Shown piece by piece: positions 1 through 64,000 of a stretch of DNA of 64,000 nt (positions within the stretch are counted from its first letter, which is position 1; each line of letters starts with the position of its first letter). The position numbers and the translations under genes were made by a program. The notes beneath the pieces are model-generated. The model ran no database searches, had not been told where the DNA came from, and saw only the letters and a program-made list of their open reading frames with translations. This DNA comes from a virus. The stretch spans positions 103,541 to 167,540 of IMG/VR virus record IMGVR_UViG_3300032242_000488; one strand, given 5' to 3'.

Positions 1-2
1 TC

Positions 3-155
3 ATATTCAGCTTACCAATAGTTTGGCTATTTGCGCCAAGGCATAAACAAGGCGAGATTATTCGGATTGACTGCACCTGGAGTGAGATTAGTCCAGACTT
101 TAGTATAGAAATAAAAGAAGCATGCCGCAAAGCTCGCATGGCAAATTCCAAATGA
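3..155 (+). CDS. 3' end of a hypothetical protein (truncated by window start)
   Basis: Open frame IFSLPIVWLF...KARMANSK*; its TGA overlaps the next ATG (ATGA at 152-155). Confidence 0.6.
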   Translation: MFSLPIVWLFAPRHKQGEIIRIDCTWSEISPDFSIEIKEACRKARMANSK

Positions 156-454
156 TAAAATTTAATCTTAGTTTTTTAAATCCGTTCAAACACGAAAACT
201 TTATTGGCTTATACAATTGGCACGGCGCAATTAGTAAAAATAAATCTTGGGAAGTAGAATTGTACTACTATGCTCGCGAATGGTTTATTTTTACTGTAGA
301 TCTATCTTGGACAGGGTGCAGTCATGCAGGACCACGCATCGAATTTGGTTTGTTTGGATACAATATAAGTGGCAACATTCATGACAACAGACACTGGGAT
401 TATGAAAATAAATGTTGGGAAACAGTTGACAACGACCTAAATAAAGTAGTATAA
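152..454 (+). CDS. Hypothetical Trp-rich protein
   Basis: ORF track 122..454; ATG at 152 preferred because of the ATGA overlap with the upstream stop. Confidence 0.6.
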   Translation: MIKFNLSFLNPFKHENFIGLYNWHGAISKNKSWEVELYYYAREWFIFTVDLSWTGCSHAGPRIEFGLFGYNISGNIHDNRHWDYENKCWETVDNDLNKVV

Positions 455-455
455 T
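426..455 (+). promoter_or_regulatory. sigma70-type promoter upstream of folE, with an embedded TAAATA late-like element
   Basis: TTGACA(426-431)-18 nt-TATAAT(450-455); TAAATA lies inside the spacer. Confidence 0.65.
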
Positions 456-494
456 AACACAAAGACATCCACGTCATTAACTCGGAGAATAAAA

Positions 495-1241
495 TTGACA
501 GATAAAAAAGAAACAGGTTTAGACGCCATGTACGGCGATAGCGGATATCAAGAAGGCACAGCACATAACTATTTAGGTTTTGTAATGAAACGTAATGGTA
601 AAAGATTTTGGGCCGGAGACAACATCAGTGAATACATTGATGACAAAATGAAAGAAGACTTAATCAACGAAACAACTCTAGCATTTGAAAAAGTGTTAGA
701 TTGTTTACTAATAGATCGAGAAAACGATCCCAATAGTAAAGGTACTGCTAGACGACTAGCTAAAATGTATTTTAACGAAGTAATGGCAGGACGTTATGAC
801 CCGGCACCAGATGCGACAGCTTTTCCAAATGATAGTGAAGATAGGTATGAGGGTATGTTGGTGGTTAGGAGTGAGCTTCGTAGCATGTGTAGCCATCATC
901 ACCAGCCTGTTTCTGGTGTTGCGTATATTGGGATCATCGCCGCCCAAAAACTCATTGGATTGTCCAAGTACACACGTATTGCCCAATGGTGTAGTCGTAG
1001 AGGAACCCTCCAGGAAGAATTGTGTAATGACATAGCACGAGAAATACAAAAAGCTACAGGATCAGAAAATGTAGCAGTCTATGTTCAAGCAGTTCACGGA
1101 TGTTGTGAAAATCGCGGTATTATGGCACATAGTTCATTAACACAGACTACAGTTTTAAAAGGGGCATTTAACACTGACCCGCATACAAAGAAAGAGTTTT
1201 TTGATAACATTAAACTTCAACAAGAATTTGCACCAAGATAA
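495..1241 (+). CDS. folE: GTP cyclohydrolase I
   Basis: Motifs SMCSHHHQP, LIGLSKYTRI, QEEL, HGCCENRG; GGAG SD before a TTG start. Confidence 0.95.
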   Translation: MTDKKETGLDAMYGDSGYQEGTAHNYLGFVMKRNGKRFWAGDNISEYIDDKMKEDLINETTLAFEKVLDCLLIDRENDPNSKGTARRLAKMYFNEVMAGRYDPAPDATAFPNDSEDRYEGMLVVRSELRSMCSHHHQPVSGVAYIGIIAAQKLIGLSKYTRIAQWCSRRGTLQEELCNDIAREIQKATGSENVAVYVQAVHGCCENRGIMAHSSLTQTTVLKGAFNTDPHTKKEFFDNIKLQQEFAPR

Positions 1242-1251
1242 GGAGACCTAA

Positions 1252-1443
1252 ATGTCAAAACTAGCAAAACTAGCAAAAGTAAATGAAAATATTTCTATCA
1301 ATCGTTACGATAACGGTTGGATGGTAGAAATTGGTGGACGAGATAAAAAAGAAGATTGGAAAACTACCAAAACTCTTTGCAACTCCGAAGAAGAAGTCAT
1401 TGCTCTTATTAAAGAGTGGAACACATTACCCCTAGACGTTTAA
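1252..1443 (+). CDS. Hypothetical protein
   Basis: 63 aa ORF with a strong AAGGAG SD. Confidence 0.75.
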   Translation: MSKLAKLAKVNENISINRYDNGWMVEIGGRDKKEDWKTTKTLCNSEEEVIALIKEWNTLPLDV

Positions 1444-1453
1444 GGAGAAAAAC

Positions 1454-1957
1454 ATGGCAACATGGACCGTTAGCACACATTATAAAAAATCTTGCCAGGA
1501 AGTTGAACATTGGGTTCGACGTGAAGGCGAAGGCAAACTTACAGTCACTAACGGTTTCCGTTATGGCGAGTGGACTGTAGAAACTACAGACGACAATCCT
1601 CCAGAGTTTGAATTTACAAAAATTCCCGGCGGTGATGGTCGTAAAGACAGTATCAATATGCTAGATTGCGAAATTAACAATATTGAAAGTGTCGAGCTAG
1701 TTGAAATGTTTGATGGCGGTTGCTGGTTTGATACTGAGTTTGAAGATGTCACTGAAGAAGAACGAGCAGAGTTAGAAGACTTTATCGAAGAAAACAGCGT
1801 CTATGAATTAGAAGATCGCGAAGACGATAGTTGGTACAACGATGATACCGAATGGTGGATTTGGGGTCCTATCGAAATTAAGAACGAAGCCGGAGAAACT
1901 GTACGTATTATCTGTGCAGACGAAGACGGCAATGTTGTCGACTTTAAGGACGAATAA
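1454..1957 (+). CDS. Acidic Trp-rich hypothetical protein (paralog of 2099..2668)
   Basis: 167 aa ORF with AAGGAG SD. Confidence 0.8.
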   Translation: MATWTVSTHYKKSCQEVEHWVRREGEGKLTVTNGFRYGEWTVETTDDNPPEFEFTKIPGGDGRKDSINMLDCEINNIESVELVEMFDGGCWFDTEFEDVTEEERAELEDFIEENSVYELEDREDDSWYNDDTEWWIWGPIEIKNEAGETVRIICADEDGNVVDFKDE

Positions 1958-2106
1958 TGGGAAGCGGTGATAAGTTCAGTATTGGAATTGTTAAAGGTTT
2001 TGGCCTAGCAATTTTTGTTGATAAATTTCCCCACGCTTTATCAATTACATTGATCGTCGGTTGGTTTCAAATTTATATGGGTTTTGGAAAGGGATATGAT
2101 GAGTAA
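1957..2106 (+). CDS. Small hydrophobic hypothetical protein (49 aa, not in the ORF track)
   Basis: MGSGDKFSIGIVKGFGLAIFVDKFPHALSITLIVGWFQIYMGFGKGYDE*; TAATG coupling to the upstream stop, fills the gap. Confidence 0.6.
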   Translation: MGSGDKFSIGIVKGFGLAIFVDKFPHALSITLIVGWFQIYMGFGKGYDE

Positions 2107-2668
2107 AGTATATCTAATCAAACCCTTACATAAAAAAAGCATTTGCTGGCACATTGAAATGTTCCGCGACAATGCGGACGGCAGTATCAGTTGGTTTAAC
2201 ATCGATGATCACTATCGCTGGGGGCAAGGCTTTGTAGAAGAAGATATGGATTGTAATCTGCCTCTAGAAGGTGATCTGCAAGCTCATGCTAAAATGGACT
2301 GCGGATGGGGTGCAGAACTAGACGACCAACACGCTTGCTGGTTTGAATTTAGTGATGACATTACTGAAGAAGAACAAGAACGTATCAAAAAATGTTACCT
2401 AGAAGGTGATGGCGATCTCGAGTGGGAACGTGCTGGTGCGGCATGGTTATACGAAGGCAATCACGAATGGCAGTTTGAAGATGACTATCTAGTTATCGAT
2501 GCTCCGTATCAAGTTAGTCTTTGCGAAGAAGATGGCACAGTCATCGAGGAAAACGTTAAACTACGCACTAGAGAAGAACTTGCAGAAGCCGCTAAAAAGT
2601 GGCAAGAATCTAATACTAACAAATGGCCTTTTGATGTTGTTGAAAGCGAAGGCGGGGAGACAGACTAA
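2099..2668 (+). CDS. Acidic Trp-rich hypothetical protein
   Basis: ORF track 2084..2668; ATG at 2096 or 2099 follows an AAGGGA SD. Confidence 0.8.
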   Translation: MSKVYLIKPLHKKSICWHIEMFRDNADGSISWFNIDDHYRWGQGFVEEDMDCNLPLEGDLQAHAKMDCGWGAELDDQHACWFEFSDDITEEEQERIKKCYLEGDGDLEWERAGAAWLYEGNHEWQFEDDYLVIDAPYQVSLCEEDGTVIEENVKLRTREELAEAAKKWQESNTNKWPFDVVESEGGETD

Positions 2669-2883
2669 TGAACTCAGTAGATATGGCAAATAATCTTATA
2701 CATCGGGCAAAGAACTTACAAGAGTTCGTTGTTGAAACCGATGTCCCGGACGATTTTCGATTTAATGGCGTAATACCATTTGACATGCAGATTAAAGATA
2801 GTATAATAACAGCTAAAGTAATAGCACTCGACTTCAATGAAGCTGTTACACAACTTGATAACTTTTTAGAAAGCTGTAAATGA
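2668..2883 (+). CDS. Hypothetical protein
   Basis: 71 aa ORF with TAATG coupling. Confidence 0.7.
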   Translation: MNSVDMANNLIHRAKNLQEFVVETDVPDDFRFNGVIPFDMQIKDSIITAKVIALDFNEAVTQLDNFLESCK

Positions 2884-3053
2884 ATCCGCAACACCTATAC
2901 ACAATCCGATGGACACAACCCTATGCCACTTACCAAATGCGCCCATATCTTCGTCAACTTCGTGAAGATTACGAAGTTCAGATTGAAAATAAGTTGGCTA
3001 GTGATAAGTTTGATGATGCAAAAGCAGTCTTAGAAAGAATTATGAAATTATGA
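2880..3053 (+). CDS. Hypothetical protein (57 aa, not in the ORF track)
   Basis: MNPQHLYTIRW...ERIMKL*; ATGA overlaps at both ends. Confidence 0.6.
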   Translation: MNPQHLYTIRWTQPYATYQMRPYLRQLREDYEVQIENKLASDKFDDAKAVLERIMKL

Positions 3054-3340
3054 ACTGGTTAAAACTTAAATTTCGAGATTGGATAAACAGCGCACAAGAC
3101 ATATATGAAACGTCCAGTCGACAAAATCGACTAGTTAGTAGTGCTGAAGAAAAAACTATTAATGATGATCCTGTATTAAATTTTAAAGTTTATTCAGCAG
3201 TGGGTGGTAAGGTTGTAGAGTTTAGACGTTATGATCGCAAGAGTGATCGTAACGATAGTACTACATACATTATTACAAATGATCAAGACTTTGGTGAACG
3301 TATTGCAAAAATTGCTACAATGGAAAATTTAAAAGCATGA
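3050..3340 (+). CDS. Hypothetical protein
   Basis: 96 aa ORF, translationally coupled on both sides. Confidence 0.7.
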   Translation: MNWLKLKFRDWINSAQDIYETSSRQNRLVSSAEEKTINDDPVLNFKVYSAVGGKVVEFRRYDRKSDRNDSTTYIITNDQDFGERIAKIATMENLKA

Positions 3341-3762
3341 AGATAGAAACACCTGCCGAAGGCATACTAAAAACACGTAGTTGGGGTGATGCAAAAGTAT
3401 ACAAAATTGTCTGCGAATGTGGGCAACCTGATCACGATCACGATGTGTGGATAGAAGCCGATGAAACAGGTGTCAATGTTCAAATATTTGTAACTACTAA
3501 AAGTGACTGCTGGTCTGAGGCTATAAAACCTAAATATGATATCGATAATATTTGGTTACAAGAGTTTGAGTGGTTTTGGAAAAGTCTCATAAACAGTCTT
3601 TGGAGAAAGTTAAAGTTAACTTGGACACTATGGACTAAAGGTTATATTAAAACTGAAACAACTATTAGTATGACTGAACAACAAAGTTTGAACTATGCAG
3701 AAGCATTAAAATCTGCTATAATAGATGTAAAGGAATTTAGGAAAAAAGATGAGCAAAATTAA
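3337..3762 (+). CDS. Hypothetical protein with a possible metal-binding CxCxxxxHxH motif
   Basis: 141 aa ORF containing CECGQPDHDH. Confidence 0.7.
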   Translation: MKIETPAEGILKTRSWGDAKVYKIVCECGQPDHDHDVWIEADETGVNVQIFVTTKSDCWSEAIKPKYDIDNIWLQEFEWFWKSLINSLWRKLKLTWTLWTKGYIKTETTISMTEQQSLNYAEALKSAIIDVKEFRKKDEQN

Positions 3763-4606
3763 AATAGCAGAATTATTTTATAGCGTACAAGGTGAAGGAC
3801 GGTACATGGGTGTGCCGTCTGTTTTCTTGCGTACATTTGGTTGTAACTTTAAATGTGCAGGCTTTGGTATGCCACGTGGCGAATTAAGTACTGAAGTTGA
3901 ATCGATAGCAAATAAAATTTCAGAATTTAAAAATTACAAAGAACTTCCACTTGTTAGCACAGGTTGTGATAGTTATGCTAGTTGGGATCCTCGTTTTAAA
4001 GAACTTAGTGCAATGCTTTCAAGTGATGCTATTGCCGATGGTATTATGGACATGTTACCCTACGAGGGGTGGCGGGACGAGCATTTAGTTATTACAGGTG
4101 GAGAGCCACTGCTGGGGTGGCAACGTGCTTATCCAGACTTGCTAGAAAATCCTAAGATGACGGGTTTGAAAGAGATTACATTTGAAACAAATGGTACCCA
4201 AAAACTTACTTCAGAATTTAAAGAATATTTAAAATTTGGTTGGCTTAAAGCAGGGTATAGGCCGGACAGAGAAATTACATTTAGTGTGAGTGCTAAACTT
4301 CCATGTAGTGGTGAAAAGTGGGAAGAAGCTATTCTTCCGGAAGTAGTTTGCGAGTATGAAGAAGTTGGTACAGCCTACTTAAAGTTTGTTATTGCTACAG
4401 AACAAGATTTTGCAGATGCAGAATGTGCTATTGCGGCTTATCGTAAACAAGGATTCAAAGGACATGTATACTTAATGCCAGTGGGCGGTGTTGAAAGTGT
4501 CTACGCAATGAATAATAAGAATGTAGCAATACTAGCAATGAAAAACGGATTACGATATAGTGATAGACTACAAGTACCACTATTTAAAAATGAATGGGGA
4601 ACCTAA
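3749..4606 (+). CDS. queE: 7-carboxy-7-deazaguanine synthase (radical SAM)
   Basis: ELFYSVQGEG, FLRTFGCNFKC...GCDS, VITGGEPL, FETNG and RYSDRLQV motifs. Confidence 0.9.
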   Translation: MSKIKIAELFYSVQGEGRYMGVPSVFLRTFGCNFKCAGFGMPRGELSTEVESIANKISEFKNYKELPLVSTGCDSYASWDPRFKELSAMLSSDAIADGIMDMLPYEGWRDEHLVITGGEPLLGWQRAYPDLLENPKMTGLKEITFETNGTQKLTSEFKEYLKFGWLKAGYRPDREITFSVSAKLPCSGEKWEEAILPEVVCEYEEVGTAYLKFVIATEQDFADAECAIAAYRKQGFKGHVYLMPVGGVESVYAMNNKNVAILAMKNGLRYSDRLQVPLFKNEWGT

Positions 4607-5058
4607 TGAATAAATGGATTGAAAAGTTGTTTGGCATTGATAAAATTAAAGCCAGAACAGAAGCCGCATTAAAACAAGCAGAAGAATCAATAGAGATGGC
4701 AAATAAAGCGGCAACTGCCGCAGAAGCCGCACAGAAAGCAGAAGAGCTTGCTAAAGCTACTCCAAAAGAACGTGCTACTGCCAAAGGTGAACCGTATGTG
4801 GCTGTATTAGATACCAAAGTAAATCCAGATAATGTGCGTAATGGATTTTTTGAGCTTGACTGGAACGACCTTTTTGTGTTACAATTGAAACAAGCTGGTT
4901 ACGGATTTGACGGAGATGCTGACGAAGAAATTGTAGATCGTTGGTTCAGAGGTCTCTGCAAAGATGTAGCCAATGAAGAAGGTGTTGATATGACTGACCG
5001 AGGTGCTGGTTATATTAATGTTCGTAAGTTAACCGAAGGTAAAAGCGAAGTTTCATGA
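4606..5058 (+). CDS. Hypothetical protein
   Basis: ORF track 4594..5058; TAATG coupling favours a start at 4606. Confidence 0.75.
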   Translation: MNKWIEKLFGIDKIKARTEAALKQAEESIEMANKAATAAEAAQKAEELAKATPKERATAKGEPYVAVLDTKVNPDNVRNGFFELDWNDLFVLQLKQAGYGFDGDADEEIVDRWFRGLCKDVANEEGVDMTDRGAGYINVRKLTEGKSEVS

Positions 5059-6020
5059 CATATATTCTAGTAGATACTGCTAACACATTCTTCCGTGCCC
5101 GTCACGTCATCAAAGGTGACGCTGACACTAAGCTAGGCATGGCATTCCATATTACACTTAACAGTATCCGCAAGGCTTGGCAAGACTTTAATGGTAGTCA
5201 TGTGGTCTTCTGTCTCGAAGGTAGAAGCTGGCGTAAGGACTATTATAAGCCCTATAAAGCTCAACGTGCAGAAGCTAGAGCCGCTAAAACAGTAAAAGAA
5301 CAAGAAGAAGAAACCCTATTTTGGGAATCATTTGATCAGTTTAAAGAATTTGTTACTACTAAGACTAACTGCACAGTATTACAACATCAGCAATTAGAAG
5401 CAGATGATTTGATTGCCGGTTGGATACAAAGTCATCCAAATGACGATCATGTGATCATTTCGACAGATACAGATTTTGTGCAACTTATTGCTCCGAACGT
5501 AAAACAATACAACGGAGTAATGGAAACTACAATTACACACGAAGGCATCTTTGACAAAAAAGGCAAACGTGTAATTGACAATAAAACTAAAGCAGAAAAG
5601 GCTATTCCAGATCCGCAGTGGTTATTATTTGAAAAATGCATCCGCGGTGACACTAGCGATAACGTGTTTAGTGCATATCCTAAGGTTCGTAAGAATAAAT
5701 TAGAAGAAGCATTTAACGATAGAAATAACAAGGGGTTCGCGTGGAACAATCTCATGCTCCAACGTTGGGTCGACCATAACGGTGCAGAACATCGTGTACT
5801 AGAAGACTACGAACGTAATCGTCAACTTATTGATCTTACACAACAACCCGAAGATATTCGTAATATTATTAAAGAAACAATCTCTACTAATGCTGTTACT
5901 AAAGATGTAACACAAGTTGGTATTAGATTATTAAAATTTGCTCAACTATATGACCTACAGAAAATTTCTGATCAGGCAGATAGTTATGCTAAACCTCTAA
6001 ATGCAAGGTACATAAAATGA
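5055..6020 (+). CDS. rnh: T4-like RNase H / 5'-3' exonuclease (FEN family)
   Basis: ILVD, LEADDLI, ISTDTDFVQL and GDTSDNV motifs. Confidence 0.9.
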   Translation: MTYILVDTANTFFRARHVIKGDADTKLGMAFHITLNSIRKAWQDFNGSHVVFCLEGRSWRKDYYKPYKAQRAEARAAKTVKEQEEETLFWESFDQFKEFVTTKTNCTVLQHQQLEADDLIAGWIQSHPNDDHVIISTDTDFVQLIAPNVKQYNGVMETTITHEGIFDKKGKRVIDNKTKAEKAIPDPQWLLFEKCIRGDTSDNVFSAYPKVRKNKLEEAFNDRNNKGFAWNNLMLQRWVDHNGAEHRVLEDYERNRQLIDLTQQPEDIRNIIKETISTNAVTKDVTQVGIRLLKFAQLYDLQKISDQADSYAKPLNARYIK

Positions 6021-6493
6021 CAGAGATACATGCAAAACCCGTAGTTGATGGAAAATTTTGGATTGTTGAACAAGACGAAAATAAAGTTGGTGTTCTAAAA
6101 CTTACTGAGCAAAAGAAATTTATTTTTAGTTCAAAAGATACTATTACAGTTTTTGATAATAAAAAGAAATTGTTTGAAACTTTTGGATCTAATTTCTTTG
6201 TAGCAAAAAAGAAATACGAAGAAATCGCAGACGTAGATAGAGAGGTGCACGGCTATCCGTCTAGTAGTGTTCCGTACAATCCCATGTACGATGTAAAGAA
6301 ACATTTACCCTTGTTTACAAAGAGTAACAAATCAAAATCAGTTTATTGTGCAGGTTATTATATTATTAAATTTGATAAAGGATGGGTAAAGAGTTTTTGT
6401 CCTAAACTTATCACAGTTGAGCGTTATCAATATGAAGGTCCATTTAAAACTGAAATGGAAATGAAGCATAGGTTAAACAATGCAAACAGATAA
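6017..6493 (+). CDS. Hypothetical protein
   Basis: 158 aa coupled ORF. Confidence 0.75.
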   Translation: MTEIHAKPVVDGKFWIVEQDENKVGVLKLTEQKKFIFSSKDTITVFDNKKKLFETFGSNFFVAKKKYEEIADVDREVHGYPSSSVPYNPMYDVKKHLPLFTKSNKSKSVYCAGYYIIKFDKGWVKSFCPKLITVERYQYEGPFKTEMEMKHRLNNANR

Positions 6494-6722
6494 AATCAAT
6501 ACTACAATATTGACACAATTTATGAATCAGGTCAAAGCGGCTGATACTGCTAATCAACGAGAAATTAGATTAGACATTGCCACTGCTAAAAATATACATC
6601 ATACACTTGCATTGGTAATGACTAGACTAGCCGGTAATTATGAAGGTCTTATGCAGTCACAAAGCAAAGAAGATCCAGTGGTTACTGTACAAATGGATGG
6701 CGGAGTTTGGCCGGAAAAGTGA
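6480..6722 (+). CDS. Hypothetical protein
   Basis: 80 aa ORF. Confidence 0.7.
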   Translation: MQTDKINTTILTQFMNQVKAADTANQREIRLDIATAKNIHHTLALVMTRLAGNYEGLMQSQSKEDPVVTVQMDGGVWPEK

Positions 6723-6732
6723 TGTAAATGCG

Positions 6733-6768
6733 ATAAATATATACGTAGTTATCTGGAGATACGTATAT
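6733..6768 (+). promoter_or_regulatory. Late promoter plus RBS-occluding hairpin
   Basis: ATAAATA at 6733-6739; stem ATATACGTA(6739-6747)/TACGTATAT(6760-6768) encloses GGAG; ATG at 6770. Confidence 0.6.
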
Positions 6769-6769
6769 C

Positions 6770-7054
6770 ATGAGTCGACCTAAACCAAATGTAGTACTTG
6801 AAAGCGTTAATAAAAAAACGTATAAGAGTGATCAAATCCTAGAAGCGGAAGCTATTTGGGCAGTTTTCTATTTAGGAAAACCTTTTAACTTAAAAAGTCA
6901 AAACAGTCTAAGTGGTTATCCAGGTAGCAAGTATAAAAAAGTCAGTTTTTCAAATCCTGGCCATGCACATAATCTTGCTAAAAAATTAAACACTTTATTC
7001 AACAGCAAAGACTTTGCTGTCTATAAATTAACAACAGGCGAAGAAATAAAGTGA
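6770..7054 (+). CDS. Basic hypothetical protein
   Basis: 94 aa ORF with GGAG SD. Confidence 0.8.
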   Translation: MSRPKPNVVLESVNKKTYKSDQILEAEAIWAVFYLGKPFNLKSQNSLSGYPGSKYKKVSFSNPGHAHNLAKKLNTLFNSKDFAVYKLTTGEEIK

Positions 7055-7446
7055 ACAGAAAAACCTACACTAAGATATTCTTAAAGCAAGCCGATATGGC
7101 TCTGACTGAGGAAAATATTAGTGCTAGTATGCGTGTGTGGTGGCAAAACAACAGAACCAAAAGCGAAGGTGGTCTACGTCTAACTGAAAAAGGTTTGGAC
7201 TTTTTAAGGACTAAATTGGATTTGGCTGTTTACGAAGTTCCGTTTCCTACCGGCTTCGATTTAAAACCGCAAGTGATTATATTTTTGGATAGATTTATAG
7301 ACTGTCCATATTTCTTAACAGATCGCTCAATAACTGTACTTTCGGAAAGAAAGTGTTTTGAGTTATACTTATTCAACGGTGATGTCCAAAAGTACGGCGT
7401 AACCAAAGCAATGAGTCGCAAAAAAGCCACAGAAGAAAATAATTAA
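7051..7446 (+). CDS. Hypothetical protein
   Basis: 131 aa ORF with GTGA overlap. Confidence 0.75.
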   Translation: MNRKTYTKIFLKQADMALTEENISASMRVWWQNNRTKSEGGLRLTEKGLDFLRTKLDLAVYEVPFPTGFDLKPQVIIFLDRFIDCPYFLTDRSITVLSERKCFELYLFNGDVQKYGVTKAMSRKKATEENN

Positions 7447-7454
7447 AAAAGTTC

Positions 7455-7483
7455 TTGACTTTTCTAGTGTTCTGCGTTATAAT
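7455..7483 (+). promoter_or_regulatory. sigma70-type promoter
   Basis: TTGACT(7455-7460)-17 nt-TATAAT(7478-7483), with an A-tract upstream. Confidence 0.8.
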
Positions 7484-7535
7484 ACTAATACTGCGAAACA
7501 AAAGCAGTTCAATTTTTTAACAGACAGGAGCTAGT

Positions 7536-8630
7536 ATGGCAAAAGCAGAAGTTATCAATCGTCAAGTGAGCCCGAACGGTGCGAAGAACGCTATTCGTAA
7601 GGCATTTAAGAAACAGCGTCCTTTGTTCCTCTGGGGTCCTCCAGGCATTGGTAAGTCTGATGTCATTCATCAGTTAGGCGCAGAAATGGATGCTCACGTT
7701 ATTGACATTCGTTTGAGTCTTTGGGAACCTACCGATATTAAAGGTATTCCTTACTTTGACAGCAACTCAGGTACTATGGTTTGGGGTAGCCCTTCCGAAT
7801 TACCTACGCAAGAGTTTGCATCCAAATTCCCCCACGTTATTTTGTTCTTAGACGAAATGAACTCTGCGGCTCCTAGCGTACAGGCCGCGGCTTATCAGCT
7901 GATTTTGAATCGTCGTGTTGGACAATATAAACTGCCCGATAATGTTTTGATTGTTGCCGCTGGTAACAGAGAAGCAGACAAAGGCGTTACTTATCGTATG
8001 CCTGCTCCGTTGGCTAACCGTTTTGTTCACTTGGAAATGCGTGTGGACTTTGATGACTGGTCACAATGGGCTACCGATAATCGCGTTCACCAGGACGTTG
8101 TAGGCTATGTTACTTTTGCTAAGAAAGACTTGTACGACTTTGATCCAAAGTCTAGCTCACGTGCCTTTGCTACTCCACGTAGCTGGTCTTTTGTTAGCGA
8201 GTTGTTGGAAGATGACGACACTAGCAACGACACATTGACCGATTTGATTGCGGGTGCAGTTGGAGAAGGTTTGGCTATTAAGTTTATGGCTCATCGTAAG
8301 ATTAGCTCTAAATTGCCTAAGCCAGAAGACATCCTTGCAGGCAAGGTTAAGAAAATGGACACCAAAGAAATTAGTGCCATGTACTCTTTGACTGTGTCAT
8401 TGTGCTATGAGCTCAAAGACGCCGCTGACAAGAACGACAAGAAGTTTAACGACAAGGTTAACTACTTCTTCCAGTTCATGATGGATAATTTTGAAACAGA
8501 ATTGGTTGTTATGGGTACCAAACTTGCATTGACACAATATCAATTGCCGTTGGATCCAGATGAGATTGCATGTTTTGATGACTTCCATACTAAGTTTGGC
8601 AAGTACATTGCGGCTGCTCAAACCAAATAA
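7536..8630 (+). CDS. MoxR-like AAA+ ATPase
   Basis: Walker A GPPGIGKS, Walker B LFLDEMN, sensor AAGN, arginine finger PLANRF, TPRSW. Confidence 0.9.
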   Translation: MAKAEVINRQVSPNGAKNAIRKAFKKQRPLFLWGPPGIGKSDVIHQLGAEMDAHVIDIRLSLWEPTDIKGIPYFDSNSGTMVWGSPSELPTQEFASKFPHVILFLDEMNSAAPSVQAAAYQLILNRRVGQYKLPDNVLIVAAGNREADKGVTYRMPAPLANRFVHLEMRVDFDDWSQWATDNRVHQDVVGYVTFAKKDLYDFDPKSSSRAFATPRSWSFVSELLEDDDTSNDTLTDLIAGAVGEGLAIKFMAHRKISSKLPKPEDILAGKVKKMDTKEISAMYSLTVSLCYELKDAADKNDKKFNDKVNYFFQFMMDNFETELVVMGTKLALTQYQLPLDPDEIACFDDFHTKFGKYIAAAQTK

Positions 8631-8638
8631 GCAGACAA

Positions 8639-8664
8639 TAAAAGGTGCAGAGATGCACCTTTTA
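8639..8664 (+). terminator. Intrinsic terminator
   Basis: TAAAAGGTGCA-GAGA-TGCACCTTTTA inverted repeat after the stop codon. Confidence 0.7.
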
Positions 8665-8666
8665 TC

Positions 8667-8708
8667 TTGACTTTTATACAGAATGACTGTATAATACATA
8701 TATACAGT
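8667..8708 (+). promoter_or_regulatory. sigma70-type promoter with an inverted repeat over the -10 element and start site
   Basis: TTGACT(8667-8672)-17 nt-TATAAT(8690-8695); ACTGTATA(8686-8693)/TATACAGT(8701-8708). Confidence 0.75.
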
Positions 8709-8727
8709 AAACATTTAGGAGCATAAA

Positions 8728-9906
8728 ATGGCATATAGTACTGATCCAGTTATTGACAAAATTGTAGTAGCCCGAGTAGGCTTGCTATTACGTCATCCGT
8801 TTTTTGGCAATATGGCAACTCGCATGAAACTTATAGATGCGTCCGATTGGTTGCCTACTGCCGCTACTGACTTCCGTAACTTCTATTTTAACAGAGAGTT
8901 CTTTGAGAAAATGACTCCACGTCAAGTTGAGTTTGTAGTAGCACACGAAATCTTGCATTGTGTATTTGATCACATGATGCGTAACGAAGGTAGAGAAAAA
9001 CAGATTTGGAATATTGCCGCTGACTATTGTGTTAACGGTATTTTAAAACGTGACCGTATCGGTGACGATCCTCCTGTTAAATTCTTCTATGATCGCAAGT
9101 ATGACAACTGGTCAGCTGAACAGGTCTACGACGAAATCTACAACAAGTATGATGAAGAACAACTTAACCAGTTGGGTCAAATGTTGGATCATCATATGGA
9201 CCCAGAAGGCGGTAAGGATGGACAGCCACAGTACTCTAAAGAAGAACTGAAAAAGATACGTGACGAGATCAAAGAAGCAATGATCCAAAGTGCCAATGCC
9301 GCAGGTGCAGGTAATGTGCCCGGTGAGATTGCACGTATGATCAAAGACATGACCGAGCCTAAAATGGATTGGCGTGAAATGTTGCGTATGAACATTCAAA
9401 GCCTTGTTAAAAATGACTTTAGTTTTAGTCGTCCTAACCGCAAAGGTCAAATGACAGGTGCTGTATTACCAGGCTGTAACTTTGACACTAGCATTGACGT
9501 TTGCGTGGCACTTGACATGTCAGGTTCTATCAGTGATGAAATGGGTGCGGATTTCTTAGGTGAAGTCAAAGGTATCATGCAAGAGTTCAAAGACTTTAAC
9601 ATTAAGATCTGGTGTTTTGACACTAAGGTTTATAATGAACAAGACTATGACAGCTATAACGGCGACGAAATCGACGAGTACGAGATCATGGGCGGTGGCG
9701 GTACCGAATTTGACTGTAACTGGGATTACATGAAAGAGCATGATATCCGTCCTAAGAAGTTTATTATGTTTACAGACGGTTATCCTTGGAGCTCTTGGGG
9801 TGACGAAGACTACTGTGATACCATCTTTGTTATCCACGGTAATGACACTATTGTTCCTCCGTTTGGTAGCTATGCCTACTACGATATGGAAACTTCAACA
9901 GCCTAA
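8728..9906 (+). CDS. HEXXH metallopeptidase-like plus vWA domain protein (DUF2201-like), MoxR partner
   Basis: AHEILH, WNIAADY, MIDAS DMSGS, GGGGTEF and FTDG motifs. Confidence 0.85.
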   Translation: MAYSTDPVIDKIVVARVGLLLRHPFFGNMATRMKLIDASDWLPTAATDFRNFYFNREFFEKMTPRQVEFVVAHEILHCVFDHMMRNEGREKQIWNIAADYCVNGILKRDRIGDDPPVKFFYDRKYDNWSAEQVYDEIYNKYDEEQLNQLGQMLDHHMDPEGGKDGQPQYSKEELKKIRDEIKEAMIQSANAAGAGNVPGEIARMIKDMTEPKMDWREMLRMNIQSLVKNDFSFSRPNRKGQMTGAVLPGCNFDTSIDVCVALDMSGSISDEMGADFLGEVKGIMQEFKDFNIKIWCFDTKVYNEQDYDSYNGDEIDEYEIMGGGGTEFDCNWDYMKEHDIRPKKFIMFTDGYPWSSWGDEDYCDTIFVIHGNDTIVPPFGSYAYYDMETSTA

Positions 9907-10190
9907 TGTTATCTTTAGATAAGATTAATCCCCTTAATGTATTAGGGTGCAGGGAGGTGAGTGATCCGCCTCCCCATTTCCATTATCTTCAATTAAACCT
10001 TAAATATAATATCGTAGAATCTGTTAGACAATGGATATACGAAAATCTGCGTAGCAGATTCTATCTAGGCGAGTGCCTACAACTTACTGATAATCAATTT
10101 ACAATACAGATTAAAATTGGATTTGAAGAGCCAAAAGAAGCCAGTTTCTTTTTGCTTGCTTGTCCACTTTTAAAGTATGTAAATCATTAA
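9906..10190 (+). CDS. Hypothetical protein
   Basis: 94 aa ORF with TAATG coupling. Confidence 0.7.
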   Translation: MLSLDKINPLNVLGCREVSDPPPHFHYLQLNLKYNIVESVRQWIYENLRSRFYLGECLQLTDNQFTIQIKIGFEEPKEASFFLLACPLLKYVNH

Positions 10191-10230
10191 AGTGATATAT
10201 AATAGTACTTACAACCAAAGGAGTAAAAAC

Positions 10231-10461
10231 ATGACTGAAACAACTACACAACCAGAAGCACAAACTACACCAGAAGCACCAGCATCTGTAGATTTAACTG
10301 TACAAGATCTAGCAGGTCTACGTTCAGTAATCGATGTAGCAAGTTCACGTGGCGCATTTAAAGCCGCTGAAATGGAAGCTGTTGGAAAAATCTTCAACAA
10401 GCTAAATGCATTCTTGGACCAAGTAGCTAAACAACAGCCTGCACCAGCAGAAGGACAATAA
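10231..10461 (+). CDS. Hypothetical protein
   Basis: AAGGAG SD favours the ATG at 10231. Confidence 0.8.
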   Translation: MTETTTQPEAQTTPEAPASVDLTVQDLAGLRSVIDVASSRGAFKAAEMEAVGKIFNKLNAFLDQVAKQQPAPAEGQ

Positions 10462-10465
10462 TCTA

Positions 10466-11080
10466 ATGGCCGATATCAAACACATTGGAAGGTTCAAGTC
10501 AAACGGACGTAAATGTCTGATTGCCTATAGAACACTGCCCGGTGAAAGTGATTCTGCATTAGTTATTCAAACTGAAAATTTAACTGACGAAAACCATGAC
10601 TCTCTAATGAAATTAGTTGAGTCACAAGGTGCTCAATCCAGTTATGAATTTGCAGAAGTCCTAGCACGAACAAGATTCCAAGACGGTAGTATTATGCTAT
10701 CTAATTTGCATAGTAACAAAAAATTACTTAAGGTAAAAACTAGCGAGATTGAAGTAGTTCCAAACATGAAAGCTGTTATTAGTTTAGATCAACTAAACCA
10801 ATTAATTGCTGAACAGCGTGGAATTAGTGTCAATGACCTAGCGTTAGGTAATCAAACTTCTGTACAAGATGTTGCTAAAGTAAATGATCTAACAGTTCAA
10901 GAAGAAACTGTTCCACAAAAAGCATTTGAAACTAAACAATTAGATCAACCACTTACTGATACAGACCTTGCAAAGAAATATCGTTCCGATGCAGATCGCC
11001 TTAGCAAGGAAGCCGCTCAACTTCGTAGGATGGCCGAAGAGCTAGTTCCAACAAAGAAGAAAGCTGCCGTTGACGAGTGA
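10466..11080 (+). CDS. Hypothetical protein with a C-terminal coiled coil
   Basis: 204 aa ORF. Confidence 0.8.
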   Translation: MADIKHIGRFKSNGRKCLIAYRTLPGESDSALVIQTENLTDENHDSLMKLVESQGAQSSYEFAEVLARTRFQDGSIMLSNLHSNKKLLKVKTSEIEVVPNMKAVISLDQLNQLIAEQRGISVNDLALGNQTSVQDVAKVNDLTVQEETVPQKAFETKQLDQPLTDTDLAKKYRSDADRLSKEAAQLRRMAEELVPTKKKAAVDE

Positions 11081-11397
11081 CAAAAAAGTCTTTGCCCAAA
11101 GACGTCGTTGAGTCGTGGCCAGAGATTTTTAGTGATATAGATGTTCGTGCAATACCGTTGGAGTATCTTGATTCTATACGAATCATTTTTGAAAACGGTA
11201 AAGTATGGGATATAGACATTGCCAAATATGCTAAACACTCCGGTGAGGATGACTTAGAAGGTCATCTTAAAGAACTTCTCAACAATTACGAAGAGTCTAT
11301 ACAACACATAGACTTTCGCTTGGATGTCGCTAAAGTTAAGAAAGATGTAATAAAACAAACTAAGAGTTTTCTTAAAAAACCGAAAAGAGAAAAATGA
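11077..11397 (+). CDS. Hypothetical protein
   Basis: 106 aa ORF with GTGA overlap. Confidence 0.7.
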   Translation: MTKKSLPKDVVESWPEIFSDIDVRAIPLEYLDSIRIIFENGKVWDIDIAKYAKHSGEDDLEGHLKELLNNYEESIQHIDFRLDVAKVKKDVIKQTKSFLKKPKREK

Positions 11398-11930
11398 TAG
11401 CAGGAATGTTTGCAGTAGATAGTGTTGGGGGAATGGGATGGAAAGGTTCTATGCCTTGGCCCAATAACCCTGACGATATGAAATGGTTTAAGGCCACTAC
11501 ACAAAATCAAATTGTTGTCATGGGTAAAAAAACTTGGGAAAGTCCCGATATGCCTAGTCCGCTGCCAGGAAGACACAACGTAGTTTTTACCAATAACTTT
11601 TTTGATCAAGACGACATAGAACAGATCAAGGGCGATGTATGTGAAGCACTGATCAGTTTAAAAAGTCACAATAAAAGAAAAAATATATTTGTTATAGGTG
11701 GTCCTAACTTGCTTATGCAAAGTAGACCAGTGCTAGAACGTGTTTATCTTACTCGCATATCAGGCGGTTATCTAAATGATACTAGCATCGATATAGTAGA
11801 TTTTTTAGACGGAATGGTATTACATCAAACTGTCAATCTCGGATCTTGTATAGTAGAAGAATATCACAATGAAGCAATATCATCAAGCGTTAAAGCATAT
11901 ACTAACAAACGGAAAAAACAAGACCGATAG
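11394..11930 (+). CDS. frd: Dihydrofolate reductase
   Basis: GMGWKGSMPW, DMKWFK, VVMGKKTWES, PLPGRHNVV and FVIGG motifs. Confidence 0.9.
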   Translation: MIAGMFAVDSVGGMGWKGSMPWPNNPDDMKWFKATTQNQIVVMGKKTWESPDMPSPLPGRHNVVFTNNFFDQDDIEQIKGDVCEALISLKSHNKRKNIFVIGGPNLLMQSRPVLERVYLTRISGGYLNDTSIDIVDFLDGMVLHQTVNLGSCIVEEYHNEAISSSVKAYTNKRKKQDR

Positions 11931-12696
11931 AACGGGGGTAGGAACCCGTAGCGTATTTGGTTATCAAATGCGTTTTAATCTGCAAGAAGGTTTTCCAGCT
12001 ACAACTACTAAGAAGCTCGCCTGGCGAGCGGTTGTAAGCGAACTCCTCTGGTTCTTAGAGGGTAGTAGCGATGAACGCCGGCTTGCGGAGATCCTACATG
12101 GTACTAGAGATCTTTCTAAGAATACCATCTGGACTGCTAATGCCCAAGCACCTTACTGGCAAGACCGAGCACAATTTCCAGGAGACTTAGGTCGAGTCTA
12201 CGGAGTCCAATGGCGAGACTTTGGTGGAGTTGATCAAATAACTAAACTTATTGCCGATTTAAAAACAAATCCAGATAGTCGTAGACATATTATCAGTGCT
12301 TGGAATCCTCCTGAACTAGATCAAATGGCATTGCCTCCGTGTCATGTTATGGCACAGTTTGATGTCACAGATGGTTATCTAAGCTGTCAGCTATATCAAC
12401 GTAGCTGTGATATGTTTCTAGGTGTACCTTTTAACATTGCCAGCTATAGTTTGCTTACTCATATACTAGCTCGCGAGTGCGGTTTTAAGGTAGGAGATTT
12501 TGTTTGGACTGGCGGTGATTGCCATATCTATAATAATCACTTTGATGCTGTAGAAGAACAGTTATCTAGAGAACCTAAGACATTGCCCACCCTCATGTTT
12601 ACAGAAGGCAAAAAAATCGCCGACTATACTGTCGACGATTTCATATTAGATAACTACAATCCGGATCCAGCTATTAAAGCTGAAATGGCTGTTTAA
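11869..12696 (+). CDS. thyA: Thymidylate synthase (ThyA type)
   Basis: DRTGVGT, ELLWFL, ALPPCH, YQRSCDMFLGVPFNIASY and HIYNNH motifs. Confidence 0.97.
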   Translation: MKQYHQALKHILTNGKNKTDRTGVGTRSVFGYQMRFNLQEGFPATTTKKLAWRAVVSELLWFLEGSSDERRLAEILHGTRDLSKNTIWTANAQAPYWQDRAQFPGDLGRVYGVQWRDFGGVDQITKLIADLKTNPDSRRHIISAWNPPELDQMALPPCHVMAQFDVTDGYLSCQLYQRSCDMFLGVPFNIASYSLLTHILARECGFKVGDFVWTGGDCHIYNNHFDAVEEQLSREPKTLPTLMFTEGKKIADYTVDDFILDNYNPDPAIKAEMAV

Positions 12697-15600
12697 CGTA
12701 TAAATGCTTCGATTACTTTAACTCCAGTATCATCACTAGATTCTAAAGCAACAGCAAATACATCATTAGCATGTGGTACAGCGGCTACAGCACAACCATT
12801 ATTGGCAGCTACTAGTCGTTGACCTTTGCGTACAGACCCAATTACTTTAACCGGAACTCTTCCTTTTAGTGCAACAGCTACACCGCCTTCTAAGTCTTTA
12901 TTCATTAGATAAGCTGGCTTATCACTAACTACACCAATTGCTAGATCACCATAGCTACTAGCAGTAACTTCTTTTTCGCCACCAATAGTTAATACAGTTC
13001 CAATTTCGTAGTCTGCATCTGGTAGATATTTTTCTGCTAAGTCAGCAAAGTATGCTTCGTTAGCAATACCAATGAATCTGTCAGCGGTAATTTGATTTGC
13101 GCTAAAGTTACCATCATTATCTCTAGCTACAATACTAGCTCCAGTATTACTAGAACTAGCATTAACACCAATTTTAACATTGTCACCGGCACCCGGAACA
13201 TAAGGAAGAACACCTTCATTTAATGTTATAAAATTACCAGCAGTTAATTGACTTACATAATTTAAACTAGATAATGTGCTACCACTTAATTGGAAATCAT
13301 CTGCAAATGAGGCATTAATTGTAATAGCACCAGTACCGTCAAAATTAGCTGTACCTTTTAAAATACCGCCTAATCCTATAGCTCTAGCCTGTTGTAGTTT
13401 ATCAGCAGATGCTGCCTTACCTGTAAAGTAAGCACTAGTTCCACTACCTGTTCCTTGACTTAGTACTACAGTACCGTTTGGAGATAATACATCGCCATTT
13501 AGTCGAGCAATTACAGTACCATATCCGTTAGTACCGTCACCAAGTGTAAGTTTGTTTTGATTAGTATCGTATGAAAATGTTGTTTGGTCTGCATAGATAC
13601 TTCTTGGTTGGCTACCAGTTCCTGGTAATCCTCCAGATACAAATACTGGATAGAATGTGCCAATGTCTGTTGGTTTATCAGCTACTAGAATTTGATTTGC
13701 ACTACCTACACTAACTTCTGATACATTTTTCCATGCTGGAATTGTACCTGTACTAGAAAGTACATACCCAGCCGCACCAATTGATAGATAACTAGTAGTA
13801 TCTGGGGCTGTTTGATATGGCATATCACCAATTATGCCAGCTGATAAATTTTTAGCTTTAGTTGCAGTTGCGGCATTACCACCTAATCCGTCCCCTGGAT
13901 CAGTTGCTGTAATAGTTATAGGGGCCGCACCAGAAACAGATTGACTTGAGAAATTAATTGTTAATGTTGTTTGACCTAATGCAGGTACATCGGCAGCAAC
14001 ATTAGTAATTCTTACAGTGCCTGTAATAGCTGTACCTGTTACAGTAGCATTTGATCTCCAAGTATCTCCAAGTCCGGCAAAACTCCAAGGTTGTAAATCA
14101 GCGCCAGACCCAGTGAACGTGTCAACTAATACAGTAATTGTTAATGCAATGTTATCGATAGCAGTGATTTTTCCTGCCATAGATATTGTTGGATTATTAA
14201 TTGAAGTTACTTTAATTCTAGTGTTTAATTGATAACCTGTTACTTTATTAATTGTCCAAGTTTTGCTACCTGTACCAACTGTAGTTGCAGTCACTGAGCT
14301 AATATCAGTATAACCTGCTCCAGAAGGAATATTACTTCCTGTAGTTAATGAATTTTGTACAACAATCGTAGTCGATGTTGCCGCGCCACTTGTTCCTACT
14401 AGGCTAGCACCACTTGATGTAACTGTAATTGGAGCCGCTGTAGGCGCAATATTAATATTCCAAGTTGAGTTAGTTGTTGCTCCAACACCGTCTGTTCTTG
14501 GAACTTTAAGGTTAGCTCTTGCTTGTGTATCTGTACTAGCATTTGTACCGCCTGCGGAAATTCCTAAAATGCCGCCTACGCCAAACTTGCTGTCTACATA
14601 GACTTTTGTTGCGGCATGCAAATCGCTTGTAGGTGCGCCGCTTAGTGTTAAGAATCCAGTTAGTGTTCCGCCTATAAGTGGTAATTTTGAATCATCAACA
14701 ACAGAAATATTTGCGCTACCATCAAACGGTATACCATTAATATTACGAGGAGTTTTTAAAACTATTGCATTGTCAGCAGTACCGTTAAATGTAGTTGCTG
14801 AAATTGTACTTGTGCCGTCATTATTTCTTTTACGAGCAACTAGTGTATCTCCGCTATTTGTTGCATTGAAACTTGCTTGTAGATATGAAGTGCCAACTTT
14901 TAATGCATTTGCTTGAGCCGCAGTACCGTCAAATGTTGTAGCATATACGGTGGCCCACTTTGCACTTGTACTACCTAGATTAAATCCAGAGCCTGTTGCA
15001 TCTGGTCGTACACCGTATTGATCAATGACTAACGGAAATACGGGAGTTGTATTTTGTTTAACTGAGAATGTAATACGTTGCCCGCCTAGTCTGGCAGCAA
15101 TCAATGGCTGATTAGCTACAACTGTTAACGATAGGTCATCATTTGCGCCCAATGTTACACCTTCATCAACGCTGACTTTTACCTGATATGGCAATGTTAA
15201 TAAATTGTTTACTGGACTTAGGTATTCAGAAGGTAGTTTACCACCAAATCTTAATGCATTTGATGCTGTTCCCCAAACTCTATAAGTACCACCGCCATTT
15301 GTTCCGCTAATACCAACAGCATCAACATTAGGAAAAGTAATACCACGTTTAATTTGTTTAGAAGAAGGATCTGTAAAACCTGTAATAGTACTATCTGGGT
15401 CTGCAATGTTCAGTACAAATTCATCTTCAGATATGATAAAGTTGACTGCTCCGTTAACAGTTGCGGCAATAATTCCATGAGGTGTGCCGTTTGCATCAAC
15501 AACGTTACGGCTAACCATCTGTGTAATACCAGTACCTGCATTTTGTGGACCAACAGTTAGCCAATCTTCTGTTACGCCGCCAATTCTAACTTTTAACTGA

Positions 15601-15950
15601 TCTTTAACAGAGTCAAACCATAAATCTCCTGGTGTTGGAAATGGTGGCTCTGTTGCGCTGTATTCTGCGCCAGTTAGTGTTTTCCAAACTTTTGCACTGG
15701 TATATGTATCACCGGTGTGTACTTTTAATTTTTTGTTAGTTGTATCGTACCAGATTTGTCCAGAAATTGCATTCGGGGGTGAAATTTCTCTTGCAAAATT
15801 TTCAAGCAAATGCACAAATGTTTCGTTTTGAATCTCTCCGTAGCCGGCATAATTTTTACCAACTAGCTGAATATCTAGCGTTTGGTCTACAGTACCGTCT
15901 TGTACTGTAGCTTGTACCGCCCCATTCCATCTGTTTATTGTATATGACAT
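12693..15950 (-). CDS. Tail fibre-like protein with a C-terminal intramolecular chaperone (peptidase G2-like) domain
   Basis: Shared fibre N-terminus (GKNYAGYG..HLLENFA..GQIWYD); Gly/Thr-rich beta body; ADLAEKY...ALKGRVPVKV C-terminus. Confidence 0.8.
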   Translation of the reverse strand: MSYTINRWNGAVQATVQDGTVDQTLDIQLVGKNYAGYGEIQNETFVHLLENFAREISPPNAISGQIWYDTTNKKLKVHTGDTYTSAKVWKTLTGAEYSATEPPFPTPGDLWFDSVKDQLKVRIGGVTEDWLTVGPQNAGTGITQMVSRNVVDANGTPHGIIAATVNGAVNFIISEDEFVLNIADPDSTITGFTDPSSKQIKRGITFPNVDAVGISGTNGGGTYRVWGTASNALRFGGKLPSEYLSPVNNLLTLPYQVKVSVDEGVTLGANDDLSLTVVANQPLIAARLGGQRITFSVKQNTTPVFPLVIDQYGVRPDATGSGFNLGSTSAKWATVYATTFDGTAAQANALKVGTSYLQASFNATNSGDTLVARKRNNDGTSTISATTFNGTADNAIVLKTPRNINGIPFDGSANISVVDDSKLPLIGGTLTGFLTLSGAPTSDLHAATKVYVDSKFGVGGILGISAGGTNASTDTQARANLKVPRTDGVGATTNSTWNINIAPTAAPITVTSSGASLVGTSGAATSTTIVVQNSLTTGSNIPSGAGYTDISSVTATTVGTGSKTWTINKVTGYQLNTRIKVTSINNPTISMAGKITAIDNIALTITVLVDTFTGSGADLQPWSFAGLGDTWRSNATVTGTAITGTVRITNVAADVPALGQTTLTINFSSQSVSGAAPITITATDPGDGLGGNAATATKAKNLSAGIIGDMPYQTAPDTTSYLSIGAAGYVLSSTGTIPAWKNVSEVSVGSANQILVADKPTDIGTFYPVFVSGGLPGTGSQPRSIYADQTTFSYDTNQNKLTLGDGTNGYGTVIARLNGDVLSPNGTVVLSQGTGSGTSAYFTGKAASADKLQQARAIGLGGILKGTANFDGTGAITINASFADDFQLSGSTLSSLNYVSQLTAGNFITLNEGVLPYVPGAGDNVKIGVNASSSNTGASIVARDNDGNFSANQITADRFIGIANEAYFADLAEKYLPDADYEIGTVLTIGGEKEVTASSYGDLAIGVVSDKPAYLMNKDLEGGVAVALKGRVPVKVIGSVRKGQRLVAANNGCAVAAVPHANDVFAVALESSDDTGVKVIEAFIR

Positions 15951-15979
15951 CTAGTAGCCCCTAAAACTAACGTTATTAT

Positions 15980-15986
15980 TATTTAT
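15980..15986 (-). promoter_or_regulatory. T4-type late promoter
   Basis: ATAAATA on the minus strand in the intergenic gap. Confidence 0.6.
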
Positions 15987-16000
15987 CGCTCTTTGTGCTT

Positions 16001-18085
16001 TTAAATTAATGCAAAAAGTTTCCAATTTGTACTGTTGCCCGAAGGATTTGTTTGTCCTGCGGCTACACTTGCAATGCAGATCCATTCTTTGTAGTCAAAT
16101 ATTACAAGATCATTAGTTGAATACGCTGTAGCATTGTCCCAATTGCCCATTGGAACATAGTCAGTAACATATTTCCATACTAGACTATTATCTGGTTGTT
16201 CTGTAACTACAAAACGCTTGTAAAATCTAGTGGTTACAATACTAGCACCAGGTGATGGAATTACTTGTGTTTCTATAATATCTTCTACTACTGAGAAGTT
16301 TTCATAGCTGCCTTCGCCTTTGTTCACTGTATTTTTACTAAATGCAATAGTTTCAGTACCAGTTAATTGTGTGCCTGTTTGTACTGGTTTGTACTGTATC
16401 GGGTTTACTACTATTGCTGAGTGTGTAGCATGGATTTTAGCAATAGTACCCTTAATTGCAATACCTTGTGGATTATTAACACCGTTGTATATTGATGCAG
16501 TATATGATAAAATTTCAATTATTTTTGCATTTGCCGCTTCGATCCCAGGTTGGGTTGTTATATCAAAGTCGCTAATGTCTAGTGTTAAGGCAATTGGTCG
16601 AACACTAACACGCTCGTCAACATATTTCTTGTTAGGTATTGCTGACGAGCTGCCAGTAATATAATCTAAATCTGCTGAATTAACAAATGTCTTACCACTA
16701 ATATCAATATTACTAGTAGCAGAAGATAAAATTAAATCGGTTGTTCTACTGGTAATAGTATTACCTGTAATATTTAAACCGCTAGTCATGTTTAATGTAG
16801 TTAAATTTCCTAGAGTTTGTAGATTAGAATTAACTACGGTGGATCCTAAAACAGTTGAAGATAGCACCGGATTAAAATTGATTCTGTATGTTTTGCCAGT
16901 TGCTAGGTTAAAATTTTCAGAGCTAGACCAACTTGCATAAGGTTGAGAATAGTTTAAAGTCTTGTCAGTAGTCCCGTGTAGAGTAATACCGCCGCCGTCT
17001 GCATCTGCATCGGTTACTATGCCAACTGGAACTTTGTTTAATTCAATATTTTTATCTTCTACTTGTAAAGTAGTTGTGTTAATTTTAAAACTATCACCCT
17101 GGATAATTAAACTTCCCGAAACTTTTAAGTCGCCGGTAATATCAACTGCGGTAGTTGGAGCCCTATTAAAAAATCCAATTCTTTGATTTATAGAATCAAT
17201 ATACATAGCAGTTTTTACACCGCCAACTGGTTGTTTAGTTTTTATTTCAATCGCTCTGCTTGACTCGTTATTTTCAATAACAAAATTACCGCCTTCTAAT
17301 TTTAAATAGGTGTCGCCCTGCGCGGCAGTTATAGTTCCAGGGTCGCCACCAAGTAATCTAACGCCATTTGTTGATTGAACAGTTAACGATCCAATGATTG
17401 TGCCATCTTGGTTGTTATACAGTATGTCGTCTGCTACTTTAGTTTCACCTAGTGCAGTAACTAATCCTTCTGCACGAGAAACTGTAACATTAAATTTACT
17501 ACCAATTAGGGTACCTACAGAAAATCCAACTCCAATATCTCCAGAAAATCCTTCAATTGATAAAGCTGGTGTAAATGCTGTATTACTGAATATGCCTAAC
17601 AAAACTCCGTTGACAAATAATTTGACAATTACTTTAAGTCTATTATTAGTATCAATAATATTGTCAACTACAAATCCTGAAGTCTTTTGCTGTGCTGTAA
17701 ATATTGGGCCTGCTAGTGTTAGGTCGACTCCATCATAAAACCATAATTGATTAGTTTCATTATTAATCCATAAATCGCCAGGAACTAGATTAAGTGGCCT
17801 AACCGAACTTACCAATGGTCCGCCGCTGGCTCTAAATGTATTACCGTCATAGACATTTAATCTACCTGTGCTAGTATTATACCATAGTTGACCTTTAATG
17901 GGATGCTCAGGTGCTGTACTGCTAGAAAAATTTTCTAGTAGCTTAATTAAATTCTCATTAAACACTTGACCAAAGTTGGTAACGTTTTTTCCTATTAGTG
18001 TAAGACTACTACTAGCGGTATCAAATTGACCGTCAGGAATATCTGCTAATAAATTACCGTCAGTTTTATTAATTTTATATGTCAT
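16001..18085 (-). CDS. Fibre/baseplate-attached protein with a C-terminal CBM5/12-like module
   Basis: Start MTYKINK at 18085 is coupled to the upstream stop; paralogous N-terminus; C-terminal WDNATAYSTNDLV..W..W. Confidence 0.75.
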   Translation of the reverse strand: MTYKINKTDGNLLADIPDGQFDTASSSLTLIGKNVTNFGQVFNENLIKLLENFSSSTAPEHPIKGQLWYNTSTGRLNVYDGNTFRASGGPLVSSVRPLNLVPGDLWINNETNQLWFYDGVDLTLAGPIFTAQQKTSGFVVDNIIDTNNRLKVIVKLFVNGVLLGIFSNTAFTPALSIEGFSGDIGVGFSVGTLIGSKFNVTVSRAEGLVTALGETKVADDILYNNQDGTIIGSLTVQSTNGVRLLGGDPGTITAAQGDTYLKLEGGNFVIENNESSRAIEIKTKQPVGGVKTAMYIDSINQRIGFFNRAPTTAVDITGDLKVSGSLIIQGDSFKINTTTLQVEDKNIELNKVPVGIVTDADADGGGITLHGTTDKTLNYSQPYASWSSSENFNLATGKTYRINFNPVLSSTVLGSTVVNSNLQTLGNLTTLNMTSGLNITGNTITSRTTDLILSSATSNIDISGKTFVNSADLDYITGSSSAIPNKKYVDERVSVRPIALTLDISDFDITTQPGIEAANAKIIEILSYTASIYNGVNNPQGIAIKGTIAKIHATHSAIVVNPIQYKPVQTGTQLTGTETIAFSKNTVNKGEGSYENFSVVEDIIETQVIPSPGASIVTTRFYKRFVVTEQPDNSLVWKYVTDYVPMGNWDNATAYSTNDLVIFDYKEWICIASVAAGQTNPSGNSTNWKLFALI

Positions 18086-20532
18086 TATTTGTAGTCCGAA
18101 TCGTAATCTGTTAATTTTCCTGTCCAAATAATCATATTTAAAGCAAGGAATGGGTTCATAATACTAAATGGTTGAGCAAATGGGCCGCCTGCAGGATCTG
18201 TTTTTACGCCGCCACTTGTTCTTAGAAGTCTACCAGTGCCATCGACGCCGCCTAATCCTTTAACTGGAATTGCGTCTGTATCGGCTAACTCCGTAGGACT
18301 GTATGCACCAAACTGTCCGTTTTTATTTCCCATCAAATCGTGTTCGTGATCTGGAAGATTATTAACGGTCAACTGCATCTGCTCGTCGCCTGCACCAATT
18401 CTAACTTCTGTAGGATCTTTATAATTTATAACTGCATTGGGATCAGTAACTCTACCAGCAGGACTTGTAATAGTATCAATCTTTGAAGATATGCTGTTTC
18501 TGTCTGGGACCTGTTTACCATTAAACATATTGTCTGCACCAAGAGGGAATCGACCTCTTAGGTCAGGAAGTTTAAATGTGTCGAATCCTTTTGTACCTAA
18601 TGGATTAGTAGTAGCATCATAAGCATTAGCATTACCGTATAATCCAGCGATTACATTAAATAGTGCTTCATATCGTATTCTAGAAACTTCTGAACCATCA
18701 CATAGTAACCAACCCATCGGTGGTGTAAGCCCGGCATAAGGAACAACTGTACCAACTGGTAGTTGCGGTATTGCTGAAAATAATGTATTCTTCTTAATCT
18801 TATGAAGTCCAGCAGTTCCTTGACTTATTAGGAAGTCATCGCCTTCACCTAGATCTGCTACTGCTGTAACTTCTGGTTTCCCGGAAATAAATGTTTCACT
18901 AAGATTAGTAACAAACTGTTTTCTATTACCTAGTACACCTGCTGGACTAATAGTTCCTGCAATCGCTTGTGGGCCTGTGGCTGTTGCGCTAAATGTAATA
19001 TAAGTTTTTGTTCCTTCTATAACATTATACGTTCCTCGATATGCAACTGGAGTAATATTAGATACAACAACTAGTGTACCTGCAGGAAATGGAACTACTG
19101 TTTGTGCATCAAACTCAAGTTTGACCGTAGTACCGTTACCTGATGCAACAGTAGTGGTTACTGGATTAGTACCCGTTTTGCCGTCAAATTCAATTTCATT
19201 ACTGGTTACATCGCCGGTCATCTCAAATATTGTTGAGCTAGCTAGATTGGTAGCAGAACCGTCTACTGACCCCTTAACTGTTCCAACTAATTTTCCGTTA
19301 AACTCAGTAGCGGCAAATACTTTATTAGCATAGATGTTACTAAACTGTTTTCCGCCTTCAACTGTAGGGTCAGAACCAATTGACGATCCATTATTCGATG
19401 TAGGTAGTATGTCGGTGCCTACTGTAATTTTACCATCTAAGGTAATGTTGCCACCGACAAATAAACTTTTTTCTATACCTGCGCCACCTGCTAACTGAAA
19501 TGCTCCAGTAACAATACTTGTAGAGTCAGTAGTACCTTTGATGAATAACTGTCCTGAAGAATCAGGATTCTCTGTTGTTAGACCAAGGCGTATGTTTCCG
19601 CTAATATCCAATGCTTCTTGTGGAGCAATATTATTAATACCGACACGTTCTTGACTGTCTACTCGAATAACAACACGTTCATTTCCGTTGTTATTAACAC
19701 GAATGTCTAAACTTGAGCCCGACGTCTTTTGATAAATGTATCCAACACCGTTGTCAACAGCAAGTTCCATTTGTCCGTCAGCACCAATTTGTATACCGGT
19801 ATTGCTTTTAACATTAAGACCTTTATAGTTATTGGTAATTACATCGGCACGTAAAAAATTGTCTGCTTCTAAACCCGTTGTTAAGTAACCTGATACAATC
19901 AACTTGCTGGCTTTTTCTGCTGTTCCAAAGTATCCGTTATATAAACTGCTAAGTGTTACTCCTGGATAGATATAAGGAAAACCAGGTAGTGTTGTTTTAG
20001 GTTGAAATTTATCAGTACTGAATATTGCTACTCTAAATCCGCCAACGTAGTTAGTAATAACAGTACGTTCAATATTATCAGTGTCTCTAAAACTTTCTGG
20101 TTCAGCTCCGGTTCTAGCTCCTGCACTAAATCTTGGACCAACTAAAATCCAACCTGAACCAGAGAATAAAAATAACTGTTGTGTATCAGTATTAACCCAT
20201 AAGTCTCCAGGTAAGCTGTTGCCTGCATCGGGCTGGTTACCGCTTGACTTTTTAAGGCCGCCTGCGGCAACCCACTGTGTTCCGTCATAGACATTTAATT
20301 GTTTTGTACTAGCATTAGTATCGTACCATAATTGTCCCTTAACAGGATTAACTGGCTCATTAGTATTGGCAAAATTTTCTAATAGGTGTAGGAAGTTTTC
20401 GCCAATTGCTTGTCCATAACCTGTGGTATTTCTTCCTGGAAAGTTTAGACTGGTAACCGAATTCGTAGTATTATCATCTACGGTCAGCGGAGTGTTGTTA
20501 ATTTGATCGGTAAAACGAATTTGGTATGCCAT
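18085..20532 (-). CDS. Short tail fibre-like protein with a tail collar domain
   Basis: Collar motif PVGTVVPYAG..GWLLCDGS..LF.VI..TFKLPDLRGRFPLG; LPDHEHD. Confidence 0.85.
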   Translation of the reverse strand: MAYQIRFTDQINNTPLTVDDNTTNSVTSLNFPGRNTTGYGQAIGENFLHLLENFANTNEPVNPVKGQLWYDTNASTKQLNVYDGTQWVAAGGLKKSSGNQPDAGNSLPGDLWVNTDTQQLFLFSGSGWILVGPRFSAGARTGAEPESFRDTDNIERTVITNYVGGFRVAIFSTDKFQPKTTLPGFPYIYPGVTLSSLYNGYFGTAEKASKLIVSGYLTTGLEADNFLRADVITNNYKGLNVKSNTGIQIGADGQMELAVDNGVGYIYQKTSGSSLDIRVNNNGNERVVIRVDSQERVGINNIAPQEALDISGNIRLGLTTENPDSSGQLFIKGTTDSTSIVTGAFQLAGGAGIEKSLFVGGNITLDGKITVGTDILPTSNNGSSIGSDPTVEGGKQFSNIYANKVFAATEFNGKLVGTVKGSVDGSATNLASSTIFEMTGDVTSNEIEFDGKTGTNPVTTTVASGNGTTVKLEFDAQTVVPFPAGTLVVVSNITPVAYRGTYNVIEGTKTYITFSATATGPQAIAGTISPAGVLGNRKQFVTNLSETFISGKPEVTAVADLGEGDDFLISQGTAGLHKIKKNTLFSAIPQLPVGTVVPYAGLTPPMGWLLCDGSEVSRIRYEALFNVIAGLYGNANAYDATTNPLGTKGFDTFKLPDLRGRFPLGADNMFNGKQVPDRNSISSKIDTITSPAGRVTDPNAVINYKDPTEVRIGAGDEQMQLTVNNLPDHEHDLMGNKNGQFGAYSPTELADTDAIPVKGLGGVDGTGRLLRTSGGVKTDPAGGPFAQPFSIMNPFLALNMIIWTGKLTDYDSDYK

Positions 20533-20534
20533 GT

Positions 20535-21149
20535 TTACGCTCCGTTAAAACCTGTTAGACTTTGTACTCTAACTGTATAATCAATTTGGATTAAACGGTT
20601 TAATGATTTTTGTACAGGATGAAAAATAACGTGGGTTAACAGTTTTCCTGTTCCAGCAGAGTCGTAAGCTCTAAGACCTAGCTCATCAAAAACGTATTCT
20701 CCGTTTAGATATGTTGTATTATCAAATGCTTCTTGATTGTTAGGCTCACCGTAGTCTAATAAGCAAGTGACTAAAATGTCTGTATAATTTGTTCCAGTAA
20801 CATGACGAACTTCTATCTTGTTTCTTGTAGGATCAACGTTGTTTGTACTACGGTCATTGACTACTTTTGTATAAGTTTCATTATATAAACTGCTGTTAGA
20901 TCCTGTAGTATTTGGAGTCAAATATGTGATAATTCCTGTTGGATCTACTGCTGTTCCGCCGTTGCCAAAGCTCATTTGATATATTGTTCCAATACCTTCA
21001 TTTGCAAGACTCTGTGCTAGAGCAATACTCATATTCTCATAATGAATAGCATTGCGTTTGTTCACGATTATTTCTTCGGAGACGGGATCCCAAATTTTAA
21101 TATGTCCTTGGAGTAATATTCCCGAATTTTCGTCTGGTTTTGTTGTCAT
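20535..21149 (-). CDS. Putative baseplate structural protein
   Basis: 204 aa ORF inside the baseplate block, with its own late promoter. Confidence 0.6.
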   Translation of the reverse strand: MTTKPDENSGILLQGHIKIWDPVSEEIIVNKRNAIHYENMSIALAQSLANEGIGTIYQMSFGNGGTAVDPTGIITYLTPNTTGSNSSLYNETYTKVVNDRSTNNVDPTRNKIEVRHVTGTNYTDILVTCLLDYGEPNNQEAFDNTTYLNGEYVFDELGLRAYDSAGTGKLLTHVIFHPVQKSLNRLIQIDYTVRVQSLTGFNGA

Positions 21150-21170
21150 GTTGTTTTCACCTATACATTG

Positions 21171-21177
21171 TATTTAT
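21171..21177 (-). promoter_or_regulatory. T4-type late promoter
   Basis: ATAAATA on the minus strand, intergenic. Confidence 0.55.
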
Positions 21178-21190
21178 TTTAATAGTTTTC

Positions 21191-24100
21191 TTATACTTTA
21201 TTCTTGTCCGGCAACAAAGCGTAAGTTGATCTGATAAACTTAGCTGGATCAGATCCAGAATCAGCCAATCCTACACCTTCAGTAGTCCATGCTTTGCCCA
21301 CACGCTTCTGCACTACAATATACTGCCCTGCTTCCGGTACTTCCGTTAAGCGAATTTGCATTGGCTGTTGATTATTTGCAGAGCTTACTGAAAATTCGGC
21401 TTCATATGCTACATCACCGCTAGGACTGTCAGGTCCCTGGTTGGGATTCCAAATGGTATATGCTGTTTTACGCAGTCTGCGGCCTGCAACAAATACCTCA
21501 ACATCATTACACTGATTGTAAGATGACGGGATAGTTTTTCTATACCAGGCGTTGTCTACTGTTGGTACTGCTAGTTTAAAGTCTAAGGATATTTTCAAGT
21601 ACTTGATACCCCTAGCAACCACGCGACTAGTTGGCGTTTGATTGTTGATGTTAAACACCAATGCTCCTGCTGTGTTTGCGCTGGTCGCAGTTACAGTAAA
21701 TGTTGTCAAACTATCAATCGATGTAATGATAGCCAATGTGCCAAATGCGCCATTGCCTGATACCTTACTAACGATTTGGCCAACTTGTAAGCCGCTAGTA
21801 ACATTAGGAATTGTTATTCCGTTCTTGGTATATGATCCGGTTAGTGTAACGGTTGATGCTAGTCCTGCTGTGCTAACTGTGCCTGCAAGAGTTACAGTTT
21901 TTACATCTTCTGTTCCTGTAATAACTATAGATCCGTATGCGTTTGCAGTAGTTGATTTGATAGTAATTTGTGTATCACTATTAATCTCAGTAATTATTGC
22001 ATTACTACCAATTGATCCGCTACCGCTAACTTTAGATATTATCATTCCTGTTCGTAATGTATTACGAACATTAGTTAATCCAGTTATTGTAGTTGTCAAT
22101 GCTGTAGCAGTCACAGTGCCAGTTAACTGAATAGTAGTTACCTTTGTCGGCGATACAATTGGAGGATTGTATATGATTAAGTCGTATGCTCCAACAGATT
22201 TTGCAGGTGTTACAAATGTCAGTGTAGTATCACTTATTCTGTTAACTACGCAATCAACATCTCCGACAAACACTTTGACATTAACTTTGAATCCTTTACC
22301 AGTAACTGTTACTGTTTGACTGCCTGTTAAATCAGCTGTTTGATCTTCACCTGGGAACACTATAGACGATACTGTTAGTTCAGCAGAATTAGTATAAATG
22401 CTACTGCCATTAGTATACCCATCTGACACCGCCACTGATGTAATAAATTCATCCTTGTATGGCACTGTTTGAATAATACTTTGATCCCGTACTAGTGTTC
22501 CTTCGTTATGCGCTGCCTTAATACCAGTTCCTAACGTACCACGTTTTAATTGGCGAATAACATTGTTATCTTTCTTTAGATATTCTATACGCTCACCGTC
22601 AATAAAAATTACACCAGGTTTGTTTAGCCTAGGACTTGGGTCAGGTAATACAGATCCGTCAACTAGTTCTATCATAGTGTCATAATAATTTAAAGTTTTA
22701 GCCAATGTGGTTGAAGAAGCATCATCAATTCTTGAGTAAGAATTTTTGTTTAGCATGTCTTTAAATATTTTGTATCCAAAGCTGTTGCGTGTTACTTTGT
22801 TACTAAATGCAATTATATCAATAATATCAGTTTCTGCAAATACTCGAGTTGGACTAAAACTAATATAATTCATGTTGCTCTCTAGAGCATAATCAACTTC
22901 AGGAGTTAATAGTTTTCTGTTTAGCGTTATCCAAACATACTGAGATCCAACAGCTGGTCTGCGTAATTTAATACGGCCGCCTGCTAACTGATTATATCTG
23001 TAGTATTCCTGTGCTCCTGCAACTAGTGTTGAAGCTGACGATGTCTTGTCATGTTCACGTTCAATTTCAAGTATATCATGATTACTGAAAGTAATAACTG
23101 TAATTACTGTACCAGCACTATATTCACCAAATAGCTCAATGGATAAAGTAGGATCTGTAATAATGATATTATAATCGGAATTCGCAACTATAGATAATGC
23201 AATCTTATCTCCAGTTTTTGCAACACCTTTCTTAACCTTAAGTTGATTGTTAACTGGAATCCAGAAATAATCAATACCTTGTACAATTGATTGTCCATTA
23301 ACTGTTACAGTTACCGTTCTAGTGTCAACGGTGTTAAACGCATATCTTGAACTGTCAACCGTATAGGTTCTTGAAGTGCCTGCTACTACAAAGTAGAAAG
23401 TATCAGTTGGTCGTAAAATGCTTCCGTTGGTTACTACTAACACATTGTCTGCAAATGGCTTGGCAAATTCTGGACTGCGAGTTAATTCATATACTGAGTC
23501 AACACCATTATGTATAATTGTTTGCTTTTGTACTTTACTAATAGAATCAACTGCTGATCCTAAAATTGTATAGTTAATAGTTGCTCCTGCTGGAGGAGCA
23601 GTATCAAAACGTATACCAATAGTCCCAACTAGTGTATAGTGACTATCTGTTTTAAAAGTTGTTACTGCTGTAGCTTCTCCGTTAACTGTAACAAACGCTG
23701 TGGTTTCAGAAGCCCATCTTGCTACAGATACAAACTCGGTAGTAGTACCATCGCCAATAAAATAATCTAAGTCTAGAATATTTAAACCATTCTGACTGAT
23801 ACTTGTTATAACAATCTCTAATCCTGGTTGATAATTAGTAATTAATTCTATTTGTTGGCTAGCAAAATTAACAGAATAGTTTACGTCTTGTTTAATAACA
23901 TTTCCGTCAACTTTTACAATAACAGAAGTTGATGTACCTGGACGTTGTCCGATATCAAATATATTATCGTCTGCTGTTAAATATCTCACTGTGCTAATAA
24001 TCGGAGATCCATCTCCAATTTTGTGATATACTGTAATATCAACTGTATCAACTACCTGGCCAGTAACAATTTCTTCAGGTGCATAGCTTGATGTCGGAGT

Positions 24101-27100
24101 AACAAATCCATCACCGTCAACATTAATGTCTTCTGCCGCTAAGCCGGTAGCACTTACATAGGCAAAATCTCCGCCAAATATTTGAGTATCGTACTGAATA
24201 TCACTAGGTTTAAAACTACCGTCGCTAGTGTTCTTTCTTAGAATGATACTGTCACCTGCTTGTATATCTGCACCAAATGCTGTTGTAAATGTTGCATGAT
24301 TAGGAATTACAATTGGTCCAGTGCTTACGCCGTCACCGATGAAAGAATTCATAATAGCTTCTTGATTTACAATACTAGGGAAATTTAAAATTTCAGCTTG
24401 CACTGTATTGATTTTTCCGTTAAGTCGAACAGTTGCACCAGGAGTAATTACTCCGGCAGTTGTTACAACATCAAATCTATCATTGCCAGATAATAATGCC
24501 TTAGCATATGTGCTGGTCAATCTTACACTAGTATTGTTGATAACTTCGCCAATGTAATAGGTTTTTCCGGACACATAACCTTGAATAGTACCGTGACTCA
24601 ACGTTCCAGTTATTGTAATACTTTGGCCAACTTGACGTAAAGCACTTGGTAATATTAGTCTTCCAAAAATATCAAATATTTGCACAGAGGCAATAGTACT
24701 AGTACCTTCATATGCGGCTAGTTGGCCTGCACCAGTAGCTATAAGAGCTATTGCATTATCTCTAGCATATCCAGCACTAACAGCATCTTGTTCGGCAGTA
24801 ACATATTCAGTATTTAAATTATCGTAGATTGCCTGTTTAGCATCTTTTTTCTGCTGTGCTTCAAATATTATCTGAGTATCTCCTAATAATATTGCGGCGT
24901 CTAATACTTCTATTGCATGATTTAATACAACTTCTGCGGCTGCTCTAGCATCAAATAATATGCCAAGCTGTCGAGTTAATTCTGCATATAAAGTAATATT
25001 AAAGTCTTTATCTTCTTGTGCTGTAGACAGTGCCGCCTTGATACTAGCTTTTTCATTCTTAAGAGCCACCAGTGTATCGAGTAATGGTTTAACTGTTATA
25101 TAATTTGGATCGTCTAATCGTCGATTAAATGTATCCGTTGTTCTAAAAGTATAAGTCCCAGAAGCATCTTGTACTAGTGCCTTAGTTAATGTTATTTTTG
25201 CGCCAACAATATCAGAAACAGTAGTGTTTGATTGTATTCCAATGCCTGTTACAGAATGTCCCTTCTTAATACCGTTGGCATTAGTAACAAACAAAGAAGA
25301 ACTATTAACGGTACCAGTACCTGTTGGAGTTGCAGTAACATAACTTCTGTTGCCAGTCCAATAGACGTTGATATATTCTACTTCGGTTGGAGAATAGTTT
25401 AAGTTAAAGGATCTAGCAATACCATCACTCTTAATTAAGAAATCAGTAAAGTCAGGATCAAATTGATCGTAACCAGTGGTAAACCAAGGTAATGCATCAT
25501 ATCCTGATCCAACATCAAATCCAATACCTGTAATTTCTACACCGCCGTAGTCAACGCCCTGCATCAACTGTCCTAAATCACTGCCTAGTTGGCCTGACTC
25601 GGGATTATAAAAATGACTAATTCTGTCGGCTGCATCTAGTAAATTGATATTTTTGTGATACTCAATTATAATTTTAGACAAGTTTGCTGGTGCTGAATTA
25701 AACTGTAGTATTCCTTTGTAACGTGTGTAAGAATAACTAGAATCAATTTCGTTGAATACAATGTAATCAGCTCCTAATATCTCTCCATTGTTATCGGAAA
25801 CTGTAGTACGTGTTTTAATAACATCAATTGGCCATGCTAATTCAAATCTTGTTTTAGATCCGCTGCCAAGGAATGTTTCTTTAGCAACAATCGATGCAAA
25901 AGTATAAGTTGGAGATATTCTATCAAATTTGATACCAACCTTAGTTGATCGTACTAGGCTGTTGGCTAATATAGCCACTGCTCTAGCAGGAGTTCCGCCA
26001 TCTGTAACCGATCCTTCTAATCTAATAACAGGAGTTGTTAAGAAATTTTCACCAAACGGATCATTAATTACAATCGTTGAAACACGGCCTGAAGATAGAT
26101 ATGCTTTAGCACTGATTGAAGTCGATGCTGGCTCAATTATTACTATCGGTGCAGTAACATAACCTGAACCGCCGTCAACAATTCGTATTTCTGTTAGATT
26201 AAATCCAACACTATATAACCAATCGCTATAGGGATATGTTTTAATGTCATCGCTGTTATATGTCAGAATGCCATTTGAGATAGTTGTTTCAAATGGTATT
26301 ACTGTATTGGTAGTTTGATCGTACCTTGGAGGTAGGTCAAAGTCAGATATTTGACTGCCTGTAGGTTCAAATACTTCATAGGTACTGACAAATTCTCGAA
26401 CCTTACTTCTATAAGGTTTAGCTTCGTTGATGTATTCTTGATAACTTGGCAAATTATCATTTTGATATGTTGGCTTTTGCTCAAGTGGTCCAAGGTTATG
26501 TTTTGATCTAACAAAACTAGTTTTAAATGCCCAGTCAATAAACTTTTGTTCACTAAACGCATAACGTATACTTGCAAAGAATAATTCTTTATAGGCTACT
26601 GCTAGCTCATTAATAAAAATATTATTCTTAACTGTATCAAGGATAATTTTTAATTCTGTCTTTGGTTGATCATCAAACACATATGAATCAAATGTTGGAC
26701 CATCAAACCCTTCTGCATTAGCCGCAAAGCGATAGAGATTGTCGGTAAATTTAATTGTACCGTTTTGACGTCCTACAGTTTTATAGTTAACCGTGGTTTC
26801 AAGCACTGCTTGATTATCAATTTTTTCTAATAGAACCCAGCCGCCTATACCTTGATTATTAACTTTGATAATTTCACCAATTTCAATATTGGCGCTCGGT
26901 AATTGATATGCAAAATCAAGTATATGATCTAACTTGGTAAATTCGCTGTAGCCTGCGGAATACCAGTCTATATATTTCCAATAACGTGTAGTATCATAAG
27001 TTTGACTACGCTCTCTAAACCAAGTTTTCTTAATAGAATTCCATGTGTATAATGCCCATCGATTATTTGCTGTCTCATCAGAAGTAACTAGCACTGACAA

Positions 27101-30100
27101 GGTGCGTACAGATAGTGTAGTTGAGTCAAGATAGCCGGCACCTGATTTATCTACAGTTGCTGAGATGATTTGCCCTTTAGTACCTAGGATAGTAGTAATT
27201 TTTGCTCCGCTACCAATACCGTTAATGATTACTTCGGGAGGATTAACATATCCTTTTCCCGAAGTCACTATGTTGACTCTGATAATTTTTCCGTTTTCAA
27301 TTACTGGTGCTAGTGCGGCCCTAACAATATCGTTTGTTCCCACAAATCTAATTTGACTGTATGAACTAATTTCATAGTCATACTTTCCTGACCCTAGACT
27401 AGGTACAGCGTCTTTAGAATTTAACGGAGTAAGATCAACTTCGTCTATAATAGACTGTGTTGCTAGAACTGAATTAACACGCTCAATAAATTCTTTAAGC
27501 GCCTCAATTCTGTTGACAAACATACTTTGTCTTGGTCGACTTTGTATACCGTACTTTAATTTTGGGGGCAATTTAGAATCAGGAACTTCGTTGCCTAACA
27601 AATCAAAACCTGACAAGCTGTCAATCCATTTTTGTTCAATGTATTTGTTAATTGGTTTGTCAATATCACTTGTAGATAATAGTTGATAATGACTATGAAT
27701 ATTAGACTGCTCAAAATTATCAATGATCCAGTAACGAACATTTAACGCTACTTTTCTTCCGGCAATTAGGTCTTTGCAGTTAACTAATGAGAATTGATTT
27801 GCACCGTGGAACGATATGTAGCTAACTCCCATGTTTTTAGGATTACTAATATAGTTTGCAACATCTTTAGCAGACACTGCTCTACCTATTACATCCGGTA
27901 CAGTAACTTTATTCTTAACCCAGAAATAATATATCTTTTTAAATGTTTTACTAACGTTGTCAAATGTTTCACTAACGCTGTAAGCAGTACCTTTGTATTT
28001 GCTAGTTCCACTAATGCCAAGCGTTAATCCTGCTTCAGTATCAGCTAGTTTATCCCATTCAGTTGGTGTGTACTCGCTTTCAACCCACTCATATACACTT
28101 ACCATTTGATTTTCAAAAACTGTGTTCCAAGAATTTGCCTTGTACAGTATTGGTCCTTGATTAGGATCAATAAACTTAGCACTACTTAGATCCCACCATA
28201 GATGTCCAATATTTTTTTCTTTCCAATTCATCAATGTGTCAACTACTACAGTGTCGTCCCCAATTGAGTATGTTGCTGGATCGTAATAGGTTTTAAAGTT
28301 TAACTCGTCTTCGGCAATACCTAATATTTTTCCTTGTAATGGATCTACAATATCAAGATAGGTAATTATACTGCTGTTTTCAATATCGTATAGGAAAACA
28401 GATTTAATTTTATTGATGTTAACTAGTGCGCTAGGTGTTCTATATTTGTACCAAGATTTATTTTCTGAATAAAATTCGTGAACTGCGCCGTTAGTTATAT
28501 TATAGTCGCTGACATAAATTCTATCGGACATTGCTACAGTAGATCCATATTTAGATCCAACTGCGACTCCTACATCTAGACTGTCAGAGAAAATAAATTT
28601 ATTTTCATAATGGTCGTATAACATTACGCTGCCTGAACCAAATTCAGTTTCTAAGAAATGTGTAGCGTCTAAATCAAACGTAGTTTTATTAGCGTCAAAT
28701 CTTGTATGTGCTAGTTGTCTACCGCCAGCACTTGAAATTGCCAACTGATCTCCAACTGTATTGAATCTAACTGTTGATCCAAAATATTCACTACCCCTGT
28801 TATAAGGATTACTTAATTGTTCTCTAAGTACATATTCTCCAGGAGTATATGCTTCTTTAACATTGACTATTATGGTAGCAGTAGCATCATCATAAGATGT
28901 TACAACACCGACCATATAATTAGATAGGTCGCGTGTGATAGTAATGCGCTGTAACTCTAAAATGTCTAGTGGTTTTGGTATAGTTGCGTTGAGCGGGTTA
29001 GAGTTATAATTTGTACCTCTAGTTAGCAATACGCCTGCAACAACTGCACCAGTTGTTGGATTTACCTGTGTAACTTTATATGTTGCTTTGCCGTCACCGC
29101 CGGCAATGTAGACTGTGTCGTCTACTGCATAATTAGTACCGGCATTGACAATAGCTGGATTTGATTTTAAAGTTCCAAATGTTGTTACTACATTTAGTAC
29201 TAAGCCCTTACCACTCTTTCTTACAGTGATTGTTTTTGTTCCGGGCTCGATTGTTATTTCGCTAAGGCTAGTTGTTATCAGTCCGTCAACGGTCACAGTC
29301 CAAGATGAAAACGTAGAAGGAATATTATAATATACTGTCACCGCTCCTTCATTTAGATGAGCGTTAGAATATGTAGGAGCACCTATTGCTAATTTTAGAC
29401 CATCTTTAGATACAGCAATAGTAGAACCAAAACTTGATTTTGCAGGTAGTGGCGACTCAATAGTCTGTACTAATTTGTTAAATTCGTAGTTGTTAGAATA
29501 ATTCCAAATTTTAATAGTATCATTTCCGTTAATGGTATTATTACTAAATGAAAGGACAACGTTTCCGTTAGCGGCTACTGACATGTCAAGTAATTCATGT
29601 CCTGGCGTAAACACTACTGGATCTAATACCATTGCTGTACTAGGAACAAATGTTGAATCAAGTGCGCCAGCTATTAATTTTGATATGTAGTATACAGTCA
29701 ATGATGGTGGCACCGATGCAGATCCTTTTGAACCTACAAATAGTTTGTCGCCAACTACTGCTACTTTATGACCAAAAAACTGATTGGTTGTTTTTGTGGG
29801 AGCAGTTATTAAGTTTGAAAATACATAGTATCCATTAGCATTGCGTGTGTATAAAACAACGTATCCGTGGTTAGCATATACTGGCATTGCTCCATTGCGA
29901 CTTTCTAATACAAATACATCGCCGCCTAGTGTTGTAGATATTCTGAATTGTGTTGAATTGATAATTTCTGAAACATAATAAGTTGTATCAGCACGAACTC
30001 CACCAAGTGTTGTATTTGCAAAAGCAATAGGACCATTTACATATAGATTAGCAGTGGTACCTGATGTTAAAATTAGTCTGTTTCCGTTAGCCGATGTTGA

Positions 30101-33100
30101 ACCAACAACTAAAGGTGTTGCATTTGCTGACGGGGCACCGGCTGCTAGATAAGCACCATCTCCTCTAACCGAGATAGAAGATGCAAATGAATTTTGTGTT
30201 AATAATATTGTTGGATTAGGATTATTTGCATCTTGTGTAGTAACCGGACTTAGTTCTTCTCTATAAGCCCATGTTGACTTGGCCGTTGGCCTAGTATAGT
30301 ACAATATGCTGTTTTCTATGCCAACAATCATTACAGTATTATTTTCATTCACTGCAACCTTAATACCAAAATGTCTTTTAGCATTTGCAACAGTTGTTAA
30401 ATTATAATGATTTTGATATTTCCAAACGGCCCATTGATTGTCTTTGCCGTCAACCCATACCATGTCATCATTTTTCTTATTGGCTATTCCTAAATTATTA
30501 ATACCTTCAATTGACGGCAAACGTACCGATACAAATTTATATAGGTTTAAAGTCAAACTTGTAGAGTCTGCTAGGTTAAGTAATTTTGGTTTATCAAACT
30601 CAAAATAGTCAGAACCTACTGCTGTTACTTTATAAAATCCTTCTAATGTAGCAATGCTATTGTTAATTCCAATATATGTGCCCACTTTAATATCAGTGTC
30701 AACTACTCGATTCAAAGTGATTCTAAGAGTGGTATTTGTTATTAAAAGTTTTTTAATTAAATTTTCAAATAAGGTAAATCGATATACATTCCATGTATTT
30801 TTGTCACTGGCTATCCAGAAGTAATAACCGTCATTAAGTTTGTTAATGTCAACAGATGATAGTTCTTCTATAGTGTTTAATTTATATTCAACATCTTCAG
30901 GATTAACATAACCAGCAGTAGAAACATAATAGTGAGACAAATTGTGTGTTTCAAACGGTGAATGAGAATATGTTTTACTTTTTAGATAAACTTGATCAGG
31001 TAACACTCTATAAACAAAATCTAGTAGCGTATTATCAATAGAGTTTACTAGCTCTACCGGTTGAGGATTAATTAAAAATTTAACTTCGTCTAATCTAAAT
31101 TCAACTTCGTCAAACCCGGCATTAGCTCCATACTGTCCTACACGAATTGCCCATTCTTCATAGAATTCTAAACTTTCTTTAGTGCTAGTACTTAGGGCAT
31201 CAAATAGCTTGGCAAAACTATTTTCAGTGCCTTTTTCAGTAATAAATCCTTGATAAAATTTATACTGACTTACATCGTCGTTGATGATATTTTCAAGGTA
31301 CTGGCGCTTTTGATATCCGATCAAATGCTGTGCAAATTTTTGTTGGTCAAGATCAAAACTGTCAGTATCTAAGTCATAAAAATCAGGGAACTGATTAGCA
31401 CGATAGTCCCAGTTAGGAATTAATTTAGGTTCTGGTCTAGCTTCTAATTTATTCCAACTTGTGTAATCAAAAGACTCACTTCCAGGAACATTAGTTTTTG
31501 CACTATAGTAAAATTCTTTATACTTAACAGTATCGCCTAGACTATAATCGGTCCACTGATTCCAAAATTTAACAACGGCACGGTCGTAAATAAATCCAGG
31601 AATATTAAAATCGCCATTCCAGTTGGTTGTTCTGTAGCCAACTACCTTAATACGATCTTGTCTATATCCTTGTATTTGATCATAGATAACATCGTTGAAT
31701 ATAGTGGTGTTGTCTAAGATTAAAACATGTTCTTTTTGTACTAAATTTAAAGTAGCATGATAGATACCATCGGCGGTATTCTTAGGAGATAGTGTAAACA
31801 AGTTTCCTTCTCTAGTATTACCTGTATACAAAGCAGATAGTGCGGCACCGTCTTGCTTTAATATTGAATACTCATAAAAATTATCATAAATGTTATCAAC
31901 TACAGAATACTGTTGAGTAAATTTAACTTCTTCTGCACATGGGCTTACACTAATGACTGCGCCTTCGGACCAATTTTGTGTGGTCCAAAAAGCAAACTCT
32001 TTTGCGCTAGTTTGAAAATCAGTTATAGTTCTAATTGTTGTATTAAAATTTTCAAATAGTATACCGATAGATTTTAAATAGGCTCCGTAACCTAATAAGA
32101 AATCAACTACATCTTGGATACTTTTTAATTCTGCACCATAATGCAAGGTAGAAACGGTATCATCAAATTTTGTTCTAATAACAATTTGTCTACCGCCAGT
32201 TAATGGCAGAGAAGGTAATTTAACAAAATATTTTATTTCAAATACTGTAGATGCTCGATGAGATACAGATGTTCGATAATATTGATTATTAAAAAATACA
32301 ATACTATCCTTAGTATAATATTGATTAGCTAGCCAATCAGAAAAACTAGCAGAAACACCGCCTACATTAATTCCTGCATCGTTATTAAGAACTAACGATT
32401 TGAAATATTTAAACGCTGGTAAAAATTTGTTATAGCCTCTAATAATAAAACCAGTAGCTGCCTTTTCAATAATGACTGCACTATAATCAATAGATGCCAC
32501 AGGGCTACTAGTATTAAGAATTATATTATAGTTTTCATCAGGTATGAAAACGTTACCAGTGTTTAACGGATTACGACTATCTAAAATTAATTTAAATTTT
32601 TCTTTAGTGGTAAATCCGCCAAGTTTTGTTGATAGACGTGTTACTAAATTTGTTAATTCATTTTTATAAACAGGAATTTCTGAAAGAGATTGTCTGCTAA
32701 TGATATAGTCAGAAACATAATTAACTAGTCCTGCTGTATGCACCCTAGACGCACTGTCTGCTGTACTAGGAACAACTAAATTAGAAACATTAAATCTTAA
32801 ATTGCCGTTGGTAACTTTATAAACTAATTGCCCAGTGTCATCTCTATATTGACGCACACGATCAAAACAACTGGCAAATACTTGTGCTGGTCTTAAAATA
32901 GTCAACGCTGTTATTAAAGAGAATGGGTATTCTGCACTACGTCTCCATGCTGATTCAATTGGTGCTTGATCGCCGAATCTAAACTCGCCTTCTATTAAAG
33001 AACTAGTATATCCATCAATGATACCAATATCACTAGGTGCTAATAATTCACCATTTTCGTTTACTGGTAACATTGACAGTAGATACGGTCTTAAAAATTT

Positions 33101-36100
33101 GACATTCTTAATAATGTTTTTTCCGGGCTCTTTAATTAAGCCGCCTGCTAGATCGTTCCATAAAATTAAATTATCACTAGTATAGGGTGCCGGGCCATAT
33201 GCAGTTTCCCACCAAGTAGGTTTAACACTAAATCCTAACATTTCCCAAGGGTTAGTGTGAGGACGATCAGTGTCGTAGACTAATTTAAATATGCCTCTCC
33301 AGAAGCCGGGCAATTCAGTGCCTGTAGAAGATCTAAATTCTTTGTAGTTGTAGGTCTTTGGATTGCCACGCACAAAGAATGAATGTTTGGTATAATCATC
33401 TGCAATTAAATTTGACCAATGCAAAAAATCTCCTGCCATGATGCTGTTAAGATTATCAAAAGAGACGTCTGTAGTTCTGTTATATCCTGGAACAAAATCA
33501 TAGATATCAAATAGGCTGATATTATAGGCAACTTTAATATTGTTGTAAATTCTACGCTCAAATTCTAATAGCAAGTCGTCTCTAAAATCATTAAATGCAA
33601 CTGTTATGCTACCGTCGTGTCCTTGTATAACTTTAGTAGGAGTTTGATATGTTGTGTCAACAAAAACTTGTGGTTCAAATTTAGGATATAAACCATATTT
33701 TGTAGGGGTTGGTGGTAAGAAACAGCCGTCTGTTTTTTCGTACTGTACAATTTTTAAATTGTCACCGGATGTAATTGTTGCTAGGATATTGACAAAATTT
33801 GTATTAACAAATTCATAATCTCGACCGTATACCAATAATTCATCATTTACATATACTAATACAGCTTTTTCGCTGACTGTGTTTAAATTAAAATCAAATG
33901 TTAAAGGATATTCTGTAATCGAATTGTCAATTATATCTTGATCAAATATAAAACTAGGACCAGCAGGGACCATGTCGCTTAGATAATAAGGACTAGCTTT
34001 TGTAAAATCTTTAACTACTTCTTTTAAAATTAAATCTAAATGGATTCTTGTAACACCGTCATAGCCGTAGTCAGTTGCTTTGCGTAATAAATTTCTTTTG
34101 AATTTTGCATAGTCAAGTCTAGCTGTTTTTAATGCGTTAATCAAATTATAATTTTTATTAGTAATATGATAGGCTATTGGTAATAGAGGTGCAGAGTGTT
34201 GTACTATTTTTGTTCCAAGAGGCGTAATATTTCCTAGATCTCTAAGACTAGCAGTTCCGGGAACTGTGCCTTTAAACTTGCTAATATTATCTGCAATTGA
34301 ACTAACATGATTATTAATCTCTCCTAATGTAAATGTGTTTAAATTTAAATTTTGAGGATTATGTTCTAAATTGGATGGAAACTCGTAATAGCCGTTGATC
34401 TTAGGGGCCGCCGACATTGTTTTAACTATTAGCACATCATTAACTGATAAGTCTTTGAAAAATTCAACATAGGCTTTTTTATTGATAACTGTAATTGTGT
34501 AATCAGTGTCGTATTTTTTATGCCCGTTTAAATATATCTTAACTGTTAAATCAGTTAGCAGTCCGCTATCTGCATATGCATCAATCAAAAACATGTTGCG
34601 AACTTGGTCAACTACATACTGTCTAATGACATATTGTTGTGTTTTAGTAGTGGCTGTAATCCAGCCGTTTGCATGTTCGTGTGAAGTTAATGTATTATTA
34701 ATTCTTAAATAACCTAGCTCAATATCAATTGCTGATATTGAATTAGTACTGCTTTGGTAGGTGTGCTTGTCAGTATGTAGATTAAAATTAAAAACAATGT
34801 CGCCAAAATTTCCAATATTTCTATATGTAATATCAAATCCCAATTCAGTGTCGTAGGTAGTACCAGGCTGATAACTGAATAATTTTGTTCCTCTAAATGT
34901 AGTTCCTGGATACTTGGTTGTGTCTCCGTAACTTACACCGGTTGGGTCGACTACTTCAAACAACGGACTTTGATTTACAGTAGTCTTGTCTTGACTCTGC
35001 ATCCACACCCCGTCCATGTAATGAAACATGGCTCCTCTATACTCAGCACCATCTGTTACTAGAATAGTTTCTCCGTCTTGCGGATCAGTATCATCTGTTG
35101 GCAACAAAGTAATTCTTCGTTGGCCAAGATGTGTTATAAATTTTACTACAAATATTCTACCGGACACTCTGATGTCTGTGTCTGCGGTAAACAACACACG
35201 CATACCTTCAACTAGATCAACTTTGTCAACGTTATAGCCGTAGCTGCCTTCAACTGTAGAAAACACATCTTTAGTAAATGTATCAACTAGGGTTACGTTT
35301 TGCTTGGCAATTCGGCCAAAGTTCCATAATTGTATATTTGAGTTAAACTCGATGATTGGACGTTTAGCTCTAGCAGTTTGATCTAAAACTACCGGTTGAT
35401 TATTGGCATTAGCTGATGCTTCAATCAAATTCCTATGGAACCATCGATTATGGCGGCTCCACGGATTTCTATCTTTGCTTCCTCTATTAATAACAATATA
35501 ATCCTTACTTGCAGGAAAATTATTGTTTACATCAAATCCTTGTGTATCAAAATTTTCATTGTCAAATTCAACTTCTAAGTTGGCAGTATATGCAGAAGGA
35601 GTTTCAAGATTTTTTTCTGCTATTAATCTAATTGCTAGACCAACACCTTCAACATACCAATTACCTGTAGCGTAAATTGACGGGGTCACTTGTCCTTGAA
35701 ACGACAGTTTCATACCGTTAGATAATACTACTCCAGAACTAGTTGTATAATATTTTTTACCAACAATTTCGTTATCAATGTCAATGTGTGTTGAGTCATT
35801 GATATCATATACTGTAAAATAACCAGATGTGTTTATATCTGTTTCACTAACATAGTATAAAACATTAGGAGCATCCATTGGAACTTTAAATTCTATTGAA
35901 CCCCTACCAATGTGTTGTGCCGATGATACGACTATATTTTTATCATTTTTTATTGTGATTCCGTCAGTATATAAATCTGCATTGCCGATTGTTCTAACTG
36001 TTTTAAATGCAAATGGACGATCTTCACAGTTTATTTCAAAAGTATATGTTTGACCTCTGTATAATTTAAATTTAGGATTAGCTGTTAATCCGTCTGGGGT

Positions 36101-36658
36101 AAACAAATAAGCAAGATTATCAACTTCATTAACTAGTTTGACTGTGTAGGTACTAACGATGTCTGTAGACTGTCCTAGTACTGTTATTGGTTGTGGGCCG
36201 CTTGGTAGCCAGTAGTATTCTCTATAGTTAACAAACTTGTCCCAATCAATGTGGGGATTCCATGCATAGTATTCTTCACCATTAACTTTACTATGATCTA
36301 AAGTTGTTCCGGCAAAGAAATTTAACTGATTAACATAGTCATTGTAATCTTTAAAAAAGGTAACGTTGTCTAAAGAATCTTTAGAAACAATTGCAGGCTC
36401 AAGTTGGTATGCCGCTCTGTCTGTACTGACTTCTTCTAGATATCTATCCGATGAAGTGAACGCAGGAGTATTTTTACGACCAATAAATGCATTTACTTTG
36501 CCAACAGTTCCTTCATTGATCATCTGATCAATAGTAGCACTTAAGAACTTTTGGTTGGCCGGAGTTCTATAATATTTAGGAAGAAAATCTAACGACGTTC
36601 TTTTATTATTATCTCCAATAGGTAACGCTGATTCTTGTTGGTTGTTATCGAATGCCAT
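21191..36658 (-). CDS. Giant (5155 aa) multidomain virion protein, positional analogue of baseplate wedge gp7
   Basis: Uninterrupted 15.5 kb ORF directly after the gp6-like gene; AAGGA SD; propeller repeats, IPT/TIG-like domain, G.GY..PP.V motifs. Confidence 0.8.
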   Translation of the reverse strand: MAFDNNQQESALPIGDNNKRTSLDFLPKYYRTPANQKFLSATIDQMINEGTVGKVNAFIGRKNTPAFTSSDRYLEEVSTDRAAYQLEPAIVSKDSLDNVTFFKDYNDYVNQLNFFAGTTLDHSKVNGEEYYAWNPHIDWDKFVNYREYYWLPSGPQPITVLGQSTDIVSTYTVKLVNEVDNLAYLFTPDGLTANPKFKLYRGQTYTFEINCEDRPFAFKTVRTIGNADLYTDGITIKNDKNIVVSSAQHIGRGSIEFKVPMDAPNVLYYVSETDINTSGYFTVYDINDSTHIDIDNEIVGKKYYTTSSGVVLSNGMKLSFQGQVTPSIYATGNWYVEGVGLAIRLIAEKNLETPSAYTANLEVEFDNENFDTQGFDVNNNFPASKDYIVINRGSKDRNPWSRHNRWFHRNLIEASANANNQPVVLDQTARAKRPIIEFNSNIQLWNFGRIAKQNVTLVDTFTKDVFSTVEGSYGYNVDKVDLVEGMRVLFTADTDIRVSGRIFVVKFITHLGQRRITLLPTDDTDPQDGETILVTDGAEYRGAMFHYMDGVWMQSQDKTTVNQSPLFEVVDPTGVSYGDTTKYPGTTFRGTKLFSYQPGTTYDTELGFDITYRNIGNFGDIVFNFNLHTDKHTYQSSTNSISAIDIELGYLRINNTLTSHEHANGWITATTKTQQYVIRQYVVDQVRNMFLIDAYADSGLLTDLTVKIYLNGHKKYDTDYTITVINKKAYVEFFKDLSVNDVLIVKTMSAAPKINGYYEFPSNLEHNPQNLNLNTFTLGEINNHVSSIADNISKFKGTVPGTASLRDLGNITPLGTKIVQHSAPLLPIAYHITNKNYNLINALKTARLDYAKFKRNLLRKATDYGYDGVTRIHLDLILKEVVKDFTKASPYYLSDMVPAGPSFIFDQDIIDNSITEYPLTFDFNLNTVSEKAVLVYVNDELLVYGRDYEFVNTNFVNILATITSGDNLKIVQYEKTDGCFLPPTPTKYGLYPKFEPQVFVDTTYQTPTKVIQGHDGSITVAFNDFRDDLLLEFERRIYNNIKVAYNISLFDIYDFVPGYNRTTDVSFDNLNSIMAGDFLHWSNLIADDYTKHSFFVRGNPKTYNYKEFRSSTGTELPGFWRGIFKLVYDTDRPHTNPWEMLGFSVKPTWWETAYGPAPYTSDNLILWNDLAGGLIKEPGKNIIKNVKFLRPYLLSMLPVNENGELLAPSDIGIIDGYTSSLIEGEFRFGDQAPIESAWRRSAEYPFSLITALTILRPAQVFASCFDRVRQYRDDTGQLVYKVTNGNLRFNVSNLVVPSTADSASRVHTAGLVNYVSDYIISRQSLSEIPVYKNELTNLVTRLSTKLGGFTTKEKFKLILDSRNPLNTGNVFIPDENYNIILNTSSPVASIDYSAVIIEKAATGFIIRGYNKFLPAFKYFKSLVLNNDAGINVGGVSASFSDWLANQYYTKDSIVFFNNQYYRTSVSHRASTVFEIKYFVKLPSLPLTGGRQIVIRTKFDDTVSTLHYGAELKSIQDVVDFLLGYGAYLKSIGILFENFNTTIRTITDFQTSAKEFAFWTTQNWSEGAVISVSPCAEEVKFTQQYSVVDNIYDNFYEYSILKQDGAALSALYTGNTREGNLFTLSPKNTADGIYHATLNLVQKEHVLILDNTTIFNDVIYDQIQGYRQDRIKVVGYRTTNWNGDFNIPGFIYDRAVVKFWNQWTDYSLGDTVKYKEFYYSAKTNVPGSESFDYTSWNKLEARPEPKLIPNWDYRANQFPDFYDLDTDSFDLDQQKFAQHLIGYQKRQYLENIINDDVSQYKFYQGFITEKGTENSFAKLFDALSTSTKESLEFYEEWAIRVGQYGANAGFDEVEFRLDEVKFLINPQPVELVNSIDNTLLDFVYRVLPDQVYLKSKTYSHSPFETHNLSHYYVSTAGYVNPEDVEYKLNTIEELSSVDINKLNDGYYFWIASDKNTWNVYRFTLFENLIKKLLITNTTLRITLNRVVDTDIKVGTYIGINNSIATLEGFYKVTAVGSDYFEFDKPKLLNLADSTSLTLNLYKFVSVRLPSIEGINNLGIANKKNDDMVWVDGKDNQWAVWKYQNHYNLTTVANAKRHFGIKVAVNENNTVMIVGIENSILYYTRPTAKSTWAYREELSPVTTQDANNPNPTILLTQNSFASSISVRGDGAYLAAGAPSANATPLVVGSTSANGNRLILTSGTTANLYVNGPIAFANTTLGGVRADTTYYVSEIINSTQFRISTTLGGDVFVLESRNGAMPVYANHGYVVLYTRNANGYYVFSNLITAPTKTTNQFFGHKVAVVGDKLFVGSKGSASVPPSLTVYYISKLIAGALDSTFVPSTAMVLDPVVFTPGHELLDMSVAANGNVVLSFSNNTINGNDTIKIWNYSNNYEFNKLVQTIESPLPAKSSFGSTIAVSKDGLKLAIGAPTYSNAHLNEGAVTVYYNIPSTFSSWTVTVDGLITTSLSEITIEPGTKTITVRKSGKGLVLNVVTTFGTLKSNPAIVNAGTNYAVDDTVYIAGGDGKATYKVTQVNPTTGAVVAGVLLTRGTNYNSNPLNATIPKPLDILELQRITITRDLSNYMVGVVTSYDDATATIIVNVKEAYTPGEYVLREQLSNPYNRGSEYFGSTVRFNTVGDQLAISSAGGRQLAHTRFDANKTTFDLDATHFLETEFGSGSVMLYDHYENKFIFSDSLDVGVAVGSKYGSTVAMSDRIYVSDYNITNGAVHEFYSENKSWYKYRTPSALVNINKIKSVFLYDIENSSIITYLDIVDPLQGKILGIAEDELNFKTYYDPATYSIGDDTVVVDTLMNWKEKNIGHLWWDLSSAKFIDPNQGPILYKANSWNTVFENQMVSVYEWVESEYTPTEWDKLADTEAGLTLGISGTSKYKGTAYSVSETFDNVSKTFKKIYYFWVKNKVTVPDVIGRAVSAKDVANYISNPKNMGVSYISFHGANQFSLVNCKDLIAGRKVALNVRYWIIDNFEQSNIHSHYQLLSTSDIDKPINKYIEQKWIDSLSGFDLLGNEVPDSKLPPKLKYGIQSRPRQSMFVNRIEALKEFIERVNSVLATQSIIDEVDLTPLNSKDAVPSLGSGKYDYEISSYSQIRFVGTNDIVRAALAPVIENGKIIRVNIVTSGKGYVNPPEVIINGIGSGAKITTILGTKGQIISATVDKSGAGYLDSTTLSVRTLSVLVTSDETANNRWALYTWNSIKKTWFRERSQTYDTTRYWKYIDWYSAGYSEFTKLDHILDFAYQLPSANIEIGEIIKVNNQGIGGWVLLEKIDNQAVLETTVNYKTVGRQNGTIKFTDNLYRFAANAEGFDGPTFDSYVFDDQPKTELKIILDTVKNNIFINELAVAYKELFFASIRYAFSEQKFIDWAFKTSFVRSKHNLGPLEQKPTYQNDNLPSYQEYINEAKPYRSKVREFVSTYEVFEPTGSQISDFDLPPRYDQTTNTVIPFETTISNGILTYNSDDIKTYPYSDWLYSVGFNLTEIRIVDGGSGYVTAPIVIIEPASTSISAKAYLSSGRVSTIVINDPFGENFLTTPVIRLEGSVTDGGTPARAVAILANSLVRSTKVGIKFDRISPTYTFASIVAKETFLGSGSKTRFELAWPIDVIKTRTTVSDNNGEILGADYIVFNEIDSSYSYTRYKGILQFNSAPANLSKIIIEYHKNINLLDAADRISHFYNPESGQLGSDLGQLMQGVDYGGVEITGIGFDVGSGYDALPWFTTGYDQFDPDFTDFLIKSDGIARSFNLNYSPTEVEYINVYWTGNRSYVTATPTGTGTVNSSSLFVTNANGIKKGHSVTGIGIQSNTTVSDIVGAKITLTKALVQDASGTYTFRTTDTFNRRLDDPNYITVKPLLDTLVALKNEKASIKAALSTAQEDKDFNITLYAELTRQLGILFDARAAAEVVLNHAIEVLDAAILLGDTQIIFEAQQKKDAKQAIYDNLNTEYVTAEQDAVSAGYARDNAIALIATGAGQLAAYEGTSTIASVQIFDIFGRLILPSALRQVGQSITITGTLSHGTIQGYVSGKTYYIGEVINNTSVRLTSTYAKALLSGNDRFDVVTTAGVITPGATVRLNGKINTVQAEILNFPSIVNQEAIMNSFIGDGVSTGPIVIPNHATFTTAFGADIQAGDSIILRKNTSDGSFKPSDIQYDTQIFGGDFAYVSATGLAAEDINVDGDGFVTPTSSYAPEEIVTGQVVDTVDITVYHKIGDGSPIISTVRYLTADDNIFDIGQRPGTSTSVIVKVDGNVIKQDVNYSVNFASQQIELITNYQPGLEIVITSISQNGLNILDLDYFIGDGTTTEFVSVARWASETTAFVTVNGEATAVTTFKTDSHYTLVGTIGIRFDTAPPAGATINYTILGSAVDSISKVQKQTIIHNGVDSVYELTRSPEFAKPFADNVLVVTNGSILRPTDTFYFVVAGTSRTYTVDSSRYAFNTVDTRTVTVTVNGQSIVQGIDYFWIPVNNQLKVKKGVAKTGDKIALSIVANSDYNIIITDPTLSIELFGEYSAGTVITVITFSNHDILEIEREHDKTSSASTLVAGAQEYYRYNQLAGGRIKLRRPAVGSQYVWITLNRKLLTPEVDYALESNMNYISFSPTRVFAETDIIDIIAFSNKVTRNSFGYKIFKDMLNKNSYSRIDDASSTTLAKTLNYYDTMIELVDGSVLPDPSPRLNKPGVIFIDGERIEYLKKDNNVIRQLKRGTLGTGIKAAHNEGTLVRDQSIIQTVPYKDEFITSVAVSDGYTNGSSIYTNSAELTVSSIVFPGEDQTADLTGSQTVTVTGKGFKVNVKVFVGDVDCVVNRISDTTLTFVTPAKSVGAYDLIIYNPPIVSPTKVTTIQLTGTVTATALTTTITGLTNVRNTLRTGMIISKVSGSGSIGSNAIITEINSDTQITIKSTTANAYGSIVITGTEDVKTVTLAGTVSTAGLASTVTLTGSYTKNGITIPNVTSGLQVGQIVSKVSGNGAFGTLAIITSIDSLTTFTVTATSANTAGALVFNINNQTPTSRVVARGIKYLKISLDFKLAVPTVDNAWYRKTIPSSYNQCNDVEVFVAGRRLRKTAYTIWNPNQGPDSPSGDVAYEAEFSVSSANNQQPMQIRLTEVPEAGQYIVVQKRVGKAWTTEGVGLADSGSDPAKFIRSTYALLPDKNKV

Positions 36659-36672
36659 GTAATATTCCTTCT

Positions 36673-39600
36673 TTACGCACTTGTAATGTCATTGTTGTTT
36701 AACGGGATTGATGTTAGTACTGTTCCGTTGGCATTAATTCTTGCCGCAGTAATTTCTGAAATAATTTCAATGTCATCAACTGTAGCTGAACTAATTAATA
36801 GCTCGTCTGCATTTGATGTTATTTCAAATAAACTACCAAAGGCTAAATTTTGTTGTTTTGGTACTATTACTATGTTTACTAGATTAGGGCTTAGTTGACG
36901 AATGATATATGCGGATAGTTCTCCGAAATAAAATGTATCGCCAAATTCCCAATTTTCTAAAGCAAAAAATTCATTAATAGCAGTTATAACTCCAGATTTA
37001 ATGTCATTGTCACTGATAACTACATTAGAATTTTTTACTACTTTAAATGTACCTTGCAAACTTGCGGCGGCATTCTTACCAAATAATGGTTTATATTTTG
37101 CAGGATGATAAACAATCTCATCGCTGATTGATTTTACCTTGTTTATATCTGTACTAAAATTTGTATACAATGCATCGCTACTAGGAGGTAACGGTCTAAC
37201 AGTTACATTTCCTGCTAGCCAACGACGATAGGCAACATCATATGTCTTAGTCAATATAAAAATATCTATTATATTAGTTGCGGCAGGATCTAATCTTGAA
37301 GAATTATCTGCGGCATGGATGTATTGATATTTTAAACTATCACGGCCAAGGAACCCTCGATACTCATTTGTAATTGTAAAACTAGTAGACGATTTATTAA
37401 ACTTTTTAACTAGATTTTCTTTAATAATATACACCAACTGACCGTCATCTAATGTCAAGGGAACTGCATCTTGGCTTAGATAAACTTTGATTAGATTGTT
37501 AAGATTTTCTACATAGTAGAAATCAGTAGATCCGTCTAGAGAAATTTGACGTTGTTGGAATATAAATTTACTTGTAAGATTTACTGACGGAGCAACAATA
37601 TTTTTAAACAATTCTGGATCGTCAACAATACCATCTTCATTACTGTCAAAGAAGCTGATAGAAATCTTTTTAGTGTCAATGTATCCGTCACTGCCTAGAT
37701 ACTCGTCAATAATTTCCCAATCAAAATTTTGATTAAACGCAGTTAATACGTCTGGTTGTGTATTAATACTCATCACAGAAATCTTATCTCGAATTATTTT
37801 TCCGTTTGTCGGGTCATATACTTTAGAAGTACTGTCAAAGAAAAATCTCATTTCTTTGGCGCTTTCAAACACATATCGCAAGCCTCTATAGGTTGCAAGA
37901 TACGCCTCGCCGTCAGTTTCAAATAGCACAATCCAACTTGCATCTAATTGTTGATTACTACTATCACCTGTTTTACCTAGACCAAATGCAGATTTTTTAT
38001 CAATGTTAGAGTCAGTGATAATTTTCCAAACAGTATCAGAACTGTCATATCGTAAAGCAAAATTTTTGTTGGCTGCAATTAGATCAATAATTTTATTTTT
38101 AACACTGGCTTCAAGCGCGGTAACAAATTTAGGCACTGCGGTATCGCATACTGCACCAGTTGGGACAATTTCGTTTAATGTTACCGGTCCTAATCCTGTT
38201 GCTAATATACCGGTATTTTTTGCTGTTCCGTCGCCGACTACTTGTATGACTTTTGTCCAAATGCTGGTCTTAGCACTAACTGGTGCATCCATTGCATCAA
38301 TTAATTTGTTATCTGCCGAAAATAGTTTGCCTGGTGGAGGAACAAATTTTATCATTGATCCTGGAATAATATAGCGTAAATTTGAAAACGTTGATGCTCC
38401 TAGTTTCTTAATGACGTTTGTTTGTACATTATCATTAATATATCCTGTTGATATATTAGTAGCGGAAGTCACTTGCGTAAAAGAAGAAAACGCAACACCA
38501 AGAGAAATAAATGCATAGCTGTCAAGATAAAAATCTTTAACTGTGCGGCTAGCAAGTATTGGCTCAATTTGATTTAGAACTGCATTTTCAATATCAGTTC
38601 TTGTGTTGTAAGAAAATTTAAAACTACCGATAATTGGTTCTTTGTATAATATTCCATCAGTGCCAAACAGGTTAGTATTACTGTACTTGCCGGTGGTATC
38701 TTTTAAGTCAAAATAACGACTGATACCAGAACTAACTCTGTTAACTGATTTAACTTTAATAATTTCTTGATTAACGCTCAACGGGAATACATTATAGTCT
38801 TCTCCGGTAATCATACGATTTTGTGTATAGTATGTAGACGGTGCGTTAGTTTTGATGCTGTTACTTGTTTCACTAGCTGAAGCATTTTGTACAGTATAGT
38901 TTAGACCCACTGCCACTGTTAATGTTTCTTGTTTGCCGGATCTATTACTGATATAAGGAATATCAAAAGTTACATTTTTAATATTAGAAGGACTAATTGC
39001 ATATTCAAAGCCGTTGCTAACTCTGTAGTAGACTCTAAAATTACCTTGCGGTAAGTCGCCGAATGTTCCGTCAGCAAAATTTAAACGAACACGATCTCCA
39101 GTTCTTGTAATTACTGAAAATATTTTTCTAACATTTTTAGATAACGAATTGTATATAATGTTGTTGCCTTCGACAGCATCAACTTTTGTCCATTCTTGAG
39201 ATAATAGTCCCGCACTATCTAAACTATACAACCAGATATCTGAATTGTTAATATTAGAACTGTCTAGGTCAACAGTTTCATTAGTGCTCGGTCGTTGAAT
39301 AGAAAATGTTCCTTGATTTAAACTACCCTGACGGAAGTGTACAAAGAAACCTGTGTTAGTACTTGGACTGCCACCGCCATCATCGCGATATAAAAATGCC
39401 AAGTTAGTTCCAGGCATCGGCGGTTCTTCGTAGATGTTTAAGGCATTTTTAATTGCACAAGATACAATTTCAAAATCCATATTTCTACCATCAATGTTCT
39501 TGGTAAATCCATAAATTGGATTATCAGTATTGGTTGCGTTAAATCGATATTGTTGTGTTCTAATGCCTGCTATTGTTCCAGAATCTTGTGGCTTACCAAA

Positions 39601-40107
39601 CTGCCCGGTTGACGGTAACGCGGCATTTAAAACTTTAATAAACTGCTCATGCCAGTTGGTGTTTGCACTATCGTTCCATACAATAGTTTGATTGGCCAGG
39701 CTGCGGCCATTGCTGTCGATAATAGTTTCAGTGGTACGAACTGAACTAAATTTTAATAGACCGTTAGCGGCTTGATTTCTTTTTGGGTTGTAGCTGAGTA
39801 AACGTGCTAGGCGCAGTACACTTTCACGACGATCTGCAAGCTCTAAGAAATTTTCACGAGCATTTAAGTCGAAACGGAAAGCAAGGTTTTGTCCAAGAAA
39901 GGCAATTAAATCAATTAGGGCTAGGTATTCACTAGATTCAATATAGTCGTTGAAATCTTCTGGGTAATTTTCACGGAGATACGTGATCATTGTCCGACGT
40001 AGATTGTCGAAATCATAGCTCTTGAAGTCGGCGTTTTTAAAGCTCTGATATACCTTTTTCCAGTCTTCTGCCGCAATTAATTTGTTTTGTCTATCTATAC
40101 TTGACAT
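36673..40107 (-). CDS. Baseplate wedge subunit (gp6-like)
   Basis: YDFDNLR, ENFLELA.RRESVLRLA, FADGTFG and TQNRMITGEDY motifs. Confidence 0.85.
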   Translation of the reverse strand: MSSIDRQNKLIAAEDWKKVYQSFKNADFKSYDFDNLRRTMITYLRENYPEDFNDYIESSEYLALIDLIAFLGQNLAFRFDLNARENFLELADRRESVLRLARLLSYNPKRNQAANGLLKFSSVRTTETIIDSNGRSLANQTIVWNDSANTNWHEQFIKVLNAALPSTGQFGKPQDSGTIAGIRTQQYRFNATNTDNPIYGFTKNIDGRNMDFEIVSCAIKNALNIYEEPPMPGTNLAFLYRDDGGGSPSTNTGFFVHFRQGSLNQGTFSIQRPSTNETVDLDSSNINNSDIWLYSLDSAGLLSQEWTKVDAVEGNNIIYNSLSKNVRKIFSVITRTGDRVRLNFADGTFGDLPQGNFRVYYRVSNGFEYAISPSNIKNVTFDIPYISNRSGKQETLTVAVGLNYTVQNASASETSNSIKTNAPSTYYTQNRMITGEDYNVFPLSVNQEIIKVKSVNRVSSGISRYFDLKDTTGKYSNTNLFGTDGILYKEPIIGSFKFSYNTRTDIENAVLNQIEPILASRTVKDFYLDSYAFISLGVAFSSFTQVTSATNISTGYINDNVQTNVIKKLGASTFSNLRYIIPGSMIKFVPPPGKLFSADNKLIDAMDAPVSAKTSIWTKVIQVVGDGTAKNTGILATGLGPVTLNEIVPTGAVCDTAVPKFVTALEASVKNKIIDLIAANKNFALRYDSSDTVWKIITDSNIDKKSAFGLGKTGDSSNQQLDASWIVLFETDGEAYLATYRGLRYVFESAKEMRFFFDSTSKVYDPTNGKIIRDKISVMSINTQPDVLTAFNQNFDWEIIDEYLGSDGYIDTKKISISFFDSNEDGIVDDPELFKNIVAPSVNLTSKFIFQQRQISLDGSTDFYYVENLNNLIKVYLSQDAVPLTLDDGQLVYIIKENLVKKFNKSSTSFTITNEYRGFLGRDSLKYQYIHAADNSSRLDPAATNIIDIFILTKTYDVAYRRWLAGNVTVRPLPPSSDALYTNFSTDINKVKSISDEIVYHPAKYKPLFGKNAAASLQGTFKVVKNSNVVISDNDIKSGVITAINEFFALENWEFGDTFYFGELSAYIIRQLSPNLVNIVIVPKQQNLAFGSLFEITSNADELLISSATVDDIEIISEITAARINANGTVLTSIPLNNNDITSA

Positions 40108-40125
40108 ACTCAGCCCTCGATATTG

Positions 40126-40132
40126 TATTTAT
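40126..40132 (-). promoter_or_regulatory. T4-type late promoter
   Basis: ATAAATA on the minus strand upstream of the gp6-like gene. Confidence 0.6.
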
Positions 40133-40156
40133 CGTATAGATAAAGTGGGCAGTTTA

Positions 40157-40600
40157 TTAACCGAGTAGACTATTGTCTTTGTCAAACTGGAATCTTAGAT
40201 TTTCTGATATATTGTATATCAAATAAGTTAGCTCACACTCTATTTGAATGCCGCTTTCGTATTCGCTTACAATGACATTTTGCACTCTAACACGAGGATC
40301 ATAATTAATAATGGTAGTTACATTTTGCACTATAAGATTTTTAATTTCAGTAGTCAACGGCTCAAACAACATATCCCATATAATAGTTCCAAAGTTTGGA
40401 TTTTCAAGGCGTTCGCCGTATCGAATATGAAAGTGATTGACAATATCTTGTTTGATTAGAGCTAGATCGTAAAGAGCAAAACTGCCTGTTGGGTTTCCTA
40501 CTGTGCTGATTCCTCTGTAGGTTTTACTCAAAGGAGGGGCAGTAGTTTTCCTAACTTCCGGGACAACTGTTCTAGTATAAAGTGATTTTTCTATGCTCAT
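40157..40600 (-). CDS. Baseplate wedge subunit (gp25-like)
   Basis: GERLENPNFG..LFEP..YDPRV motif. Confidence 0.9.
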   Translation of the reverse strand: MSIEKSLYTRTVVPEVRKTTAPPLSKTYRGISTVGNPTGSFALYDLALIKQDIVNHFHIRYGERLENPNFGTIIWDMLFEPLTTEIKNLIVQNVTTIINYDPRVRVQNVIVSEYESGIQIECELTYLIYNISENLRFQFDKDNSLLG

Positions 40601-40612
40601 AATAGTATTTAT
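40598..40612 (-). promoter_or_regulatory. Late promoter abutting the start codon (probably leaderless mRNA)
   Basis: ATAAATA-CTATT-ATG with no SD. Confidence 0.6.
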
Positions 40613-42186
40613 TTGCTAATTTTTCTAAATGTATCTGTTGAAGTAGTATACTTTGTTGGGTCTTGTCCGTGTAGATTCTCGTGTCCATCCCACGGTTCGT
40701 GCATGGGTGTTCTTGCTACCACAATTGCCAATGCGTCTGGTTGTACTGCGTCTGTAATACTAGCGGCTGTGGCAGCTTCGGCTAATGGGCCGTTTAAATT
40801 AATCTTGGCGCCGCTGGTAAGGTTAATATTTGCTCCGCCGTTAATTGATGTAGTTTTCCCTGATGTAAATTTATTTCCGCCTGCAGATAACAATGCAATG
40901 TCTGCACCTGAAGTAATTTTTACATTTGATCCAGTTTGTAGATTAAATGCTCCGCCGATGCCTTCACTGCTAATTCCAGTAACACTGGTATTTCTATTGG
41001 CTCCTATACTTTCATGCTTTGTGCCTACTACAGATATTTTTTGATCTGTGCCAACTATTAAACTATGTGCAGATCCAACTTCAACATTGTGTTTTGCGCC
41101 TGATCGAATGTTAACATTTCTGCCTGCATCCATATTAATATCTTGATCGGCTTTGATGTTTATGTCTTTTTCTGTATGGATACTAACGCTGTCTTGTGCA
41201 TAGATATCTATTTTGCCCATGCTGGTTAATTCTATCCATGTAGTGCCTGCGGCATTGCCAATATAGATTAAATCTTCACTGTTGTGTAATAAGATTTGAT
41301 GCCCTGTACGAGTACGAATACGCACAAGTTCGTTATGTGGAATATCAGGTTGGCCTCCTGACTCTCCGTTTTCTACGCTAACGTAATCAGGTGGCCCTTC
41401 GCTTGCAGGAGTTTTACGTATAAAACTTTCGTCACCGTCGTCCATAACAAATGTTGTACCGCCAAGACGGCTAACAAATGCACTTTGAATTCTACTTTCT
41501 TTCTTACCTATTGATCCTGTTGGAGCATTGGGTTTCCTGTCAACTGGTCCAGGAGTGCTAATACCAAATACTGTGCTTGGTAACTCTCGTCTAGCACTGC
41601 TTGACGTTATTCCCCTAGTATCATCTTTGTTTAGACCCTGTGTTGTTAGTATTTTATGAAACGGATGTACTGGTTTTGGTAACTGTGTAATATCAGATTG
41701 TGCTAATGCTTTGTTGGCTTTTTTGTTATATTCTGCTACAACTTTTCTTTCGTCACTGCCTGCTTCAGTAGTAGTAGAAGTTGCTGCCATTCCGGGAACC
41801 ATGAAGTTTACATATTCGTCAGGAGCACAGCCTATCCAATAGCCTTTTGCCGCATTTCCGTAGGCAAACATGACCATTACGATAGTGCCTACATCAGGGG
41901 GCACCATCCACATGCCATAGGCTTTTTGTGTGTTATTGTAATCGTTAGGTGTATCATTTGTAAAAGCAATACTGGTCTGTCCAGCGAAAGGGCTTAGATA
42001 CCTAACAGTAACCACAGAGCCGCTAATTCCGGGCTCGTCCCTACCAACGTCATTAATCAATTCAACCTGTAACGACCCCATATATTTTGCATCCATGTGG
42101 CTGATCACACGAGCCATGTAAGGGCCCGGATAATCAAAGTACCGTTCTTCTGATCGCGAATCTTCTGGGAGTGTATCGTTTATCAT
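40609..42186 (-). CDS. Baseplate central spike (gp5-like, no lysozyme domain)
   Basis: OB-fold motif WMVPPDVG..V.V.F; RIRTRTGHQI; beta-helix repeats; His-rich tip PMHEPWDGH. Confidence 0.8.
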   Translation of the reverse strand: MINDTLPEDSRSEERYFDYPGPYMARVISHMDAKYMGSLQVELINDVGRDEPGISGSVVTVRYLSPFAGQTSIAFTNDTPNDYNNTQKAYGMWMVPPDVGTIVMVMFAYGNAAKGYWIGCAPDEYVNFMVPGMAATSTTTEAGSDERKVVAEYNKKANKALAQSDITQLPKPVHPFHKILTTQGLNKDDTRGITSSSARRELPSTVFGISTPGPVDRKPNAPTGSIGKKESRIQSAFVSRLGGTTFVMDDGDESFIRKTPASEGPPDYVSVENGESGGQPDIPHNELVRIRTRTGHQILLHNSEDLIYIGNAAGTTWIELTSMGKIDIYAQDSVSIHTEKDINIKADQDINMDAGRNVNIRSGAKHNVEVGSAHSLIVGTDQKISVVGTKHESIGANRNTSVTGISSEGIGGAFNLQTGSNVKITSGADIALLSAGGNKFTSGKTTSINGGANINLTSGAKINLNGPLAEAATAASITDAVQPDALAIVVARTPMHEPWDGHENLHGQDPTKYTTSTDTFRKISK

Positions 42187-42189
42187 ATA

Positions 42190-45147
42190 TTATGCCGTCT
42201 TTGTTGAATATCCGTCTACGCTAGTATCATTGATCTCTAAATCTTGGCCATCACCTGCTAGCACAGTGTCAACTACTGCGGCTCTTTGCTCTTGATTAGG
42301 ATTCGTCTGTGCGCCACGATCACGTTCTGCTTGGGCGGCGTTGGCTCGCATTGCCGCTCCTAGATCTGCATCTTCTTGATCTGCTGCCGTTAATGATTCA
42401 AGCCCAGGCGGATTTTGATTTGCCCTACGTGCTAGATTTAATACTTGTGTAAATTTGCCTTTTTCAAATTTACTCTTTACAGTAATTACCTTGTATAATC
42501 CGCTAAATGGTATTTCTAATTCAGTTTTAATATCTTTTGGAAAAGTTAAACTGCCGTTAGAGTTTAAATCAACAGGTGTAAAAAAGTTAATTAATATATC
42601 TACTTCACTTGATTGATAATCCATTGCTCCAGTAGCAGTAAGGTTTACTCTACTAGTTGAATTGGTATTGGTGAAATTTCCTATTCCGCTATCTGCTAGA
42701 TAATAGGGATCACCTATAATAGTCATATCTGCTTGAACTTTTTCAGTACCTAAATTTAATACTCGCGCCTGAAATTGTTTTGCTACAAGTGTCTTGTATG
42801 TATCAGCATCGCCGCCGCCATCACTGCTTTTCCATCTGTCAACTTTGGTCAATCCTAACGCTGTTCCAGTTGCTATGTCTCCGCCAGATTTAGCGTTGCC
42901 ATTAATTGACGGTACGTATGGCAAAAGACTGTCAGAAGGTGCGGCTCCTGATTGTCCCAATCGAGACATTAGTGCTTCGCCTGCGGCTGCTCCTAGACCT
43001 TGTGCCAATAACGGAACACCAAAGTTGTTGTTTAATGTTAATTTAAAATCTAATATGTCAACGTTTTTTCCAGTGTAAATGTAATTATATTCTTTAACTG
43101 CTTCGTCAACTAGCTGTTGATATCCTTTGGTTGTAAGATTAGGTGGCGCAAACAACGATTGATGAATTTTATATGGTACTACTCTAAATACCAATAGTTT
43201 AGGATTAACACCAACATTTTCATTTTGTTTAGTTGCAGTTGTTATATAGGCCTGCGTTTCAATTCTAAACCAATCATAAAATCCGTTTTTGGGAGTTTTA
43301 GTTACCGCACCTGTACAGTACTCGCTCATTAACATTACTTCTGTAATTGCATTAACAATACTTGTGCCTTTTCTAAATACAAATTCTTTTTTATTTGTAT
43401 CTACTTGATAAGCGTTGCGTGGAAATTTTTTATTTGGTAATGCGGCTACTGTTATATCTCCTGTAGAATTAGGATCATCGGGTTTTTTAGCATCAAGGCC
43501 ACCTTGAGCCAGCGAGAAATTCATGCTAGCTTTACCTAACACACTAACTTCATTTTCTGCTTGTACTAAGATTTTAGTTTTATCGCTTCGGGTCAATTTA
43601 ACTCGAGATAATACATTGCCACCGCCGGCGGTGCCTTCTTTTATATTAGTTGTTGCGCCTTGATCATTTATTTCTGGCGGTTTAACTTCAGATACTACAT
43701 CGGGAAAGACAATAGCAATTTCGTCTGGCAGGTAGGGTTTCTTTTCATCTGTGTTTGCGGTTTCTAATAGTCTACTGGTCAATAGACGTTCTAGACTACT
43801 TGGGCCACTTTGTAGCATTTCAACTACTGTGGCTCCAGATATTGCAAAATCAGCTTTTAAAAAGTTATAGTTATCGCTTAGTGCTAGTTCATTCCATGCT
43901 TGAGATTTTACTTGATACTTACATCCAGAAGAAGTAATAGTCATATTAATACTATACATTCTAATTGGAAAATATCTAACTGCTACAGTGGATGCCTGAT
44001 TAGTGCCGTCTGTCCCTACAAATTCTAAACTTAATAGATAAGGAGCTTGAGTATAATCTGTGTGACCATTTGCTACTGCGGCTATTTGACAACTTTGTAA
44101 AAACTGACCCATACTGTAAGGTTCAGTTACTTCAAAGTCTAAAGTAACCACATTTGTTCCTTTTGTCGATGACGAAGGAGTAATTTGACTGTACATGTCT
44201 ACATTGTCAATAAAATAGTCAAATTTACCTGCAGGATTGTCGCGTGTTTGATATGCTGTTGATACTCTAGATTCTGAGAAACGTCCGCCACTACTTAAAA
44301 TGATTCTACCAACTAATCCTTTTCTATAACTCTCGTCAGGAAAATTTACAGCATCAGCAGTTAAACTACTTAAGGTAAACAAGTAATTACTTGAAACAAA
44401 TTTTTCTAAAGGATTGGTTATTGGTAGTTTAATTGTTTCTTGAGTGTTAACATTATTTGATGTAAGATCAACTGTAGTTGGCAAATTTGCTACGCTAGTG
44501 GCAGAGATATCTGTTCCTCTATCAATTGCGGCGGCGGCATTTGCGTTGGCTAATCTTTGTGTTTCGGCTGCACTTTGATCTGCCGGAACATTGCCTCCTG
44601 AGGCCGCTGTTGTTGTCGGAACGCCAGTTGCTCCGCTTACTGCCTTCTGTGCGGCAATAAAAGGAGTCTTAGGAGATGTGCCAAAGGCATCAGGTGCGGC
44701 ATCTAATCCGTTTTTAGCCACAGCGCCGGCACCTGATAGGGATGAAGCGGCAAGCCAACCTGCACGTTGTTCTTGGGGAGTGTCGGCTGTAAGCCTGTAT
44801 GTACCTTCTGGAGTTTTTACAGTTTCTAATGTTCTAGCATTGACCGCTGTATATTTTTCATATGCTTTATCTTGTGCGGCAGAGTTATATAAAAATTCTT
44901 GTAGGCTTTTAGGTTGTCCTCCTGCACCAACCCAATTGTTAGGATCATTTAGCGCGGCATTGCCTAATTTACTTGCACCAGGTTTTAATAGTCCCACAGT
45001 TTCTAATGCCTGTGCGCCCATCTGGTATCCGCCAGCGTACCCGTATTGATTTACAACAGTATAATTACCTCTGCTTTCATCGTACAGGCGTTGAGCTCTA
45101 TACTTCTCGTAATTTTCGGGAGTTAGTCCTGCAATCGTTGCGGCCAT
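42190..45147 (-). CDS. Baseplate hub-like protein with an N-terminal lysozyme-like domain
   Basis: N-terminal ESRGNY..GGYQMG; C-terminal IIGDPY..FSGLYKVITV.SKF..GKFTQVL hub motif. Confidence 0.65.
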   Translation of the reverse strand: MAATIAGLTPENYEKYRAQRLYDESRGNYTVVNQYGYAGGYQMGAQALETVGLLKPGASKLGNAALNDPNNWVGAGGQPKSLQEFLYNSAAQDKAYEKYTAVNARTLETVKTPEGTYRLTADTPQEQRAGWLAASSLSGAGAVAKNGLDAAPDAFGTSPKTPFIAAQKAVSGATGVPTTTAASGGNVPADQSAAETQRLANANAAAAIDRGTDISATSVANLPTTVDLTSNNVNTQETIKLPITNPLEKFVSSNYLFTLSSLTADAVNFPDESYRKGLVGRIILSSGGRFSESRVSTAYQTRDNPAGKFDYFIDNVDMYSQITPSSSTKGTNVVTLDFEVTEPYSMGQFLQSCQIAAVANGHTDYTQAPYLLSLEFVGTDGTNQASTVAVRYFPIRMYSINMTITSSGCKYQVKSQAWNELALSDNYNFLKADFAISGATVVEMLQSGPSSLERLLTSRLLETANTDEKKPYLPDEIAIVFPDVVSEVKPPEINDQGATTNIKEGTAGGGNVLSRVKLTRSDKTKILVQAENEVSVLGKASMNFSLAQGGLDAKKPDDPNSTGDITVAALPNKKFPRNAYQVDTNKKEFVFRKGTSIVNAITEVMLMSEYCTGAVTKTPKNGFYDWFRIETQAYITTATKQNENVGVNPKLLVFRVVPYKIHQSLFAPPNLTTKGYQQLVDEAVKEYNYIYTGKNVDILDFKLTLNNNFGVPLLAQGLGAAAGEALMSRLGQSGAAPSDSLLPYVPSINGNAKSGGDIATGTALGLTKVDRWKSSDGGGDADTYKTLVAKQFQARVLNLGTEKVQADMTIIGDPYYLADSGIGNFTNTNSTSRVNLTATGAMDYQSSEVDILINFFTPVDLNSNGSLTFPKDIKTELEIPFSGLYKVITVKSKFEKGKFTQVLNLARRANQNPPGLESLTAADQEDADLGAAMRANAAQAERDRGAQTNPNQEQRAAVVDTVLAGDGQDLEINDTSVDGYSTKTA

Positions 45148-45148
45148 G

Positions 45149-45445
45149 TTATATTCCTAATACTTTAAACAAACTGGTCTTTTTAGGAATATAGATTAGT
45201 GTACCTACTTTAAAATCAAAAACTGGATCTCTTATAACATTCATGTTGCGTTGTGCAAACACCCACCACAATTTAGGAGTGCCATATAGATCAAATGACA
45301 ATAGATCTGGTCTATAATTATAATGAGGGTCAATAGTATAAGGAATATCGTCTGGTTCTGCACTGACGGGTCTTATATTAAAGTGTCCAAGATATCCGCG
45401 TGATACCGTTGTATCGTGCCAGGGGCTAGTAGTAGTATAGGCCAT
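45149..45445 (-). CDS. Baseplate wedge protein (gp53/LysM-like)
   Basis: RPDLLSFDLYGTPKLWWVF motif. Confidence 0.85.
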   Translation of the reverse strand: MAYTTTSPWHDTTVSRGYLGHFNIRPVSAEPDDIPYTIDPHYNYRPDLLSFDLYGTPKLWWVFAQRNMNVIRDPVFDFKVGTLIYIPKKTSLFKVLGI

Positions 45446-46254
45446 TAAATAAATCCTGTTGTTCCGTAACCAAGATACGTGCCATTAACAAATGCATCAA
45501 GAGAAAAATTGCGCTGTTGCTCTCTACTATATATTGGCATTAATTGTATCGTCATTGTACTTTTTACTGGGGCATAACTAGCATTTGTGCCGCCTACTTC
45601 ACAACTGATATAATCAACATCTTTAGGCAAATCCATAGTAAATGATTTAACTACTACTGGCACATTATTAAACACATACGATCCGTATCCGCTTAGTTGT
45701 ACGACCGGAGGAGGTTGGCCCGCATCTGTTGAATCACCGAATGACATTTTAGTAATCGATCGTAGGTAGTGAGTGGCAGCAATCCAGTATGCGGCGTCTA
45801 CACTATTTTCACAATAAAAATCAGCAGTGATAGTGATTTGTTCAACTCTGCTGTGTTCGTAGGCCATAAAAGCATAATTATTATGTGTAGTATCTAGAGA
45901 ATTATATGTTGCCGAATGGGTCACATTAATTTGCGGAGTAAAAGGAAAAACCAAACTGTATCCACTTCTCATCAATGGTAATAGTAATGGACTACTAGTG
46001 TATGCCGGATTGTTTGTTGGTAAAGTTAATTTTACTCGCCAATCTGTTTCATTGCTGGCAAAAGATACTTCTCCAGGAATATGTCCTAAAGGAGCTTCAC
46101 TGGCTCCAAACATCGGGCCTCTAAATGCGTTAACTAGTGCGGCGCCAACTGCAACTGCCCCGGCTGCTGTTGCTAGACCTTTATTGCCTGTTGCGGCGGC
46201 AATGCCTGCAATGCCGGTTGCCGCTGTTGCAAAACTGTTTAAATTATCGGCCAT
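45445..46254 (-). CDS. Baseplate tail-tube initiator/cap (gp48/gp54-like)
   Basis: FPFTPQI and PPPVVQLSGYG..FNNVPVVV motifs; position in the block. Confidence 0.65.
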   Translation of the reverse strand: MADNLNSFATAATGIAGIAAATGNKGLATAAGAVAVGAALVNAFRGPMFGASEAPLGHIPGEVSFASNETDWRVKLTLPTNNPAYTSSPLLLPLMRSGYSLVFPFTPQINVTHSATYNSLDTTHNNYAFMAYEHSRVEQITITADFYCENSVDAAYWIAATHYLRSITKMSFGDSTDAGQPPPVVQLSGYGSYVFNNVPVVVKSFTMDLPKDVDYISCEVGGTNASYAPVKSTMTIQLMPIYSREQQRNFSLDAFVNGTYLGYGTTGFI

Positions 46255-46276
46255 ATTTGGTAATCTCCATCAGTAG

Positions 46277-46311
46277 TATTTATTGACTTTATTAACTGCT
46301 GATATTATAAT
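46277..46311. promoter_or_regulatory. Divergent promoters: late (minus, baseplate operon) and sigma70 (plus, gp55)
   Basis: ATAAATA on minus at 46277-46283; TTGACT(46283-46288)-17 nt-TATAAT(46306-46311) on plus. Confidence 0.75.
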
Positions 46312-46334
46312 GTACATGAGGAGTCATAAGAATA

Positions 46335-47198
46335 ATGAAAAAAGTAAACTACCTAAATAACAAGGATTTGTTATTAGAAATACATAGAAGTAAAAACAGT
46401 TACTCCAGTTACACTAAACTCGAATATCATCAATATGATGTTATTCTACCTAGTATAGAAAAGATTAACATTCGAACAATAGCAGAAGCCAAACGTGTTC
46501 GAGCAAAAAGACTAGGGCAACAGGCATTTGAAGCCGCTAGAGCAATTAATCCTAAATGCAAAGCCGCTGAGTTCGAAGTTGACTATAAAACTATTGAAAA
46601 ACCAGATGTAGTTTTTCGTATTATGACTTATGATCATATTCCGTTAGAACCAGGACGTAAGCGTACACCAAAAACTCTAGCTGATCATAGAGAAAAAGTT
46701 AACTTTCCTGCTTTCCAGCATTGGAAATTTGACGAAAACGATGAGCTGATCTGTGTGGGCAAGAGTCACTGGAAAGGCCCAATGAAGACTGGTAAGTTTT
46801 CAAAAGATCACGGTCAAATTACAAATACCCTAGCACGTATGTTTATCAAGTTATGTGAAAGATATGCTACTCGTGGCAACGTTCGTGGTTATACCTATAA
46901 TGACGAAATGAAGGGACAGGCTATTCTACAGCTAACACAGATTGGACTACAGTTTGATGAGTCAAAATCTGATAACCCGTTTGCCTATTTTACTGCGGCA
47001 GTGACTAATAGTTTTGTTCGAGTAATCAATATTGAAAAGAAAATGCAAAATATTCGAGACGATATTTTAGAAATGAACGGAATGAATCCAAGTTATACTA
47101 GAATGATCAATGCAGAGTACGCTAGTGCGGCCAAACGTGATGCAGATGCTAATACTGTTATCCCGGTTGGCGACGTTGAAGTTGACCCTGCAGAGTAA
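46335..47198 (+). CDS. Late transcription sigma factor (gp55-like)
   Basis: NYLNNKDLL N-terminus; RGYTYNDEM and FD..KSDNPFAYFT motifs; adjacent to gp47/gp46. Confidence 0.85.
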   Translation: MKKVNYLNNKDLLLEIHRSKNSYSSYTKLEYHQYDVILPSIEKINIRTIAEAKRVRAKRLGQQAFEAARAINPKCKAAEFEVDYKTIEKPDVVFRIMTYDHIPLEPGRKRTPKTLADHREKVNFPAFQHWKFDENDELICVGKSHWKGPMKTGKFSKDHGQITNTLARMFIKLCERYATRGNVRGYTYNDEMKGQAILQLTQIGLQFDESKSDNPFAYFTAAVTNSFVRVINIEKKMQNIRDDILEMNGMNPSYTRMINAEYASAAKRDADANTVIPVGDVEVDPAE

Positions 47199-47211
47199 TT
47201 TCTGTTATAAT
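47182..47211 (+). promoter_or_regulatory. sigma70-type (extended -10) promoter
   Basis: TTGACC-18 nt-TATAAT with a TGn extension. Confidence 0.6.
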
Positions 47212-47227
47212 AGAAAAAAGGATTAGA

Positions 47228-48232
47228 ATGTTTAAAAAAGTTGCTTGTTTTACTGACATACACTTTGGATTAAAATCAAATAGCGCCACTCACAATCAAG
47301 ACTGCGAAGATTTTGTAGACTGGTTTATTGCGGAAGCCAAAGCGGCTGGCTGTGAAACTGGTATATTTCTAGGTGACTGGCATCATAATCGTAATAGTTT
47401 GAACATCACTACTATGGATTATACTCTGCGTAGTCTAGAAAAGCTGGGCAAAGCATTTGATAACTTCTATTTCTTTCCAGGCAATCACGACTTGTACTAT
47501 AAAGACAAGCGTGATATTCATTCTGTTGAGTTTGGCAAGTATGTTCCGGGTATTACTGTAGTCAACGAGATTACAACAATAGGCGATACTACTCTAGTGC
47601 CGTGGCTAGTAGGTGACGAATGGAAAAAGATGGAGAAACTAAAGAGTCGTTATGTCTTTGGTCACTTTGAACTTCCTTTATTTTATATGAATGCCATGAT
47701 ACAGATGCCTGATCACGGTGAACTACAGGGAACACATTTTAAAAATCCTGAATATGTATTCTCGGGGCACTTTCACAAACGACAAGCTAAAGAAAATATT
47801 GTCTATATTGGCAATGCATTTCCGCACAACTATGCAGATGCATGGGATGACGATCGCGGTATGATGATTCTTGAACACGGTAATAAGCCAGAATATCGTA
47901 TATGGCCCGATGCTCCCAAGTTTAAAACAGTTAAACTAAGTCAACTTATTGATGATGCTGAAACACTAATCAAATCTAAGAGTTATTTCCGTGTAGGTAT
48001 CGATATTCCTATCAGTTACGAGGAAGCAAGTTTTATTAAAGAAACATTCCTGGCTCAATATGACATTAGAGAGCTTACACTTATTCCAGAAAAGAAAGAT
48101 GTTGAGATCAATAACGATTTAGATGTTGAGCATTTTGAATCAGTTGATCAAATTGTCAGCAGTCAGCTGGCTACTATTCAGAGCGACAGCTTTGATCCCA
48201 AAGTATTGCTAGCGATCTATAATAACCTATGA
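47228..48232 (+). CDS. Recombination endonuclease subunit (gp47/Mre11-like)
   Basis: DIHFG, LGDWHH, GNHD, GHFE and SGHFH motifs. Confidence 0.92.
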   Translation: MFKKVACFTDIHFGLKSNSATHNQDCEDFVDWFIAEAKAAGCETGIFLGDWHHNRNSLNITTMDYTLRSLEKLGKAFDNFYFFPGNHDLYYKDKRDIHSVEFGKYVPGITVVNEITTIGDTTLVPWLVGDEWKKMEKLKSRYVFGHFELPLFYMNAMIQMPDHGELQGTHFKNPEYVFSGHFHKRQAKENIVYIGNAFPHNYADAWDDDRGMMILEHGNKPEYRIWPDAPKFKTVKLSQLIDDAETLIKSKSYFRVGIDIPISYEEASFIKETFLAQYDIRELTLIPEKKDVEINNDLDVEHFESVDQIVSSQLATIQSDSFDPKVLLAIYNNL

Positions 48233-50001
48233 TAAAAATAAAAGACCTAACAGTTAAAAACTTTATGAGCGTAGGTAATGCTACGCAGGCAGTGAACTTT
48301 CAGAAAGGACATCTTACGCTTGTCTTAGGTGAGAACCTAGATCAAGGTGGAGATGATAGCGGAAGTCGTAATGGTACAGGTAAAACTACCATTGTTAACG
48401 CACTTAGCTATGCTATATTTGGCAATGCGCTGACTAACATTAAGAAAGATAACTTGATCAACAAGATCAATAGCAAGAACATGCTAGTTACTGTTGAGTT
48501 TGAAAAAGACGGCATATTATACAAGATTGAACGCGGTCGTAAGCCCAACATTCTTAAGTTTTATATTGACAATCAAGAACAAGAAGCCGCAGATGACGGG
48601 CAGGGCGATAGTCGCGAAACGCAAAAAGACATTGATACACTACTAGGTATGAGTCACGATATGTTCAAGCATATTGTAGCCTTAAACACCTATACAGAGC
48701 CTTTCTTATCTATGAAAGCCAACGACCAACGTGCTATTATTGAGCAGTTGTTGGGTATTACTATTCTTAGCGAAAAGGCAGAAGCACTTAAAGAACAGAT
48801 CCGTATTAGTAAAGATGAAGTAGTTCAGGAAGGTGCTCGCATTGAAGCTATCAAACGTTCTAACGAGCGTATCCAAGAAAGCATTAACAGCCTTAAACTT
48901 AAACAAAGCATGTGGCAAAAGAATCGTGATAGCGATGTCAAGAAAATTGAATCTGCTATTGCAGAGCTTGCACAAGTTGATATTGACGCAGAAATTGTTC
49001 AACATGAAAAATTAAAAGTCTATGATGAGCAAGCGGCACTGATTAAAAGCCTTAATAAAGAACGTGCCACCCTTGAAACTGCTTTAATGCAAGCAGACAA
49101 GGCTGTTAAGAAGTATCAAAAAGAAATTGCACAGCTAGAAGCCAATAAATGTCCAAGTTGTGACCAAGAACTACATGATCACAAACATGATGAAATGAAA
49201 AAGCTAGCAGAGAAAAACCTTGCTGATTCAGATACATACATGTCCAAGGTAGCAGAAGACTTAGAAGTGTTAGTTACAGAATTAGAAGCAATTGGAGACA
49301 TTAATGGTCGACCAAAAACATTCTACGACACACTAAGTGAAGCATTTAATCACAGAACAAATTTAGAAAGTCTTGGTATCCAGTTGAAAAACAGACAAGA
49401 AGAAGTGGACACATACCAAGAACAAATTACAGAGCTAGAACAAACAGCTCTACAAGAGATCAACTGGGACACAGTCAACAGTTTAAATCTAATGAAAGAA
49501 CATCAGGAGTTTCTATTGAAGCTTCTAACAAGTAAAGACTCGTTTATTCGTAAGAAGATCATTGATCAGAATCTTGCTTACTTGAATAATCGACTAACCT
49601 ATTACCTTGATAAGGTGGGTCTACCTCACACCGTTGTATTCCAAAATGACCTAACGGTAGAAATAACCCAACTCGGGCAAGATCTCGACTTTGATAACTT
49701 GTCACGAGGAGAAAGGAATCGCTTGATCTTAGGATTGTCATGGGCGTTCCGTGATGTTTGGGAGTCGTTATATCAGAACATCAATCTCTTATTCATAGAT
49801 GAACTTATTGATTCCGGCATGGATGCTAACGGAGTTGAAAACTCTATTGGTATTCTTAAAAAGATGGCTCGGGAACGTAATAAGAACATTTATCTAATCT
49901 CTCATAGGGACGAATTAGTGGGTCGAGTGAACAACGTGCTCAAGGTAATCAAAGAAAATGGCTTTACGTCTTATGCAAATGACGTTGAGATCTATGAGTG
50001 A
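48229..50001 (+). CDS. Recombination ATPase subunit (gp46/Rad50-like)
   Basis: KNFMSVG, NGTGKTT, zinc hook CPSC, LSRGE, LFIDE and ISH motifs. Confidence 0.93.
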   Translation: MIKIKDLTVKNFMSVGNATQAVNFQKGHLTLVLGENLDQGGDDSGSRNGTGKTTIVNALSYAIFGNALTNIKKDNLINKINSKNMLVTVEFEKDGILYKIERGRKPNILKFYIDNQEQEAADDGQGDSRETQKDIDTLLGMSHDMFKHIVALNTYTEPFLSMKANDQRAIIEQLLGITILSEKAEALKEQIRISKDEVVQEGARIEAIKRSNERIQESINSLKLKQSMWQKNRDSDVKKIESAIAELAQVDIDAEIVQHEKLKVYDEQAALIKSLNKERATLETALMQADKAVKKYQKEIAQLEANKCPSCDQELHDHKHDEMKKLAEKNLADSDTYMSKVAEDLEVLVTELEAIGDINGRPKTFYDTLSEAFNHRTNLESLGIQLKNRQEEVDTYQEQITELEQTALQEINWDTVNSLNLMKEHQEFLLKLLTSKDSFIRKKIIDQNLAYLNNRLTYYLDKVGLPHTVVFQNDLTVEITQLGQDLDFDNLSRGERNRLILGLSWAFRDVWESLYQNINLLFIDELIDSGMDANGVENSIGILKKMARERNKNIYLISHRDELVGRVNNVLKVIKENGFTSYANDVEIYE

Positions 50002-50224
50002 TATTGATACACACGAGCTACTGATTAGAGAATTCATGGAGTACGCCAAGTGGAGTACTCGATTTGAGATACATGGATATAAAGAAAGTGCTGTTAAGGC
50101 ACGAGTAGCTCTAGGCGAAATAAGAAGGCTAATAATGATTAGGCGAGCAGAAATACAGGCAAAGAAAAATCTAATACACGGAATCCAAAAAGACGACCCA
50201 GAAGAGGCTAGTGACGATAACTAG
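49994..50224 (+). CDS. Small helical protein resembling the Hc1/histone H1-like bacterial family
   Basis: F...G.K.SA.KAR.ALGEI......RR.EIQ..K pattern; ATG at 49994 preferred. Confidence 0.55.
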   Translation: MSDIDTHELLIREFMEYAKWSTRFEIHGYKESAVKARVALGEIRRLIMIRRAEIQAKKNLIHGIQKDDPEEASDDN

Positions 50225-50227
50225 TTG

Positions 50228-50656
50228 ATGCAATGGACTTATCAGAATACTATAGTTGAAGAACTACCCGAAACCTGCGTGGGTTTTGTGTATCTGATAA
50301 CAAATAACATCACTGGAAGAAAATACATAGGCAAGAAACTTGCAAAGTTTGCGAAAACCACCTACAAAATGGTTAAACTCAAAAACGGAAACAAGAAAAA
50401 GAAAAAGATTAGAAGCAAGATCGATTCGGACTGGCGTGACTATTACGGATCAAGCGATGCACTAACCAAAGACATAGACACACTAGGCAAAGAAAACTTC
50501 TCCAGAGAAATACTATACTATTGCACATCAAAAGCAGAATGCTCATACATCGAGGCCCGAGAACAATTTACACATAAAGTTCTAGAATCAGCAGATTATT
50601 ATAACGGACACATTGCTGTTCGTGTACACGGCTCACATATCTTCAAAAAATCTTAG
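50228..50656 (+). CDS. Minimal GIY-YIG endonuclease (Seg-like catalytic domain only)
   Basis: GFVYLITN..TGRKYIGKK, YYGSS, FSREIL, E and YYN motifs. Confidence 0.85.
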   Translation: MQWTYQNTIVEELPETCVGFVYLITNNITGRKYIGKKLAKFAKTTYKMVKLKNGNKKKKKIRSKIDSDWRDYYGSSDALTKDIDTLGKENFSREILYYCTSKAECSYIEAREQFTHKVLESADYYNGHIAVRVHGSHIFKKS

Positions 50657-50659
50657 GCA

Positions 50660-51120
50660 GTATCAGCGGAAATAGCAAGCGTCAGCTAACATCAGACGCC
50701 CGGACACCTGGATCTCGGATCGCAGGGAGGGAAACATCTCTAGCCGCAGGAGTACTCAGCAACTATCCTTAACAGGACGATGATCGCAAATGCCGCGGTT
50801 TTGCTGTTATAAAAATTAAAGGCAAGAAGGAAGGGAGAAATACCCTACGTTTAAGCATATGTTAGCGTATATACTTAAACCGCCGTTGTGATAAAGACTC
50901 TGCTCGTGGTACCGGACAACCGCCACTGTAACGCAGTAACGCTAGTGTGACATGTTCAACTCAGATAATGTCGTTAGAATCTTTGCCCTGCCTGGGCAAA
51001 GTGTGACTGAACAATCTAGATAATATCTTAAGTGCTTCGCACTAAATCATAAGTACACAATAAGAAAGAAGAAGAATAGTGTGAGCGAAAGCGAAACACA
51101 GATGAACGTAGTTCATCTAC
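50660..51120 (+). ncRNA. Candidate large structured non-coding RNA (family not recognised; strand inferred)
   Basis: About 500 nt with no ORF in the track; 141/300 G+C in 50701-51000; more than 10 helices with G-U pairs and GAAA loops; two potential pseudoknots. Confidence 0.6.
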
Positions 51121-51131
51121 ATGCATCCCGA

Positions 51132-51139
51132 TATAAATA
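51132..51139 (+). promoter_or_regulatory. T4 late promoter (perfect consensus)
   Basis: TATAAATA, 25 nt upstream of the ATG at 51165. Confidence 0.8.
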
Positions 51140-51164
51140 CACATAACTGTTTAGGAATACGAAT

Positions 51165-52250
51165 ATGAAACTATACGAAGTTCTATTAGAAGATAAGAAA
51201 CAAGTGCAAGAAGCACCTATGGGTATGCTGAATACTCTAGGTAATAAAGCTATGTCTAAATTAGGTAATGCTCGAGCTACGGGTAGACTTAGTACAGGTG
51301 CATTAGCTAATCAACTTCACAAAGAGTTTCAAACATATTTAGGTAAAACTGGGCGTGAAGCTACTAAAGATGCTGTTATGGGTTTCTTATCTAGTAAGGG
51401 ATATCCTACACAAGGTGCCGCTACTATTATTAATACTGCACTAAAAGGTGCGGCAAATGCACCTGCTGGCCCATTAGCTAATATGAAAAACACTGCTCGA
51501 GGACTTGCTGGTAAAGCTAAAGATGCAATGGTCAAACAAGCGGGCAACATAGCAGACAAACTAAAACCTGGACTTAAAGCTACCCCTATTGGTCCAGATA
51601 ATGGTGAAGAGCCAACATTGAAACCTGACACCCCAACAACTACTACCTCTGCTGATACTACGGCACCTGCCAAAACAAGCGGCAGTTATAATAATCAATT
51701 AGGCGGAACTCGTACCTATAGCCAGTCTGTAGGTAATGGTGGTGCAGATTATAACTATCAAAATCTAAGTAAGAAACTGCCAAACAAAGATGTAGATACA
51801 GTTCCAAATACTACTAATCCTACAACAACTAAAAAACCTGAAGAAGAACTACCTGGATATCTACAAAGTAAACTCCAAGGTCGCAAGACTGTTAGTGCTG
51901 GAAAAGTCAATCGTGGCAACGCATTAAAAGAAGCAGGTCCTGGTGTTTTACCACAAAATATTATTGACAAAGCTATACTCAAGGCTGCTCAAGAAGCAGA
52001 GATCTTAAACAATAAACAAGGCAAACAGTCTACACAGCAAACTAAATCGGCTAATTTATCTGGTGGTGCTCCTACTGATACAGATGGTGACGGTGATATT
52101 GATGCTACAGATACTGCTAAATCTTCATCAGGTGGTGGATTTGGTGCTGGGCTTAAGAAAGGTTTTGCTGGTAAAGCTAAAACAAGTCCGGATCTTGCAG
52201 AATTAGAACAGCGTATTGCGGCAATTGAAAAGAAAGTTGGACTAGCTTAA
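51165..52250 (+). CDS. Late low-complexity protein, possible internal head protein
   Basis: Late promoter; N-terminal LxE motifs; A/G/K/T-rich; DTDGDGD motif. Confidence 0.65.
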   Translation: MKLYEVLLEDKKQVQEAPMGMLNTLGNKAMSKLGNARATGRLSTGALANQLHKEFQTYLGKTGREATKDAVMGFLSSKGYPTQGAATIINTALKGAANAPAGPLANMKNTARGLAGKAKDAMVKQAGNIADKLKPGLKATPIGPDNGEEPTLKPDTPTTTTSADTTAPAKTSGSYNNQLGGTRTYSQSVGNGGADYNYQNLSKKLPNKDVDTVPNTTNPTTTKKPEEELPGYLQSKLQGRKTVSAGKVNRGNALKEAGPGVLPQNIIDKAILKAAQEAEILNNKQGKQSTQQTKSANLSGGAPTDTDGDGDIDATDTAKSSSGGGFGAGLKKGFAGKAKTSPDLAELEQRIAAIEKKVGLA

Positions 52251-52435
52251 AAGAAAGGTAGTCCGCTTTTCTTAGTAGTTTCAAGATTGTCTTCAACAAT
52301 CTTTCCAATAATTTCTCTATCTTCAAACGTGAGATAAAATGCGTCTTCCATAGTGATCGCACCTCTCATGTACCACGCTAACTTAAATAGTTCTAATTTG
52401 AAATTTTTGGCTTCATTATCTATATGATCCACCAT
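52247..52435 (-). CDS. gp51-like tail/baseplate assembly chaperone, probably expressed as a -1 frameshift extension
   Basis: LFKLAWYMRG.IT..DA..LT.EDR motif; no SD; frame stays open back to the slippery site. Confidence 0.7.
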   Translation of the reverse strand: MVDHIDNEAKNFKLELFKLAWYMRGAITMEDAFYLTFEDREIIGKIVEDNLETTKKSGLPFF

Positions 52436-52470
52436 CCGGAGAGCATCTTCAAGTGGTATAGTAAAGAGCC

Positions 52471-53343
52471 TTACGCGAAAAAACTTGCGGCGTCTAGTGT
52501 AATTGGAATCTCAACTATCTTAGGTGCGCCAGCGGCTTGATCTTCTTCGGTAGTTGCTATCTTTTGTACTGGGATTGCAAATTTATTTTTTTGTATTTCT
52601 AAATGATCCATAATAGCTTTGAAGAAATCTTTGTCAGCATTATCAATAAATTCTTTAATAAATTCAGGATCACTAGTTTCGCCGTCAGGCGTTACAATCT
52701 TAACCACGCTGTTAGTAACCATATCAACATTGATGTCGGTTAACTTTTTAAATGCGGCGTTAAACAACTCCATCTTTTTAGTATCTTCCATCTTGTCATC
52801 GTTGACAATGCTAAAAATACGTTGTTCTTCAAGAGTTTTGATGGCAGTTTGCGTAAACTCTTTATAGGTCAACGGTCTTACATAGGCTTTAAGATTATCA
52901 CCAATTTGAATTTCGTTGTCATACGCGGCATTTAATAATGAGTCAAGCACTAGACGTAGGTCTAATTCAAATGATCTTGAATCTTCAATAACTGGAATAG
53001 TTACAGTAATATCTAGTTTTTCACCATAAGTAGCTAGACGAATAGCAATTAAAATTGCATCCATATCTACACTTGGGATAGACCAAGCGTTCTTAATACT
53101 AGGGAAACAACTATGAATAACATCCACAGTTGCTTGTCCGTTCATTAAAGCATCAGGAGTTTTCATTACTAACTCATCCTTTGCTGTCATTGCGTAAACG
53201 GGATATTCTCCGTTTTCAGATTTCTCTAGGGTGCCTGGAGGATAAAAATTGCCACTACTGGGCAACCTAATATAAATCTTGGGCTGTCTAAAGTACTTCT
53301 TTAACGGGTTTAATGTTTGATTTTCCACAGGGTTTAACTCCAA
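52471..53343 (-). CDS. gp26-like baseplate hub / tail assembly chaperone
   Basis: LPS.G.FY, YAMTAKDE, D.DAILIAIRLATYG motifs; ends in SFF. Confidence 0.75.
   Translation of the reverse strand: MELNPVENQTLNPLKKYFRQPKIYIRLPSSGNFYPPGTLEKSENGEYPVYAMTAKDELVMKTPDALMNGQATVDVIHSCFPSIKNAWSIPSVDMDAILIAIRLATYGEKLDITVTIPVIEDSRSFELDLRLVLDSLLNAAYDNEIQIGDNLKAYVRPLTYKEFTQTAIKTLEEQRIFSIVNDDKMEDTKKMELFNAAFKKLTDINVDMVTNSVVKIVTPDGETSDPEFIKEFIDNADKDFFKAIMDHLEIQKNKFAIPVQKIATTEEDQAAGAPKIVEIPITLDAASFFA
52477..52483 (-). other. Programmed -1 ribosomal frameshift site (T TTT TTC)
   Basis: X XXY YYZ heptamer in the correct phase, one codon before the stop; the -1 frame runs into ORF 52247..52435. Confidence 0.75.
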
Positions 53344-53344
53344 C

Positions 53345-53378
53345 TAAATAAAGGATATGATATCATATTGTATTTATA
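53345..53378. promoter_or_regulatory. Face-to-face late promoters with a central palindrome
   Basis: TAAATA (+, 53345-53350); ATATGATATCATAT (53355-53368); TATAAATA (-, 53371-53378). Confidence 0.6.
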
Positions 53379-53404
53379 TACGCAGATTTAGGTGAAAAAA
53401 ATAA

Positions 53405-56400
53405 ATGGCAGATACCACAGTAACCGGTAAAATTGGTGATCAAGAAGTACAGCTGATCAATGCGGCCAGCGAAGCTACGCTTCAAAAACTACTTGAAGCC
53501 TTTAATAAAATGAACGGTACCAGCTCTGGAGGAGGAAGTGGCGGCAGCTCTGGAGGTGGCGCCGCAGGCGGCACAGTTGGCAAAGCTGCCACTGGTACTG
53601 CTACTGCTCTTAACAAAGCAGGAGAAGCAGTTGGTAAATTTGCAGGAGCAGTTGCAGATGCCACAGGTAAACTGTTAGGATTTGCAGGAAACATAATTGG
53701 CGGCACTGCTAAAGTTATGATAGACTTGGGTAAAGAATTACTAACAGGTGGAGAAAGAGTTAGTGACTTTACTAAACATTTAGAAAATTTACCTAGTATA
53801 TTTGGTGTACTTGGAGGACTAGTACATTCTCTTTCTCAATTTATAGACAAGAATATTGATACATTCCGCCAACTTTCTCAAGTAGGTGCTAATTTTGGAA
53901 ATAGCATAGACGGCATGAGACAGGCAGCTGCCGAATCAGGCATGGGCTTTGATCGTTATACTGCATTAGTAAAAAATAATGCAGAAACAATGGCATTATT
54001 TGGCGGCACGGTATCGCAAGGAGCAATAGCATTTGGTAAGTTTAGTAAAGATTTCCGCCAAGGCGATACAGGTAAAAAATTATTAGCAATGGGATTCAGC
54101 ATAGACGAAATCAACGACAGTCTAATTGCATATTCCAATATTAATAGTCGTGCAGGACGTGATCGTATACTTGACACTAGAGAACTAGGTGAAGCATCTG
54201 GAAGATTTGCTATAGAATTAAACAAAGCCGCAGCCGCAACAGGACTTAGCAGAGGAGAACTTGCCAAAAAAGCAGATGCATTAAACAAGCAAATAGACAT
54301 TGCCGCTTTGGCCAGTAGATTCCAAGGTAAGGACCGAGAAAAATTTATAGCTGGTATGGCTCAAATTACCAGCTCTTTTGGTGTTGGATCCGAAGCACTA
54401 TTAGAAGGTGCTCGAGGATTTATTAATTCGTCAGATGGTATTGCATTAAATGCTCTTGCTCCTGAGCTAATGTCAACTATGCAAGACTTTGCTACTAACG
54501 GCGGCGATGTTAATGAAAAAATGAATAAGATGATCCGTGCCGCACAAGAAAAAATAGCATTTTATCAAAAGCCTGAAAATGCCGCAATGCTAAAAGCACA
54601 AATGGATACTATTCCCGGATTTAAAACAGCTTATGCGGCCATAGCAGAAATTGCTAGCAGAACAGTTAAGAGTGCAAAAGACATACAAATAGAAGCTGAC
54701 AAGGCTGCACAAAATGACACATTAACAGGGTTTTATCAACAGTTTTCAGAAACTATTAATAATTTTAGAGGATCTCTAGAATCAACATTTATAAAAAGTG
54801 ATTTCTTTAAAAACATTAAAAAAATGATGGATGATTTTTCTAAAGGTGGTAGTACTAGTTTAGGTGATATCCTTAATCGTATCACAGCTGGGTTTAAAAC
54901 TTTTCTAACAGCACTTGACGATTTTTTAACTGATGTTCAGAATCCTACACTTGGTTGGAGCGGAGCAATAAAGAAACTCTACGAAAACATGATAACAAAT
55001 TTGTTTAACATAAAACCTGAAGATTTAATTGACAAAAATGGTCAAGCATTAACAGTTACACAGGCTGCTATGGGTATTATAGGTAAAGCAATAGGCGAAG
55101 CATTTACTGCTATGTGGCCTGGAATTAAAGAAGTTATTGTATCAGGCTTTAAGACTCTATGGGAAGACAAAGACATTAGAGAAGCAGGGATCAAAGGCAT
55201 CCTAGCTCTTTTTGCAGTATGGGCCGCATTTAAAGTTGGCGGTGGATTACTAAGTGGTATTGGTGGTCGCATGGCTGGAGGTGCTACTACTGGCGGAACA
55301 GTGGCAGCTGGCGCAGAGTCGGGCGGATTCTTAGCAGGTCTTGGACAGCAATTTACACAAGCCGCTGGTTGGTTAATGAAGGGGGTTGCCATTGGTGCAA
55401 GTATGGTAGCCATTGGTTATGGACTTGGCAAACTAGCTGAAGGTATGGCACCATTTAGTGAGATTGAATGGGAAACAATGGGCAAAGCAGGAGTAACATT
55501 AGGAGTGCTAACAGGTGCAATAATGTTATTAGGACAAGTTATGGAAGGTCCTCAAATTGCCGCATTTGCTATTGGCACCGCCGCAATCGCCGCGCTTGGC
55601 TTTGCATTAAGAGCGTTCCCTGCAGATGTATTAGATAGTTTATCAACTATGATGGCTACGGCATTTGAAGGTGTAGGTAAAACTATTGAGCGTGTGTTTA
55701 ATGGTATTAGTGGCATTATTGGTAAGATCACTGAGATGCGTACTGCAATGGTTAAAGCAACCACTGATCAAATTAAAGAACTTGCCGCTATCCCTGCAAC
55801 AAATATGTTGGCCGCCGCCGCAGGTATTGATGCAATAAAGAAAGCATTAGACGGATTTAGTCCAGGATTCTTAGGCGGTCTAAGCGAAGGTCTTGGTAGT
55901 TTGTTTGGCAAAGACAAGATAGGCCCACTGCAACAAATGGCAGTTTTAGGACCACAATTACAGAATGCCGCCGCTGGGTTTACTGCGTTTAAGACAGCAA
56001 TAGATGGTATGAAACTAGCCAATTTGTCTATGACTAGTGATCAAACTAGTAGTTTTGAAACATTAACCAAACGTCTGCCAGAGTTTACTACAACAATGAC
56101 AGCATTAGGTACACAAGCCGCTAATATAAATGCTACCGCAGAAGCAATTAATGCGTTTAAAGCCGCAACTACAGGATTTAACCTTAAAGACTTTTCATTC
56201 TCTAAAGAACAGCTAACCAGTCTAGCAGACGGAACTACCAAGCTAAGACAGTTATCTGAACAACTAAGAGCCAGCAAAGATGGTTTCCAAAAGTTAGATG
56301 AACAAGGACTCAAAAACATCAAAGAAGGTGTTGAAGGACTAAGCAAAGCGTTCAAAGACTTTAACGAAAGTTTCCTTACTAAATTCTTACCAAAGTTTGA

Positions 56401-56557
56401 TGAACTTAAGAGTAAAACACAAGAAGGACTCATGACTGACATAGGAACCAAGTTAGATACGTTAAATAGTAATGTAGCTTCTCTAATTGCAATTGAAGAC
56501 ACTTCCAAGAAATATTTGGATACTATTGTCACTAAGAAAGCTGGCAAGATTTATTAA
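53405..56557 (+). CDS. Tape measure-like protein
   Basis: 1050 aa, A/G-rich and helical, with a central hydrophobic region; next to the tail chaperones. Confidence 0.75.
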   Translation: MADTTVTGKIGDQEVQLINAASEATLQKLLEAFNKMNGTSSGGGSGGSSGGGAAGGTVGKAATGTATALNKAGEAVGKFAGAVADATGKLLGFAGNIIGGTAKVMIDLGKELLTGGERVSDFTKHLENLPSIFGVLGGLVHSLSQFIDKNIDTFRQLSQVGANFGNSIDGMRQAAAESGMGFDRYTALVKNNAETMALFGGTVSQGAIAFGKFSKDFRQGDTGKKLLAMGFSIDEINDSLIAYSNINSRAGRDRILDTRELGEASGRFAIELNKAAAATGLSRGELAKKADALNKQIDIAALASRFQGKDREKFIAGMAQITSSFGVGSEALLEGARGFINSSDGIALNALAPELMSTMQDFATNGGDVNEKMNKMIRAAQEKIAFYQKPENAAMLKAQMDTIPGFKTAYAAIAEIASRTVKSAKDIQIEADKAAQNDTLTGFYQQFSETINNFRGSLESTFIKSDFFKNIKKMMDDFSKGGSTSLGDILNRITAGFKTFLTALDDFLTDVQNPTLGWSGAIKKLYENMITNLFNIKPEDLIDKNGQALTVTQAAMGIIGKAIGEAFTAMWPGIKEVIVSGFKTLWEDKDIREAGIKGILALFAVWAAFKVGGGLLSGIGGRMAGGATTGGTVAAGAESGGFLAGLGQQFTQAAGWLMKGVAIGASMVAIGYGLGKLAEGMAPFSEIEWETMGKAGVTLGVLTGAIMLLGQVMEGPQIAAFAIGTAAIAALGFALRAFPADVLDSLSTMMATAFEGVGKTIERVFNGISGIIGKITEMRTAMVKATTDQIKELAAIPATNMLAAAAGIDAIKKALDGFSPGFLGGLSEGLGSLFGKDKIGPLQQMAVLGPQLQNAAAGFTAFKTAIDGMKLANLSMTSDQTSSFETLTKRLPEFTTTMTALGTQAANINATAEAINAFKAATTGFNLKDFSFSKEQLTSLADGTTKLRQLSEQLRASKDGFQKLDEQGLKNIKEGVEGLSKAFKDFNESFLTKFLPKFDELKSKTQEGLMTDIGTKLDTLNSNVASLIAIEDTSKKYLDTIVTKKAGKIY

Positions 56558-56569
56558 TAGGATAACACA

Positions 56570-58273
56570 ATGAGTTGGAAAAAGTATTTTTCACCCGTAG
56601 CTAGTAACCAGTCGGGAACAGTTAGCCCAATCTACGGCAGTGGTGGAAAGCCAGGTCCAGCCCGCACAAATTATTCTAGTTATCTACCGGATGTCTATTC
56701 AGGAAGTCCAAATCGTATTGAACGTTATATGCAATATGACACAATGGATTGGGACAGTGAAGTTAATGCCGCATTAGACATTCTAGCAGAATTTACCACA
56801 CAAAAGAACAAAGAAAACAACACACCATTTACACTACAATTCCGTGGTAGCCCAACAACTAGTGAAGTAGGCATCTTAAAAGAATACCTACAGCAATGGT
56901 CTAAGATGCAGAAGTTAGACACACGCATGTTCCGTATTGCACGTAACTTGTTCAAGTATGGTGACGGATTTTTCCTACGTGATCCAGAAACACAAAAATG
57001 GTTCTATGTAGATCCAAGCAAGATTACAAAAATTATTGTCAACGAAAGCGAAGGTAAACAGCCTGAGCAGTATGTTATCCGTGATATTAACATCAATTTT
57101 CAACACCTAGTTGTTACACAGATCAATCCTAATACACAGAATCAAGCACCTGGAGCCGCACCATATACACAAGGTGGTGGTGGTGGACGTGGCATGGTTG
57201 GAACTACAACTCCTATTCCTGGAAGTAGATTTAGTCTTGCACAAAACGAACACGCTATTGAAGCAAAACACGTAGTACATCTAAGTCTAAGTGAAGGACT
57301 TGACAATAACTTTCCTTTTGGAAATAGTCTTTTAGAAAGTGTTTTTAAAGTCTACAAGCAAAAAGAACTGTTAGAAGATGCTATCATTATCTATCGTGTG
57401 CAACGTGCGCCAGAGCGCAGAGTATTCTATATTGACGTAGGTAACATGCCTAGTCATTTGGCCATGGGCTTTGTTGAACGTGTAAAAAATGAAATACATC
57501 AAAGACGTATTCCAAGTGCTACAGGCGGTGGAAGCGCAATTGACAGTACATATAATCCTTTAAGTATTAACGAAGACTACTTCTTTCCACAGACAGCAGA
57601 AGGTCGCGGATCAAAAGTTGAAACACTTCCAGGCGGCACTAATCTAGGCGAAATTGACGATTTACGTTACTTTACCAACAAGTTAATGCGAGCATTACGA
57701 ATTCCAAGTAGCTATCTGCCAACAGGTGCAGATGATAGCCAAGCACAGTATAACGATGGTCGCGTTGGCACAGCATATATTCAAGAACTACGCTTTAACA
57801 AGTATTGTGAACGCCTACAAAATCTAATGGTCACTACATTTGACACTGAGTTTAAGTTATTTTTACATAACAAAGGTGTTAACATTGACTTTAGTTTGTT
57901 TGAAATCAAGTTCCAAAGTCCACAAAACTTTGCCGCTTATCGTCAAGCAGAGCTGGATAATCAGCGTATTGCAACATTTGCACAGATGGTTGCACTACCA
58001 TTTGTCAGCAAGCGTTTTGCACTAAAACGCTTCTTAGGTATGACAGACGAAGACCTGAAAGAAAACGAAAAAATGTGGCAAGAAGAAAGCGGAGAAGGCA
58101 AGGCACCTGGACAAGATGCCGCTGGACAACTACGTGGTGCAGGTGTAAGCCCAACAGGAATGGAAGCAGATACAGCCGCATTAGACGGTAGTGAAGAAGC
58201 TCCTGCTGACATGGAAGTTCCAGATGAAGGCGCAGAAATGGCTGGTCAAGAAGCCGGATCAATGCCCGCTTAA
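56570..58273 (+). CDS. Portal protein (gp20-like)
   Basis: LEDAIIIYRVQRAPERRVFYIDVGNMP, EDYFFP and TLPGG.NLGEIDD motifs. Confidence 0.95.
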   Translation: MSWKKYFSPVASNQSGTVSPIYGSGGKPGPARTNYSSYLPDVYSGSPNRIERYMQYDTMDWDSEVNAALDILAEFTTQKNKENNTPFTLQFRGSPTTSEVGILKEYLQQWSKMQKLDTRMFRIARNLFKYGDGFFLRDPETQKWFYVDPSKITKIIVNESEGKQPEQYVIRDININFQHLVVTQINPNTQNQAPGAAPYTQGGGGGRGMVGTTTPIPGSRFSLAQNEHAIEAKHVVHLSLSEGLDNNFPFGNSLLESVFKVYKQKELLEDAIIIYRVQRAPERRVFYIDVGNMPSHLAMGFVERVKNEIHQRRIPSATGGGSAIDSTYNPLSINEDYFFPQTAEGRGSKVETLPGGTNLGEIDDLRYFTNKLMRALRIPSSYLPTGADDSQAQYNDGRVGTAYIQELRFNKYCERLQNLMVTTFDTEFKLFLHNKGVNIDFSLFEIKFQSPQNFAAYRQAELDNQRIATFAQMVALPFVSKRFALKRFLGMTDEDLKENEKMWQEESGEGKAPGQDAAGQLRGAGVSPTGMEADTAALDGSEEAPADMEVPDEGAEMAGQEAGSMPA

Positions 58274-58287
58274 TAAATACTATTATG
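58273..58287 (+). promoter_or_regulatory. Late promoter abutting the start codon (probably leaderless mRNA)
   Basis: ATAAATA-CTATT-ATG, identical to the 15-mer before the gp25-like gene. Confidence 0.6.
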
Positions 58288-58521
58288 ATTTTAAGAGAAC
58301 TTTTTTACTTTAACAGAGATACTGCCAAGTCTGAACAAGACGATCAGTACATGGCTAAAGCTGACACAGGTGTTATCAAAGACGATGACACTCGTAAAAC
58401 AAGATTGACCTTAAAACAAATCAATGAACTACGCAGAGCTAGCGACCTACACATTAAAGAACACGAAGCAGAGATGGAGTTTATTTCTAGGATGTATGCC
58501 ACTCCAGTGGCAGCAGAATAA
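58285..58521 (+). CDS. Small prohead-region protein
   Basis: 78 aa ORF between the portal and core genes. Confidence 0.7.
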   Translation: MILRELFYFNRDTAKSEQDDQYMAKADTGVIKDDDTRKTRLTLKQINELRRASDLHIKEHEAEMEFISRMYATPVAAE

Positions 58522-58549
58522 GTAACTTTGTCAAAACTGACAAAAAATA

Positions 58550-58572
58550 GCCGGTATTGACCGGTTTTTTTA
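58550..58572 (+). terminator. Intrinsic terminator
   Basis: CCGGT-ATTG-ACCGG followed by a T-run; preceded by hairpin TTTGTCA/TGACAAA. Confidence 0.6.
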
Positions 58573-58639
58573 CAGTAGTATTAAATACATCGACAGCCTT
58601 GCGGGCGTAACTGCCTCATAACTATACAGGAGACATAAC

Positions 58640-59473
58640 ATGACTGATCGCGCAAAGTTCGAGCAGATGCTTGAATATCTTATTAACGAAGACAAATCAA
58701 AAGCCGAGGAACTATTCCACGAACTAGTGGTAGCAAAATCTCGCGAAATTTACGAAAATCTACTAGATGATGACATCCAAGTAGAAGCATCACACGATGA
58801 TGACGAAGACGAAGACGAAGATATGGAAGAAAACTTCGACATGGGTATGCAAGAAGTCGGTGCTGATCCAGCAGACGACATGATGGGCGACCTAGAAGCC
58901 GGCGACGAAGAAGGCGGCGACGAAATGGGTGACGAAGAAGGTGGATCTGAAGCCGCTACTAAAGATGACGTAATGGACATCAAAGACGCTTTAGAAGACC
59001 TAAAAGCAGAATTTGAAGCTATGCTAGCTGGCGAAGCCGGTGAAGAGCACGGCGAAGAGCACGGCGAAGAAGAAATGGGTGACGAAGAAGGTGATGAAGA
59101 AGAAATGGAACAACACCAGTTCGAAGCATCCAATGATGATGACGAAGATGAAGACGAAGACATGGACGAAGGTATGGTCCGTGAATACGTTGAGAAAGTT
59201 GCACCTGCAAAGATGGGTGACAACGGTCAAAATACTCGTTCAACAGTAGCTGGTAAGAATGATATGGGCGGTACAACTGCTAATATCGCTAAAGGTGGAA
59301 CAAGCACAACAGGCGGTACTAAAGGTGGTTTACTAAACCCAAGCACAAAAGATTTGAACTCTGGTAACGTAAATGTTCCAGGTGGCAAAGCTGGTGTTAA
59401 ACATCTTAAAGGTGTTAGCAAGCCAGCAGGTGGCGACAACGGCCAAAATACAAAGAGTACTTTAGGTCGTTAA
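58640..59473 (+). CDS. Highly acidic prohead core protein (gp67-like position)
   Basis: D/E-rich tracts; lies between portal and protease; CAGGAG SD; TAAATA upstream. Confidence 0.7.
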   Translation: MTDRAKFEQMLEYLINEDKSKAEELFHELVVAKSREIYENLLDDDIQVEASHDDDEDEDEDMEENFDMGMQEVGADPADDMMGDLEAGDEEGGDEMGDEEGGSEAATKDDVMDIKDALEDLKAEFEAMLAGEAGEEHGEEHGEEEMGDEEGDEEEMEQHQFEASNDDDEDEDEDMDEGMVREYVEKVAPAKMGDNGQNTRSTVAGKNDMGGTTANIAKGGTSTTGGTKGGLLNPSTKDLNSGNVNVPGGKAGVKHLKGVSKPAGGDNGQNTKSTLGR

Positions 59474-59477
59474 TCAG

Positions 59478-60107
59478 ATGAGTCTTTACTTACGTGAAAA
59501 CTTGACTTTCGACCAAGCTCGCATGGTTGTTGAGTCGGATGGCCAAGATGGAAAGAACCTTTATATGAAAGGTATCTGCATCCAAGGCGGCATCCGAAAC
59601 GCAAATCAGCGTGTGTATCCTGTTAATGAAATTGGCAGGGCTGTCAAGACACTAAACGACCAGGTAACTGGCGGATATTCAGTTTTAGGCGAAGTAGACC
59701 ATCCAGATGATTTAAAAATTAACCTAGACCGTGTAAGCCATATGATCACAGAAATGTGGATGGATGGCCCTAACGGTTACGGTAAAATGAAAATCCTTCC
59801 TACACCAATGGGTAACCTAGTGCGTACTATGCTAGAATCCGGTGTTAAGTTAGGTGTTAGCTCACGCGGATCCGGGAACGTCAAGGAAGACGGTTCCGGT
59901 GAAGTTACAGATTTCGAGATTATCACAGTGGATGTGGTAGCTCAACCATCAGCCCCAGGTGCGTATCCAACGCCCATTTATGAGCATATCATGAATACTC
60001 GTGGAGGCTATAAGGCATTTTTAACAGCACAAGAAGTATCAGGCGACGCAAAGGCACAGAAATACCTGAAAGAAAGTCTATTGAAGATAATAGGCGGACT
60101 CCAATAA
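59478..60107 (+). CDS. Prohead protease (gp21-like)
   Basis: NANQRVYP, LGEVDHP, VSH, GVSSRGSG and DVVAQPSAP motifs. Confidence 0.93.
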   Translation: MSLYLRENLTFDQARMVVESDGQDGKNLYMKGICIQGGIRNANQRVYPVNEIGRAVKTLNDQVTGGYSVLGEVDHPDDLKINLDRVSHMITEMWMDGPNGYGKMKILPTPMGNLVRTMLESGVKLGVSSRGSGNVKEDGSGEVTDFEIITVDVVAQPSAPGAYPTPIYEHIMNTRGGYKAFLTAQEVSGDAKAQKYLKESLLKIIGGLQ

Positions 60108-60123
60108 CAAGGGAGAATCACAT

Positions 60124-61215
60124 ATGTTGGACGCACTTAAACAATTATTCGAGAACAATGTGATTTCTGAAGAGATCAGAGCTGATATCACGGCTGCTTG
60201 GGACCGTAAGATCCAAGAAAACCGTGAACAAGCTACTCAACAACTACGCGAAGAATTCGCACAAAAATACGAACATGACAAGCAAACAATGATCGAAGCT
60301 ATCGACAAGATGGTTACTGATCGTTTAACTGCTGAAATCCAAGAATTCACAGAAGATCGCGCACAGCTAGCCGAAGCGAAAGCCAAGTATGCTGTTGCAA
60401 TCCGTGAGCATTCTACTAAACTAAATGGATTTGTTCTTAACAGCCTAGCTAAAGAAATCACTGAATTACATAGTGACCAAAAAGTTATGGCTGAAAATTT
60501 TGCCAAGTTGGAAGGTTTCATTGTAGAAGCTCTAGCTAAAGAAATCGCTGATTTCTATGAAGATAAGAAAGATTTAGCTGAGACTAAGGTACGTCTCATT
60601 AAAGAAGCTAAAGAACAATTTGGTCTATTAAAGACCAAGTTTGTTAAACAAAGTGCTGAGCTTGTTGAATCAGTTGTCACAAAAGGTCTCTCAAAAGAGA
60701 TCGGACAACTTAAAGAAGACATTGATCAAGCACGTAAGAACGACTTTGGACGTAAGATTTTTGAAGCATATGCTACTGAATTCCAGCACAGTTTGTTAAA
60801 TGAGAAATCTGAGACAAGCAAGCTATTGCAAGTAGTTGCAGAAAAAGATAAACAACTCGCTGAAGCAAAGGCCGCTATTTCCGAAAAGCAAGCATTAGTA
60901 GAAAGTACACAGCAACAAGTTGCTCGTGCTCAAGCTACTGCGGCTCGTAAAGAAGTAATGGGTGAGCTTCTAAGTCCTTTGAACAAGGATCAGAAAGAGA
61001 TTATGAGTGAGTTACTAGAAAGTGTGCAAACTGCCAAGCTAAGAACTAGTTTTGACAAATATCTACCTGCTGTACTCAGCGGTAGCACACCGGAGAAGAA
61101 GAAGGCTCTTGTAGAGGCAAAAGAAATCACAGGCAATAAAGAAAATCATAGCATTAGTAGTGCTAATAGCCAGGGCGAAGTAATAGACATTCGTCGCCTA
61201 GCTGGATTAAAATAA
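60124..61215 (+). CDS. Prohead scaffold protein (gp22-like)
   Basis: Long coiled coil between the protease and MCP genes. Confidence 0.8.
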   Translation: MLDALKQLFENNVISEEIRADITAAWDRKIQENREQATQQLREEFAQKYEHDKQTMIEAIDKMVTDRLTAEIQEFTEDRAQLAEAKAKYAVAIREHSTKLNGFVLNSLAKEITELHSDQKVMAENFAKLEGFIVEALAKEIADFYEDKKDLAETKVRLIKEAKEQFGLLKTKFVKQSAELVESVVTKGLSKEIGQLKEDIDQARKNDFGRKIFEAYATEFQHSLLNEKSETSKLLQVVAEKDKQLAEAKAAISEKQALVESTQQQVARAQATAARKEVMGELLSPLNKDQKEIMSELLESVQTAKLRTSFDKYLPAVLSGSTPEKKKALVEAKEITGNKENHSISSANSQGEVIDIRRLAGLK

Positions 61216-61225
61216 GGAGAAATTT

Positions 61226-62398
61226 ATGTCAGAACTACTAGAAAGCCGCTGGCAAGAAACTAAAGAGGCACTATTAGAAGGCCTTCAAGGAACCAAAAAG
61301 AGCGTAATGGCTACTACTTTAGAGAATACTCGTAAGTACTTGTCAGAATCTGCTACAGCTGGTGCCACTTCTGCCGGTAACGTTGCAACCCTAAATCGTG
61401 TGATCCTTCCAGTGATCAGACGTGTAATGCCAACAGTCATTGCTAATGAACTAGTTGGTGTACAACCAATGACTGGACCAGTTGGACAAATCCACACATT
61501 ACGTGTTCGCTACAGCGATACATACAATGCAGGAACATCTGGTGCAGTAGCTGGTGAAGAAGCTCTATCACCATTCAAGATTGCTGAAAGCTACTCTGGT
61601 GCTACTTCAGGACGTGCTGCCTCAACAGCCGCTCTAGAAGGCGTAGCAGGTAACAAACTAAGCATTCAAATCTTGAAGCAAACAGTTGAAGCCAAAACTC
61701 GTAAGTTGTCTGCTCGTTGGACATTCGAGGCTGCTCAAGATGCACAAGCCCAACAAGGCATTGACATCGAAGCAGAAATCATGGCTGCACTAGCACAAGA
61801 AATCACAGCTGAAATCGATCAAGAGATCCTAGCATCTCTAGCATCATTAGCTGGTACACAAAACTACGAAACGTATGATCAGAGCAACGTATCTGGTACA
61901 GCTACATTCGTTGGTGACGAACACGCCGCATTGGCAGTTCAAATCAACCGTGTTGCTAACCGTATCGCTCAGCGTACACGTCGTGGTGCTGGTAACTGGG
62001 CAGTTGTTAGCCCAACAATGTTGACTGTTCTACAGTCTGCAACTACTAGCGCATTTGCTCGTACAACAGAAGGTACATTCGAAGCTCCAACTAACACAAA
62101 GATGGTTGGTACATTGAATAGTGCTATGAAGATCTATGTTAATACCTATGCAGGTACAGACGACATTCTAATCGGTTACAAAGGTTCTAGCGAATCTGAC
62201 GCAGCCGCTTTCTATTGCCCATACATTCCATTGATGAGCAGTGGTGTTGTTTTAGATCCGTCAACATTCGAACCAGTCGTATCATTCATGACACGTTATG
62301 GTTACGTTGAATTGACAAACACAGCGTCATCTCTAGGTAACGCTGCCGACTATCTAGGTACTGTTCAAGTAACTAGCGGTGAACTAAAGTTCAGTTAA
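61226..62398 (+). CDS. Major capsid protein (gp23-like)
   Basis: GVQPMTGPVG, AKTRKLSARWTFEAAQD, FYCPYIPL and TRYG motifs. Confidence 0.96.
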   Translation: MSELLESRWQETKEALLEGLQGTKKSVMATTLENTRKYLSESATAGATSAGNVATLNRVILPVIRRVMPTVIANELVGVQPMTGPVGQIHTLRVRYSDTYNAGTSGAVAGEEALSPFKIAESYSGATSGRAASTAALEGVAGNKLSIQILKQTVEAKTRKLSARWTFEAAQDAQAQQGIDIEAEIMAALAQEITAEIDQEILASLASLAGTQNYETYDQSNVSGTATFVGDEHAALAVQINRVANRIAQRTRRGAGNWAVVSPTMLTVLQSATTSAFARTTEGTFEAPTNTKMVGTLNSAMKIYVNTYAGTDDILIGYKGSSESDAAAFYCPYIPLMSSGVVLDPSTFEPVVSFMTRYGYVELTNTASSLGNAADYLGTVQVTSGELKFS

Positions 62399-62420
62399 TC
62401 ACTGATTTAGTAATAAAGTC

Positions 62421-62446
62421 AAAGCCCACTTCGGTGGGCTTTTTCT
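62421..62446 (+). terminator. Intrinsic terminator with a cUUCGg loop
   Basis: AAAGCCCAC-TTCG-GTGGGCTTT followed by a T-run. Confidence 0.9.
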
Positions 62447-62461
62447 TGACTTAAATATCTG

Positions 62462-62917
62462 ATGATAGATCAATATACTGTTACTGTCCCCAATGTTATA
62501 GACAACATATATCTGCTGAAATCTAAATATCCTTCGGATAATAGAAGCAATGTATCAGGTTGGCAGTCAAAACAATATGGACACTTTAAAGACCTAGACT
62601 GGGCAGAACCTCTAGTAACAGCTTGCCTACAAGCAATGAATACCGATAAACAAGTGCATAAATTTTGGTTTAATGTTAATCCTACGGGTGCATATCATTC
62701 ATGGCACTGCCACGGAACAGCCGTAACTGTTGGGGTACTCTACTTGCAAACTCCCAAGAACAGTGGTAACATAGAGTTTAGAGTTGATAAGACTGAGTCT
62801 TTTATTGTTCCTTATCCGGGACTCTTATTAATATTTCCTGCTGAGTTATATCATAGAGTAGCTGTCAATGAATCAGCAGAAAACAGGATAAGCCTAGCCT
62901 TTAACTTGAAGGACTAG
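62462..62917 (+). CDS. 2OG-Fe(II) oxygenase (TIGR02466-like)
   Basis: WFNVN..GAYHSWHCH, GVLYL, FPAELYHRV and RISLAFN motifs. Confidence 0.8.
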   Translation: MIDQYTVTVPNVIDNIYLLKSKYPSDNRSNVSGWQSKQYGHFKDLDWAEPLVTACLQAMNTDKQVHKFWFNVNPTGAYHSWHCHGTAVTVGVLYLQTPKNSGNIEFRVDKTESFIVPYPGLLLIFPAELYHRVAVNESAENRISLAFNLKD

Positions 62918-63000
62918 ATAAATACTTTGTATGATTCGCATGTCGCGAGTTTTATGCGGTAACCCACCGCGTATGGCATAGAACGCCACTTTTCAAGGAG
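62918..63000 (+). promoter_or_regulatory. Late promoter plus a structured 5' leader (candidate cis-regulatory RNA)
   Basis: ATAAATA at 62918-62924; three hairpins and a loop-strand pairing before the AAGGAG SD. Confidence 0.55.
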
Positions 63001-63008
63001 AAAATAAA

Positions 63009-64000
63009 ATGGGACGTCCTTTAAATAAGAAATTTTTTGGTAACCGCAACATAGGTGTTGGCGGTCAAGCCGTTAATCCACTACATAACTCACAAAACGC
63101 AAGCGATGATCGTATCGGCGGCGAAGGTTTTGCAGGAGTTACATTTGGTGCATCAGTAGCTGATACATCATACGGTAGCGGTGCATACAAGTTAAGAATT
63201 CCAGCAATCTCAATAGCACCACCTACTATTCCAGGTGGCGTATCAGCTGTTGCTACTGTAAGTCATGTTAAAGCAGTTCACGCTGTACCTAATAATAAAG
63301 GTACAGGATATCAGATCGACGATATCATTGAAGGTACTACAGGCACAGGAACAAAAGCAAGATTTAAAGTTACAAAATTACGTGTATTATCAGTAACGCT
63401 TGGCAGCTTGCCAGCAAGCGGTAACTTTGACGGTGGTGAAAATCTAGTATGGGATCAATTTGTAAACAATCACTGGACAGAACCTACAATCATTACTAAC
63501 GTGGCTAGTACTGGTACTCCTAACTATGACTTAGCTGGTACATACGGGTCTTTTACAGGTGGTGTATGGGACGGTACTGATGGTAGTCATGCTCCTATAA
63601 CAGCATTGCCAATTACTGGTGGTAATATGACACCTAACCCAACTAACCCAAGCTACAACACTCGTGGTACAGGCGACTTACGTGGTAAAGTTGGCGGCGG
63701 TTCAGTTGACAACAACGGCGCTGGCGGTACAGCAACATTCACATATGGTATTGAAGAAGTAGTCCTTGTAGCAGACTATCAAGGTGATTACACAGCAGTT
63801 GACGCTGCCGCACAAGCAGTTACTAATGTTACAGTTGGTGCTACTGGTGCTAATGCAACTCTTGACATCTACTACGGTGTTAAAACAATTACAGTATCTG
63901 AAAAAGGTTCTGGTTACACTGGTGTAGAACCAGTTACATTTGCATCTACAATTGGTGGCGCATTTGAAACTCGTGCAACTGGTACTATTGTTCTAACAAC
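63009..64000 (+). CDS. Virion structural protein, G/T/V-rich beta type (truncated at window end)
   Basis: MGRPLNKKFFGNRNIG...; appears open to the window end; strong SD; G.GY motifs. Confidence 0.7.
   Translation, partial: MGRPLNKKFFGNRNIGVGGQAVNPLHNSQNASDDRIGGEGFAGVTFGASVADTSYGSGAYKLRIPAISIAPPTIPGGVSAVATVSHVKAVHAVPNNKGTGYQIDDIIEGTTGTGTKARFKVTKLRVLSVTLGSLPASGNFDGGENLVWDQFVNNHWTEPTIITNVASTGTPNYDLAGTYGSFTGGVWDGTDGSHAPITALPITGGNMTPNPTNPSYNTRGTGDLRGKVGGGSVDNNGAGGTATFTYGIEEVVLVADYQGDYTAVDAAAQAVTNVTVGATGANATLDIYYGVKTITVSEKGSGYTGVEPVTFASTIGGAFETRATGTIVLT

What the first reader, a model, noticed from the sequence alone, without database searches (positions are those of the whole stretch)
50228..51120. 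Catalytic-domain-only GIY-YIG nuclease followed directly by an unrecognised ~450-nt pseudoknotted RNA: candidate nuclease-RNA system
Seen: in a gene-dense genome, the only large gap in the window starts right after the GIY-YIG stop codon. It is GC-enriched (141/300 in 50701-51000) and folds densely. Helices: GCGTC/GACGC (50679-83/50695-99); CCTGGATC/GATCgCAGG (50707-26); a GAAA-capped stem (50725-40); a three-way junction CAGCAA/TTGCTG (50757-62/50801-06) enclosing TCCT/AGGA and GATCGC/GCGGTT; AGGG/CCCT (50832-46); a long hairpin GTTTAAG..CTTAAAC (50849-80) whose 8-nt loop GTTAGCGT can pair with ACGCTAGT (50939-46, pseudoknot); CTGC/GCAG enclosing GTGG/CCAC; GACAT/ATGTC whose loop GTTCA can pair with TGAAC (51008-12); and a perfect CTTTGCCC/GGGCAAAG (50981-51001). 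The G-U pairs fit a plus-strand RNA. Established: Seg/I-TevI-type GIY-YIG homing nucleases normally carry a C-terminal DNA-binding module. This 142-aa protein has none, but has a Lys-rich insertion (KMVKLKNGNKKKKKIRSK). Inference: the co-transcribed RNA may be a ribozyme or a scaffold/guide for the nuclease, by analogy to HEARO/omegaRNA with HNH/IscB proteins, or a replication/recombination element next to gp46/47.
Basis: partly seen in the sequence, partly recalled or inferred. Interest (0 to 1): 0.9.

Follow-up and report, generated by a model that had tools for sequence, protein, structure and literature searches.

The report
Full-length Polynucleobacter-1 phage RNA, origin-like
The gene-free gap behind a small nuclease gene of this giant uncultured phage holds a real, doubly knotted RNA whose first third was catalogued in 2010; it is not tied to that nuclease, which relatives swap for other DNA-junction-cutting enzymes, and it most likely marks an RNA-primed start site for DNA copying, which is inferred and not shown.

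Summary
The structure is real but not unrecognised. 50674-50809 is Rfam Polynucleobacter-1 (RF01718, 91.8 bits), and the 2010 paper already placed it behind this gene family and drew a tail pseudoknot. The conserved element is longer (about 50674-51025, plus a tail to 51118). Across 70 homologues 87% of cells pair, and two pseudoknots covary. A 7-nt word occurs twice, identical in 102/102 elements although it takes ten forms.

The nuclease-RNA reading fails. The short GIY-YIG form is the family norm (phrog_447), and eight cultured phages carry it without RF01718. The same RNA follows a RusA-like Holliday-junction resolvase in 15 loci. GIY-YIG, RusA-like and Endo VII genes are mutually exclusive at full length in 17 records, and the GIY-YIG is modelled as a homodimer, so it is probably the resolvase.

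Best guess (about 40%): an R-loop-primed replication origin, with structured RNA, A+T-rich spacer and DNA-type GNA hairpins resembling ColE1. One genome has two elements with different box words, which favours cis base pairing over a protein reader. Strand skew gave no support, and transcription is not shown. The scan reported this element before on other genomes.

The parts
50228..50656 (+). Stand-alone GIY-YIG nuclease, 142 aa (phrog_447, PF19835 SegE_GIY-YIG; homologue of P-SSM2 PSSM2_218); probable homodimeric junction resolvase; neighbour rather than partner of the RNA
   Evidence: invariant Y22, Y33, G35, E109, N126; I-TevI catalytic domain Z 8.8, rmsd 2.5, 82 aligned
50345..50425 (+). 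The 'Lys-rich insertion': residues 40-66, modelled as a long beta-hairpin arm; lies within the span matched by the family profile
   Evidence: strands E40-50 and E56-66, pLDDT above 90; profile positions 9-144 of 148 match residues 2-141
50674..50809 (+). Polynucleobacter-1 RNA motif (Rfam RF01718): 5' domain with three hairpins and a three-way junction
   Evidence: 91.8 bits against gathering score 37, model positions 1-141; covariation
50832..50880 (+). Short hairpin and long hairpin; the loop 50862-68 forms pseudoknot 1 with 50939-45
   Evidence: helices 9-11; a 7-pair tail pseudoknot is also marked in the 2010 alignment
50883..50946 (+). Most conserved core with invariant GGTAC and ACCGCC; pseudoknot 2 (50885-89/50916-20) crosses helices 50906-09/50923-26 and 50900-03/50933-36
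   Evidence: invariant columns; (helices 12-15); shared by the type A and type B 5' domains
50959..50969 (+). Box 1: ACTC followed by a 7-nt word (AGATAAT here)
50981..51001 (+). 8-bp hairpin between the two boxes
   Evidence: 82% paired, length-variable
51014..51024 (+). Box 2: ATCT followed by the same 7-nt word; identical to box 1 in 102/102 elements, ten different words, spacing 47-59 nt
51031..51043 (-). GCGAAGC-type DNA mini-hairpin on the bottom strand; present within 45 nt of box 2 in about half of the elements (52 of about 102)
   Evidence: stability of this motif in ssDNA is from my own knowledge
51044..51079 (.). A+T-rich, purine-rich spacer; mean 72% A+T between box 2 and the tail in 99 elements; candidate unwinding element
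51080..51118 (+). Tail: GAGC-GNNA-GCGA hairpin (51080-51100), then a perfect hairpin with a C(GTA)G triloop (51100-51118). DNA-type loops. Also kept behind element types that are otherwise unalike. May double as a minus-strand terminator
   Evidence: DNA fold z -2.45; similar word downstream of the ColE1 origin region
51132..51139 (+). T4-type late promoter TATAAATA for the next gene (51165); marks the right boundary
   Evidence: function from established T4 biology, not tested

Best explanation
SHOWN. The gap is a full-length member of the Polynucleobacter-1 family: about 350 nt of covarying, doubly pseudoknotted plus-strand RNA, then twin boxes, an A+T-rich spacer and DNA-type hairpins. It occupies a conserved slot behind gp47-gp46 and a resolvase-type gene in uncultured jumbo phages related to PA5oct, Atu_ph07 and GAP32. 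The upstream nuclease is interchangeable.

INFERRED (most likely mechanism). The element is an RNA-primed replication origin working like ColE1 RNA II or the T4 R-loop origins. (1) Read-through or local transcription makes the RNA. (2) Its fold exposes one box, which pairs in cis with the template strand of the other box and so holds a persistent RNA-DNA hybrid; this would explain why the two words are always identical yet free to change. (3) The RNA 3' end, trimmed by phage or host RNase H, primes DNA synthesis. (4) The displaced strand folds the GNA hairpins that load helicase or primase. The GIY-YIG protein is probably the phage's homodimeric Holliday-junction or branch resolvase, linked by position and pathway rather than by binding the RNA.
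For: RNA reality: (86.7% paired against 36-43% for slid controls; 67 of 86 pairs with two-sided changes). Independence from the nuclease: 8 of 74 RNA-first loci lack the gene within 1.5 kb and 6 have a gene inserted; 15 of 28 RusA-like loci carry the RNA directly; 8 cultured phages have the gene without RF01718. Resolvase reading: full-length phrog_447, phrog_244 and phrog_423 never co-occur in 17 records (11, 5 and 1); homodimer model score 0.59 against best control 0.00, contacts agreeing in at least 93%, pLDDT at least 89, with the mark reached by 20 of 30 solved pairs and 1 of 23 single chains. Origin reading: RNA-type loops (GNRA or UUCG, 19 of 21) in the 5' domain against DNA-type loops in the tail (C(GNA)G triloop in 59 of about 102; 21 GNYA loops); a similar GAGCG-N-AGCGA word in ColE1, where an RNase H-processed RNA primer exposes a primosome assembly site (PMC3167613); RNase HI directly upstream of the element in L105 and of a related tail-bearing element in L241-type loci, and beside the syntenic gap in Phosso; no complement of the box word inside the element (3 of 103); box spacing 47-59 nt, not helically phased; two elements in record G006 carry different words, each internally identical; tandem repeats upstream in L154.
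Against: Four-fold-site GC skew does not switch at the element in the 99%-complete G002, nor in G000. No RNase HI (PF00075) was found in G000, G001, G002 or G006, so the host enzyme or direct priming would be needed. The ColE1 likeness is an 11-letter word, and that it lies within ssiA is from my memory. The cultured relatives' syntenic gaps do not match the profile. The RNA is far more elaborate than T4 origin transcripts. The tail hairpin also scores as a minus-strand terminator. G006 could be a chimeric assembly. No replication or transcription experiment exists.
Confidence: 0.4

Rival explanations
1. A stand-alone trans-acting structured RNA (GOLLD/ROOL-like scaffold, protein sponge or ribozyme), released from the gp55-gp47-gp46 transcript. 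The twin boxes form a pseudo-symmetric fold or bind a dimeric protein, and the tail is a terminator or processing signal.
For: Extensive covariation with two pseudoknots and an invariant core; RNA tetraloops; found behind unrelated genes (L171, L107, second G006 copy); terminator-like tail on the minus strand.
Against: Does not explain the DNA-type GNA loops, the bottom-strand mini-hairpin or the A+T spacer, which are kept even when the RNA body differs. Different box words in two elements of one record argue against a single protein reader. PA5oct's four RNA-seq-defined ncRNAs do not lie in the syntenic gap (PMC7318152).
Confidence: 0.33
2. A cis-regulatory mRNA element (3' UTR of the gp47-gp46-resolvase operon, or leader of the next gene) that controls stability, processing or expression; the 2010 paper scored it as possibly cis-regulatory.
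For: Begins within about 20 nt of the upstream stop codon in most loci; no sigma-70 promoter found before it.
Against: Both neighbours vary: GIY-YIG, RusA-like, RNase H, MazG-like or inserted genes upstream, and same-strand or convergent genes downstream. The next gene here has its own late promoter.
Confidence: 0.12
3. One reading: the RNA is a guide or scaffold of the GIY-YIG nuclease, like HEARO/omegaRNA with IscB.
For: Direct adjacency in 67 of 72 gene-first and 60 of 74 RNA-first loci; basic beta-hairpin arm; no C-terminal DNA-binding module.
Against: The same RNA follows an unrelated PD-(D/E)XK resolvase. The protein occurs without the RNA in cultured phages. No hypervariable guide: segment identities are 0.64-0.83 except a 12-nt A/U linker at 0.55. 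No protein column predicts the box word. No sign of mobility: fixed slot, single copy in G000.
Confidence: 0.06
4. The whole element works as single-stranded DNA (origin, or recombination or packaging site), with no functional RNA.
For: DNA-type tail; neighbours are recombination nucleases; no transcript shown.
Against: G-U to A-C cells 272:35, frequent G-U pairs, GNRA and UUCG loops in the 5' domain, and two pseudoknots.
Confidence: 0.09

Closest known systems
Polynucleobacter-1 RNA motif (Rfam RF01718; Weinberg et al. 2010, PMC2864571)
   Same: Full-length model match at 91.8 bits. The paper already notes location downstream of GOS11034/PSSM2_218-like genes and a 3' half that is not always detected; its alignment has a tail subfamily with a 7-pair pseudoknot.
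   Different: Rfam covers only 136 of about 350-445 nt. The twin boxes, the DNA-type tail, the alternative 5' domain (type B), the jumbo-phage context and the resolvase swap were not seen in the parts of the 2010 supplement that I read. No function is assigned.
ColE1 RNA II primer with ssiA/pas, and T4 R-loop origins (oriF, oriG)
   Same: Long structured RNA followed by a GAGCG-N-AGCGA-type hairpin on the same strand; RNase H link in some relatives.
   Different: No sequence homology of the RNA and no plasmid hit. No antisense RNA I seen. Twin 7-nt boxes instead of a G-tract. No skew evidence. Function untested.
HEARO/omegaRNA-IscB and TnpB RNA-guided nucleases
   Same: A structured RNA of a few hundred nucleotides next to a nuclease gene.
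   Different: RNA lies downstream; the nuclease is GIY-YIG and replaceable; no guide segment, no IS ends, no mobility.
Phage junction resolvases (T4 Endo VII gp49, RusA-like phrog_244) and small GIY-YIG nucleases (T4 Endo II, Slx1)
   Same: The GIY-YIG occupies the same slot beside gp46 and is mutually exclusive with them; predicted homodimer.
   Different: Best fold match is the I-TevI catalytic domain (Z 8.8); Endo II scores 5.5 and Slx1 only 3.2. Junction cleavage is not shown.
GOLLD and ROOL large ornate RNAs
   Same: Large pseudoknotted RNAs carried by phages.
   Different: No Rfam match; shorter; not beside the tRNA cluster, which lies at 4-14 kb in this contig.

Membership tests
Polynucleobacter-1 (RF01718) | Covariance-model score above the gathering threshold over the full model | tested here: met
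   91.8 bits against 37, positions 1-141
Polynucleobacter-1 (RF01718) | Downstream of a GOS11034/PSSM2_218-like gene | tested here: met
   tblastn hit falls on PSSM2_218; paper text
RNA-guided nuclease system (OMEGA-like) | Obligate pairing of one nuclease family with the RNA | tested here: not met
   RNA behind a RusA-like gene in 15 loci; protein without RF01718 in 8 cultured genomes
RNA-guided nuclease system (OMEGA-like) | Variable guide segment abutting a conserved scaffold | tested here: not met
   No segment of guide length is hypervariable among 73 close pairs
RNA-guided nuclease system (OMEGA-like) | RNP formation and RNA-dependent cleavage | not testable with these tools
   Needs biochemistry
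ColE1-type / R-loop-primed origin | Structured RNA upstream of an A+T-rich tract and ssDNA hairpin loading site on the same strand | tested here: met
   Anatomy only:
ColE1-type / R-loop-primed origin | Replication-linked strand asymmetry switching at the site | tested here: inconclusive
   No switch in G002 or G000; codon bias dominates, and T4-like replication is largely recombination-driven
ColE1-type / R-loop-primed origin | RNase H available for primer processing | tested here: inconclusive
   Adjacent in L105, L241-type loci and Phosso; none found in G000, G001, G002 or G006
ColE1-type / R-loop-primed origin | Persistent RNA-DNA hybrid and RNA-to-DNA junction | not testable with these tools
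   Needs R-loop and nascent-strand mapping
Seg-type free-standing homing endonuclease | C-terminal DNA-binding module and sporadic distribution | tested here: not met
   Homologues are 138-159 aa; present in 504 phage records; one full-length copy per genome
Phage Holliday-junction resolvase | Replaces other resolvase families; homodimer | tested here: met
   Mutual exclusivity in 17 chosen records, some partial; homodimer model 0.59 against control 0.00. Both are indirect.
Phage Holliday-junction resolvase | Symmetric cleavage of four-way junctions | not testable with these tools
   Needs an assay
Retron or telomerase-like RT template RNA | A reverse transcriptase in the same genome | tested here: not met
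   PF00078 found in none of five records, including the 99%-complete G002; controls rang

The most novel reading that the evidence does not exclude
A clade-wide jumbo-phage replication origin in which a doubly pseudoknotted primer RNA anchors itself to its own template through a pair of freely drifting but always identical 7-nt boxes: a self-addressing R-loop origin. It would give Polynucleobacter-1 a function. Alongside it, the widespread phrog_447 family, mislabelled 'NAD synthetase', would be a GIY-YIG Holliday-junction resolvase, including in T4-like cyanophages.
Probability: 0.3. Interest if true: 0.8.

Novelty: new variant of a known kind. Interest (0 to 1): 0.5.

Why it matters
I found no paper describing replication origins of this jumbo-phage group (one literature search), and Polynucleobacter-1 has had no assigned function since 2010. 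The full-length model, the twin-box rule (a direct swap-and-rescue test) and the DNA-type tail make both questions testable. The resolvase-slot swap offers a testable function for a core gene family found in about 500 phage records and widely misannotated. The headline claim of a new RNA-guided GIY-YIG nuclease is unlikely.

Tried and rejected
Rfam at E up to 10 on the 3' two thirds: only chance-level hits. Methylobacterium-1 scored 16 bits (E 3.8) at 50789-50887; the resemblance is suggestive but unproven, and divergent element types did not reach its gathering score.

blastn of the element against cultured phages and of its 3' part against plasmids: nothing. Nucleotide profiles on the syntenic gaps of PA5oct, Phosso, GAP32 and Atu_ph07: no match.

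Metatranscriptome runs: only small-share holders kept as contigs. Contigs of relatives cover parts of the gene and the element, but they cannot show strand, ends or level, so expression is not shown.

Genome contigs pattern scan: six true elements, all on MAG contigs of unrelated taxa and mostly short, probably binned phage DNA with no host information; one chance hit.

PF02945 search was uninformative, as it missed its positive control; redone with phrog_423. Foldseek against PDB gave nothing at E up to 0.001; the PDB sequence search gave nothing significant.

Strand-skew test for an origin: no signal. Search for a complement of the box word inside the RNA: 3 of 103. Protein columns predicting the box word: none. 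Reverse transcriptase: none.

Literature searches found one paper naming the motif and none on a GIY-YIG-RNA system or on origins in this group. I did not build a calibrated full-length covariance model or run R-scape, so phylogenetic relatedness is controlled only by the slid-structure control.

Full report
SETTING. The window is the end of a 167.5-kb viral contig (G000, estimated 46% complete, 37 tRNAs). Its gp46 is closest to those of the jumbo phages Phosso, PA5oct and Atu_ph07 (46-49% identity) and GAP32 (36%). Gene order is late sigma factor, gp47, gp46, a small ORF, GIY-YIG (50228-50656), a 508-nt gap, a 361-aa gene, then the convergent baseplate-hub operon.

OBSERVATION. The gap and its GC content are as described. 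It is not unrecognised: 50674-50809 matches Rfam Polynucleobacter-1 at 91.8 bits. Weinberg et al. 2010 (PMC2864571) wrote that most members lie downstream of genes possibly homologous to PSSM2_218 and that the 3' half is not always detected. PSSM2_218 is this protein's homologue, and their alignment marks a tail pseudoknot. The single sequence does not fold better than shuffles (z -0.85), so the case rests on comparison. In 70 homologues, 86.7% of cells of the named structure pair, against 36-43% for slid controls, and 67 of 86 pairs show two-sided changes. A second, missed pseudoknot 50885-89/50916-20 also holds (98%). The GAAA stem and the 50954-58/51008-12 pseudoknot do not (60% and 58%). 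G-U cells outnumber A-C cells 272 to 35, which fixes the plus strand.

TWIN BOXES. Mutual information flags positions 50963/51018, 50967/51022 and 50969/51024 as 100% identical rather than complementary. A 7-nt word after ACTC and after ATCT is identical in 102 of 102 de-replicated elements, takes ten forms (22 matches expected if independent; relatedness not corrected; where several ACTC sites existed the best match was taken), and is spaced 47-59 nt. Its complement is absent from the element (3 of 103). It changes between phages whose GIY-YIG proteins are 85-95% identical, and no protein column predicts it. The same words occur behind RusA-like genes. Record G006 holds two elements with different words, each internally identical. 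This points to base pairing in cis (RNA with template DNA, or strand slippage) rather than a trans-acting reader. That step is inference.

TAIL. After box 2 come a bottom-strand GCGAAGC-type mini-hairpin (about half of the elements), a spacer of 72% A+T, a GAGC-GNNA-GCGA hairpin, and a perfect hairpin closed by a C(GNA)G triloop in 59 of about 102 elements. Many of these loops are GNYA or triloops, typical of single-stranded DNA (own knowledge), whereas a 5'-domain loop is GNRA or UUCG in 19 of 21 cases. The tail persists behind element types whose bodies differ (L241-type, L263, L265, L051). A similar word lies in ColE1, where an RNase H-processed RNA primer exposes a primosome assembly site (PMC3167613); that this word is part of that site is from memory.

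THE NUCLEASE. It is phrog_447/PF19835. The short form is the family norm: 504 phage records, 496 covering at least 80% of the query. Eight cultured phages inspected have no large downstream gap and no RF01718 match in their genomes. The model is confident (pLDDT 91); the basic 'insertion' is a long beta-hairpin, and the best fold match is the I-TevI catalytic domain (Z 8.8). Gene-first, 67 of 72 loci have the RNA directly behind, 3 have it about 1 kb further on, and 2 lack the core motif. RNA-first, 60 of 74 are adjacent, 6 have an inserted gene, and 8 have no GIY-YIG nearby. In several of the last, a RusA-like resolvase holds the slot. Searching from that resolvase, 15 of 28 loci carry the same RNA directly, 9 carry a tail-bearing variant about 1.1 kb on (RNase HI in between where read, L241), and none has a GIY-YIG; these loci are partly redundant. 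Cultured relatives have a RusA-like or Endo VII gene beside gp46, followed by a 0.8-1.5-kb gene-poor gap. Across 17 records the three families never co-occur at full length: 11 GIY-YIG, 5 RusA-like, 1 Endo VII, with partial hits in three records. The sample was chosen, not random, and four records are incomplete. The protein is modelled as a homodimer (0.59 against control 0.00). I read it as the phage's junction resolvase; this is not shown.

MECHANISM. The most likely reading (0.40) is an RNA-primed origin: transcript fold, cis hybrid through the boxes, 3' end as primer, displaced-strand hairpins loading helicase or primase, next to the recombination genes that take over replication later. 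Against it: no skew switch, no phage RNase HI in four records, and no transcript data. Rivals are a stand-alone RNA (0.33), a cis-regulatory element (0.12), a pure ssDNA element (0.09) and an RNA-guided GIY-YIG (0.06).

NOVELTY. This is an extension of a catalogued motif of unknown function; the gene link and one pseudoknot were noted in 2010. This scan has reported the element on several other genomes, one with the origin reading. I had reached the direct-repeat and origin ideas before that look-up (notes) and borrow only the name 'twin-box'. Not in the summaries of the earlier notes that I saw: the three-way resolvase exclusivity with a homodimer model, and two different box words in one genome. 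Interest 0.5.

Noticed in passing
window 62934-63011 (+): Rfam freshwater-2 RNA (RF02980, 71.8 bits against gathering score 49.9). This accounts for the leader structure noted in e1-5699032.
   Followed up: partly
window 52471-52485 (-), end of the gp26-like baseplate hub gene: An in-frame T TTT TTN slippery heptamer lies within the last 30 nt of 117 of 118 homologous genes, and the same run is visible in PA5oct and Atu_ph07. This supports the programmed -1 frameshift proposed in e1-5699031, although the conserved Phe-Phe ending constrains the codons.
   Followed up: partly
L268:1220-1700 (G006:C1 about 165.7-166.2 kb): A second, divergent element in G006 (RF01718 35.5 bits, below cut-off) with twin GCATGAA boxes and a tail, far from gp46 and with no recognised nuclease beside it.
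   Followed up: partly
L154:9863-9983; L107 upstream of the element: Tandem 38-nt repeats (3.1 copies) rich in TAGGCAC just upstream of the element. An AGGC word lies near the GIY-YIG stop in 61 of 80 loci; possibly a transcription-start or iteron-like motif.
   Followed up: partly
L085, element at 8517: The segment holding box 1 and the hairpin is missing, leaving only box 2: a natural deletion or an assembly collapse.
   Followed up: no
L009, L052, L096, L127, L259 (type B); L263, L265; L241, L051: At least three further element architectures fill the same slot. Type B shares the core and boxes but has a different 5' domain. None of those scanned reaches an Rfam gathering score.
   Followed up: partly
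L209:7017-8531, L211:7410-8425, L212:6651-7456: Gene-poor, hairpin-rich gaps beside the resolvase gene in cultured PA5oct, Phosso and GAP32: experimentally reachable candidates for the equivalent element.
   Followed up: partly
PHROG annotation of phrog_447: Labelled 'NAD synthetase' in PHROGs and many GenBank records although it is a GIY-YIG fold.
   Followed up: yes
NC_009379.1 2130672-2131206 (from the 2010 supplement): The copy in the Polynucleobacter QLW-P1DMWA-1 chromosome also shows twin AGCGAAA boxes. Why a phage element sits there is unexplained.
   Followed up: no
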